Assembly: GCA_965287045.1 (NCBI GenBank)
Contig: OZ336870.1
Span: 156,178,001 to 156,242,000 of the forward strand
Direction of reading: 5' to 3'
DNA from: Carcharhinus amblyrhynchos
Taxonomy: Eukaryota
DNA length: 64,000 bases
A program made the translations under genes and the position numbers. Each line of letters opens with the position of its first letter. Positions within the stretch are counted from its first letter, which is position 1. Of the stretch, positions 1 to 64,000 are shown in pieces. The notes under the pieces are model-generated. The model had not been told where the DNA came from, searched no databases, and saw only the letters and a program-made list of their open reading frames with translations.

Positions 1-84
1 TTGTAGGATTCTATGTTCTTTTTCAGCTGCAGATGTTGAGATAGTGTGCATGAAGTTTTATTGTGTATCTTGCACCTTAGCTTA

Positions 85-290
85 AAACAGAGTTGTGAAT
101 CTGTGGAATTTGCTACCCCAAAGTGTGGTGGATGGATGCTGGGACAGTAAATAAATTTAAGGAGGAGTTAGACAGATTTTTAATTGGTACTGGGTTGAAG
201 AGTTATGGGGAGAAGGCAGGAAAACGGGGATGAGGAGCATATCAGCCATGATCGAATGGCCTAATTCTGCTCCTATATCTTATGAACTTA
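85..290 (+). mobile_element. CR1 LINE 3' end fragment
   Basis: gttgtgaatctgtggaatt... to tcagccatgatcgaatggcct...ctcctatatcttatg, same tail type as CR1 copies at 43.9, 46.9 and 55.0 kb. Confidence 0.75.
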
Positions 291-2479
291 GCTGGAACTG
301 GTTGTTCATATAGATGCCTGGAAATTCCTCAGGGATTCTCCTGGTACACAATTCTCAGTGACATGGCAGAAAGGGATCAAAACAATCGTTTCTTCAAGGT
401 TTTTACTGATCCTCTGCCAATATTAGATCATTAGATTAGGAGAATACTCCAATGTTCCCAAAGGATGAACAGGGAATTAAAATCCTGCCATTGGTAGTCA
501 GTGTTTTCACAAATAGATGATTCAACAAAAATGAATTGAATACGTTTGTTTTAAAGTTGGACAATTAATTCCAGACTCATTATCAACTGACACACAAAAT
601 AAAGAAAACATGCTTGTCCAAGCAGTTAAGTCGATTGCCTATTGACCTGTGAAGGAGCGATCTCTCAGGAGTTTGACTTGATGTGTGGGACCTCTTTTTA
701 GTTCTTTGGAAAATTGCTTTCCAAAATGTGACGGAAGTAATTTCTGAAAAGGTCTATTAACAATAAATGATTAATAATTAAAAATGACTTGGTTCTTATT
801 GCTGTTGGCCGTACAGACTAGAAACTGGATCGTGAATCTCTCAAGCCAGGAGGATTCTATAAATTACATATTAATGAAAGCTCCTGTTTTTGAGATCTGC
901 GACTTTAGTTATGATGAAAGTGTAATTATAGAAAATGAGCAATGTCTTACTTCATTACTTATCCTGCATGAGGGCTGCAGAATTGAACAAGAAGATAGGA
1001 CTATTATTAAGTTGGTAATCTGAATGTCGAAAGAAGTTGATTTATTCATTCTTATTCCATGTGGAAGTTCCAAAATTCACCCTTAACTAGCTGTTAATGC
1101 ACTGTAATGTACATCTAGGCAACACTTTTTATATCTCTCATGATCTGCAGTATTTGCATCAATGTTTGCAATTTAAAAAAAAATAATTTGGTCTCTGCAG
1201 CCAGAAATGCAAGGCATGAGAGACTGGGGCCTATGAAGTGTTTGATTTACTCAGCACTGGCCATTGTATTGCAATACATGGAGAGAACTGAAAGCCCCTG
1301 CACAAAATAACCGAACAACCTCCTCATAATAAAACAAAGTATCAAACCAGTGGATGGTAAAGTGGAGGCACGGTGGAAGATAAGTATCTACACATCTCCA
1401 TTTTACCTCAGCTTGCAATTTAGTCTCAAAAAGCATAAGTACTCCATCAACATTGTTGTTCCCTTCCCTCTGCCATAAGTGCTGGTGCTCTTTAGGCAAT
1501 AAACAATCCTTCATTGTATACTGACATCAATATTATGGCTCCCTTCCCTGCCAGCACTACCACCAGGGCTGTCAGTAAAAGAAGTAAATCAGTTGACCTC
1601 TTTTAATCATACAAGATCAGCTCATTTGTATGTAAATGTAGAGAGGATCCATGGAGCAGAATTTTCCTATCCAATTAGTTACCTTCTTCCCTCATTATTC
1701 GTGTTCACATTGCATGTTTCTGTCAGGTTTTAATTTGCTCCTTGATGACCATCCACCAAAAAAGAATTTGCGTTCATGCAAAATAGCTTTCCATCAGGAT
1801 GTGGTCACCTAGTCAGTTCCTCTGTGCAGAGTTTCTCAAGTACATACTCACAGTGGAGGCTGCACTTTTAATGCAAAGTAGATCAAAGAATCCAAGTTAC
1901 GATTTTGTGTAGCCCTCATTCTCAGTTCTGACAGTGATTTCCCACTTGGGAGAGTGGCATATTTCCATACAATATTATGCTGTCTATGAAGTAAAAGCAA
2001 GATAAAGTTTCCCCTATTTCTTGATATTGTTCTCACAAAGAGAGATCAGCAAAAGACAAGTGGAAAGCTTTTTCTGGGAAAAGGCAGGGTTGATCCTCAC
2101 ATGCCATCCTCCCAGCAGGCCACTTTTCTATGGCAACGCAAGGCCTTTCAACCAGCCGACACCCCAAATGCACCACAGTGGCACAGATGCCTGTCAATCC
2201 TGTTCAACTAAAGGGGCTCCCCCAAAATCAAACTTTATAGGCACCAATGGCAGAGGTCCTATAGCAACGCACATAACATCACATGGCCAAGATACAGCCC
2301 TGTCGCAGATTTCCAACCTTGTGCTTGTATTGATTGTTTGACCCTGGAAGAATTTGGTTTAAACCTGGTGGATGGAAAATATTTTTAAATCCTTTTCAAA
2401 TTCCTTTTGCTTTTCCTTCCTACAGGGGAGCATATGAACAGGCAAATGATCTTAAAACTACTTCATCACTCTTAATGTT

Positions 2480-3370
2480 CTATGTTTCTTTGGGAGTGTG
2501 ATAAAGGAGATTGATAGGGGTAATTAGTGAATGTGGTATACTTTGGATTTCATTAAGACATGAATTTCAGTAAGATTGTTGATGAGGTCCCTCTAGAGAG
2601 ATTGAGACTGAAAATAAAGAAAGTGGTAAACAGTAAAAAAAATCTTGAAACGGATACATAATTGGTTGACCAATGGAAACGCAGGGGTTAGCGTTACAGT
2701 GACCATCATCAATCTGGGAGAATGTTACCAGTGTGGTCTCCCAGGGGTCTGTTTGAGACTTCTTTTGTTTAATAACTTCATGCATGATCTGAAGTTAGAA
2801 GTCACAAGCACAACAGCTGAATTTATAGATTGTACTGAGCTATTGAAGCTGGTAGACTCCAACGTTGATGAAGAGTAGCTACAGGAGCTAATATATAGCT
2901 TGAGATTGGTAGCAGATGAAAGTCAGTGTACAGAAACTCAAAATGCTTCATATGGAGACAAACTAATTTAGGGAAAGAATAATACTTAAATGGAAAGAAA
3001 ATAATGGACATGGAAAATTGAAGAGCTCTGTTTGGCAATAAATTGAAAGAAAGCTCAATTGCAATGAATAAAACAAACCAATTATTGGAATATATTAAAT
3101 ATTCATATTAAGCTGAAACAGTGAGGTAACCCTGACATTTTATAGATCATTGATGTAACCACACTAAGGATACAGTGTACAGTTCTAGTCACTTAAATAC
3201 AAATAATATATTGCAGCAATTGAAATGAAACAGAACAGGGATAGAGAGACTGGATTATGAAGGGCAATTATGTAAATTGAGCATACCATCACTGGAAAAG
3301 AGAAAGTTGAGAGATGATTGCTGTTTTTAGAATTCTGGATAATGTAGATCATGACAAGCTATTTCACTTC
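2480..3370 (+). mobile_element. Old degraded CR1 RT fragment
   Basis: Remnants of YLDF.KAFD, SGLPQGSV, FADDT and YCVQFWS motifs with many stops. Confidence 0.6.
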
Positions 3371-3583
3371 CTCACTTACATGGTGATTCAAAATCTGCAC
3401 ATTACTGCTGATGTTGTCAGAGTTAATGCCATGCCCTCATGAGGGCAGGCACATGTGGCACAATAGACACATCTTAGCTGCTGGCCATTGGGGAAAGGTC
3501 ATGTGAGGGATGACAGTAGCTGTTCCATCAGCCTCCTTTGTAAAGGCATGAGCCCCTAAGTGAACCCCATTCTGCATTTCAGA

Positions 3584-3904
3584 TAGAATAGAATCGTATA
3601 GTGCAAAAGGGGGCCAATTGATCCATTGTGCACCTACCACAATCCCATCCAGGTCTTATCCTCTTAACTCCATGCATTTACCCTAGCTAGTACCCCTGAC
3701 ACTAAGGGGCACTTCAGCATGGCCAATCCACCTAACTTGCACATTTTTGGGTTGTGGGAGGAAACCTGAGCATCTAGAGGAAACCCACACAGACACATGG
3801 AGAATGTGCAAACTTCACACAGACAGTGACCCAAGTCAGAAATCGAATCTGGTTCCCTGGTGCTGCGAGGCAGCAATATTGACCATTGTGCCACCATGCC
3901 GCCC
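3584..3904 (-). mobile_element. HE1-type V-SINE (tRNA head, V-domain, CR1-like tail)
   Basis: Reverse complement reads gggcggcatggtggcacaatgg...gtttgcacattctcc...ggtttcctc...ggattggccatgctgaagtgcccc. Confidence 0.85.
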
Positions 3905-4183
3905 TAATATTTATTATGCATAGTTTCACTTCACGTACCAATACTCAGCCAGACAGTGGATGTGGGAAGTTTTTGTCTAATACTTTTGTCTAATGTTTGA
4001 GAAGTAATAGGCTATATAAGCACATATATACCCAACGCTTCAATTAATCAGAAACAAATGTCTACTGTTAAACCAAAATGACGATGGAATAAAAGTTACC
4101 TGAGTCTGTTTTCCTGTCCTTGAATCAATGAACATAATGTGCTGACAATTACAATGACTACATGTGATCATTTCTGCTTTCAG

Positions 4184-4259
4184 ATGGAGAACAAAGCAGA
4201 ATCTGGACTACAGTTTTTTAATGATGTATGCACAAGCTAAAGGAGCTTTCTATTTACAG
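4184..4259 (+). CDS. MGAT4B-like: MGAT4-family (GnT-IV, MGAT4B-like/possibly MGAT4D) internal coding exon, (R)[25 protein letters not shown]
   Basis: tttctgctttcag acceptor and GTACAG donor; 76 nt; translation matches recalled MGAT4[25 protein letters not shown]; phase 0 end joins the next exon. Confidence 0.93.
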
Positions 4260-5139
4260 GTACAGTAACATCAGCATTATGTTACATAGTTTTTCTAGAT
4301 AAGTCTGGTCTTCAAAAGAAATCAATTCCAAGACAAGATATCTAGTATTGTATGTTCCACTAATAAGTCAACTCATGGGACATAAACATGAGAATTTAAT
4401 AGCTTTCAAATGCAATAACTGCAACTACTGGAAAATATCAGGTTATAACAACTGCAATGAAGGCCTTTTGTTTGAACCATCACATGAATCCGTTGTGTGG
4501 TTTGTTTCTTAATGGGAACAGTTTGATAAAACCCAAGGGGAGAGTGCAGGAAATAGAAATCATAAAGAGAACAAACAGCTTGCTTACTTCATATTTAAAA
4601 GAAAGGTATTTCACCACTTCTGACAAAGGTTGGCATCAATTCTTTCAGTAAGTCGAATTGAATAGGTTAAATATGCATGATCAATTTTTTTGCACTTTGC
4701 TTATTGAGAGAAGATTAAATTGTTAATTTTTGTTTGAATTACGTTCTCATCAGATGTCTTGTTGCACAATGAGTAATGTTGCTGCCTTTGAGCCAGAGGT
4801 TCTGGATTCAAATCCCACCGAGTCCCATCCCTGCATCCCATTCCCCAGCCTTTAGAATCAGGCCCATTGACCCAGTCCCACCCTTTGGGCCTACTACCCC
4901 TACCTGGAAACCCCATATACTCATTTTTGATCTGGACGCTTTCGCTTTTGCTGGGACTGGGTGTAGTCCCAGCTGTGGCCACAACTCCCAGTGATGCTGC
5001 TGAGACAGGAGAACTGCCAACCTATCGGAGATAGGGTGAACATTTTGCCTCCAGTAGGGTAATGCTCCACAGTGTTAATGGGTGCGGGATGGCAGAGACC
5101 AAGTTTAACAGAGAAGCAAGCTCTGCCAACTTGTTCAGT

Positions 5140-5347
5140 AAAAAGTCCGACAACACCAGGTTTTAGTCCAACCAATTTATTTGATAGTAAACGCACAAGC
5201 TTTCGAGGTTTCCCTCTTCGTCAGGTGAACCTCGAAACCTCGAAAGCTTGTGTGTTTACTATCAAATAAATCGGTTGGACTAAAACCTGGTGTTGTCAGA
5301 CTTTTTACTGTGTTTACCCCAGTCCAACGCCGGCACATCCACATCAT
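5140..5347. mobile_element. Penelope-like inverted pseudo-LTR insert with minimal hammerhead core
   Basis: Inverted arms 5136-~5215 and ~5235-5310, 37-nt tail, 12-bp TSD aacttgttcagt (5128-5139 / 5348-5359). Confidence 0.8.
5193..5230 (-). ncRNA. Minimal type I hammerhead ribozyme motif
   Basis: Minus strand reads cac CUGACGA a GAGG-GAAA-CCUC GAAA GCUU gug; intact core, 4-bp stem II, palindromic AGCU stem III. Confidence 0.7.
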
Positions 5348-5437
5348 AACTTGTTCAGTGGCAGTGAGAAGCCCTGTCATCCAAAAAATCCTTCCTGAAT
5401 TCAGTCTTTTACCACGTGGCAACTGAGAATAGGCAAG

Positions 5438-5648
5438 TCTCACAACACCAGGTTAAAAGTCCAACAGGTTTATTTGGAATCACAAGCTTTCAGAGTGCTG
5501 CTCCTTCATTAGATGAGTTCTGGGCTCACTTGATGAAGGAGCAGCACTCTGATGGCTCGTGATTCCAAATAAACTTGTTGGACTTTAACCTGGTGTGGTG
5601 ACACTTCTTATTATGCCCACCCCAGTCCAACACCAGCATCTCCACATC
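5438..5648. mobile_element. Older Penelope-like palindromic insert (second subfamily), decayed hammerhead cores
   Basis: Inverted arms, tail ccccagtccaacaccagcatctccacatc, 13-bp TSD gagaataggcaag (5425-5437 / 5649-5661); cores mutated (TTGATGA, CTAATGA). Confidence 0.75.
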
Positions 5649-5967
5649 GAGAATAGGCAAGACAGAAAAGTGGTGTAAAGTAATATGTGATTCTACTAAA
5701 GAGCTGAAACATCATATCTGAATATTTTCTCATGCGCCCATGTGCATATATCTGGTCAACTATGAAACTTTTTCTTTTCTTTCTATTGTTCCTACATGGT
5801 GGAACTCTATGACTTCAGCAGATGTAAAGGCAGGTGGCTCAGATCCACGCACTGACTGCTGAGATGCCCTTGGCTGATGACGTGTGTTTTAGTACCTTAG
5901 TGGACCAGTAAAAGAGTACCCCACTTCTACCAGTACAGCGCCAGACTCAGCCACTGGGAGAAGAGAA

Positions 5968-6560
5968 GCATAGAAACAAGATTAGGCCATTTGGTCCCTC
6001 AGCCTGCTTCGCCATTCAACATGATCATGGCTAATCCTCTATCTCCTGTGCTCTCTCCATATCCCTTGATACTGCTAGAGTGTAGGAACCTATTTCCTCC
6101 TTAAATATATTCAGTGATTTGGCCTCTGCAGCCTTCTGAGATAGAGAACTCATAGGTTCACCACCCACTGAGTGAAAAAATTTCTCTTCATCTCAGTCGT
6201 AAATGGCCTACCCCACATCCTGAGACTGAGCTGTTGCTCTAGAGCCCCAGCCGGAGGAAACAATATCCCTGCATCCAATCTGTCAGAATTTTATACATTT
6301 CAATTAGATCTCTCATTCTTCCAAATTCCAGTGAATACAGGCCTTGTTGACCCACTCTCTCCTCATATGACAGTCCTGCCATCCCAGGAATCAGTCTGGT
6401 GAACCTTCGCTGCACCCCCTCAACGGCAAGTACATCCTTTCTTAGATAAGGAGACCAAAACTCCAGGTGTGGTCTCACCAAGGCCCCATACAGCTGCAGT
6501 AAGACACTCTTGCTGTTGTACTCAAGCGCTCATGCAAAGCCCTTTCGCAATGAAGGCCAA
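5968..6560 (-). mobile_element. CR1 3' fragment
   Basis: ORF 6239-6481 VRPHLE..WSPYLRKD..EGVQRRFTRLIPG. Confidence 0.9.
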
Positions 6561-6955
6561 GAGGCAGCATGTCAGATACTGACTGAGTGTGTAGGAGAGA
6601 GGTCAATCAATGGATGAGAAGTGGAAACGTTTTCGGTAGAGTTCTTGCTTCTGTGCCCTTTTTCTGTTTAATCCTTCTCAGCCAATTTACTGCTAGAACT
6701 CTGCAGGAGGACACATTGATGCAGGTCAGTGACATGCTACAAGGCCATGGTTAAGCTATCTGTCGTCCTGTTTAACGTGGCAGGCATATGTTGACATCTA
6801 AAATCTGTACAGCCATGAACAAGGCTGGTATGGAATCATTTGATTCCTGTGATTAATAATCAATGTATGTAGACGCTGTTGAAATGTCCTGCAACATCAC
6901 CCACTCATTCTTGAGGCTCCTCCACTCATTCTGTAATCACAGGTAAAAGTTTGGT

Positions 6956-9900
6956 GGGGGAACATGTCACGTCCTTTCAGAGCGGATTGTCCATCCTTTG
7001 TCCCCACCTGGCACTTAGCTCTCACCTGTGGCTCCCTGTAGCTGTGTGCATGTGACAGCGGCCACACCCGGGCAATAGCCTTGACAAGCCGGCTAAACCA
7101 GGTGAGGGTAGCCGACGGGTCTCAACCCTCGGGGAGATAGGGAGATGTCTATCCCAGTATGTGAAGACAGAGTCCAGCAGATTGAACGGACGAGACCAAT
7201 GGAAGGTCCAACAGTCAAGAAGGCAGTCTGTGCAAGAGTTGTGGAACACAAAGAGCAGGACAAGACACAGAAGACGTCCTGGACATCCACTGTGCCTAGT
7301 CTCACCTCCAGCCATCTTGACTCTTGTCTTGCCACTGGATCTAGATGGGAATTGGTAAGAGAGAATGAGGCTGACGCTGCGCAACTCTCCCTCACTTTAA
7401 TCCAAATCAAGTGCTTGTTTCGACACCATCATCATGTGATACAGCAGACAGACCAGAGAGAAGAATAGCCAGAGGGCTTGCAAGATACAACATTGACATT
7501 GCAGCCCTGAGCGAAACTCATCTTGCCAATGTAGGTCAGTTGACTGAAACTGGAGGTGGATACACTTTTTTGTGGAGCGGTCACAGCAGCAATGAGCGTC
7601 GTGCTGCTGGAGTTGGATTCGCCGTCAGCAGTCACCTTGTTCGGAAACTTGATAGTCTACCCAAGGGTGTGAACGACAGGCTTATGACATTATAGCTTCC
7701 CCTACAGAACAGAAGTCAAGCCACCCTGACCAGCGCCTATGCCCCCACAATGAACAACCCAGATGAGATGAAAGAAGTTCTACAAAGAACTAGACGCCTT
7801 ACTATCAGCAGTGAACAGTACTGTCAAGCTGATTTTGCTTGGCGATTTCAATGCAAGAGTAGGGTATGACTCTGCAATCTGGCAGGGAGTCATTGGGAGG
7901 CATGGAGTGGGCAAGTGTAACAGTAATGGCCTACTCTTACTGAAGACCTGTGCAGCACACGACCTCCTCATCACCAACACAACCTTCCATCTGCCTACCT
8001 GTAACAAGACTTCGTAGATGCACCCTCGCTCTAAGCATTGGCATCTTATTGACTATGTCATTGTCAGGAGAAAAGACAGGCAGGATGTCAGAGTAACCAA
8101 GGCCGTGTGTGGTGCTGACTGCTGGACAGATCATAGGCTCATTGTTTCCAAAATGAGACTCCGCATCAGACCCAAGAGGCGACCACAAGGAAGCAAGGTT
8201 ATGAAAATAATCAATGCGGCCAAGCTAAATAACCCCAGCACAGCTTCAGCACTGGCTGAAGACTTAGAACTCAAGCTTGCTGACCTACACCTCGCAGGCA
8301 GCGCTGAGGATGACTGAGAATGCTTCAGGGATGCTATCCATACATCTGTGCTGAAGACGCTCAGGCCCTCCACCCACAAGCAGCATGATTGGTTTGATGA
8401 GAATGATGAGGAGATACAGGCTCTACTTGTTGAAAAGCACCGTCTTCATCGGGCCTATCAGAACGACCCATCTTCAGCTGCCAAGAAAAATGCTTTTACC
8501 AGTGCTCACAGGATAGTCCAGAATAAACTGTGTAAAATACAGGATGCCTGGCTGAGCGCCAAGGCAGATGAAATACAGGGATACGCTGACAGAAACGACT
8601 TGAAACAGTTCTATGAAGCCCTCAACATTCTCTATGGACCTCAATCTCTCGGGAGCTCCCCACTCCTGAGTACAGATGGTACAACTCTCATTACAGAGAA
8701 GGCTCAGATCCTGCAGAGATGGGCTGAGCACTTTGAAGCCGTCCTCAACCAACCGTCATCTACTAACAATGAGGCAGTAGACAGGATTCCCCAAGATGAT
8801 ATCAACAGTGCCAAGGATGACCCACCAGTAGTAGCTGAAGTCACGAAAGCTGTCAGCCAGCTATCCAGTGGCAAAGCCCCAGGGCCAGATGCCATACCCA
8901 CAGAGATCTATAAAGCTGCTGGTCCTGCACTTATCGAGAAGCTCACTGAGTTGTTCCAGTCCTTTTGGAAGCAAGGATCCATTCCTCAGGAACTTAAAAA
9001 TGCTTCTATCATATACCTCTACAAGAGGAAGGGCAATCGGCAAGTATGTGACAACCACTGAGGAATCTCGATGCTCTCCATCACAGGAAAAACCCTCACA
9101 AGAGTCCTGCTAAATCATCTGGTCACTCATCTGGAGCTGGGCCTGCTTCCAGAGTCACTGTGTGGCTTCCGCAAAGGTTGTGGGGCTACTGACATGGCTT
9201 TTGCTACGCGCCAACTTCAGGAGAAGTGTCAGGAGCAGAATCGCGAGCTCTACACAACCTTTGTTGACCTCGAGAAAGCCTTCGACACTGTAAGCCGACA
9301 AGGCCTGTGGAGGATCATGTCAAAGTTCGGCTGCCCCCCCAAATTCATTCAGATGGTACGCCAGTTCCATGATGGCATGATGGCCACGAATCCTCTGAGG
9401 CATTCCCAGTCGCCAATGGCGTCAAACAAGGCTGTGTGCTCGCACCCTCACTGTTCAGCATGATGTTTACTGCCATGCTGAATGATGCCTTCCAGGACAG
9501 CGTTGCTGGAATTAGCCTCAAGTACAGAGTGGATGGGAAGCTTTTCAACCTGAAGAGACTTCAAGCTATTACCAAAGTGAAAGAGACCGTTCTGAGAGAT
9601 TTCCTCTTTGCCGATGACTGCGCCCTGTATGCTGGCTCAGAACCAGAGATGCAAGTCAGTATGGACAAATTTTCCACGGCTTGTGACAACTTTGGACTCA
9701 CCATCAACATTAAAAAGACTGAAGTCGTGCACCAGCCAGCTCCTCATGCACCGTACACAGAACCCATAATCACAACCTAAGGGCAGAAACTACAGGCAGT
9801 GGACCAGTTCACTTACCTTGGCAGCACTCTCTCCCAAGCAGTGACTATTGATGCAGAAGTTAACCGCAGAATAGCAAAGGCTAATTCTGCCTTTGGTAGA

Positions 9901-10611
9901 CAGCGCTCCACTGGATGGGAACATCAAGGAATCAGCCCAGCAACAAAACTGAAGGTCTACAGCGCCGCGGTACTCACTACCCTCCTGTATGCCTGTGAAA
10001 AGTGGACTGTGTATCGAAGGCATGCAAGACAGCTCAATCATTTCCACATGACTTGTCTTCGCAGAATATTACGCATCAGATGGCAAGACAAAATACCAGA
10101 CACTGAAGTTCTCTCTAGAGCAAGTCTACCATCAGTCCACACACTGCTGATGAGAGCGCAGACCTGGTGGGCAGGTCATGTCATCCGTATGTCAGATGAG
10201 CGCATACCCAAGCAGCTCCTTTTTGGGGAACTCTCTGTTGGAAGACACTCGCATGGAGGGCAGAAGAAACGTTTCAAAGACACACTCAAAGCCTCCCTGA
10301 AGTCGCTTGACATTGACACGGCCACCTGGGAAACGCTGGCACAAAACCATCCTACCTGGCGCTGCCTCATCCACAAAGGCTATCAAGCTCACGAAGCAAG
10401 GTGTATTGCTGAAGCACAACTTAAGCGCGAGCTGCGCAAGTCCAGAGCCACCAGCGCAACAACTACAGTGTCTACACAAGTCTGTCCAATATGTGCCAGG
10501 ACATTCCGTGCCCGAATTGGCCTGATCAGTCATCTTCGGACACACCGCAACCAGCCTCAAAATGACTAATGGTGTCGAGGTCCTCATCGATGATGATGGA
10601 CGAACAACAAC
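6956..10611 (+). mobile_element. Full-length RTE-clade (BovB-like) LINE, APE + RT + C-terminal C2H2 finger, inactivated by several stops and frameshifts
   Basis: [73 protein letters not shown]; (gat)n/(caa)n 3' tail; degenerate TSD aatcacagg.aa...gtttggt at 6935 and 10612. Confidence 0.95.
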
Positions 10612-12059
10612 AATCACAGGCAATGTGTTTGGTAGTCCTGTCAGCACACCGCACATTCTCTGTGTTGCAGGCCACTGAATCTACTTAACATTGACAGCTC
10701 CCAGGGGACAGCATGCAGCAGAACAGGTTCTGGAAAGGTCTGTCCCCTCTGACATTAGCTTGTGACTGATGTCCCTGCCACTACCATCTGCTCTTGCTCA
10801 CTCACTTGTGAATGTGGTTCACCAGGTGAAAACCCAACCATCTGTCTAACTGTACCAAAGTGTGAGAGTATCTGAGCTGGTGCATAGTTAAAATTAGTCC
10901 TGTGGCAGTGCCCCTTCAGAAGAAATCCACTCCTCAGAGAATTCATTGTCCATGATGTCCATTGAGTGCTGCTGTGCACATGTGAAGTCCTGTCAGACAG
11001 AAAATAGATGAATTAAAACTGGCAAAGTCAGAATGTCGCACCTTATCATTATGAAGATGATCCTTTTTCACTCACTGTTGAAATAAAGTCAAGAATTGCA
11101 CTCTCTACTGCCATGGCGGGGAGAGCTGCCTGATTAGTAGCATGTATTTATCTAATAGATACGGTGCATTTGGTAAATTGATTGTAATGGAGAGTCACCC
11201 TGACATTTCATTGGCCTCTTTCTAGTTCATTTATTGATGTGAGTCAACTTTTGCTGGTTTTCTGGATGAGCGTGCACAGACCTTTTATGATTATCAGCTG
11301 AATGTCCAGCTAATAAGCAGAAGATGGGAATAAATCTGTCTAATATCCTCCTGTTACCATACCAACAGCTAACTGCTCTCCCATGAAGGCTGCCAAAACA
11401 ACATCCTGGATCTTTTCAGTTCTTAGTTTCTCTATTTGAAATTTTGGCAGATACAGAACATTTTGACCAGATCACATTTGCAAAACCAGTCAAAAATATC
11501 ATCTCTGTGGCCATAGACTTGTGGCACTGTTTCAACTCCTCTGACTTGCAATTTATTACTAATAACTCAATTTAATATTCCACACCGAGTGTTTTGAAAT
11601 TGTACGATTTCCAGTGAATCTCATCCAATATAATTCACTTGTCAGATCACATGCTAATTTTATCAGTTTGGTAGTGTGTGAAGTGACCTCGATATCTCCA
11701 TTCTATCCAGCAGGCCTCTGGCTTGATGTTGTCAGGCACTCTTGTGAAAGTACGGTACTGCTCCTCTTCACTCTCCTCTTATTGAATAGCATCAGCCAGA
11801 ATTTTCCATGATTCCTGCAGGCACCTCACAGTTCTGGCTCAGCATCAAATTGCATGTGATGACACTGGGAGAAATTCCCAGCACAAGATTACACTAAGCA
11901 CACACCTGCCATCAATTAAAGAGCCTAATACAGCAATTAAAGGGCCAATCGACTACAGTTTTGGGCTTTTCATTTTTACGTTTGACATATAGGCGAAACA
12001 GGTAGACAAGAATCACATTCTAGATCCAGAGCAGGATTTAAGGACCAGAAGGAACATTG

Positions 12060-12308
12060 TATGTGCAGAGTCTGCACGTTCTTCCCATGTCTGCATAGGA
12101 TTCCTCTGGGTGGTCCAGTCCCCTTCCACAGTCCAGAGAGGTGTGGGTTAGATTGATTGGCCTTTGTAAAGTGTCTCTTAGTGTCAGGGGGACGAGCAGG
12201 ATAAATATGTGGAGTTATGGTGATAAGGGTTGGGTGAGATTGTGGTTGGTGCTGGCCAAGTGGACTGAATGGCCTCCTTCTGCACTATAAGGATTCTATG
12301 ATTCTATG
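12060..12308 (+). mobile_element. 5'-truncated HE1-type V-SINE
   Basis: V-domain (gagtctgcacgttcttcccatgtctgc...) and ggcctccttctgcact...gattctatgattctatg tail. Confidence 0.75.
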
Positions 12309-12902
12309 AGATATGAGGAGGTAGGAGTTTAAAATTGAGTTATGAGTCTGTGCATTACTGATTATTTAATGAAGCATTCTGTTCACTGCCATTAGGTAAG
12401 GAAGCTTAAATTATTACAAAGGCTTTTTGCAGACAGGTCTCATCATAACTCGAATCAAACCTCTGCAGGCGGAAGTTTTGAAATGGACAGTGTTTACCCT
12501 GCTGGAGGGACTTCCTTGGATGAGGAGGAGAGGGCACGAAGGGAGGGGAGGACAGTTGGCTGTAGACAGCGCAATACAATATGCTCTCCAGATGGGGAGG
12601 CACAACCTGAAAATGTCGAAGGCCAGCAAGTGTTGCAAGGGAATGGGGGCAGGAGGAGGCATCAGTATCCTCCTGGAAGATTCAACAGGTTGAGATCCAG
12701 TGATGAACAACGTTCCACTGCTCAAGGGAAACAGTAACCTCAATAGGTGACATGATAGTTTGAGGCTATCTCAGGGCCTATGTGTCATGGAGTCATGGGG
12801 TGGAATTTTACAAAAAGAACTCAAAGTGCCAAACTAGTGAGAAAACAGGAGAGTTTCAGACTCGTCTTAGGTAGGTTTGAAAATGCAATCTTATAGCAAA
12901 AT

Positions 12903-13680
12903 CATGGTGAATGTCCTCTCCATCCTCTCTGGTACAATCATATCCTTCCTACAGTGTGGTGACCAAAACTGCACATAGTACTCTAGCTGCGGCTTAACGA
13001 ACGTTGTATGCATCATAACCTCCCTACTCTTATATTCTATGCCAGTATCCCCTATGCATCCTTAACCACTTTATCTACCTGTCCTGCCTTCAGGAATCTT
13101 TGGACATGCATTCCAAGGTCCCACTGGTTCTCTGTAGTTCATAGTATCCTACCATTCATTGTATGTTCTCTTGCGTGTTTCCTTGCCTTGTTAGTCCCCC
13201 AAAAAGGAACCACCTCATACTTTTCAGGGTTAAATTCTATTTGCTACTGTTCTGTCCATCTGATCAATCTACCTATATTGTCCTGTAACCTAAGGCTTGC
13301 CTCCTTGCTATTTACCACACTACTAATTTTCGTGTTATCTTGAATTTGCTGATCACATCTCCCATATTTGCGTCTAGATCATTAATGTACCCGACAGACA
13401 GCAAGGGGACTCAGCACCGATTCCTGTGATACACCACTGGACAAAGGCTTCCAGTCACAAAAAACAACCTTCAACCATTACCCTCTGCCTCTTGCCACTA
13501 AGCCAATTTAGGATCTATTTTGCCAAATTGCCAATGAGCTCTTACCTTCTTGATCAGTTTCCCATGTGGGACCTTGTCAAAAGCCTTGCTGAAGTCCATG
13601 TAGACTATGCCAACTGCATGGCCCTCATCCACATACCTAGTCACCTCCTCAAAAAAATTTGGAGACATGATCTCTCCCTG
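12903..13680 (-). mobile_element. CR1 RT fragment
   Basis: Reverse strand retains VYMDFSKAFDKVPHG, SGV.Q.SVL and YYVQFWSPH remnants. Confidence 0.8.
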
Positions 13681-13759
13681 AAATAATCTCCCTGCTGTTA
13701 TATGCTATGTCTCAGGGTAATGAAGAGGAGTGGACAGTACATCTCACCATAGCTAATAG

Positions 13760-13982
13760 AGCTCTGCCTATAGATGCCCTCCCTACCTATTGATGTGGCA
13801 ATCCGGGGTGGAGGGTTGCAGGTGGCGTCCACTCCAAACTCTGGAGGCCGTCCCAGGCATTGTTCAGCTGAGTCCCGACGTCTGCATGCCACTTTATTCC
13901 AAATGTGTTTCAGACCGGCATGTTTTCTGGCTGGCATCGTGGAGAGTCAGGCACGGATTGGAGATTCCATTTAGGTCTTCAT
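13760..13982. repeat. Unclassified 223-bp element, copy 1
   Basis: Direct, ungapped copy of 15442-15664; 12 mismatches counted by hand. Confidence 0.9.
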
Positions 13983-15441
13983 TATCTTTATGGATAACAG
14001 GATTACTCCACTTTCTCAGTTTTTTGTTTTCAGTTGCTAGAGAATGAGAAGAAGGAACAGTGATAATTTCAGGCAGGAAATGATCACTCAGCCTCCTCCC
14101 ACCACAAGTTACAACTCATCCTAACTCCAGCAGTCAATGCCACTATCCAAAGTTCAACATTCCTATTACCCTTATTACCCCGTCTTTAGCAAGATCCAAT
14201 GACTTCCCATCCCTGTGCACAATCTATAGACAGTGGTCTATTTATCCACTATTGGCAACTGTCCTTCCAATTAACATGTCCTTGCTTGCTGCAAATCCCT
14301 CACCAAATCTCTCCACCTTGTTGCTCCCATCCCAGCCTTCAAAAATCTCCTATAACACAATTCTATTACTGTGCTTTCAGCTCCAACCTCTAACTCCTCT
14401 GGTGTTACTATAGATTTCTGCAATGTTAACTCCTTTGCCTCTTTTTCCCCTCATTCCGTTCAGTTTTCACTCTGCTCTGTAAAGTGCTCTGTAATCATGC
14501 TTTGGCAATGATTAACCAGTGGGGCATGCCTTCTGATTGCCCATACCCTCAACAAAGAGTTAACCATAATTTTGAGATCCCACCATCTCAACCCTCACAC
14601 CCTCACCAACCACCCTCACCCCCACCCCCACCCCAGTCTCATATATATTAGAATGAGAATTGGCAGGACACTATCAGATTTAGTGACCAATATTTAACCT
14701 CCCCTGCCACCAATAAGGTCAGGGCAGGGAGTGGGGAGGAGGGCAGGGGGGAGTTGCTGGGATAAGAATGGTCCAAATTTTTGTTTGGGAGCTCTGAGGA
14801 GTATTCCACTTACCTCCAATTCCTTAAAATAATGTCAAATTTAACCATGCTGGAACTGACCAGAAGAGGCACCACATAAAATCTGCCCAGTTCATAGACA
14901 GAATCCTGGTTTGAATTTTAAAAGGGCCCAGCATCTGCATCGGACAGATACTCTGATTACCTAACAATAAGCCCTTTTGGCCTACCTACACATTATCAGA
15001 GATAATGCAGTTCTGAGGCTAGCAATCCCATGTAACCCCCTCCGCCCCAAACACCAGATGTGATAACTTGAAATCTGTTGCCAAATAGAACCATGGAAAT
15101 GTAAGATGACACTAGGCGGAATTCTCTGAGCTGGGACTAAGTCCCATGGCGGTGGCAGAGACGTGGGGTGTATCCCCCTGCGAGTTTGGTAGGAAACCAT
15201 GCCATTTCTTTTGGCCCCGCTCTCACTAATTATGCAGCCGGGTGTTTTATGTCATATTCTGTGGTGGGATGGGCCTGATGGCACTTAGTCTGTTGTTATT
15301 GTCCAGGTGCCATAATGAAATGGCGCCCAAAGACTGTGATCTACTATAGAAGAAAAGAAGATGGACTTCCTGATAAAGAAGGTGAATCATTGGGAACACT
15401 ATGGCCAGAAGATGGAAATCCTCAATGAGAATAAATCTGGA

Positions 15442-15664
15442 AGCTCTGCCTATAGATGCCCTCCTTACCTATTGATGTGGCAATCCGGGGTGGAGGGTTG
15501 CAGGTGGCATCCACTCCCAACTCTGGAGGCCGTCCTAGGCATTGTTCAGCTGAGTCCCGACGTCTGCATGCCACTTTATTCCAAATGTGTTTCAGACCAG
15601 CATGTTTTCTGGCTGGTGTCGCGGAGAGTCGGGCACGGATGGAAGATTCCATTTAGGCCTTCAT
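15442..15664. repeat. Unclassified 223-bp element, copy 2
   Basis: Direct, ungapped copy of 13760-13982. Confidence 0.9.
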
Positions 15665-15750
15665 CTGCATCCCTACAGCGGGATGGAAATCACATTTATG
15701 CCAGCCACCATGGAGGTTTCCTAATCCACTATGGCGGATGCCAGCAGAAG

Positions 15751-16036
15751 GGGCGGCACGGTGGATAGCACTGCTGCCTCACAGCGCCAGGGACCCGGGT
15801 TCGATTCCCAGCTTGGTGAGGAGTTTGCATGTTCTCCCCGTGTCTGTGTGGGTTTCTTTCGGGTGCTCCGGTTTCCTCCCACACTCCAAAGATGTGCGGG
15901 TCTGGTTGATTGCCCCTTAGTGTTGGGGGGATTAGTTATGGTTATGGGGATAGGGTCTGGGTGGGATTGTGGTCGGTGCAGACTCGATGGGTCGAATGGC
16001 CTCCTTCTGCAGCGTAGAGATTCTATGGTTCTATGA
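15751..16036 (+). mobile_element. HE1-type V-SINE
   Basis: gggcggcacggtgg..agcactgctgcctcacagcgccagggacccgggttcgattccc (A/B boxes), V-domain, CR1-like tail. Confidence 0.9.
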
Positions 16037-16042
16037 AGATAA

Positions 16043-16144
16043 ACACAGTAAGAAGTCTGACAACACCAGGTTTAAGTCCAACCGATTTATTTGATAGACT
16101 TCTTACTGTGTTTACCCCAGTCCAACACCGGCATCTCCACATCA
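16043..16144. mobile_element. Internally deleted Penelope-like palindromic insert
   Basis: cagtaagaagtc...gacttcttactg termini plus the family tail; TSD atgaagataa (16033-16042 / 16145-16154). Confidence 0.75.
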
Positions 16145-16932
16145 ATGAAGATAACACAGATAATTAATGCCAATGTAAAACCAATTATTTGCACTCTGGC
16201 TAAATTCCAAACCCCCCTCCCCACCCCTGCCCAACCAGCCTGCTATTGAACCCTCCTGGGGAGGACATGGGTGCATTCTGCCTACTGCTTTTGGCACTGG
16301 CAGGCGAGTAGCAGCGACTATGTTATCTGAAAGTTGAACTGGGGATCTTTGTGCTTGAAGCAACTCTATTATGCAGTTGTTTACATGCAGATTTGTCAGC
16401 AGATAAAACCAAAACGCCTCTCGCTTCAACTTCAGCGATGACAGATCACTCAACCTTTCCTGCATAATGTAATTCAGTGAAATAGTTATCGTGTATTCCC
16501 TTGGTTGCAGTTTCAAATCACGAGTAAGGAAAGGTTCAGCTTACTGTCACTGGTATGCTGAACCTGTCAGAGTTTGATCAGTAGCTTGTAGAAAAAAACC
16601 ATTAGTTTTAGCTAATAATGCTGCCATGAGATCCTTATGAGTCCCTTTATAACTGCCTTCCAAATTGTAAATGCTTCCTGCACAAACAGCTGTGTCTTCC
16701 TGTAGTGTCATTAATTTATAGATATAAATAGGACCAAGCTAAAAATATTTACTGAGATTTTCCCAGTTAGGTAGGGTGGGAGCAGAAGGTGGAAGGTACT
16801 CCCAATCTCTCTGCAGACTGCATTAATGTACCAGATTGGATTTTCTTTTATGTCAGTTAATAGATTCCCACTTCAGTTTTGTCATAATGACACACTAGAA
16901 GCAATTTGTGCCCATACATCACATATCTTCTT

Positions 16933-17215
16933 CACGGTGGCACAGTGATTAGCACTGCTGCCTCACAATGCCAGGGACCCGGATTCAATTCCCAGCTTGT
17001 GTCACTGTCTGTTTAGAGTCTGCATGTTCTCCCCCATGTCTTTGTGGGTTTCCTCCAGGTGCTTCGGTTTCCTCCCACAGTCTGAAAGACATGCTGGTTA
17101 GGTGTCTTGACTCGAACTGGCACCAGAGTGTGGCAACTTCGAGAATTTGACAGTAACTTCATTGCAGTGTTTATGTAAGCCTTACTTGGGACTAACAAAT
17201 AAACTTCAACTTTGC
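16933..17215 (+). mobile_element. V-SINE with alternative (non-CR1) tail
   Basis: Same head and V-domain as HE1; tail cagtaacttcattgcagtgtt.atgtaagcc.tacttg...aataaactt. Confidence 0.85.
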
Positions 17216-17986
17216 TTTACAATGTCATGACCGTAGTTGTTATGTCCTTATAACAATGGGCTGTCATATATTTTTCTGAAATAAGAAAATTAACTGCAGC
17301 AATCTAATTACCGGGCCTCCCATTTCTATGAGGATTTCAATACAGCCCCGCTGCTCATAGTTGGTGTGAACACGCTTATCCCAAAGTAAGTGTTGGACGG
17401 TGAAATCATAAAGATTTATCATCAGTGCTACCAATAACAGTCCCCACTATTTACGAAGCCTCACATGAAGAGGTCCCCAGAGTAATTTAACAGCATTGCC
17501 TTTTTTCAGGATTTCAGTAATGAATTGAAGACTGTCCAAGACAGGAATGATCCAAATTCAATCCCTGAGCCAAAACACTGATCCATCTTTCTAAGACAGA
17601 GAAAATGGGATCAAAGAAAACAACGGACTGGATTCCAGTTCGACCCCCATGATTACTAACTGATTTGAACAACCTTAGTTGCAGCATCTTTTTCTCTAAT
17701 CTCTGTTTATTGAACAGAAACTTAATGAATGGGACCTGTCCACACGTCCCTTTTAAATAGACACAGACAGTGCCCAAAATAGCAAGCAGGTTTAACATGT
17801 TATATGTGGCATCTTTGCAGTTGACTCCATTGCTTTTGGCAAATGCATAGCAATATTTGTATTTCATTAAACATGATGGAAATGATTATCTAAATCTGTC
17901 AGCTTTTATCAAGATTTGAAAAGGATGCTAAAATAACAAAAAGGCTATAAAGTAATATTTATACCACACAAGTCATACAACGAATT

Positions 17987-18300
17987 ATAGAAAGCCTACA
18001 ATGCAGAAAGAGGCCATTCAGCCCATCGAGTCTGCACCGACAACAATCCCACCCAGACCTATCCCTGTTTCCCTACATATTTACTCACTAATCCCTTTAA
18101 CCCATGTATCCAGGGACACCAAGGGGTGATTTAGCTTGGCCAATCAATTTCTTTGGACTGTGGGAGAAACCGGAGCACCTGCAGGAAACCCACATAGACA
18201 CGGGGAGAATATACAAACCCCACATAGACAGTGACCCAAGCCAAACCCAGGTCCCTGGAGCTGTCAAGCGGCAGTGCTAACCACTGCTACTGTGCTGCCC
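17987..18300 (-). mobile_element. HE1-type V-SINE
   Basis: Reverse complement carries head, V-domain and CR1-like tail. Confidence 0.85.
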
Positions 18301-18831
18301 CTTTGCAAAAGTGCTTTGCAAAACTATTTCCAACAAGAGGGAGTCTAACTCTTGATATTCAGTGGCATTATCATCATTGAATCCTCCACTGTCAATATCC
18401 TGGGTTCACCATTCACCAAAAATTTAACAAGACCAACCTCATAAATACTGCGGCTGCAAGAGCAGGTGTAGATTGGGAATTTTATGGTAGGCCACTCATC
18501 TCCTAACTAGGGTGGCCTTGTGGCACAGTGGTAGCATTCGCACCTCTGAACCAGAAGCTTCGGGTTTCAGTCCACTTGTTGGCCACAGAAGGAACATTCA
18601 TAACGCTGTCTGACGGGCAGATAATCAGTTCATGAATCCTTCCATCGCTTCCCCACTATCCTCTAAAGGGTAAAAAACAACGTGGATGTGAAGATACACA
18701 TCAAAAAAAACTCTTAACTCGCCAAAGCCTTTCCACCTCCTTAAACATTCACTGTCACAGCTCTCACAGTTGTAGAACTGTGAGCAACTCACCCAGACTC
18801 CATCGACGCATCTTCCAAACCTGCAACCTCT

Positions 18832-19130
18832 AGGGTGGCACAGTGGTTAGCACTGCTGCCTCAACAGCACTAGGGTCCCGGTTTTATTCCCAGCTTGGGT
18901 CACATTCTGTGTGGAGTTTGCACGTTTTCTCCGTGTCTGCATGGGTTTTCTCCAGTGCTCCAGTTTCCTCCCACAGTCTGAAAGACATGCTGGTTAGGTG
19001 CATTGGCTATGCAAAATTCTCCCTCCGTGTACCCGAACAAGAACCGGAGTGTGGCGGCTAGGGGATTTTCACAGTAACTTCATTGTGATATTAATGTGAG
19101 CCTACTTGTGACACTAATAAATAAACTTCA
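18832..19130 (+). mobile_element. V-SINE with alternative tail
   Basis: gggtggcacagtggttagcactgctgcc head, V-domain, ggggattttcacagtaacttcattg...gtgacactaataaataaac tail. Confidence 0.85.
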
Positions 19131-19269
19131 AAGAAGGACACGAGCAGCAGGTGCATGGGAACACCACCAGATCTGGCTGATCCTTCATTGTTGTTGTCAG
19201 TCATATCTCAGTTGCTGGCACTTCTCATTGGGAATTAAGGATGGGCAGCAAATGCTAGCCTAGCCAGTG

Positions 19270-19359
19270 GGAACAGTAAGAAGTTTTAAGTCCAACCTGG
19301 TGCTGTAAGACTTCTTACTGTGTTTACCCCAGTCCAACACCGGCATCTCCACATCATGG
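19270..19359. mobile_element. Minimal (90 bp) Penelope-like insert
   Basis: acagtaagaagt...acttcttactgt plus the family tail; TSD ctagccagtg (19260-19269 / 19360-19369). Confidence 0.75.
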
Positions 19360-19414
19360 CTAGCCAGTGAGGCCCATGAAAGAATAAATAAAAAATCTAC
19401 TACCTGTCACTCAC

Positions 19415-19785
19415 CAAGGTTCTGGGTTCAAGTCCCAATATAAGACTTGAGCACAGAAAATCTACACTGGCGCTCCTGAGATGTACTGAGAGAGTGCTCC
19501 ACTGCTTTGCACTCTTTCAGAGATGTTAGTAAACTGAGTACCAAGCAGAGAAGGTGAGTTATACCTGTTGTCCAGGTCATTATTTATCCCTCGATCAATA
19601 TAAAAAATACAGGGTATCTGGTTGGTTTATGGGGACTTGCAATTTGCTGTGCACAAATTAGCTCCGCTTTTCCCTTGGAACAGCGGTGCCTACACTTCAG
19701 TGGTACTTCATTGGCTGTAAAGCACTTTAGAATGTTCGGTGGTTGTGATAATGCAATATAAAATGTGAAAATGTATTTTTTATTT
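19415..19785 (+). mobile_element. DeuSINE (SacSINE1-like)
   Basis: ggttcaagtccc B box; ttgctgtgcacaaattagct...tacacttca..gtacttcattggctgtaaagcacttt...aatatataaatg, Deu-domain with L2-type tail. Confidence 0.65.
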
Positions 19786-20718
19786 TTCTGAGACAAAATC
19801 TTGGAATATCTTTGTCATGCCTACTACATCTATTCAAGAAAATAGCTTACCAACAGCTTCTAAAGGGAAACTAGAGTGGGAAATAAATGCTGGTCTTACC
19901 AATAGTTCTCACATCAGTATGTTGATAACCTGAAGGAAAGGCTCTTGGAGAAAGCATGTAATCGCCATCTGTTTTCATAGGTATCGCATGATGGTCAGCT
20001 CTCAGTTCAGGACAGTGCAGGGATCTTAAAACAAAAAAGAAAAAGGAAATTAAAAGATGGGGGACAGAATTTTATGAAAAAGCTTCTAAGTGCCAAATGA
20101 ATGTGAAAATGAGAGAGCGCTCCCAGTCCCGATTGTAGGGCGCTTGGTTAAAAAAAAGACCAGATGCAATTGTCACCAGTGTGGGGGGGGTGAGGGGGGA
20201 GGAGTGGGGGATGGGGTGCAGAGCTAAATTTCGCTGGTGAAGCCAGCTGCTGAGCTCTTGGGGCGCCTTTGCGAAGGTGCCCCGATTTCCCAGTACATTG
20301 GAAAATCTTGTGCCAAACAACTCCCGCCCCTCCCAACCTCCCAAACCTGTATGACCATGTCCTACCACCATCCCTCCTCCCTAGCTGATCACCACACCGG
20401 CAAACTTCCTCTCACACCCCCTCTCCGATTGCTGCTCCTGAGGTGTTACCCCACTGGCTCCATTCCCCAGTCACCACCCCTGAACCCACCACTGGCTGCA
20501 TTACTGTGTATAACCAAAATGTACTGTTGGCACTTGCAATTGATCAGCATCAGGAATGGAGTGGCCTGTCAGCCTGCCGCTACAGGATATAACAAAGTGC
20601 CTTTGCAGATGCTGGTCTGTATAATCCCAATCAGATTGATAAAGTCACAAATTAAAAACTGTCATGCTAATTAAGCATGCAACTGTTTTGTCGCACTATA
20701 GGCTCTGCCCTGTAAAGT

Positions 20719-21034
20719 CATAGAATCGTAGAATCCATATAATGCAGAAGGAGGCTATTCGGCTCATCCAACCTCCATCAACAACAATCCCACCCAGGCC
20801 GTATCCTCATAGTACCACATATTTACCCTATTAATCCCCTTGACACTGAGAAGCAATTTTGCATGGCCAATCAACCTAAACCGCACATCTTTGGACTGTG
20901 GGAGGAAATTGGGGCACCCGGAGGATACCCACACAGACAAGGGTAGAACATGCAAACTCCACACAGACAGTGACGAGAGGGTAGAGTTGAACCCAGGTCC
21001 CTAGTGCTGTGAGGCAGCAGTGCTAACCACTGCC
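20719..21034 (-). mobile_element. HE1-type V-SINE
   Basis: Reverse complement head (gtggttagcactgctgcctcacagcact), V-domain and CR1-like tail. Confidence 0.85.
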
Positions 21035-24000
21035 AATTTGACAGCAAGGAAACTGAGTTACATTATGAATTAAAATATAAATTGGATGTATGCATTTAAC
21101 AAGGCTTCTCAATTTCTTTTCTATCACTCCATTTGGTTGATTCAAGTGTCCACAAGCTCAAATACTTTGTGTTTTGTTCCCATTCTATAGTATCTTTGTC
21201 AATCAATAAAGGCAAAAGCAGCTTAAAAGCAATTAATATCTATGTTACTCTCATCCAAATGCTGCAGCTTTACACATCCTTTCAAGGTCTATTGAAATGG
21301 CTAGAGTCTCACAGAAGCCTGCCAAGAGACTAATAATGTAGCCATGATGCAATAATAATAGCAGGCCATATGATCCTTCTGTGAAGAAATGAGATGCTAT
21401 TATTCCCTGTACCCATTAAAGTATCTTCAGTTCCTCCTGATAATTGTGTGGTTATAAAGTTCAAAGTGTTTCAGATGGTTCAGTTACAATCTCTAATCAA
21501 CAGAGCTTTTGGAGAGACAAGGGAAAAAATCTAAAACATCAAATATGACAGCTGCTTTTAGCGTCCTTATTCTTAATTCATGTAATAAACACAAACTTAT
21601 TTGCTTCCATTTGTTATTATTACAGAGAGTGTGAGCTGACAAATGCTTGCTCTTTGAGGCATTTGAAGACTGTCCAGTAATCTTTTCTTTTGCCATGCAA
21701 CAATTAGCACACTGGCTGCTTTCATCAGACCCAATTTGAATAGGTTTCTGTCTCAGTAAGAAGTAATTGAGATAATATTTGAAAGAAATGAACTAAAAAA
21801 ATTCATCAGAAAAAATGTTACAGAGACAGAATATTTTTAAATGCATTGCAGGGAATGCTTTAATTTCACAATGGCTCGAGTCAGCGACCTGAATGTTTGG
21901 TTATAAGGTGCAATTGACTGTTAAACTTCAGTTGCACTGAAAGTTCTGTATCTGGTGCAACCAGTAACTGGAAATGTGGTAAAGACAAACTAAGATCAAA
22001 GCAATTGTCAACATAACTGGGTTAATGCTATCAGTAAAACAGCAGAGAAAATAAATGTCATACAGACACAGGTGTATTTGTTACTATTATAACTGGAAGG
22101 TCAGGTTATATGGCTTTTAATTTGTTATAATTGTTCTTTGGGTGTGAGCTTCACTGATATTTATTGTCTATTCCTACGGTGATGAGTTGCCTTCTTGGAT
22201 AGCTTGTGTAGGTATACCCACAGTGATACAACTGTGTTGCTTGGTAGGCCATTTTGGAGGGTAGGAAAGTACGAGTCAACCACATTGCCATGGGGGCGGA
22301 GTCGCATATAGTCAAACTGGAAAAGAACGACAATTTCCCTTCCCTGATGGGCATCAGTAAACCAGAAAAGTTTATATGACAATCTAGTCATGATCATTAT
22401 TAATGAGACTATCATTTTATTCCAGATTTATTAATCCCCTCCAGTGTTATGATGGGTATCTCTGGAACCTGTAGTTTACTGACCTGCAACATTACCATTG
22501 TTCTACCATTCCCCTATGTATGTAAATATAAATTCCATTGAGATTCAGGGTGGGCCTCACTCGTCCCGAAACTGTAAAATCTTGCCTGAGATTAAAGGAC
22601 CTTTGCATGGTTGGCTCCTCACCTGCTCTGATTCCTGTTGTGGTCAGGACGGTAAAATTCCATCTGCAGAGTTTGTTCCAGGGAGGGGGAAGGTGGAAAT
22701 TGAAACAGGTAAGCATCCACTTATCATCAAGGGTGTGATAATACTGTCACTTTATCTCAGTTTTGATAAGTTCTATTGAATGCAAGTGCGTATTTTGTTA
22801 TAAGAGCAAACATGTGGTAGTGTTAACAACTGCAAGTGTAGGCATGCTGCTACACCTGTGGAGGGGTGGACTGAGTAAAAAAACTGTTCACTTTATTGAT
22901 TATTTACTCAGCTATTTTTCAGAGCTATGCACAGTATTCACAATAATATTTCAGAAGATACACAGGCTTTGTGATTTATGATCACAAATAGGCTAGTTAC
23001 ATTGTTCATTATGTGTCAATGTGAAGCAATTTCGGCTTTGAATTGATGTAAAATGTACAATGCCAGTGCAAAATCAGCTACCTCCCACTTAGACACCACT
23101 TTGACCTCGCACCCTCTGCAGTATATCCACAGGTATTGTGAAGCCAATTTTTTTAAAGCTCCCAGATGATCCAATCAGCACTCAGAGTGTTTGATAATTT
23201 TCACCTGAGTATGCCATCTGTTGTTTGCTAAGTGAAGATAGATCTATTTGAATGCATGTGAAATCTTATGCACCTTAATGAAAGGATGCACCCGCAAAGC
23301 TCTGGCTCTCCTGGGTCAGAATGCAATGCCAAGCCAGCAGTGTAACTTGAGTCTGCCAAGTTCCATATTACTTGAAGCATATTTCAAACTGAGGTCTGTA
23401 AGAAACGCACATATGTTCTCGTTTTATTCCACATTTGGACTGCTGGTAGCAAATTTTACAGCCTCAGGATTCCAGAAAGCCCGACTAGTAGAAAATATGA
23501 TTGTAATAGCAAAGACAAAGTCAATACTTTTTTTCAATTTAACTGGAATTTTAAAAACTATTTTTGTTCTCACTCAAATATGGGAAGCAATTAAACAGTG
23601 CAATAAAAGGCAAATAGCCAATTCCTTTCTAATTCATCTGATATCCTGCGAGGTCCAATGTCATTTTGCTTCAGGAACAAAGAAGAGGAATTACTGGCAA
23701 AAGTTAATAAGATCACATAACATGGCAGCAGAGGATTACAATAATTCAATCTTGGGGTTTGGATGACTAACAAATAACTTGAACTTTGATTCGGCTTGTT
23801 ATGAATCATTTTAGCTGTTCAATTTGGTCGCTACTTGTATTTCAGATGGAATCTTGAGTCACAAAATAATAGGTCAAATGAAATATACCCCTCAGCCAAG
23901 GTGAATACAGCTTAACTGTGTCCCCATATAATACAAGGACCAAATACTGTGGGTGTTGAAAATCTGAAATATTAATCCTGTAAATACACAACAGGTCAGC

Positions 24001-25059
24001 ATCTATAAAGAAAGAATCAAAACAAATGTTTGAGTTGATGATCTGAACCTTGATATCACTCTGAACAGATACTGCCAGACCAGCTGAGCAATTCCAACAT
24101 TTTCTGTCTGTATTCCAATACAAAGCAAGTTTTTTTGGTAATGCAAGCCATGGATTTTCATCGCAGCTTTTTTAAAATCATTGTCAACTATTCAAATTTC
24201 CCAATACTATGTCAGAACAGTCAGTCCATGGATAGCATTATCCACAGTAAAGAATCCAGCTTTGTAAAATCATTATCACAAATTTATTGAGTCACAATTT
24301 CTGCTGATAATCATGAAATGCCATGTGCAGTCTTGGGTTGATATAGATTTAGAGGACAGAGAATAATTAGATCTGCGTGCACAATCAATATTCAGGCCCC
24401 CTTTTTAGAATTAAAAGTTTCGTCCTTGTACCTTTGATGATAAACTCTTACATTCACATCTATAATGGAAACCGCCTATGTAAACTTTACAAATTGCAAT
24501 TAGATTTTCCCACTTTTAGTGGTACTGCAGCACCTTCACTGGTAGGGAAATGTAATTACAGTGCAGCATGTTGACTTGAGTAGATTCCGTTACAAATTTG
24601 GATATTGGAATTTCTACTCGATCAATAATTGGATGTGTGTGTAAACTTATGGTTTTATATAAATATATTTATGGTATTGTTCATGGTGAGTCAGAAGTTT
24701 TGTTGTTCTATAGCAGTAGGGGTGTTTAGGCCATCAGCATATCAGGATCAATGATTACTGAGTACATCAATGTCTATTTTTATTGAAATCTATGCTGGGC
24801 ATTTTACTGGAGTTTTAATGAAAGAAGTTTATAACTTTGAATATTATGATTTGAAAACTACAAATGAGGAATTGAGGACTCTGTTGTTTAATATATTCTG
24901 TCTGTTTTTATTTGAAAACTGCAAATTAGGAGCCTTTATTGTTTAAAATATTCCTTTTCATATATCTTTTTATTTGTTCCTCATCTCTCTCAGGGATTGA
25001 ATGCATTGCAGATGAGTCAGTATGTGTATTGTATTTTAATATAGTTCATTGCCAATCTG

Positions 25060-25170
25060 TCTGCCTGCCTCTCACCCTCTTCCTGCCTCTCTCCCTCTTC
25101 CTTTATGTTTTTCTCTTTCTCCCTCTTTCACCATCTATCTCTCTCTCTTTCTCTCTGACCATCTCTCACA
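25060..25170. repeat. CT-rich low-complexity tract
   Basis: ctctcaccctcttcctgcctctctccctc...ctctctctttctctctg. Confidence 0.7.
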
Positions 25171-25624
25171 GCTATAAGAACATGTCAACATTCTCATGAA
25201 AACAAGATTCAAAATGTAACTATTTTAATTTGAAAATAATCCCAAAATGAAGAGGAAAAACATGAACTGGAGGAGATGTGAAACAGGAAATTAACCTTTC
25301 AGGACATTTGGACAAGAAGTGGGTTAAATTTTTAAAAATAGGAAATCCATCTACAATTTCCCTATTTGCGTTTAACTTAGGGAGGTTGGAGATTGGGTCA
25401 ATATCTTTCTCTTTTAAGAGTGAGGTAGGAAGGGGCAATGTGGTGTCGTCAATTCCAATATAGGAATGAGCTTGCAAGCCTCAAACTTTAGCAGCCGTAC
25501 GGTTGTGAGCTGGATTTCCCAAAACCACGGAAGCCCAAAAATTAAAAGCTTGCAAAAACAACCTGATCCAACAACTAATTTTCTAACCAGAGCTGTCTGT
25601 CAGTCAGGAGAAGCAAACTAATCT

Positions 25625-26062
25625 GATGCTTTGGAGCGGATACAGAAGAGATTTACCAGGATGTTGCCTGGTCTGGAGGGTATTAGCTATGAGGCGAGGT
25701 TGGATAAACTCAGTTTGTTGGAACGATGGAAGTTGAGGGGCGACCTGATAGAGGTTTACAAGATTATAAGTGACATGGATAGAGTGGGTAGTCAGATGCT
25801 CTTTCCTAGGGTAGAAAAGTCAAGTACTAGGGGATATAAGTTTGAGGTGAGTGGGAAAAGTTTAGAGAAGATGTGAGAGGCAAGTTTTTTTTACATAGAG
25901 GGTGGTGAATGTCTGGAATGTGCTGGTGGGAAAAGTGGCATTTAAGGGGCATCTAGATGACTACATGAATAGGATGGGAATGGGTGCATACAGTTTTAGT
26001 TTAGACAGACATCATGATCGGCGCAGGCTTGGAGGGCCGGAGGGCTTGTTCCTGTGCTGTAC
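25625..26062 (+). mobile_element. CR1 3' fragment
   Basis: ERIQKRFTRMLPGLEG.SYE.RL..L..LE...LRGDLIEVYKI; tail gggccggagggcttgttcctgtgctgta. Confidence 0.9.
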
Positions 26063-27582
26063 GGCTCTTCGACTTGTTCCCTCCATCACCACCCCACCTC
26101 CACCATAATCTGATCCTGACACCAATTTATGCATTCAACTACCATGACCTGTGATCTCCCCAACTTGTGACCTCATCCCACCAATGTCCTTTGCAATCTC
26201 TTCCTTGCGTTCTCTCCCTCCACTTTCTCGCTTTTTTCTTTCTCTCTGATTCTCATCTGTGGTCTACTGCCACAGCCTTTCCTTCAGGACAGTTAACCAG
26301 CTTCTTAACTGGTGAGCTTTAAGCTGAGAAACAAAGAAAAAGATTCAGAAGATCTTCTGCTGTAAATTCGGCAGTATCACTCCATCCCCTACAGCTTGAG
26401 GTTTCCCAGCCACTAAATGTCAGCCCCACTGCTTTTTTGTCATGGAGCCATTGTCTGCATCTCTCTGTCTCTGTTTCTGACAGAACATTAAATAATTACA
26501 TTAGTATCTCAACTGCTCAATATTTCTAGATATTGTTGGTAACAGTAATCCATCTTAGACTTCAAAACTGACACACATTTATATCTTTTTTGGAAAGAAT
26601 TCCAGAGCTTCAATTCCCTTTATTTGAAAAAGCTTTTCCTGGTTTCATGTAAATAATCCAGTACTAATCTTAAGATCAAGGCTTACTGATCAGATAAGTT
26701 GCTTTATCATTCTGAGGTCAATTAGATTACCCGTCAATCATCTAAATTCATGCCAATACAAAACAAAATTGTGGAACTTGTTCTCATAATTTAATCACTT
26801 AAACGCTGATATAATTCTGGTGAACTTGCTCTGTACCCCTTCCAATGTCAATGCATGGAAACTTCAGCCATCCCCCATGGCGGGTTTGGTAGCAAAGGAG
26901 TGACATGTAAGGACCTTGTTAATTTCTCTCCTCCACTCCAATTAATGCACATTTAATGGCCTCATCTTGCCACCATACATATTTACACAGTGGCAGGCTG
27001 GGAGCTTGCCATGCAGGGAGCACAAAAGCAAACCTTGATATGTTTGTTTGTGGGCTCCCAGGGGTGATCCCTCATTCAAAATGTCTCTGACTGATTAAGG
27101 GACCCAATGTTGGGAAGGGGTGCCCTAATGAAAGGCAACCCCTGCCCTGGTTTAAGAACCAGCTTCCCGTTGACTCTCCTCTATCTCTCACTTGTGTCTG
27201 GGTCCCTCCTTGTTCCAAGCCCTCACGGGATGTAGTACCGGCCTTCAAGATAAAACTGCAGAGTACAGAAGATTATGGCCACTGATGGGCCAGCAGCTCT
27301 TGGCAGAAGAAATCTGGTCCCTCAGAAATCCTTGATCCCAGAGGAAGGCTCACTGCTTTCCTGTTAAATGGCTGTGTGGCACAAAGCCACTGAATCTTCT
27401 TGAAGAGAGGCAATGCAGGGGTCCCACCAACACCCCAGCTAGCTTTGATAACCCTTTTGTCTCCACAAGATTCTGTCCAAAATGTCTCTCTGAAATTCAA
27501 TACACAACACTGTCAAATTCCATTTGGAGTATTGTATTCAAAGGCTACCATTGGACTACTGATATAAGGGCACACAATCTAT

Positions 27583-28338
27583 TGTTGGGGATCTGATCAG
27601 AAACCCAGGGTACGTTATGAAGTTAGACTAGATTCCAATTTTTTTTTTAGGTAGAGGTGTTTCACTCCAAGTGTGATTTTATTGACACATCAAGAAGCTT
27701 TTATCAAAACAAACTTTACTTAACAATAGTTTAACTATAACAAATAAATTAGTTTAACTTTTACCAATTGAAATATTTAAACAAGGCAAGACACTTTTTA
27801 ACTGCTAGTCTATCTCTATTAGTTCCAATTCAAGCTATAGTCCTCTTATAGACTTAAACTCCTCTTCAAAATCAAGCAACACAGGCTTACATGTTAACTT
27901 GTTAACAGTCTTAGAGCCTTTGAACACTTCTGGAGAGGGAGCGAGAGACAGAGAGACACCTGCCTTCTGACACTCAACAGCAACTTTCAGAGAGAGTTAG
28001 AGACAGAGACACCTGTTGTTTCTTTTAGAACCAAACAGAAAATCACCACTTTTCCCTGTAAGCTTAAATCCCCCACTTTACATGAATGTGTAAATCAATC
28101 AACCTATCAATCAACTTAATCAAAACCCTCCTCTGAAACCCCAGAGGAAAAATCAAAAATAAACAAAAATGCATTAACTCATTAAAACAAACAGCCCATT
28201 ATCTAGGATCAATTATTAATCTGCATTCTCAGCCTGTGAGCTGCCTGGTGCAGACAAATCAGCACCATGTAAACAGAACTGAATTTTAAACATTCTCTTC
28301 ATAAGAAACATAAATACATTCCTTAAAGTATTGTCACA
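27583..28338. mobile_element. Solo LTR (756 bp)
   Basis: TGT...ACA termini, perfect 4-bp TSD ctat (27579-27582 / 28339-28342), no coding content. Confidence 0.7.
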
Positions 28339-29985
28339 CTATTATAAACGCAATTGTAACACAAAATGTATGACAAAAGTGACAACAGGATTTCTTTTCA
28401 TTCATTCACAGTGATGTTCACATGTGCTTGTTGGCCTTGATCAGAGGTTGGAAACCTTATTGAAGAATAATTTATAAAATTTATTTAAAAATGTAATGAT
28501 CAGGAGTTTCCCTAATATTGGCAAAAATCAAATCAGCTGGGAAAAGCAGTATAGAAGCTGCCGTCAGCAATAGTGGCTTTCTCCACCACATAGTTCAGCA
28601 CTTTGGGATAAAAAAGTTCAAGTCGTTTGTTCCATGACATATCGCTTGTGGCTAGTTACCCACCAGCAACTTAGAAGCATGAGGATCAGGGTGCCATTTT
28701 TGAGGCCCACCCCAGTGCACACGAGCAAACCAGTTCACCCTGACACTACCCTGGCACCCACTAGCATGGCCCAGGCACTGCTGCCTGGCAGTAACCAGCA
28801 ATACCCTGAGTCGGCCCAGGCTATATGCTATGGCAATACCTGGGCAGAGCACTCTTTCCCCTTGAGAGTTGTACTCACCTGAGCTCCTCTGGGAGGTCTG
28901 CTTGCCAAGCTGAGACCTGCCATGGTTCATATCGTTCAGATGTCATGTCACTGTGGATGGATTTTCTGACTGGGATGGGGGATGATTCCAGCACAGAGGC
29001 CTGATAATCATATGCTAATTTATTGTAATGATGTTCTCCATGTAGATCATCAAGCAATGTGTCCTGTCATCGATAGGGGAAGTGGACAATTGTGTCACAT
29101 ATCTTCGCTAACATAGCACCCGACTTTGCAATTATTGCGATATTTTCCACTCCCTTTGCCAAACCTGTCCAACATAAACGGGAGCAGAAAATCTCAGTCA
29201 ACATATTAAAAACTGCAATGCCATCACTCAAATCTCCACAATAATATACAGTTAAGTTACAGGTGTATTTTTATTCAATAAAATAATTATTGCTGGTATT
29301 TTGTTGATTATTTATTCCATTTAAGTATTTCATAATTAATACCAAATTTAACATTTTACAGTAATAAACAAAATTGAAGATATTATGGTGGCTAAAATGT
29401 TTTAACATGCTGAAAACTGGAGTTATTTACCTTTGCATAAATAAAAAGATGGGTGCAAAAAAATTTTTTTCCACCCCTGTTATCGGGGGAGGATGTGGGA
29501 ACGGCAGAGGGGATGGAGAATCGAGCAGCAGACAAAAAAAAATCAGCATTTATGCCAAGGGAATTTTCCCGGGCGATTATTCTCCTCCCTGTCCCTGTCA
29601 ATCACACAACGGAGATTGTGAATTTAAAAGTCGGGATTCCCTATTTATATCTTTGTGAATACGCATATCAGGTTGTTCCCTCATGTTGGATTGTTCATTC
29701 ACATCATCAAAAAGAATCACAAAAAGTCCGTCACGATGTGCATCCAGTGTACAGGACCTGCCAGAGGTGCACAGATGAGTGCAGCACTGCAGCCCATGGT
29801 GGGGAGGGAATGGAATTGTTGGTTCATGCCTGTCCTACCAGCAAATTGCGAGACATCCCCTTTCACATTTCTCCCCGCCAGTGTCAGAAAATGTGGCGGT
29901 AAAAGCCAGCAGAACAGCACTCTGCTTTTCCCACCCGAACTGAAAAACATTGGAAAATTTCACCCAATAACTTCAGTGCATTTTC

Positions 29986-30195
29986 ATAGAAATCCTACAA
30001 TGCAGAAGGAGGCCATTCAGCCCATCGAGCTTGCACCAACAACAATCTCACCTAGGCCTTATCCCCGTAATCCCACATATTTACCCCACAAAACCTACAT
30101 ATCCTGGGACACTAAGGGACAATTTAGCATAGCCAATGCCCCTAACCTACATGGACTGTGGGAGGAATCTGGAGTACCCGGAGGAAACCCACATT
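29986..30195 (-). mobile_element. Partial HE1-type V-SINE
   Basis: catagaaatcctacaatgcagaaggaggccattc...gaggaaacccac. Confidence 0.75.
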
Positions 30196-30549
30196 GAACA
30201 TTCTCCCCCTGTCCATCTCCATACCAACAGTGTCAACCCAGGTCCTTTTCTGCGGGTTCAACCAATCAAGATCGGGAGCCGCATATAATTTCTTAATGTC
30301 CAACCGTGATCTATTCAGTAAAGGTCATTGATTTGGGAGATGCTGTTGAAGATACCCTTGTTGAGTTGCAACAGTATCTTTTGCACAAATGCTGGATAAG
30401 TGGTTGTGTAAGGTGGATGTCAGATTAAGTAGGTAGAAGTATAGGCGTGTGTACTACATCTGCTTAGTTTGCTTCTGAAATGCACTGGTAATTTTTAATC
30501 TGTAAACTTCCTTGTGGACAATTTTACTAGTTGTTGACCTGTCTGTTTT

Positions 30550-30697
30550 CATGATGTGGAAGTGCCGGTGTTGGACTGGGATGGAACAGTTAGAAATCTT
30601 GCAACATCAACACTCCATCACTTGATGAAAGAGCAATGCTCCAGAAGCTCATGATTCTAATTAAACCTGTTGATCTTGTTGTGAGACCTCTTACTGG
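30550..30697 (-). mobile_element. Decayed Penelope-like palindromic insert
   Basis: Reverse tail catgatgtggaagtgccggtgttggactggg; degenerate hammerhead ttgatga.agagcaatgctcc.agaagctc. Confidence 0.65.
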
Positions 30698-30842
30698 ATC
30701 TATTTTTAACTCTTGTTGTCTTAACAAAGGAATTTGTTAAGCAAGCCACTATCCAAGGAAATGAAACTGCTACGTGATTACTTTAAGTTAGTTATTCATT
30801 CCAAGACAATACACTGATTGACTTGTTCTTTTTTGTTAACAG

Positions 30843-30957
30843 TTGGAGGATGATATTGTAGCAACACCTAACTACTTGCAAACCATGATAAACTTTGCAC
30901 AACAGCAACCTTCTGATGACTGGATGACCTTGGAGTTTTCGCAACTTGGATTTATTG
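30843..30957 (+). CDS. MGAT4B-like: MGAT4-family exon, [38 protein letters not shown](G), containing the EDD metal-binding motif
   Basis: ttttttgttaacag acceptor, GTAAGA donor; 115 nt (38 codons +1); matches MGAT4[40 protein letters not shown]. Confidence 0.95.
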
Positions 30958-32949
30958 GTAAGAATGTTCATAATTAGATTTTTCATAATCTAAATAAATT
31001 TCATTTGGGAACAAATTTTCAGAAAATATCTGACCTATAAGTAACTATATCCTGGAATATTACAAATGTATTAACGTCTTATTATAAATGATCTAACATT
31101 GAGTAAAACATAGTACCTTATAGAATATTAACTTTTAATGTACTTTGCCACACAAATTTTAGATTTACAAATGGTAATATCATCATGTAAACAGCCTTCA
31201 TGTGTTCTTTATTTTAAAATTGCTTAAAATTATGACATAATATACTCTAATTCACAAATTACTTTCAGGGATTTCTTAAAAATTTGAAATCTCTTTCAAG
31301 CACTGGTATTTCTCCTTTTTTAAAATTCTTTTCACGCATTCTCTTTCAATTTGTTCTTTGGGGATTAATGCAGCTGTTTGGTTTCAGAAGCACTAGTAAT
31401 TTTTAGGCATCCCAACCAATGAGTAATTCTTCATATGGCGCCAAGACAGTGGGAGAAATTTTGACTCCATGCTCTCCATCTATGGGAATGGCGGAGCGCA
31501 CTCAATATCCGGAGAGACTTGGAAAGCATAATTCATGCTGGCAAGTTTCCAAGTTCCAATCTTCCAGCCCCCTCACTGGCGAAGTAGTGTGAAACACATT
31601 GCGGGACCCCAGGCAGCTCATTTTAATACATTAGCCATGTCATTAGCGAGCGCTCTCTCCTGGACTTCCACCCTCACCGGATATTCAGCGGGCACCAGCG
31701 TGACATCATGCTGGCACCATTTACAACAGGTTCACCTAGACATGAACCTGTCGTGGGGGTTGAACCCGCAGAAGAGCACGAAGGTGAGTATAGCCCTGGA
31801 GGAGAGGGACACTGTAAAAAGTCTGACAACACTGCCAGACAGTGGCCTGGCAATGTCCCTTGGCACTATCTTGGCAGGGGTGTCCCCCCTGTATGATGAC
31901 ATGAAACACACCCCCTTGATTTTTTTTTTGGCAGTGTCATAAGATCTCGAGAGAAAATCAGCATGTTTCTCTGGGAGCACACCATTTTTCTTGATGGTAA
32001 CAACTCTCTGCTGTTTTTTGGTAACATTCCCCCCAGTGTTACCTGCCACTAGATACATGACAACACATCACAGTCAAGCTCAATAGCCACACATGCTTTC
32101 AGCAGACATTACTGAATGGCAGTTGGAAATGTGAACTTAGGCTGATATTGCCTTTTTTGTTTACAGCTACTAAACCCATTTGTACATCTGCACTGTCTTT
32201 CACAGTTGTTGTCAGCTAAATCAGATTTGGTTCAGGTTTGGTTTATACAGTGCAGCGCTGGGCATTGCATCAATTAATTTGAGACACAGAGGAACTTTAC
32301 CCCTGTTATGTACAATAATGCTTTAGCGCAAGGATAAAAAAGCATTCAATTTTTCAGGCAGGTTTAGTTTGAGATTTTATCATCATCCTGATATTAATTT
32401 TGGCTTTTTTTGGCATAAGGGTGCCATACAATGTGATGGGATTAAGTTCACGGTAAATTATCCCCTTCTAGTTTTAAAACTTCAGGTTTATTCAAAATTA
32501 ACTTACTTTTGTTCAAAATTAGCTGCACAATTTCAATTCAACAAAATAATTCAATGATTAGTAACAAAGCAGTGATGACCTTCTGCCACTGCATTGCCTC
32601 AGTCCACCAGAAGTGTGTACTTCTGATTAAATTACGCCAACGTAGCAGCAGCAAATCTGCTGAAATTCAGGGCTACTAACTTTTACTGTTCTATTCATTG
32701 AACAAACAAGTCCATTTATGCTGAATCTTTCTGCAGGTTAAAGCAAAGGATATCAGAATGTTGCAGTGGAATGTATTTTTCAATTTTGCCACATGATAGT
32801 AGATTGGATGTAGCTGCATCAGGTCTGGTATAGCACAGTTGTAAAACAAAATACATCTTTAATTTGCCTCATCAACACACTTTACACCCAGTGCTAGTGT
32901 AAACGTTCTCTACCACACTGAACCATTCCACCTCTTACACAAAAAAAAT

Positions 32950-34372
32950 TGGCTGGTAAAATCATAGAAAATCCAAAGATGTTTTGCCAATACATTAAAA
33001 GCAAGAGAATAATGAAGGAAAAGGTAGGACTTATCAGAGATACACATGGTAACGTGTGAGTCGATTCAGGTGTGGGCAGGCTTCTCAATGGGTACTTTGT
33101 GTGTTTATTAAGGAGAAGAGGGATGATTCAGACATTCTAGTTAAAGAGGAGGCGTGTGAGACATTAGATACAATAAGCTTAGTGAAAGAATAAGTACTGG
33201 AGGAACTGACATTTTTGAAGGTATATAAATCACCAGGGCCAAATGGCTTGTATTCCAAGGCTGCTGATGGAAGCCAGGGAGCAAGTAGCAGATGCTAGGA
33301 GGATCATTTTCTAATCTTCATTAGATACAGATGAGGTACTAGAGGATTGGAAGTCTGTGAATGTGTACCATTATTTTAAAAAAAGGTACAAGGGATTGGC
33401 CAGAAAGCTATATGTCTAACTTCAGTAGTTATTATTGGAAACAATTCTGAGACAGGATAAGCTTGTCACTTAGAAAGGCATGGACTTATCAGGAATAGTG
33501 TGGTTTTGTTAGAGGAAGATCTTATCTTACTAACTGAATAGAACTTTTTGAGGAAGGACTAAGGAGAATTGATGATGGTAGTTCAATGGATATTGTCCAC
33601 ATGGATTTCAAAAAGGCATTTGACAAGTTCCCACATGGCAGGCTGGTCATAAAAGTGAGATCTTGTGGAATGCAGGGGTAGGTGACAGGTTGGAGTCAAA
33701 ATTGTTTCCTATTACTGAACAAAAGTGTTGATGGACAAATGGAAAAGCTTCCAGTGGTGTTCCACAGGACTCAATGTTGGGGTTCTTGCTGTTTGATGTA
33801 TATGCTAATGATTTAGACTTAAATGTGGGTGGCATGACTAGGAAATTTGCAGATAGCACAAAAAATGGCCTTATTGTTGATAGTGAAAAGAATAGCTGTC
33901 GATTCCAAAATGATATCAATGGTTTGATTGAGTGGGCAGAGAGTGGCAAATAGAATTCAATCTGGAAAAGTGTGAAAAGAAATGCATTTGGGAAGGACAA
34001 ACAAAGAAGGGGAATACTCAATAAACAGAATATATTGAGAGGGGTTGAGGAAGTGAAAGACATTGGAGTAGATGTCCACAGGTCCTTGAAGTTGGTAGGA
34101 CAGGTGGACAAGAAAATTTATGGAATGCTTTCCTTTATTGGGCAAGATATTGAACAAGGATGTAATGATCGAACTGTATAAAACACTGGTTAGGCCATAG
34201 CTGGAATTTTATGTACAGTTCTGATCACCACTTTACAAGAAGGACATATTTGCTCTGGAGAAAGTACAAAAGAGATTTACAAAAAAATGTTGCCAGAGCT
34301 TAAAAATTGCTGCAATATGGAGAGATTGGATAGACTAGGGTTGTTTTCCTTAGGAGATTAAGGAGTGACCTC
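32950..34372 (+). mobile_element. Degraded CR1 ORF2 fragment
   Basis: NPKMFCQYIKSKR, KSPGP, MDFKKAFDK.PH, SGVPQ.S.LG, KFAD.TK remnants. Confidence 0.85.
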
Positions 34373-35473
34373 TGCTCAGAATGGACCAGGCAAACCCCAA
34401 TCCATTTCTTGCTTGCTCCAAAATCCAAATTCAAAAACCAATTGAATCCACTTCAAGGTTCCCACAAGGGAGACAAACAAGAATCAAAGCGGATAAGATG
34501 AGACATTGTACCTCATCTTGAGCTTGATCTGACACTTTTCAAAAGGCCGGAAAGTGTACAAAAATATGAGGGGCCGAGAGAGGACAGACAGTCACTCCGG
34601 AAATTCCCCCCTCACTGAATATTCAGCAGGTGTCATTTACAACAGGTCTAAAGGTGAACCTGGTAACCTCACGTCTAAGGGGGATTTCAGAGGTGAAGAC
34701 ACAGGCTGCTATCACCCTTTCATGTGTTGAATGCTCAGGGGGCACCATTGAGGAAATGAGGGACACAAATGAGTTGACCTCAGGGCCAGGGGTGAGGTTC
34801 ACGATCATGGATTCAGGGAAGGGGTGCTGTGCAGGCCTTACCTTTCCCTTATGTTGGGTCACCCCTTGCTTTGAGGGGACTTGGTAGCTAACATGCAGGC
34901 AGTGCTTCCTGTGTCCTCCTCACCAAATTGTCATTGAGTGAATGCCCTTCTTTGGTGAGAACTTGGTAATGGGTGGAAGGAGGTTAATCCAGAGTGTCAG
35001 TACTAGGGGCAACTACAAGGTCCCTGGGTGCAGTTCTGCAAGAGGCCAGGCTGTAAAGGCAGTGTGGGGGTCTCACTAATGGGGTGCTTTCCTGCCTCAT
35101 AAGGTATGAATAGCCTCTCAGTTGGGGGAGGGAAACTGCAAGTCCGTTTTGAACCCCACCCTCAGGCAATTGTCGGAGGCCAAAGGAGTTGAGCTGCATG
35201 GAAGTTCAAATCCACTTCTCAGGAAAGCTGGGTGTTAGGAATAAGCTTTGGAGTGTATGGCTAGGGCTAATGGAAGGCTCTTCAACTCTATAGCCCTTGG
35301 GACCTCAGAGAATGAGGGTTGTGCTTGATATGCTAATTATACTCTTAACAGGAATCAGTTGTGCCTTGTCAACCATAAGAAGCTAGTTGACAGAACAACC
35401 TCACCTTTCCTTGACTAGTCAATCCTGCTGATTAAATCACCAGAGTCACTGGTTAGAGCTTTGTTCCTGAGCA
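34373..35473. mobile_element. LTR-like 1.1-kb element
   Basis: Termini TGCTCAG...CTGAGCA (inverted, TG..CA); abruptly truncates the CR1; no clear TSD. Confidence 0.4.
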
Positions 35474-38400
35474 TTTGGAACCCCCAGGGCATCAACATCC
35501 AAAGATATGCAGGTTAGGTGGATTGGCCATGGTAAATGCACAGGATAGGCAGGGACAAAGACACAATTGGGCCAAGTCTAATCCCAAATGTCACTATGTT
35601 GGGGATTTGCACCTTTGCATTCTCCGGGTGCCACAAGTTCTGGGACAATGTAATGCTTAATTCAAAATTTTTATTTATTCTTGGGACATGGACAATACTA
35701 GCAAATATTGTCCTTTCCTAATTGCCCTGATATTTGAGTTTAGTTGGATATTCCAATTGGAATAAAATGCACAGTTATATCACTGTTCTGTTATTTAAAA
35801 ACACGCACAAAGCATCCCATAATGAATTTTCCTGTGCATGCAACATTAATGAAAATTCCCTTAACATTGATTTATGAGGACAGTTTAGTAATCAAATTAT
35901 TCTTAATCTTTGTTCACAGAGCAAGTGCGTGATTCTGTGTTTGTTATTGTCTTAAAGAAAATGGTAACTGTTATTAATATCAGAAACGTTACTTCACAGG
36001 ATCTTTGTGCTACAAGACAAAAGGGCTTTACTGTATTTCAGAACTTGGAGTAGAATTTAGTTTGCAGTAATGATATCAAGTTTCAGACATTTGTACAGCC
36101 TCAATTGGCTTGCAGCTTTTAAGAAGCTCATCATTGTTGTCAGCCTGAAGAATTGAATGCTGATATTTGAGCCATGCTGACAAAGTTTTCTTTGCTATTG
36201 AGACGTTTAAAACTGTTCTTATTAAGCAGGATGCCAATTCAAAGATCTTAGAGATGTTTGCGTCTTGACTGAATCTAAATGTAAAATTTGGTCTTTACCA
36301 TAGATAATAAAATCATAAAGAAATTACTGCCAATAGTATGAATAACGTAACGAAGGGAAGATCAGCTGTTAAATGTAATGTTATTTAATGTAATGTTGGG
36401 GGGATTATCTGGACACTTCACGCAAATCCCGTACGGCCAGAAACTCTCACTTGAGGGTCATAATGGGATCTGCGCCAGCGAATCTCAGAATGAGCTCTTC
36501 CTACCTCCACCATCACCACCACCAGTGACATAATTAGTTTCATGCCCTTTTTGGGCATGAACCTAATTTGAATAAATTTAAATCAATTAAAATCTGATTT
36601 AGCGGTGTATTAGCCAGGAATGTTTGATGTTCCCACTTGCCAGTATATTGCTCTGTAGCAATCAAGATGACCATGCCAGATTACCACTGCCAAGGGCTGG
36701 AGCAAGGGGGTGAGGCCAGCAGCCAGAACCATAGTAGGCATTCCCATTCGAGGACAGGGGTGTGCGATGCCCTGATGCCAGCGATTAAGAGAGTGGCTGA
36801 TGCCGGCAACTGAGGCGGGGGGAGGGGGGCTCCGATTCCCCGAAGACCAATGCTGGTGTGGATTGGGAGAGGGGATGTCACCCTGTTGTTTGCATGGTTT
36901 GGTGTGGGGTGGCCCTAACTTTTAGTGGTGGGAGGGAGGTTGGCACTGTATGGTAGAGGGTTGGGTGTCTTCCATTTGTTTGTGGGGTGTCCCAATGTCA
37001 GTGGGGGGAGAGAGCCTGTCCCCACACTTTGAGATCAGGGTGCCCTTGAGCCGGGCTTGCCAGTGTCTTTAGGCCCTGTCCCCCACTTGCTTGGGGAGCA
37101 AAGGTAGAGGGACAGTTCAGCTTCGACACCCCCATCCTAGCTGAAAGTGGTGCGGTCAACCCTTTCCCCTATCCGAACCCACCTAACCCCCAGGACTCTT
37201 GAGGGATCTTTCCTTTGCAGCCTGGCAGCTACAGAGGGACAGATGGCGCAGGACTTACCTCCTCAAACGCTCAGGCCAAAGTGACTGCCAGGGGTGCCAG
37301 AGGGCAATGCACCAAAGGCACTGCTATGTTGCATGGCCTTAAGAGGAAGGGGCCTGAGTTGAGGGTTGGGTTAGACAAACCTTATGCCTGCATGGTGTGG
37401 GTGGGGAGAATACCTCTCATCGTTGAGACGTTGGTGGTGCTACTTCAACTCCCAGGGTCCAACAGGCTGAGGACCTGTAGGAAAGTCCACCTGTGCAAAT
37501 CCTGCTCGAGTGGTGGGTGAATAGCGAGGCCATTTGACTCGGTCTGCAAGCCCACTAATTATATTTAAATGTGTGGGCTTGAATATGCATCAGATTCCCA
37601 CCTGCTCGAGCAGGAACCCAATCAGGGCTGGCAGCATGGCCTGGAAGGGTCACAGCGGGTTTGGTTCCTGACTCAAAACCTGCTTTGCTGCCTCCTCCCG
37701 ATTCACCAGGCCATCACAATTCGTGATTGGAGCGAGCAGGCCCAGAGAATACCCCCTCTGCCATTTTTTGGGAAAATTCCATTTTTTTAATTGGATATTT
37801 GTTTACTGATTAACTAAGCACTTAGAAATTCAGCATCTTGCTCTCATGCCCACATGCCTGTCCTTGGCCTGCTCCAGTGAAGCTCACAGCAAGCTGGAGG
37901 AGCAGCATCTCGTCTTACTTTTGAGCATGTTGCAGTCCTTGGGACTCAGTGTTGAGTTCAGTCGCTTTAAAGTGTGACCTTTCACCTCCATCTTAAACCC
38001 CTTTTTAATTAGATATCCCATGCATGTATTGCCACAATCAAACCCTTCCCCCTCCCATACCAGGTCATCTGGATTTTGTTCTGAAAGTTGCTACTTTTTG
38101 TTGCATTCTCCCACAGTTCTAACATGTTCTCCCTCCTTTTAGTTCTGACAAAGAGACAAAGGATTCGAACGATTAACTTTGTTTTCTCTCTTTACAAATG
38201 CTGCCAGATCTGCTGAGTTTTTCCAGCATCCTCTGTTCTTGTGCCAGCACATAATATATATCTTGTTTTCCACATATACTTCATTCTTTGCATTTATTAA
38301 TGTACCTGTGTTTTCTTAATTTAATATGGGGTCTGATGCCACAAAACACTCGACCAGTTGGTGTATTTCAGATGACCATAGTACTCAAGGCTGCAATATC

Positions 38401-38814
38401 ATTTTCATAGTTGATCACTCTAATTCAATTTGGATGACATTTTGAAAGGCTACTAAGCATCACAGGCTCTCTTGTTCACTGGAGAAGAAAAATAACCAGC
38501 AAAACCTACACATCATTTATATTAAAATCAAAGGAGAATATTTTTCCGCCCTGACTTGAAGTGGCTTGAAGTGCAGTTTGCCTCACAGCCAAGGATTTAG
38601 CAAAAAGGGAAAAACCTTGTCCCATTTTGTTAAATAACTAATCTGATTTTATAAAAGTATATTTATTTATTATTTTATTATTTATTTAATGTTTTCTTGA
38701 GCCAACACTTTCACTTACGATTATGTTTCAATTGATATGGGTAGCAGAACCTCTCGCTAAAGAACAGAGTAACAAATTAAAATTGTTTTCCCTCTTGTTT
38801 ACTGTCTGATTTAG

Positions 38815-38945
38815 GAAAGTTGTTCAAGTCTCCTGACCTGACGCTGATCGTAGAATTTATTATCATGTTCTACAAGGACAAGCCAATAGACTGGTTACTG
38901 GATCACTTACTGTGGGTGAAAGTATGCAATCCTGAGAAAGATGCT
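38815..38945 (+). CDS. MGAT4B-like: MGAT4-family exon, (G)[43 protein letters not shown]
   Basis: gatttag acceptor, GTAAGT donor; 131 nt (2+43 codons); [21 protein letters not shown] is a hallmark of MGAT4A/B/D. Confidence 0.95.
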
Positions 38946-39789
38946 GTAAGTTAATTTCTCTTTCATGGTCAGTCGCTGAAATAGCAGCAATGAAACCTGT
39001 AATTATCATGTTTCTGCCTGTATATCAATTAATCACAGTTTGAATATTAGAAGCTGCATGGCACTTTCACTCTATGTTGAGGACAGTTAAGATTGATGAA
39101 GGATAGTTAACTATTTCACTGTTATGATGACAGGCAAACAACAAATAATGCTTTGTAAGGCATTAATATGATAGCAATCTATTATGCTGAGCTTCTACAA
39201 TAGCAACATATTCATTGGGAAAATGACCAACTCTCCATTCTTTACTGCACTTCATTCAGCCAACTTACTTTCAAGTTGCAATTTTTTTTATTTTCCATCC
39301 AGTTTTTGCCTTTCTTCTCACAGTGACGATTTCTGTTAGGGTGCAGATTCCAGATATTCAGGTAATCCTGATTGCCAGAGGAAACCATTTTCATGCGTAA
39401 GGTGGTTATTGGACTGTGTAAAATAGCACAGACTCCAGTCCTGCCTTCATCCAAACGTCAGAATATCATGCTGATTACCCATGATCCACTTCAGGCAAGT
39501 GAAGCTCCAGCTTTGCAGCACATTGTGTAAAACGTTCTTAGATCGGCAGGTAAATGTTTGGCAGCACAGTGTCGATTTTGTTCAAAGAGATACAATTATA
39601 GTGATTTCTGTTGATATGCCATCACTTGAAAATTCAGTATTCCCAGATAGTTTATTACAAGGTCTGCATTAACAACACCATTTGCAGGTAGTCATATGTA
39701 GAATTCCAACCAAGGGTGATATTTTCCTCCCAGCACAAAGTTTAACAGATAAGTAGATGTGAGTAAACAGCATTGGTAGAAAATCACAG

Positions 39790-40215
39790 AAATCATAGAA
39801 TGTGAACAGCACCATTTTTGTGCTGACCCTTTGAAGAATCAGTTCATCTAGTATCTATCTCCTGCCTTTCCTGCAACCCTGCAAATTTTTTTTTTGGATA
39901 ATGATCCAGTTCCCTTTTGAAAGTCTCAATTGACCTTGACTCCACCAAACTTTCAGGCAGTGCATTTCCGATCCTAATCACTCTGCATAAAAGAAGGTTT
40001 TCCTCCCGTCACCATCACTTCTAATGTCAGTTATTTTAGATCTCTATCCTCTAGTTGCCAATCCATCCAACAGTTGGAACAATTCCTCTCGATCTACTCC
40101 ATCCAGACCCCTCATGATTCTGAATACTTGTATCATGTATTCTCTAAATGTTCCCTTTTCTAAGGAGAACTGTCCTAACTTTTCCAATTGTTCCGTGTAT
40201 CTGAAGTTTCTCATT
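39790..40215 (-). mobile_element. CR1 3' fragment
   Basis: RYTEQLEKLG.FSLEK...MIQVFRIMRGLDGVDREELF. Confidence 0.8.
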
Positions 40216-40382
40216 ACACTCCTCCAGGTCTGCTTCACAATGATCTTGACCTGCTGCACATTCCTCCCAATCAGCTTCACAGTCCTCATAATCTGTTGTA
40301 CACTCCTCCTGGTCATACGACAGACTCCATTCTATTTCATTCAGTCTTACTGCATGCTGAAATATGCTGGTAAAAATAAGAA

Positions 40383-40810
40383 AAAAGTACTTGCGTTTTA
40401 TATAATGCCTTTCACAGTCATTGAATGTCTCAAGACACTTCACAGCTGATGAAGTACTTTTGAAGTGCAGTCCCTGTTGTAATGTAAGAAAAATGGCAGC
40501 CAGTTTGCACACAGCAAACTCTTGCAATCAGCAATATAAATTCACCAGATAATCTATTTTTGTGATGATGATTAAGGGATAAATATTGGCTGGGACACTT
40601 TTAAAATAGTGCCACGGATCTTTATGCCCACTTGAGAAGGCAATTACAGCCATGGTTTACTGTGTCATCCAAAAGATAACATTTCTGGTCATACAGTACT
40701 CCCTCAGCATTGCACTGGAGTATAGGTCATAATTTTTGCACCAGAGTCCTGAGTGAGACCTGAAGCTGGATCCTTGGGACTCAGCTGTAAGAGTGCTTAC
40801 ACTGAGTCAC
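40383..40810 (-). mobile_element. DeuSINE (SacSINE1-like)
   Basis: Reverse complement resembles 19415-19785 (ttgctgtgtgcaaactggctgcc...ttcaaaagtacttcatcagctgtgaagtg...ggcattatataaaacgcaagt). Confidence 0.65.
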
Positions 40811-40971
40811 AGTTTATACTATAGGTGGGATTTTCTATCCCTGACACTGGCAGGCATCATCTCGGGTAGCATGAGAAAATTTGGAAATACAGAAATTCCA
40901 TCTGAATTCTTCAAACTGTTTGCTCTGCAGGCACAGTTCCTTCCCGGGAGCATGAGTGCAGAATTAGCTCA

Positions 40972-41280
40972 ATAGTGGAACGATTGTTAGCACTGCTGCC
41001 TCATAACACCAAAAACCCAGGTTTAATTCTAGCCTTGGGTTACCATCAGTGTGGAATTTGTTTGTTTTCCCCATGTCTGGGTAGGTTTCCTCCCACAGTC
41101 CAAAGCTGTGCAGATTAGTTAGATTGGTCATGCTAAATTGCCCTTCAGGATCCCAAGATGTGCAGGTTAGGTGGATTAGCCAATATAAATGTGTGGGCCT
41201 GGGTGAGATGCTCTTTCAGAGAGTTGCTGCCAACTCAGTGGGCTAAATGGCCTCCTTCTGCACTGTGGGGATTCTAAGAA
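40972..41280 (+). mobile_element. HE1-type V-SINE (older)
   Basis: gttagcactgctgcctca head, V-domain, ggcctccttctgcactgt tail. Confidence 0.75.
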
Positions 41281-43928
41281 TCAATTAACCTTCCATACCT
41301 GCTTAGCTGTCTGCCAGGACTGGGATGATTTTTACCTTCACCAATGGATAATATCCTGACCTTGTGGGTTACTTGCCCTTTATACAAGTGGAGGTCTTTC
41401 ACAGGTGGGCAGTCTAGTCTGCCAAGTTACTGTTCAGGTGGTGAAGAGGCATCTCCCTTCTGTATGTCTATAAAAATAAGCATATGCACATCTGACTTAT
41501 CATCCAGGAACTTCACGTATTATTCTGACAGATTTTAAAGTGAGAAAAAAAACTTTCTGCCCAAAAATACAACATTTTAGAAAGTTGAGGCATCGCTGAT
41601 TATTAACAATAGGTCTGCCCCTTTGTTATATCTCAGAACAACCTTATTTCAGATTACATATCATTTCTACAAAATCCTTAAGACTTATTTAGTCACGTGA
41701 ATAAAAGACCAGACATATTGCCCTCAAATAATTATTTAATAACACAGTCATTACATATGTTAATACGTGAAACCAGTGGAGTGCTGTTCAAATTTTTTCA
41801 TACTTATAGGCCCAATCTGAAAATACGGTGCAAGTGTTATAGACTTTGAATTTCTGTTGATGTAGCGCGAGTATATTCTAAATGGTACTCCGCGCATTAT
41901 CCCATGCTTCTTCAGCTGTATTAATAATGTGTGAATCAATCCAGGAACCACTTTAAGTGGGGGTGCAGATAATTACCACTCAAGTTACGCCTACTATTGG
42001 TTGACAGGATTTTTCTTGCTTTATTAAGAGACTATTTGCTACTGCACTAACATTATATGCATCACTATGCACACAACCAATGTGAATGGACATGCCCAAG
42101 TCATAAAATATGATTAATATGGTACATGCTACTTGATCTGCCCTCTAGTCCAATCTTTGCATTGCCAGCATTTTATAAATTCTCCCAACTAAACCAATCC
42201 AACCTGGCTTTCCTGTTTGAAATGAGTTCCTAATTCCTGGGCATGAATGACCTGTTGCATGAAGTGCTTTCCTGTTGAGTTCCTGTTTCCTTACTAAATG
42301 CTATACAGTGAGAATTGAGATATGGGAATAAAATTTCCAATTGGCAAATGCTAATTGTGCATCTGGGTACCAGGAAATCTTAATTGTTGAAGGTATCGCC
42401 ATTCAGTCAGATGTCTTTGTAACAATGCTTGGGAGCCCTCTTGTGTGAAATTCCTGCAGGCATTTAGTGCTGGCATATAATGCAACACATAGAACATGCA
42501 ACAGATTTCTATATACAAATATTTATTCTTATTTACATATGATTCTCTGATGCCAGTGAGAAGCGTCATTCATAGGGAATGATGACTGGGAAATCACAGA
42601 ACCACAGCCTCCAATTATTTATCCCTCTAAAAGAACCAACTGAGGAAGTAACTCAACATATTTTCTTTTTAAAGGGTGTCTTATCACTCCAAGTGCATTT
42701 GTGTAAATCAGCTTCATAAAACCTCTTAATATTGATTTGCATCTTTCAAATATATTGACCTTCAAACTACGTGTAGTCCATAAGGAATTACTGCACTCAT
42801 CCTTTGTAAATAAGGCTGCAGTGATTTTGTGGTAGCATTGAGGTGATTAGGTATTTAGGTATGAACAATATCCTTTATGCAATAACTCTGTTCTAATGGG
42901 TCTCTCAATTGTTCAATGCTCAGATCATCTTCTAAAACCGTATTAATGATGCTATGATATTAGAACACGATCGATGAGTATCAGTAGCAGAACTGTCCAT
43001 TAGCAGTTTGTTGGGTTTGCAGCCTACTTTACCCAGCAAAGGGTTGTGTTGTATTGAACACTTACAGCAAATGCAATCAACCAAAATAAAAGATGAACAT
43101 GAATATTTCTTCAATGATTTAACTGTGTTTTGAAGACTTTACTCATAGAAAATGTTATAAATTCATTTTAGTTGTTACTAGATTACTAAGGTAGATGTGA
43201 GCATTTTGAGCACACTCTATAATACAAGATTGATATTCATTGTTAAGGTCTATCAAAATAGCAATAGAACTTTGAATATGTGAATAAAAAATATCAGAAT
43301 AATAGAGGACAAAACATAACCACACATGAATGACTGATTGCCTTAGTTCAAGGCTCTAGTGGTCATGTGCTTTCCCTGGGTCACTAATGTAACACATAAT
43401 AGTACAATAGCAATCTGATTTCACTTCAGGCACTTAAAAGCAGCAAGCATCTCTTAAAGACTTGATGCATTACAGTTTCACTTAGGAAGGAAGGTGTCTG
43501 GAGCAACAAATGGATGTAAAACCTGCAGATGTGCCCCAACTTTCTAAGATGCCACAGTAAAGATGTTTCGGTCCATATTCAAGGATTGTAAACTGTACAT
43601 ACCAGACAATTGTCCACAGCAGCACAGAGTCAATTGAACTAAAATCAGGAGAGACATAAATGGACTTGCGATTTTTCACTGCAGATTTTATACTATCACA
43701 GAAAGTCAACCCATACCTGTAGTAATCCATGCTCTTTTCTCATATTGTTCAATACTTTTTCTCTTCAAATATTTAATTTCATTTTCAGTGCTGTAATTGA
43801 TTTAGTTTCAGTAGTCACTTGTGGTAATTATTGTAGCACAAGGTAATATGAAGAGGAAGCTTTCAATCATTACGGTGACTTTTTTGAATAACAGTTCTAG
43901 CTATATACAGACAAGCACAGTACAGATA

Positions 43929-44575
43929 TAGAACATAAGAACATAAGAAATAGGAGCAGGAGTAGGCCATCTAGCCCTTCGAGCCTGCCCCGCCATTCAA
44001 TAAGATCATGGCTGATCTGTTGTGGCTCAGTTCCACTTTCCCGCCCTCTCCCCATAACCCTTAATCCCCTCTCTTATCAAGAACCCATCAACCCGCTTCT
44101 TAAAAATATTTAGCGAGGCAGCCTCCACCACTTCAACGGGCAGAGAATTCCAGAGATTCGCCACCCTTTGAGTGAAGAAGTTCCTCCTCAACTCCGTTCT
44201 AAACCGCCTCCCCTTTATCTTGAGGCTGTGCCCCCTAGTCCTACTGTCTTTTTTGAGCGGAAAGAGTCTCTCCACCTCTATCCTATCCATCCCATTCATC
44301 ATCTTATACGTCTCAATGAGATCTCCCCTCATTCTTCTAAACTCTAGCGAGTACAAGCCTAGTTTATTCAGCCTCTCCTCATAGCTCAATCCCCTCAACT
44401 CCGGTATCAGCCTAGTGAACCTCCTCTGCACTCCCTCCAGGGCCAAAATATCCTTGCGCAGGTGCGGCGCCCAAAACTGCACACAGTACTCCAGCTGCGG
44501 CCTCACCAATGCCCTATACAGCTGCAGCAAGACCTCCCTACTTTTATATTCAATCCCCCTCGCTATGAAGGCCAT
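43929..44575 (-). mobile_element. Young 5'-truncated CR1 inserted in the Gypsy LTR
   Basis: Intact 182-aa ORF2 C-terminus (ALVRPQLEYCVQFW...RNFFTQRV.NLWNSLP); (ttcttatg)n tail. Confidence 0.95.
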
Positions 44576-46173
44576 AGGTCTATAGGTCTAGTCCCACCAA
44601 CTCCCAGGCTCATGCTACGGGTTCCACCTTCCCAGCACCTATGCCCTAACATTTGATAGGCTGAGGTTCATGCGCTCTGTCCTAATAGGACCCAGGAGAG
44701 TCATGTGACCCACAAATGATCATAACTTAAAGGGCCACCCTACCACATTCCTCCCTCCTTAAGTTCGCATACAGTTATACAAAAAAATTCTCTTATGTAC
44801 AAATATGTACAGTTAGTTAAAACAGAATTTCCAAAAAGGGGGTTATTTGGCAAAGTTCAAAAAGCTAATCAACGTGGGAACTTTCAGACTCTTGCAGAAC
44901 TTTGCAACTCCATGACTAGTTTCTCTAAGCTGGAAGTATCAGAGCCTACAGCAGTGGCAGGTGGATTGACAGATTCCAACAACAAGCGGGGGCTGATGCC
45001 CTCTTCCTCTGCTTCTGCTAACAGATGAGATACTCCTCAGGAAGCATTAGATTTTGCTAGCGCTGATTCCGCTGTTTTGGAACTGATTCGGAACATTGAA
45101 TTCTATTACTGGGTCCAGACAACTTGTAGTGGGGGCTACAGCTTCCTGTCTTCTCGTATGATCTACACGCTTCCAAACTTCACGTTTCTGTTGGTCGATG
45201 ACATAAGATATTGGGCCAATCCTTGCAATTATATTCCTGGATATGCAAGATGGTTCCCCTTCCAAACTTTCAGACAAAGCTGAATCATTCATTTTAAATG
45301 ACCTGTCTTCCTTAGCTAAGTCATGATACTCCTTCTGTGAAGCTTGCTTAGCCTCCACCCTCCCCGTCAAATATGGGAAAACGAGGTCAAGGCAGATTCT
45401 AAGGCATCATCCCATCAACAATTCAGCCAGTGTAACCCCTGCGGTAGCATGTGGAGTTGTATTGTATAAGCGCAAAAAAATTGGCTAATCAGTGTGGCAG
45501 TGGTCGGCCGGATGTTTCCACATCGTGCTTTAAAGTTTGCACTATTCATTCTGCCAGCCTATTGGAAGTGAGACGATATGAAGTTGTGTGTATGGGGCGA
45601 ATATCATTAGGCTTGACAAAGTGTAAACTCTTCGGGTGTAAAAGTGGTGCAGTTGTCAGAAACAATCACCTCTTGTATGCCACGTGTGACAAACATTTCC
45701 CTTTGACATCTAACAAGGTCTTTGAATCAAAAACAACAGGCCATGCTATGCCATCTTCCATCTTATGGGAAAGTACAGCCCCCATGCTATAAGGGGATTC
45801 ATCACACATCACTATCTGCTTGCCTGGGTCGAAAAGAAAGAGTAAAGTGAATGGCCGTAGGGCTGATTTTACTTGTGAAAGGTTTTCTCTGAGAATCTTC
45901 CCATTGCCAGCATTGATGTGTTTTTAGAAATGGGTGCCAAAATGGTAAACAAGTTTGGCAAAAAATAGCCATTCTAGTTGCCGTCCCTAAAAAGGATTTC
46001 AGCTTTGTTACGTTCTTCAGTGCCAGCATCTCTGTAATTTACTTTTTCTTCTAGTAGATGCAAATCGTTTGCATTGACTCTGACTCCTAAATACATGACC
46101 TCTTTGATCTGAAGAGTACATTTTTTTCTTTTCGGGCACACACTAGCTTCTTTGACTCTCTTGAGGACTTCCT

Positions 46174-46907
46174 GGGACCTGAGGGACCTGGGGGTCCTTG
46201 TGCACAAGTCGCAAAAACCCAGTCTGCAGGTGCAGGAGGTGATCAAGAAGGCTAATGGAATGTTGGCCTTTATAGCAAGGGGGATAGAATATAAAAGTCG
46301 AGAGGTCTTGCTGCAACTGTACAGGGCACTGGTGAGGCCGCAGCTGGAGTACTGTGTGCAGTTTTGGTCGCTGCACTTGAGGAAGGATATATTGGCCTTG
46401 GAGGGAGTGCAGAGGAGGTTCACTAGGCTGATACCGAAGATGAGGGGGTTGGCTTATGAAAAGAGCCTAAATAGACTGGGTCTGTACTCGTTGGAGTTTA
46501 GAAGGCTGAGGGGGGATCTTATAGAGACGTATATGATAATGAAGGGGATGGATAGGGTAGAGGCACAGAGATTCTTCCCGCTTAGAAAGGATAGCAGGAC
46601 TAGAGGACACAGCCTCAAGATAAGGGGGAGGTGCAGTTTAGATCAGAGCTGAGGAGGAACTTCTTCACTCAAAGGGTGGTGAATCTCTGGAATTCTCTGC
46701 CCTTTGAAGTGGTGGAGGCTACCTCGCTAAATATATTTAAGTCACGGGTAGATAGGTTTCTGATAGACGGGGGAATTAAGGGTTATGGGGAGAAAGTGGG
46801 AAAGTGGAACTGATCCACTTCAGATCAGCCATGATCTTATTGAATGGTGGGGCAGGCTCGAAGGACTAGATGGCCTACTCCTGCTCCTATTTCTTATGTT
46901 CTTATGT
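46174..46907 (+). mobile_element. Young 5'-truncated CR1 inserted in Gypsy pol
   Basis: RDLGVLVH...ALVRPQLEYCVQFWS; tail ttcttatgttcttatg; ttcct on both flanks. Confidence 0.95.
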
Positions 46908-46971
46908 TCCTCTAAATTGGGGCTATGCTCTTGTTATTAAGACAAAGGTAGATTCCTCCAGCTTTGCCAGC

Positions 46972-47081
46972 GGATGGGATTCTCTGGTCCTGCTACATTG
47001 AATAGAGATTCGGTTGAGCGCCAAGTTCTCTGTTCTCACTGGCAGATGTAATGGGATGTATGAGACCAGAGAATTCTGGCC
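46972..47081. mobile_element. Small MITE inserted right after the Gypsy YLDD codons
   Basis: TIR-like ggattctctggtc / gaccagagaattc; splits YLDD from VLIT. Confidence 0.55.
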
Positions 47082-50075
47082 ATCGTCCAGATACATGACA
47101 ACTCTAGGCTTTCCATGGTGTGCTGAAAGATCAAGCATGCAGATGAGATGCTGAAGGGTTACCTTGTAAATTGGAATAAGCCCTTGTGCGTACTAATGGT
47201 GACAAATTTCCTTGAGTCTTCCTCCAGCTCAAGCTGCTGGTACTTAAGTCCAATTTCATGTACTTGAGGCCTCCTGCCAGTTTAACATAAAGCTCTTCTG
47301 TCTTGGGAATAGGATATCTATCCATTTGGACAATCATGTTCACAGCCAACTTGTAATAACCACAAATCGTCACTGTGCGGTCTGGTTTTAACACTGAGAC
47401 TATTGGCGCAGCCCACTCAGGGAATTGTACTGGCTTAATAATCCCTAGATCTTCCGTTCCTTTCAACTCAGCCTCAATTTTTTGATGTGGGGCATAAGGG
47501 ACTGGCCGGGCTCTAAAAAATGTTCACACTGATCCAGGGTTCACTTAAATTTTGGCCTTAATTCTCATATGCACCTCGGCTGTCTCTGAAAGACTTCCTA
47601 ATACTTGCACAAGAGTTCTTGGAAAACCCCACTTGTGATGCTCAATATTTCCAGCCAATTCAACTTGATTTGCTTCAGCCAGTCTTATCCCATAAGGCTA
47701 GGCTTCTTTTCTTTCACTACTATCAGGTGTAGCTGCGTGGATTGGCGCGGATATGACACCGGTGTTTACGTCATGCCCATTATCTTCAGAGCCTCCCCCC
47801 GCCCCGTTAAAGTGGCCACACTATCACAATAATGATTTAATGTATAACTACATCTTTCCATGAAAAATAATTCTTCTAACTTCTCTCTTTGTGCTTTTAG
47901 TATTAATACTAACTTTCCTCCAGCTGAGCCATTTGCCAACCATTGAAAATAATCGATGTGATACAATGTAATTGTAATTTTAACTATGTAATTTGCATTC
48001 ATTGGGGCCTTGGGGCCTGCATGCTTTTGAAGAGTGAATAGGTCAATAATTCTTTTTTCAGACAACATTGCTTCATAAACATATACCTCCTTGTGGTTTT
48101 AGTACCTCCCATCACTACCTCCAGGACAAAATTTCAATAACATTTGTAAACCCAATAAAAGCCAACCATGCGCTTGTTCAGTTGTGCATAAGGTTTCTCA
48201 TTCGTTGCCCATGCCTTTACATTATGTGTGACCTTGGCAAGCAAAAAACAGAATTATGACAAGGTTTTACATCAGATATAATAGCAATTGATTATACCTA
48301 CCATACATTTGATTATATGGCTCACATTATTCTATTTTGTCATTTACAATTCTGCATCAGTCATAAGGAGGGAAAATAGTAGCTAGTTTTCATCAGTTTC
48401 TTCATTACATTGCGATACCTTATATCCATGAAGCACTCGTGCTGCAATTCGCTACCTTTTATGAGCTCATTCATTCAAAAATACTGGAGCCATCTCTTTT
48501 TGTAATGTCCTTATGTTAACAATTTCACTCACCTTTCCTACCACTAAGGCATGCAACACATAACAACAGGACTCATCTAACTCAACAGTCTCACCAAAAC
48601 ATGAAAATGTGCAAAGTTCAGTTCTAAAGTGGTCTTAGTGACTTTGCTGATACCGTATTGCTAAATTACTTTGCATATCTTGATGCCTCTCCAGGATTCA
48701 GAAACACCCTTCACACACAGTGGCCAAGATTTTCCACAGTTGATTGGGTCATGTATATTTCATGGCGCAATATTGTGAAAAAGTCCTTGACACATTTCCC
48801 AGCGGGGTAAATGCAGGATGATATTGTCCGCTATCCCTACCAATGGCAGGCTGCTTTTCCCACTCTCGAACATTAGGAACGTTTGCATCAAATTATAGAG
48901 ACCACACGCTAGAATCATTCCCCCACATCAAATTTAAATTCCACATCAGCGTTATCTCCGAATGAGGGGAGACAGGAGACAAAGTAACCCCAGAGCATAG
49001 GGAACTCTACAGGGGAGAAGGGAGGCAAGGGAGCCTCAGGTACAGAAACAATGGGAGGGATTGAAGGGAGAAGGAACTTCCAAGCAGGGGTAACACTGAG
49101 GAGGAGAGAAGGAAGGCAAGGAAACCCATAGCACAGGGAACAGGAGAAGGGATGTGAGGGATCCTCAGGGCACAGGGAAAAGTGGCAAGTGTAAACGGGG
49201 AGGCCAGGGAACTCCAAGGAACAGTGGGGAGAGATGTCAGTACAGCACAAACCGAATGTTGCACGCAAGCACATGCGGGATGTAGTGAAGGGGTTGAAGA
49301 CAACAGCCAGGCAAATGCTAGAAAATATCAAAGATGAGCACTCTATTGCAGCTTAGATTGTGTAGATTGAGCTTAATTGACATGCTTGATGGCAGGCTAG
49401 TCAAGCAATTATGCCAAGTCAGGCAGCATCAATGTCTGAGGGTGCCAATGATTGCTGTTCTACATTTAACTCTTTGCACAGAGATTTCCAAATCCAATGA
49501 GTGTTGTGGTTCAGCAGAATCATTGGGCGACTGGGCAAGCTTGAGGATCCCCTTAGAAAGATGGCCACAGAGCACTGACTGAGAGGTGCATCCCTAATAC
49601 CTTGCTTTATGTCAAAATTCACATTGACACTTGCCCCGGTCCAAGCAAAGCTCAGGACTTGGACTGCAAGTCAGGACAATATCTGCACCTGAGACGAGAA
49701 CTCAGTGGAGTGGTCAAATCTGTTGCCACTCAGTGGTTTGGGTCAGTGGTGGGGGTGATGATTTGGTCAACCATCCTGCACACTAAACTTTAGGTAGTCA
49801 GGAATCTGCGGCATAAATAAAGGAGCTTTGAGAGGCGGTTGCTGGTGATGATTTGACAAACACTAGTCCTTAGCAGACAAATGGTGACTGGTGTTTTCTC
49901 TGTTTGAAACTTTAGTGAGGAGATCATCAGGAAGATGGAGTCTGGCGATCTTGTAGTTTGCCTCATTACTTATACACCGAAGGGAAGACAGAGATGAGTG
50001 GGATGGTGGTGCATTGCTAACCAAAGGCAAGAGAAGAACCCTGAAGAGCAAGGACAGGCAAGGCCTCCTCCACAT

Positions 50076-50370
50076 AGGGGTGGCACGGTAGCATAGTGGT
50101 TAGCACTGCTGCTTCACAGCGCCAGGGACCCAGGTTCAATTCCCAGCTTGGGTCATTGTCTGTGTGAAGTTTGCACACTCTCCCCGTGTCTGCGTGGCTT
50201 TCCTCCAGGTGCTCCGGTTTCCTTCCACATTCTGAAAGACGTGCTGGTTAGGTGCATTGACCCGAACAGACGTCGGACTGTGTTGACTAGGGGAATTTCA
50301 CATTAACTTTGTTGCAGTATTAATGTAAGCATTACTTATGACGAATAAATAGATAAATTTTAAACTTTGA
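50076..50370 (+). mobile_element. V-SINE with alternative tail
   Basis: gggtggcacggtagcatagtggttagcactgctg head, V-domain, ggggaatttcacattaact...aataaat tail. Confidence 0.85.
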
Positions 50371-50374
50371 ACAC

Positions 50375-51260
50375 AAGGCAATAAAGCAGTGGTCAGCACA
50401 TAATGTCCTCGAAGCCCTGAGGGAAAAGAAGATGGTGGATCCTGTTGGATGGTTCCCCGAGCAAACTGTCAGTGTCATCTGGCAGAATGCCTCATCACCA
50501 GAACTTTCAAACAAGCACCAAGACATGGGATGGCCGATGGTGAGAAGGGCACTTCCCGTCAGATCCTTCATGCACGCTCGAGGTTTTAACACCACTGCAC
50601 GCTGCCCTTGCAGCGACTGCAGGGGTGATGTGGAATGTGCCTTTGCAAAGAAGGTTTGGAGTGAGATGCAGTGGTATTTGTCAAGGTTCATCCCGAGCAG
50701 CTCTGTGACGCAGGACTCTGCTCAACGGGCCGTTTCCAGGGATGCAAACCGAGACAAATATCAACTGCTGTTACAGGGTCATCAAATTGGTGAAGGATGC
50801 TCTTTGGTCCACCCGAAACTTACTGATCTTCCAGTGCAAAGATTTGTCCTCGATCAAGTGTTGCAGATTGGCTCATTCCTAGGTCCAGGACTATATGCTG
50901 AGAGACATTCTCAAGCTTAGAGCAGCCACCCCAAAGGCATAATGGGGAAAGGCCATCGTTTAAAGCCTTTCAACCAAGGCAGATGGAGGGATCAGTAACT
51001 GTAAAAAACCCTCGGACTGTGTAACTGCGTGCAACTCTGTAAAAACAGCACAGTGAAATGTGACAAATGTATGTAGTTTGTTGAAGAACTGAACTGTAAT
51101 GAATGTAATGTCTTGGAACAGAGCACTGTAAAATATCGAAGTTAAGGAAATTGTAAATGTGATTGTTTTTGCACTGTTTGTATTGATTGGAAATATTGTT
51201 TGTGTGATGGTTTATTGCAGAGTATTTATGAATAAAATACATTTTGGAAATAAAAAAAAA
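50375..51260 (+). mobile_element. Tx1/L1-clade LINE 3' end (zf-RVT region, 3' UTR, poly(A))
   Basis: SSPELSNKHQD..W..VRRALPVRSFMHARG..TTARCP..C...ECAFAKKVW; AATAAA followed by A9 at 51252-51260. Confidence 0.8.
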
Positions 51261-51277
51261 TGAGAAGTGGTAAATTT

Positions 51278-51304
51278 GGCCTTTTGGCTAAGATCAAATG
51301 TAGT
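51278..51304 (+). pseudogene. U2 snRNA 5' fragment (nt 11-37)
   Basis: ggccttttggctaagatcaaatgtagt matches recalled vertebrate U2 GGCCUUUUGGCUAAGAUCAAGUGUAGU at 26/27. Confidence 0.8.
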
Positions 51305-51391
51305 TTTGCTGTCCTGCACTTGGTAGAAGTCACTACTTGGTAGAGGTTACACAGAAGCTTCATTTGAAGCAATTTTTTAAAATGGTATCTA

Positions 51392-51408
51392 GGCCTTTTG
51401 GCTAAGAT
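51392..51408 (+). pseudogene. Second U2 snRNA 5' fragment (continues at ~53063-53076 beyond a CR1 insertion)
   Basis: ggccttttggctaagat 17/17 to U2 nt 11-27; tctgttcctatcag 13/14 to U2 nt 39-52. Confidence 0.65.
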
Positions 51409-51445
51409 GCAAATGAGATCAAGCACTGGAGAGGCTGCAATGTCT

Positions 51446-53060
51446 GGAGTGTACATATTAAAGAGAAGGAGGTGCTGGAAGTCTTAAAGCTCTTCAAGAT
51501 AGATAAATCTTCAGAACCTGACGAAGTGTATCCCAGGACATTGGGGCAAGCTAGGGAGGAAATTGCAGGTCCCCTAGCTGAGATATTTGAATCATCGATA
51601 GTCACAGGTGAGGTGCCTGAAGATTGGAAGGTGGCAAATGTTGTGCCTTTGTTTAAAAAGGGCTGCAGGGAAAAGCCTGGGAACTACAGGCCAGTGAGCC
51701 TCACACCTATGGTGGGTAAATTGTTGGAAGGTATTTTGAGACACAGAATCTACAGGCATTTAGAGGTTCAAGGACTGATTAGGGGCAGTCAGCATGGCTT
51801 TGTGAGTGGACAATCATGTCTCACAAATTTAATTGAGTTTTTTGAAGGGGTAATCAAGAAGGTAGATGAGGGCAGTGCAGTTAATGTTGTCTACATGGAC
51901 TTTAGCAAGGCCTTTGACAAGGTACTTGTAGGTTGTTGCATAAAGTTAAATCTCATGGGATCCAGGGTGAGGTATCAAAATGGATGCAAAACTGGCTCCT
52001 TGACAGAAGCCAGAGGGTTGTTGTAGAGAATTATTTTTCAAACTGGAGGCCTGTGACCAGCAGTGTGCCTCATGGATCAGTGCTGAGCCCACTGTTATTT
52101 GTCATTTATATTAATGATTTGGATGAGAATATTGGAAACATGATTAGTAAGTTTGCAGACGACACCAAGATTGGTGGCATAGTGGACAGAGAAGAAAGTT
52201 ATCTCCAATTGCAATGGAATCTTGATCAATTGAGCCAGTGGGCTGATGAATGGCAGATGGAGTTTAATTTAGACAAATGCGAGGTGATGCATTTTGGTAG
52301 ATTAAACCAAGGCAGGACTTATTCAGTTAATGGTAGAGCACTGGGGAGAGTTACAGAACAAAGACATCTGGGATACATGTTCATAGCTCCTAGAAAGTGG
52401 AGTTACAGATGGACAGAGTGGTGGAGAAGGCATTCGGCATGCTTAGTTTCATCGGTCAGAACATTGAATACAGGAGTTGGGATGTCAATAAGAATTGGTA
52501 AGGCCACACTTGGAATACTGTGTGCAATTTTGGTCACCCTATTCTAGAAAATATATTATTAAACTAGAAGGACTGCAGAAAAGATTTACTAGGATACTAC
52601 CGGGACTTGATGGATTGAGTTATAAGGAGAGGCTGGATAGACTGGGACTTTTTTCTCTAGAGCGTAGGAGGCTGAGGAGTGATCTTATAGAGATCTATAA
52701 AATAATGAGGGGCATAGACAAGGTAGATAGTCAATATCTTTTCCCAAAGATGCGAGAGTCTAAAACTAGAGGGCATAGGTTTAAGGTGAGAGAGGAGAGA
52801 CACAAAAGTGTCCAGAGGGGCAATTTTTTCACACAGAGGGTGGTGAGTGTCTGGAACAAGCTGCCAGAGGTAGTAGTAGAGGTGGGTACAATTTTATCTT
52901 TTAAAAGCATTTAGATAGTTACATGGGTACGATGGGTATAGAGGGATATGGGCCAAATACGGTCAATTGGGATTAGCTTAGGGGTTTAAAAAAAATAAGG
53001 GTGGCATGGACAAGTTGGGCCGAAAGGCCTGTTTCCATGCTGTAAACCTCTATGACTCTA
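51446..53060 (+). mobile_element. 5'-truncated CR1 (RT domain and 3' end)
   Basis: PEDWKVANVVPLFKKG, GNYRPVSLT, YMDFSKAFDKV, KFADDTKIGG; tail ctatgactctatg; atgtct on both flanks. Confidence 0.95.
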
Positions 53061-53541
53061 TGTCTGTTCCTATCAGCTTGGATCATGTAGATCAAGCCCA
53101 AAATAGGACGCCAGCCTGTCTTGACAGCTTGGATCTGTAATGTCTCAGTGGTTGAGACTTTGAATTGGACTTTGATTGGATATAACTAAAAGAAAGTAAG
53201 ATTAGTGACAAATTAATACTACTTCCTGGCAATTTAAACCTGAGCAGTTTAAGAGGTGGAGATTATTTTAAATGTTTAAGATGGAATTTTTCAAACATTT
53301 ACAATCCAAGGTTTTACAATCCAAGGTCACAGAATATTTTGGAGATGATGGTGTTTATTTCAATCCTGCATTGTGATGCAGTACTGACAGAATAAACCTA
53401 CAGCTTCTCAACGGATAATTGCAATTTGTATAATTTCCTATTGTAAATTACATGATATTGAAGGTAAAGATCAGATAAATAATAGTTTCAAGTTGCCTAT
53501 TTAAAGGAAATCTAATGTTAGTTACTTTTTTTCTCTTTCAG

Positions 53542-53649
53542 AAGCACTGTGACAGACAGAAAGCCAATTTGCGAATTCGTTACAAACCGTCTCTTTTTCA
53601 GCATGTAGGAACTCACTCTTCATTGGCTGGGAAACTTCAACCACTAAAG
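53542..53649 (+). CDS. MGAT4B-like: MGAT4-family exon, [36 protein letters not shown]
   Basis: ttttttctctttcag acceptor, GTGAGC donor; 108 nt, phase 0-0; near-identical to MGAT4[37 protein letters not shown]. Confidence 0.96.
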
Positions 53650-54203
53650 GTGAGCAGAAATGTTTATGCAGTGAAAACTTGCTGCAGCATCCCTTGATGT
53701 GTGTTAACTGCTATGCTGCTGGCAGGTCTTAATATAGAGAGACTTGTTAACCAATGTTCTTGCCAGTTCATAGTAAAGCTGCTTATATAAAGTAAGTTTT
53801 CTTTCAAAATCTTTATCCACTATCAACATCATACCATATTATATATTCCTATCCTTATCCTTACTAGCAGATCCAATTCTAGATCCCATAGCAGTAAAAT
53901 TCAAATTGCCATTGTTCAATTCTGTTTGGCTCTGTTTTAACTTAAAGCTACTCTGCAGTCCAGTTTAATTATTTTTTTCCTATTTAACTACATTTTGTAA
54001 AATGGTTCCAAATGACAGGACAATTCTTGAGAGAATAAAAATGTATCTTCTTTTAGATCTAACAACTGTCTGAAACGTTTTTCTCCATGGGAAGACTGAT
54101 GCTTTGAATATCATTTTTCTAGGTATTGTTGACCTATAAATTGATACTGGGCTCATACTGTTCAGAAATAACTGCTTGGATTGTTAAAAACTTCTCTGAT
54201 AAG

Positions 54204-55030
54204 TGTGAGAGGATCCTAAAACCCAGAAAGGGTAACTTTGAACTCTGGTTCTTAGTGGTGTATATTTTCAATTTGGTATAATGTGAGAAAAGATATGAAA
54301 ATCAGTGAGGAACAATTCAGTCTGGTTAAAGGATTCTGGCTAAATAATATTTATCAATTTAAAAGAAACACACGAGAAAGACAACCAGACATTACAACAA
54401 TCCACTTAACTACAATAATGGCTATACACACACACAGTATTTTATGAAGTTAACATCTATTCCCAGCCATCTACATTCCTGAACTCTGAGAAATGACCCT
54501 TTCCCAAACAATATCCAATATTATATAACTCCACGAGCTAAATCCAACATATAGTTACCACTCAGGACTTATCCTCCAGTTTCGGAAAACCTTTTTCAGA
54601 TGAGCACAGTATTTCTTCTCTTTGAGAGTTTTTAAAACAGTGGCTTTCAGCACCAACTTGTTTCCAGGACGGTCTGTTTTTCCTGTTTGATGTGGTCATG
54701 GTTGTAGCTGCTCCTCTAATGTACACCTTTTCCTCCTCTCCTGCTGTATTCAGTTACCCTGCTATGGAATTGTTACTTTTTCCCTTTGATGTTATTCCTT
54801 CTCAACAACACCTTGGATCAGGCTTTTAGTATATAGGTGCAAATTATTTGCCTATCAAAAACAGCTATTTGGAGAGCTGCACTCAGATCAGTTTCCCTTT
54901 TTATCCAATTCTTTATTTTCTCCCATTTTTATTTTTAATCTTAATGAATTTAATCAATTCTTGCATCTTTCTTTTATTTCAGTATTTTGTCAGGATTAAA
55001 TTGTCTATTTTATTACAATTATTATTTAAC
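54204..55030. mobile_element. Possible solo LTR
   Basis: Begins TGTGAG after taag and ends near aca-taag, which overlaps the CR1 tail; composition resembles 27583-28338. Confidence 0.3.
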
Positions 55031-58000
55031 ATAAGAACACAAGAAATAGGAGCAGGAGTAGGCCATCTAGCCCTTCAAGCCTGCCCCGCCATTCAATAAG
55101 ATCATGGCTGATCTGTCGTGGCTCAGTTCCACTTTCCCGCCCTCTCCCCATAACCCTTAATCCCCTTGCCTATCAAAAACCTATCTACCCGCGTCTTAAA
55201 TATATTTAGTGAGGCAGCCTCCACCACTTCAACAGGCAGAGAATTCCAGAGATTCACCACCCTTTGAGTGAAGAAGTTCCTCCTCAACTCCGTTCTAAAC
55301 TGCCCCCCCCACTTATCTTGAGGCTGTGCCCTCTAGTCCTACTGTCCTTTCTGAGCGGGAAGAGTCTCTCCACCTCTATCCTATCCATCCCATTCATCAT
55401 CTTATATGTCTCAATGAGATCTCCCCTCGTTCTTCTAAACTCTAACGAGTACAAGCCTAGTTTATTCAGCCTTTCCTCATAGTTCAACCCCCTCAACTCC
55501 GGTATCAGCCTAGTAAACCTCCTCTGCACTCCTCCAAGGCCAAAATATCCTTGCATAAGTGCGGCGACCAAAACTGCACACAGTACTCCAGCTGCGGCCT
55601 CACCAGTGCCCTGTACAGTTGCAGCAAGACCTCCGTACTTTTATATTTAATCCTCCTCGTTATGAAGGCCAGCATCCCATTCGCCTTCCTGACCACCTGC
55701 TACACCTGCAGGCTGGGTTTTTGCGACTCATGCACAAGGACCCCGAGGTCCCTCTGCACCGTTGCATGCTGCAGTTTTTCGCCATGTAAGTAATAGTCCT
55801 TCCTACCATTATTCCTACCAAAGTGGACAACTTCACACTTGCTAACATTAAATTCCATTTGCCAGTTCCTGGCCCATTCGCCCAGCCTATCTAGATCCTT
55901 CTGCAGACTTTCCACGCCCTCTGCACAATTTGCCGTTCCACCAATCTTGCTGTCATCAGCAAATTTCGACACCATACACTCGGTTCCCTCCTCCAGATCA
56001 TCTATATAAATGGTAAATAGCTGAGGCCCCAGCACCGATCCCTGGGGCACTCCACTAGTCACCAACCGCCAATCCGAATAGCACCCATTGACCCCCACTC
56101 TCTGCCTCCTATTTGACAGCCAATCCCCGATCCACGCTAACACCCTACCCCCAACTCCATGCCCCCTAACCTTCTGTAATAACCTCTTGTGCGGCACCTT
56201 ATCAAACGCCTTCTGAAAATCAAGAAACACCACATCTACTGGCTCTCCTCTATCCACCGCCCTAGACACATCCTCATAGAACTCCAATAAATTTGTCAGA
56301 CACGACTTCCCCTTAACGAAACCATGCTGCGTCTACTCTATCAAACAATTCTCCTCAAGATGCCTCTCTATTTTCTCCTTGATCACGAATTCTAGCATTT
56401 TACCTACAACAGACGTTAAACTAACCGGCCTATAATTCCCTGCCTTTTGCCTGCTACCCTTCTTAAACAACGGCGTAACATTAGCCGTTTTCCAATTTTC
56501 CGGCACTTCCCCGGAATCCAGCAATGTTTGGAAAATAATCAAGGCATCCACTATCACCTCCGCCATTTCTTTCAGAACCCTTGGATGCATTCCATCCGGT
56601 CCTGGGGACTTGTCCACAATCAGTCCCTCCAGTCTGTCGAGCACTGCCTCTCTAGTAACAATAATGTCATTCAGGCCCTCCACTCCTACCATCTTTCCAT
56701 CGCTAACACCTGGCAAACTATTCACGTCCTCCTCCATGAAGACCGAAACAAAAAAGTTATTCAAGGCCTCAGCCATTTCCCCATCCCCTACCACTAAGTC
56801 CCCCCTCTCATCCTCTAAGGGTCCAACGTTCACCCTAGTCAACCTCTTCCTTTTAAAAACTCTTACTATCCTTTTTTATATTTAGCTCTAGCCCAGCTTC
56901 ATAGTTTATCCTACCCTGCTTTATCAACTTCTTCGTCATTCTTTGTTGATATTTAAACCTCTCCCAATCCTCTTCTCGCCCACTACTCTTAGCTACTCTA
57001 AACGCATCCGCTTTTAATTTAATACTATCCTTTACCTCCTTCGTTATCCATGGCTGATTATCTCTCCTCCTACGATCCTTTTTAACCATCGGAATAAATT
57101 TCTGCTGAGCACCAAGAAAGCTCTCCTCAAAGATCCTCCACTGTTCCTCAGCAGACCTACCTTCCAATGTGCTCCCCCAATCAACATTCACCAATTCCTC
57201 TCTCATCCTATCGTACTCCCCTCTATTCAAACAAAGGACACAGGTCCGGGAACCCACTTTCTCCTCCTCCATCTGCATCAGAAATTCCACCATACAATGA
57301 TCACTCCTCCCAAGAGGATCCTTCACCACAAGGTCCCTAATTCTACCTGCCTCATTACATAACACCAGATCCAAGATAGCTCGCCCCCTCGTCGGCTCCA
57401 ACACACACTGTTCAAGGAAACTATCCCGGCAGCATTCCAAGAACTCTTCTTCAAGCCCACCGCGTCCAGCATGGGTCGACCAATCAATATGTAGATTGAA
57501 ATCCCCCATAATTATCGCCGTTCCGTTCCTGCACGCTGCATTTATTTGCGTGTTAATAGCCCGCCCCGCCTCCAGATCATTATTTGGGGGCCTATAGACG
57601 ACACCCACCAGCGTCTTCCTCCCTTTGCTGTTCCTAATCTCCACCCACAACGATTCCACTTTCTGCTTTTTGGCTCCTATATCATCCCTTACTACCACCC
57701 TGATGCTATCCTTAATCCTCCCGCCTATCCTTCCTAAACACTTGATAGCCCTGTACATTCAGCTCCCAGTCCCTGTCACCCTGCAGCCACGTCTCTGTAA
57801 TGGCCACCAGATCATATCCATTTGTGCTGATCTGCGCCACCAGCTCATTCACTTTATTCTGAATGCTTCGTGCATTCAGATAAAGTGCCTTCATCCCAGC
57901 CTTTACCTGTACCCTATTTGCAGGAACGCCACCAACCTTACTCACGCCCCCTACTCCCTTTATTATTGGGACATCCTTGGCCTCTTCCCGTACCTGTACC

Positions 58001-59140
58001 CTCTCCTTTACTTTAGACCCTGTAATTTCACCTACCCTCGCACCCTCCCCTCCCTAATTAGTTTAAAGCCCTATCTACAGTCCTATCTACACGATTTGCC
58101 AGGACTCTGGTCCCAGCACGGTTCAGACCAACCCCATCCCACCTGAACAGGTCCCACCTACCCCAATACTGGTGCCAATGTCCCATAAATTCAAACCCAT
58201 TCCTCCCACACCAATCCCTGAGCCACCCATTCACTTCCTTAATCTTATCAACCCTATGCCCATCTGCATACGGTTCAGGCAGTAGTCCAGAGATAACCAC
58301 CTTGTCGGTTCTACTTTTTAATTCCATTCCCAGCTTTTCATACTCCCTCCCCAGATCCTCAGTTCACATTTTGCCTATGTCGTTGGCACCCACATGTACT
58401 ACAACGACCGGATTCTCACCCTCCCACTCCAGGTTCCTCTGCAGCCCAGATGCGACATCCTGGACCCGAGCACCAGGCAGACAACACACCCTTCTGTGCT
58501 CTTTGTCATTGTGACAAAGGACAGTGTCAATACCCTTAACCACACTAGCCCCAATTACCACTACATTCCTTTTCACCTTCTCTTTGTCTATGTCCTGTGT
58601 CTGCATCACTGTACCGTGTGCAGTTTGCTCACCAACCTCACCGCCCTCGTTCTCGTCCACACTGGAAGCAAGAACCTCAAACCTGTTATGCAGATTGAGA
58701 GGCTGAGGCATTTGGTCCCCACCCTCCTTCCTCCGGTCTCCACCCTCCTTCCTCCAGTCCCCACCCTCCTTCCTCCGGTCCCCACCCTCCTTCCTCTGGT
58801 CCCCACCCTCCTCCCTCCGGTCCCCACCCTCCTTCCTCCTCTCAGCAGCCCCCTCCTGTTCCTGACCCTTAGAGTTAGCCAGTCTAGGGGGTGTGGATGT
58901 TTCTTACACCCCATTATCAATGGCACCCTCCCTCCCCCTGATGAGCCTCAGTGTCTGTAGCTCAGAGGCCAGCTCATCTACTTTGAGCTGTAGCTCCTCC
59001 AGCAACCTGCACTTACTGCAGACGTGGTCACTGGGAAGGACCCTGGGGTCCACCAGCTCCCGCATCATACAGAAACAGCACATCACATGCCCCTCCATTA
59101 TTCCCTTTAGTACTACTTAAGTACTTTAGTACTATTTAAG
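55028..59140 (-). mobile_element. Near full-length CR1 LINE: ORF1 (zinc finger/leucine zipper + SGNH esterase) and ORF2 (APE + RT) with a few frameshifts
   Basis: ORF1 C..C...HVCSKC.LLEELQLKVDEL, NVVVIGASVVKG, VCCLPGARVQDV, VVVVHVGANDIG; ORF2 YLNARSI.NK, VAITETWL, MGDFN, SDH, KFADDSK; (ttcttatg)-type tail. Confidence 0.96.
58714..58839. repeat. 21-bp minisatellite x6 inside CR1 ORF1
   Basis: Unit ggtccccaccctccttcctcc, six near-perfect copies. Confidence 0.95.
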
Positions 59141-60024
59141 ACTTTAAATCTGATCAATGGGTGGGATTTTGTGCTGCCGCTTGCAATAGGTGGCAATGGG
59201 GCTGGGGGGAGCTGAGAAAAGAGGATTTACATTGGTGAGATTTCCCACAGCAAATGTCCCTAGCCCCTCCATTGGCGTGATTTGGTTCCTGCTGACAAAG
59301 GTGGGGGAAATGTGTTTGAATTCATTACTAAATCATTAGTGAGCCATCCTGCAGTAACCTCTCCTGAGGCACAACAACCTGCCCCGGTATTGCGCCACCA
59401 AGCCAGAGGGTTCTACAACAGCTTTTCAAAAGTGGGAACCTGGAAACCTCGGCCTCGATTCTCCCAAAAGAGCTGAATTGGCGGGAAAACTGTTCTAAAT
59501 CCCGACTATTTTATCAGTTCAACTTCTCACCCTAATCTCCCCACTCTGTACACTGCAGAGGTCCCAATTATGAGTCTCATTAAAATCCCGGGGAGGCAGG
59601 GCCTATCTGCACCCAATCTGACAGTTCTGGAACTCTGCGCATGCGCAATAGCCCTGATCTGTCAGATTCCCTGTTTGCTGGCTAGCTCAATCGCTAGCTA
59701 GGGTGAGACCCCCAGAGTGCTGCCCCTCCAACCACCCCCCATGGCCCAATCGTGCCCCACAACAGTTCCCAGGCCAACCTTGACCCCCTGTCCCAGAGTA
59801 CCCCAATGTCCAGTCCAGCCCCCCAGCAGTGGCAATCCCTCCCACCCCCCCCCCCCAGATTGCCCCAATTGCTGCGCCCCCTCCATCCCAATACAGAGTG
59901 GCAGCAGAAGCCCCCACCCCCACCAATCATCCCTAGGCCCTGCCTACAATAGGCCCTGCTCCCTTGGCACTGTAAAAAGTCTGACAACACCAGGTTTAAG
60001 TCCAACCGATTTATTTGATAGTAA

Positions 60025-60064
60025 ACTCACAAGCTTTCAGGGTTTGTCCCTTCATCAGGTGAAT
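60025..60064 (-). ncRNA. Minimal type I hammerhead ribozyme motif
   Basis: auucac CUGAUGA AGGG-ACAAA-CCCU GAAA GCUU gugagu; 6-bp stem I. Confidence 0.72.
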
Positions 60065-60120
60065 GGAGAGTTCTGGCCTCGGACAGAGCATATAACAAAG
60101 TTCTGAGGCCAAAACTCTCC

Positions 60121-60160
60121 ATTCACCTGACGAAGGGACAAACCCCGAAAGCTTATGAGT
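60121..60160 (+). ncRNA. Minimal type I hammerhead ribozyme motif (sense to the host pre-mRNA)
   Basis: auucac CUGACGA a GGG-acaaac-CCC GAAA GCUU augagu; one mismatch at the base of stem I. Confidence 0.65.
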
Positions 60161-60517
60161 TTACTATCAAATAAATCAGTTGGACTTAAACCTGGTGTTG
60201 TCAGACTTTTTACTGTGTTCATCCCAGTCCAACACCGGCATATCCACATCATGACCCCTTGGCACTGCCCAATGCCCCATGATCAGTGCCAAGGTGTCCC
60301 CTGGGCATGGACTGTGTCCCTTGGGCAGTGCCAGGGGGCACAGGCTGGCACTGCCAGGGTGCCCATACCCAGGGGGCACAACCCCTGCCGCCCAATCCCC
60401 TGGGGGGCCCCGATTGCCCCCCCTTCATTCCAGCAGGGTCCCCCACTAATTCCCCAAATGTGGGGAGCTATCTAAACCCCGCCGAAGTGAAGTACTTCTG
60501 GCAGGGTGGGAGGTTCA

Positions 60518-62118
60518 ATCAGGAATCTCCAGGTATCTAGATGGATTGATAACTGGCTTGGTAAGAGGAGACAGAGAGCAGTAGTGGAAGGGTCCTTTTC
60601 TAGCTGGAGATCTGTCACTAGTGGTGTGCCGCAGGGCTCAGTACTGGGACCCCTTCTATTTGTAATATACATAAATGACTTGGAAGAGGGAGTAAGTGGT
60701 GTGATCAGCAAATTTGCAGATGACACTAAGATGGCTGGATTGGCGGACAGTGAGGAGCAGTGTCAGGCAATACAATGGGATATAGATAGGCTGGTATATT
60801 GGGCAGATAAATTGCAAATGGAATTTAATCCTGATAAATGTGAGGTGATGCATTTTGGCAGAAATAATGTAGGGGGTGTTATATGATAGAGCGTAGACCG
60901 ATAAAGAATATAGAAATGCAGAGGGACCTGGGGGTGCAAGTGCACAAGTCTTTGAAGGTGGCAGTACAAGTGGAGAAGGTTGTGAAGAAAGCTTATGGTA
61001 TGTTAGCCTTTATAGGAAGGGTTATAGAGTATAAGATCTGGAGTCTAATGTTGCAGTTGTATAGAACATTGGTTAGGCCGCATTTGGAGTACTGCATCCA
61101 GTTATGGTCACCTTACTACAGAAAGATGTGGAGACCCTGGAGAGAGTGCAAAGGAGGTTTACCAGGATGCTGCCTGGTATGGAAGCACTGGGTTATGAGG
61201 AAAGATTGAGCAAATTGGGGCTGTTTTCCCTTGAAAGACGGTGACTGAGGGGAGATCTAATAGAGGTATATAAGATTATGAAGGGTATAGATAAACAGTG
61301 GTAAGCTTTTTCCTAGGTTGGAAACGCACATTACAAGGGGCCACGGGCTTAGGGTGAGGGGGGCGAGGTATAATTCGGATGTTAGAGAGAGGTTTTTCAC
61401 ACAGAGGGTAGTGGGGGTATGGAATGCTCTGCCAAGCAAGGTGGTGGAGGCAGGCACTCTGGAGTTGTTTAAGAGTTACTTAGATAGGCACATAAGCGGG
61501 ATGGAGATGGAGGGATATAGGAGAATGTTTTAAATAAGGTTCAGGAGCCTTGGATTCCTATGGACCTTCCAACATATTTTCTGGCTCACTTGTTTCACTT
61601 GGGGATTCCCTTGAATGTGTGTATAAGGATGTGGATGATACTGATGTTTTTCTCTTTTAATACACAGGTGCTTTGGTCCGCCTTGTTGTCCAACAAGGGG
61701 CATTCACACGATGGGTCGTACAAGGGCTGCTCTTGGTTGTTTCGAGAATAGCCTAGTACTTCACGTCGTTAGTGTATGCTTAAACTGGACTAGATGCAGG
61801 GCAACACAACAGCTCAGTGACTATCACTGTTTGCTGTGCAGATACATGGATTTGGGCCAGTGTCTGCGGGAATTTGCGCATTCTCCCCACGCTTGCGTGG
61901 GTTTTCTCCAGGTGCTCCGGTTTCCTCCCACACCCCAAAGATGTGCTATTAGGCTGATTGGTGTAACAAATTGTCCCTAAATTAGTCTTCCCTCAATGTG
62001 GAATGCCATAAGCATAGACAAGGGTCATGGGTGGAGGGGAGACTCATAATGTTAAAATGGCAGCGCGGGCTCATTGGGCCGAAGGGCCTGTTTCCCGGGC
62101 TGTTTTGTTCTTTGTTCT
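60518..62118 (+). mobile_element. 5'-truncated CR1 with long 3' region containing a V-SINE-like segment (~61799-62000)
   Basis: SGVPQGSVLGP, KFADDTK, LVRPHLEYC; CR1-type tail gggccgaagggcctgtttcc...tgttctttgttc ends at ~62118. Confidence 0.8.
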
Positions 62119-63410
62119 TCGTTGGGACCAGTAAGTTCCCAATAATGAAACATAAAAGACATTTAAAACATATTAAAAGCAGCTTCAAATTACTTACCTG
62201 TCTTCCCGCTGATTTCCAGTGTGATCTGACTGGCAATTGTTTTCCAACTTTGGGAGATACATGTGTTCCCGGCGCATGCGCAAATCCCGGAACAAGGCTG
62301 GCAAAGCATATCTCCTACCCTGACCTGACAGAAAAGTTGCAGGTCGGTATGGGAGAATCGTGGCCCTCATTTCTGAAGGGGAGTTCAGAGGTAATCAGTC
62401 TGGTAGTCTGTGCGGAGATCTAATGAGAGCAGACATGCACAAATAGGTGCAAAAGGCCTGATTGTTGACCACACCAGCAATCCAGAGCCGGTAAGATTGT
62501 GAGAGTGAGAAACCGGATGTGAACCTGGTTTTTTACCTCTCATGTGAACTTACCAGCTGGTACACTGACCAGCAGGATGACCAGTAAGATCTCCCCATGT
62601 CTTAAAGTTAGAGCTAGGCCAGCTAAGGAGTAAAATCAGAAAATATTTTTCCACACTGTGCTCATAGAACAGCTGAAACTATCTTCACCAAAGGCTGTGC
62701 ATAATAGGTCAAATTTACAAGATTAATATAAATTGATATTTGCTTAGTGGGGGAGATGCCAAGGAATATGAAGAAGTGTCAATAAAGTTAAGGTACAGAT
62801 CAGCCACAATAGAATGGCTTAACAGGCTTTAATATGTTACATTATATTAAACTTGGAATGCAGAACCAGGAAACACAAATTCAAATTAGGAAAAGATGAT
62901 TGTAGGATTGATTTCCAGGAAATCAAGCTTTATACAAAGAGAATCAATGCATAAAATAAACTTCCAGGTAGAATGTAGGTGGCAAAAATCTTGGAATAAT
63001 TCAAGAAATAATTCAGTCTTACATTCTGAGTTTGGGAATGAAAAGATCATTCTTGATGGGTGAATCAAGATGGATGAATACCCTTCCTCATCTATAATAA
63101 TCTTGTGAGTTGCAATAATGGATATTTAAACAGATAAGTTAGAACTTAAGTTATAGACAAGCCTGACAATCCAATATATCTGCTAATGACAAGTTTTATT
63201 AAACCTCAGTCTAAGAGCTTTGACCTCAACTAAACCAGTTGTTTAGCACAATACATTTTAGGACAGTAAAGTATTGGATTGCGCATTTTCCAATGTCACC
63301 TTAAAAGTATCATTATCTCCAGCTAAATATTGTTTGCCAGTTTGTGTTAAGTGTCTATGAATTTTTTTCTGTTTCAGGCCGTGATTCTAACAATTTTGCT
63401 TAAAATTTAG

Positions 63411-63604
63411 GACAAAGATTTTAAGAAAGAGCTATTACACAAAGGCCATTCCAATCCGACTGCAGAATTGACAACTAGCTTGAAAATCTATCAACACCAT
63501 AATCTGGACAAGGCCTACCGAGGAGATGATTTCTTCTGGGCATTTACTCCAGTGGCAGGAGACTTCATCAAATTCAGGTTCTTTCAACCACTGAAAGTTG
63601 AAAG
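63411..63604 (+). CDS. MGAT4B-like: MGAT4-family exon, [64 protein letters not shown](R), start of C-terminal lectin domain
   Basis: ctaac branch-like motif ~20 nt upstream, tttag acceptor, GTCAGT donor; 194 nt; matches MGAT4B DKDF...[40 protein letters not shown]. Confidence 0.94.
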
Positions 63605-64000
63605 GTCAGTGTATATTCTGTAAATCTATTTCACATATGTTATAGATCAATTATAATTATTTTTCCCTTCACTTGAGATTGAAACTAGATTTAGCCATGT
63701 TCACATCTTATCAATTGATGTTTCACCATTCTTTAGTGGTTTTTCAGTCCTCCCTATTTATAGTTATCTTCGTTGAGTAAATTTCTTCACTTCAAAGCTC
63801 AATTTACTTGTAATAGTTACTAGATTAGAAGATAACACTGTGGTCGGGTGGCCCTTAACTACTAGGATTGTTACAGAAGTATTGATATCTTTTCATGGCC
63901 AGGACTAAAAACTCAAAATGTGGAAGCCAAGTTTAAATCTAGCCGGACTGTGCAATTTGCAAACTGCAGAGCTGGAACAGATAATATTCATGCAGCCAGG

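Follow-up and report, generated by a model that had tools for sequence, protein, structure and literature searches.

Insertions in which two pLTRs stand inverted with a tail on one side, as well as hammerhead motifs that face each other, are already published features of Penelope-like elements (PLEs), as the available text of PMC8557442, PMC3846280 and PMC4209133 makes plain. In the EN+ Neptune PLEs, as described in PMC8557442, a single ORF joins a reverse transcriptase (RT) to a C-terminal GIY-YIG endonuclease, with a DKG motif and a CX2-5CxxC linker, and is accompanied by pLTRs in partial tandem, an inverted 5′-truncated copy, a one-sided tail of 30-40 bp and a pLTR hammerhead; the parent of the shark insert analysed here is built in the same way. 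Where it deals with targets, that source ties Neptune-type linkers to microsatellites, whereas the shark element targets TG-N16-CA with a modal target-site duplication (TSD) of 12 bp. The rotifer Penelope elements of PMC3846280 resemble the shark copies in their head-to-head pLTRs, in a tail that extends into the ORF's beginning and in palindromes at the junction; they likewise have TSDs, which are 8-10 bp long. The passages on their formation infer self-priming on an antisense template, whereas the shark counts favour priming from both ends of the target.

The protein of the anole Poseidon element PAc cleaves and extends both strands and is a predicted dimer (PMC11167929). Two adjacent RT start sites define its tail, which matches the two starts of the shark element; PAc belongs to a different clade, however, and prefers ATT where the shark element prefers TG-N16-CA, and its ORF starts inside the hammerhead whereas the ATG of the shark parent lies at the end of the tail. 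Inverted insertions and TSDs are not discussed in the main text of that study, and its three text supplements likewise contain no mention of inverted, TSD, duplication or tail.

As for the ribozyme, the minimal PLE hammerheads of PMC4209133 are type I motifs with an extra base before stem II, a G10.1-C11.1 pair and a palindromic 15.2/16.2, as in the shark; pairs of motifs on opposite strands, 100-700 bp from each other, were ascribed there to truncated PLEs, and opposed minimal hammerheads of this origin had low activity in vitro. The results and discussion of that paper name no sharks, and the shark motif is a predicted hammerhead. Non-LTR retrozymes, according to the consulted part of bioRxiv 10.64898/2026.07.22.740005, have a PLE-derived type I hammerhead, are reported in one chondrichthyan and are non-coding, as is the 283-bp shark stub. 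They are tandem repeats with one ribozyme per unit, whereas the shark insert is one inverted stub with no sign of replication: neither tandem units nor propagation as a discrete non-coding unit was found for it.

The insert and its protein-coding parent

The preliminary description of the window, that is, the whole 64-kb stretch of Carcharhinus amblyrhynchos DNA that was analysed, had singled out a 283-bp insert with a 12-bp TSD, inverted arms of about 112 bp, a one-sided tail of some 40 nt and two opposed minimal hammerheads. This anatomy was confirmed throughout (Table 1), the insert occupying 59973-60255. The inverted arms align over 116 nt at 94%, or over 111 nt with 6 differences once the overlap with the TSD is removed, and 4 of these 6 fall at CpG. 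In a comparison of empty sites, for which 14 paralogues of the host repeat were inspected, the 12-mer CCCTTGGCACTG was single, with the left flank continuing (for example in L264, L270, L272, L275 and L276), and the 12-bp direct repeat is therefore a true TSD. The host repeat itself (window about 59700-60480) had 2,571 first-look candidates, the best paralogues being 84-89% identical. Another repeated fragment, at window 60531-61521, has several copies in the window and resembles what we take to be the RT region of a CR1-type LINE.

Table 1. Features of the insert and its flanks, in window coordinates; pLTR positions are relative to the ATG of the parent ORF
Feature	Position	Strand	Detail
TG half of symmetric target motif	59957..59958	+	4 nt left of TSD
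Left target-site duplication	59961-59972	+	12 bp, CCCTTGGCACTG
Antisense arm	59973..60095	-	parent pLTR -39 to -161
Minus hammerhead motif, minimal type I	60025..60064	-	6-bp stem I; G10.1-U11.1 wobble; predicted cleavage at 60031/60030
Head-to-head junction insert	60096..60101	.	6 nt; centre found once in genome
Sense arm	60102..60255	+	parent pLTR -149 to +4, tail included
Plus hammerhead motif, minimal type I	60121..60160	+	C2.1-A1.1 mismatch; predicted cleavage at 60154/60155
One-sided tail	60213..60255	+	43 nt; its last 5 nt are the start of the parent ORF
Right target-site duplication	60256-60267	+	12 bp, CCCTTGGCACTG, identical to left copy
CA half of symmetric target motif	60270..60271	+	+3/+4 after TSD

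The genome (2.92 Gb) was searched, giving 3,895 candidates of which the best 40 were scored, and the parent was reached by walking inward from the arms and outward past the tail across copies. Elements such as L108, L104 and L120 are laid out as pLTR-ORF-pLTR, the unit measuring about 3,025 bp, while L102 is a tandem with a unit of ~3,026 bp. The ORF of 893 codons was found without an internal stop in 7 natural copies at 6 loci, drawn from 20 stretches that had been fetched around matches to the ORF start. The 3′ end of the tail in the window corresponds to the first 5 nt of this ORF (ATG at 60251-60253). The Penelope origin proposed earlier, with inverted pLTRs and a tail, was thus upheld, and so was the suggestion to look for a full RT-GIY-YIG parent with the same termini, since intact parents exist in the same genome and the insert is their pLTR.

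The 893-aa protein matches RVT_1 (E=1.4e-9). A match to GIY-YIG was obtained on L033 at E=2.5e-4, just short of the Pfam curated cut-off, and none was reported by Pfam for the three full-length parent proteins searched; homologues carry PF00078 and some of them PF01541. A DKG, a C-X4-C-X2-C linker and endonuclease motifs of CCHH type are visible in P0001 when it is compared by eye with the description in PMC8557442. With its RT and GIY-YIG ORF, pLTR repeats, inverted tailed copies, DKG and CCHH, the parent is, on these sequence features, to be placed among the EN+ PLEs. Its clade is probably Neptune, because the linker excludes Penelope and Poseidon and because only Neptune and Poseidon are reported in vertebrates (bioRxiv 10.64898/2026.07.22.740005, in the part consulted). 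The CX2-5CxxC linker upstream of GIY-YIG, present in the parent as CX4CxxC, is a Neptune feature that also occurs in Nematis, and the bias towards microsatellites, which is a reported tendency of Neptune rather than a strict criterion, was absent at the 48 test sites described below, which are of mixed sequence. Among named proteins, those of Mustelus (91%), Scyliorhinus (85%) and Heptranchias (84%) come closest, in agreement with the shark host assumed at the outset. One Heptranchias protein named as an epn2 isoform (P0067) contains a stretch 86% identical to the parent ORF, possibly an exonised or mis-annotated insertion. Contigs from four runs of other organisms, whose RNA nature is a guess and which show neither ends nor levels, cover 30 of 30 bins of the parent.

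The earlier claim of recent activity holds for the family, the intact ORFs being 98.3-99.2% identical between loci; it does not hold for the 283-bp copy, which is not among the youngest, its arms differing at 6 of 111 sites whereas the inverted arms of L108 differ by 0.2%. The latter (L108, 1-1582) is a full-length copy whose inverted partner matches it at 99.8% along the visible 586 bp, and is a very young insertion. At L069 (4314-9801), a 2.5-kb copy with an open frame of 645 codons lies inside a tandem array of ~70 bp.

The hammerhead palindrome is thus the pLTR stub of an abundant protein-coding PLE and not a protein-free ribozyme family. Read against the parent, the 283-bp insert would almost certainly be a single head-to-head insertion of the 3′ end of this autonomous element, 5′-truncated on both sides.

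Inner junctions, copy number and the hammerhead motif

The hypothesis that the palindrome belongs to a protein-less, retrozyme-like RNA family, transcribed, self-cleaving and retrotransposed as a unit, was the one favoured by the preliminary description. It would explain why the hammerhead is conserved, with a compensatory pair in stem II, why the best 40 of the 3,895 genome candidates span nearly all of the 283 bp, and why some centres recur at many loci; it also has a precedent in the argument, made in the consulted part of bioRxiv 10.64898/2026.07.22.740005, that non-LTR retrozymes derive from PLEs. The copies themselves speak against it. Among the fetched loci, 65 head-to-head copies were parsed, spanning 60-3,918 bp in a continuum of lengths, and their inner junctions differ from copy to copy, with 62 distinct inner-end pairs in the 63 copies whose junctions could be resolved. 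The centre of the 283-bp copy matches nothing but itself in the 2.92-Gb genome when up to 2 mismatches are allowed. Differing inner ends, a unique centre and this range of lengths together mean that there is no master palindrome, and the palindrome as a replicating unit was accordingly abandoned.

The centres that do recur sit on self-complementary words, in three different subfamily backgrounds. AAGCTT is at the centre in 31 of 50 listed loci, out of 76 with a junction beside that word, and ATAT/AATATT centres, found among 175 loci, are predominant only in the subfamily that possesses this word. Junctions centred on stem II (102 loci) are as common as those beside AAGCTT. Only L189 and L192 (near 0.53 Mb and 1.23 Mb of G000:C1) are identical insertions; their flanks agree at 99.9%, and the pair is a segmental duplication or an assembly duplicate. 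Retrozymes, moreover, are tandem repeats where the insert is a single inverted unit. With a parent that encodes RT and GIY-YIG, a protein-less family is very improbable. Overall the 63 resolvable junctions comprise 19 overlaps, 2 blunt joints and 42 with inserted bases.

In a 664-kb sample, made up of the window and 60 stretches chosen regardless of content, the family forms 37 clusters and 1.8% of the bases, and a 19-mer covering half of the hammerhead motif has at least 25,343 exact matches in the genome. Five further short copies or older relatives lie in the window itself, at 5136-5350, 5435-5648, 16040-16144, about 19277-19358 and 30549-30680; their centres differ, and a TSD is visible by eye in most.

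The motifs of the insert have the features of a minimal type I hammerhead with a palindromic AGCU, as had been noted from the outset. The descriptor CTGAYGA..GAAAGCT matches once per arm, at 60127-60153 (+) and 60032-60058 (-), and 3 times in the 64-kb window, where 0.02 matches are expected. The minus motif has a full stem I, but its G10.1 stands opposite U through CpG decay; the C-A mismatch of the plus motif is at the stem I pair adjoining the cut site. A scan of 58000-62000 against Rfam at E<=10 returned no hammerhead family, just generic hairpin matches, and in minimum free energy (MFE) folds of the isolated motif, as monomer and as dimer, stems I and II form and the active dimer does not. 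Among 86 distinct motifs, which were chosen by their core (CUGANGA / GAAA / UH), so that conservation of the core is circular, and which are related and may represent few events, 90.7% of stem cells are paired. The covariation that had been proposed as a check is found for stem II, where 52 of the 86 have GC at pair 2 and 21 have AU, a compensatory change, and not for stem I, in which none of these motifs has a double-sided change. The pattern supports selection on the hammerhead fold in the source elements. At L012 (G000:C10:48334363-48334639) both arms have an A at hammerhead position G12, either because a source with a dead ribozyme was still transposed or through two CpG decays.

Cleavage by the ribozyme as the step that sets the point of truncation was considered and rejected. 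Junctions do not accumulate at the predicted cut, none of the 50 listed loci being blunt there on both arms, and 76 loci have a junction within 8 nt of the cut as against 175 at a control 10 nt downstream, although the patterns at cut and control are not exactly comparable; the idea is unsupported, and the centres track self-complementary words. The suggestion that the sense ribozyme is sequestered by the antisense arm survives in part: folding of the full insert predicts a hairpin (MFE -199.2 kcal/mol, z = -25) in which the arms would pair, but this is a by-product of the geometry of insertion. The two hammerheads would then be passengers that go back to a single pLTR ribozyme, copied twice; selection would act on it in the parent element, and in stubs such as the 283-bp insert it would decay neutrally. 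In the anole element the ribozyme cleaves only with protein and is dispensable for insertion (PMC11167929).

The target site

The hypothesis of a symmetric target was fixed after a TG had been noticed at position -4 of the TSD, and was then put to new loci with a TSD caller blind to the motif; this test set comprised 53 parsed copies, 48 of them with a TSD. TG was found at -4 in 35 of the 48 test sites, against a background of 0.075 per position, and the complete TG-N16-CA frames 25 of 49 discovery sites and 32 of 48 test sites. Altogether TG-N2-[12 bp TSD]-N2-CA frames 57 of 97 sites, whereas 11 of 1,932 control windows have it, and the insert at 59961-60267 conforms to it at its own site. 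Both halves of the motif are present in 25 of the 34 sites with a strict 12-bp TSD, and neighbouring positions mirror each other. A TSD was called in 97 of 115 parsed copies, with a mode of 12 bp and a length of 12-13 bp in 66; longer ones are probably 12 bp plus a chance overlap with the element. Independent insertions of different lengths, L037 and L198 (with L254 and L262 similar), occupy the same site of another repeat, and this shared site carries a perfect CTGGC-N12-GCCAG.

Symmetric target motifs are typical of dimeric transposases. This symmetry, together with the long inverted arms and the narrow range of called TSDs, could be explained by a MITE or a DNA transposon of the foldback type, whose terminal inverted repeats are long and whose TSD is fixed, and DNA-transposon termini had been named from the start as the alternative to be tested. 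The ends of the copies are ragged, however, the tail is on one side, sizes vary over the whole range given above, and the arms run inward into the RT-GIY-YIG ORF; by this continuity with an RT-endonuclease parent, as read from the sequence, the transposon is refuted.

In the open-access literature that was searched, neither a symmetric target motif with evidence of twin priming for PLEs nor a retrotransposon whose endonuclease has a bipartite palindromic site and staggers its cuts by 12 nt was found, and the consulted portions of PMC12602865 and PMC9977147 contain nothing on a TG-N16-CA target motif. The structure of the insert is that of a textbook PLE insertion, and the symmetric target motif and the evidence for twin priming go beyond it.

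Formation of the two arms

The relation between the arms was followed through their variants. In 47 copies the arms differ by 3.7% within a copy as against 9.4% across copies; minority alleles are mirrored 164 times as against 40 (maximum 62) in 2,000 shuffles; and at most 1 of 10 diagnostic columns differs between the arms in 57 of 63 copies, compared with 12% of cross-copy pairs. To judge from these shared variants, both arms nearly always stem from one source template, and gene conversion between arms could contribute to the mirroring. That asymmetric copies come from two RNAs found no support, since mixed-template cases are no commoner among them than among symmetric copies (p=0.84).

The outer ends are ragged yet fixed: relative to the ATG, the start of the tail-less arm lies at -33 to -42 and that of the tailed arm mostly at -3 to +4, and these two different start positions give the one-sided tail. 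Strong microhomology at the outer junctions was not borne out, the overlap being mostly 0-2 nt. The inner ends may differ by hundreds of bases (-881/-108, -645/-1908). The longer arm is the left in 22 copies, the right in 5, and in 12 the two agree within 20 nt (n=39; null mean 2.3 near-equal), the corresponding counts in a second set being 1, 5 and 11 (n=17). By eye, 15 junctions centred on stem II kept the sense loop in 7 cases and the antisense loop in 6, and were symmetric in 2.

If the same PLE were inverted by self-priming or fold-back, priming would take place on one strand and the first arm would serve as template for the second, as the consulted part of PMC3846280 proposes for rotifer PLEs, where self-priming takes place on an antisense template. 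Such a route accounts for the variants common to both arms and for the excess of near-symmetric arms, and fits the 102 loci centred on the stem II hairpin. A single fold-back event fixes which arm is longer, yet both directions occur, and often the arms are unequal by hundreds of bases; junction hot spots are perfect palindromes with no loop; and the two-fold symmetry of the target motif is left without a reason. Fold-back is for these reasons unlikely.

Twin priming is favoured by the symmetric target, the shared source variants and the fact that either arm may be the longer, and is quite probably a better account than self-priming: the two strands would be cut in a staggered manner, and both 3′ ends would prime on a single template. 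By the geometry of TPRT, a motif of two-fold symmetry on either side of the TSD implies nicks in both strands, 12 nt apart and leaving 3′ overhangs. The element protein, probably as a dimer, would make these two nicks, and both 3′-OH groups would then prime cDNA synthesis on a single element RNA, one from the start site at the end of the tail and the other from that about 37 nt upstream, in keeping with the two starts and the extension of both strands by the anole protein (PMC11167929). Both antisense cDNAs would terminate prematurely, in many cases at nearly the same place on the template, and short self-complementary words or small inserts would link their 3′ ends to each other. A dimer prediction for the endonuclease part (residues 740-893), made from a single sequence with no alignment, scored 0.01 and speaks neither for nor against a dimer.

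Several observations weigh against twin priming or fail to single it out. The excess of near-symmetric arms (12 of 39) is also expected from fold-back, and junctions centred on stem II fit fold-back or the annealing of two strands alike; 42 of the 63 junctions have inserted bases rather than clean microhomology; 40 of 97 sites lack a perfect TG-N16-CA, and 18 of 115 copies have no called TSD; and in the anole the start site of the protein is the same on both strands and its preferred cut is AT-rich (PMC11167929). With these points counted, the combined reading, a truncated head-to-head PLE insertion made by priming from both strands of a staggered cut, is given a probability of about 0.8.

The proposed route resembles the twin priming of L1, in which a single RNA is primed by two 3′ ends of the target and microhomology joins the resulting inversion. 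The second primer of L1 lands at a variable internal site, whereas in the shark element both starts are fixed near the 3′ end, and for this reason the shark arms are mirror copies.

As a locus the 283-bp insert is ordinary, and its value is as a record of the mechanism of insertion. The consulted text of PMC8557442 calls the origin of the tandem and inverted structures of PLEs and of their tails undefined. A family with intact ORFs, a defined symmetric target and fixed starts makes twin priming versus self-priming testable by the assay of PMC11167929. The element may then integrate as a cross between a dimeric site-specific nuclease and a retrotransposon would, a proposal to which we give somewhat better than even odds, in which a two-fold symmetric site of about CTG(G)(C)-N12-(G)(C)CAG is recognised and undergoes a 12-nt double cut, and two reverse transcriptions are primed on one RNA from two fixed starts. 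If true, this mechanism would explain why Penelope-like insertions generally have head-to-head repeats, a tail on one side and a TSD.
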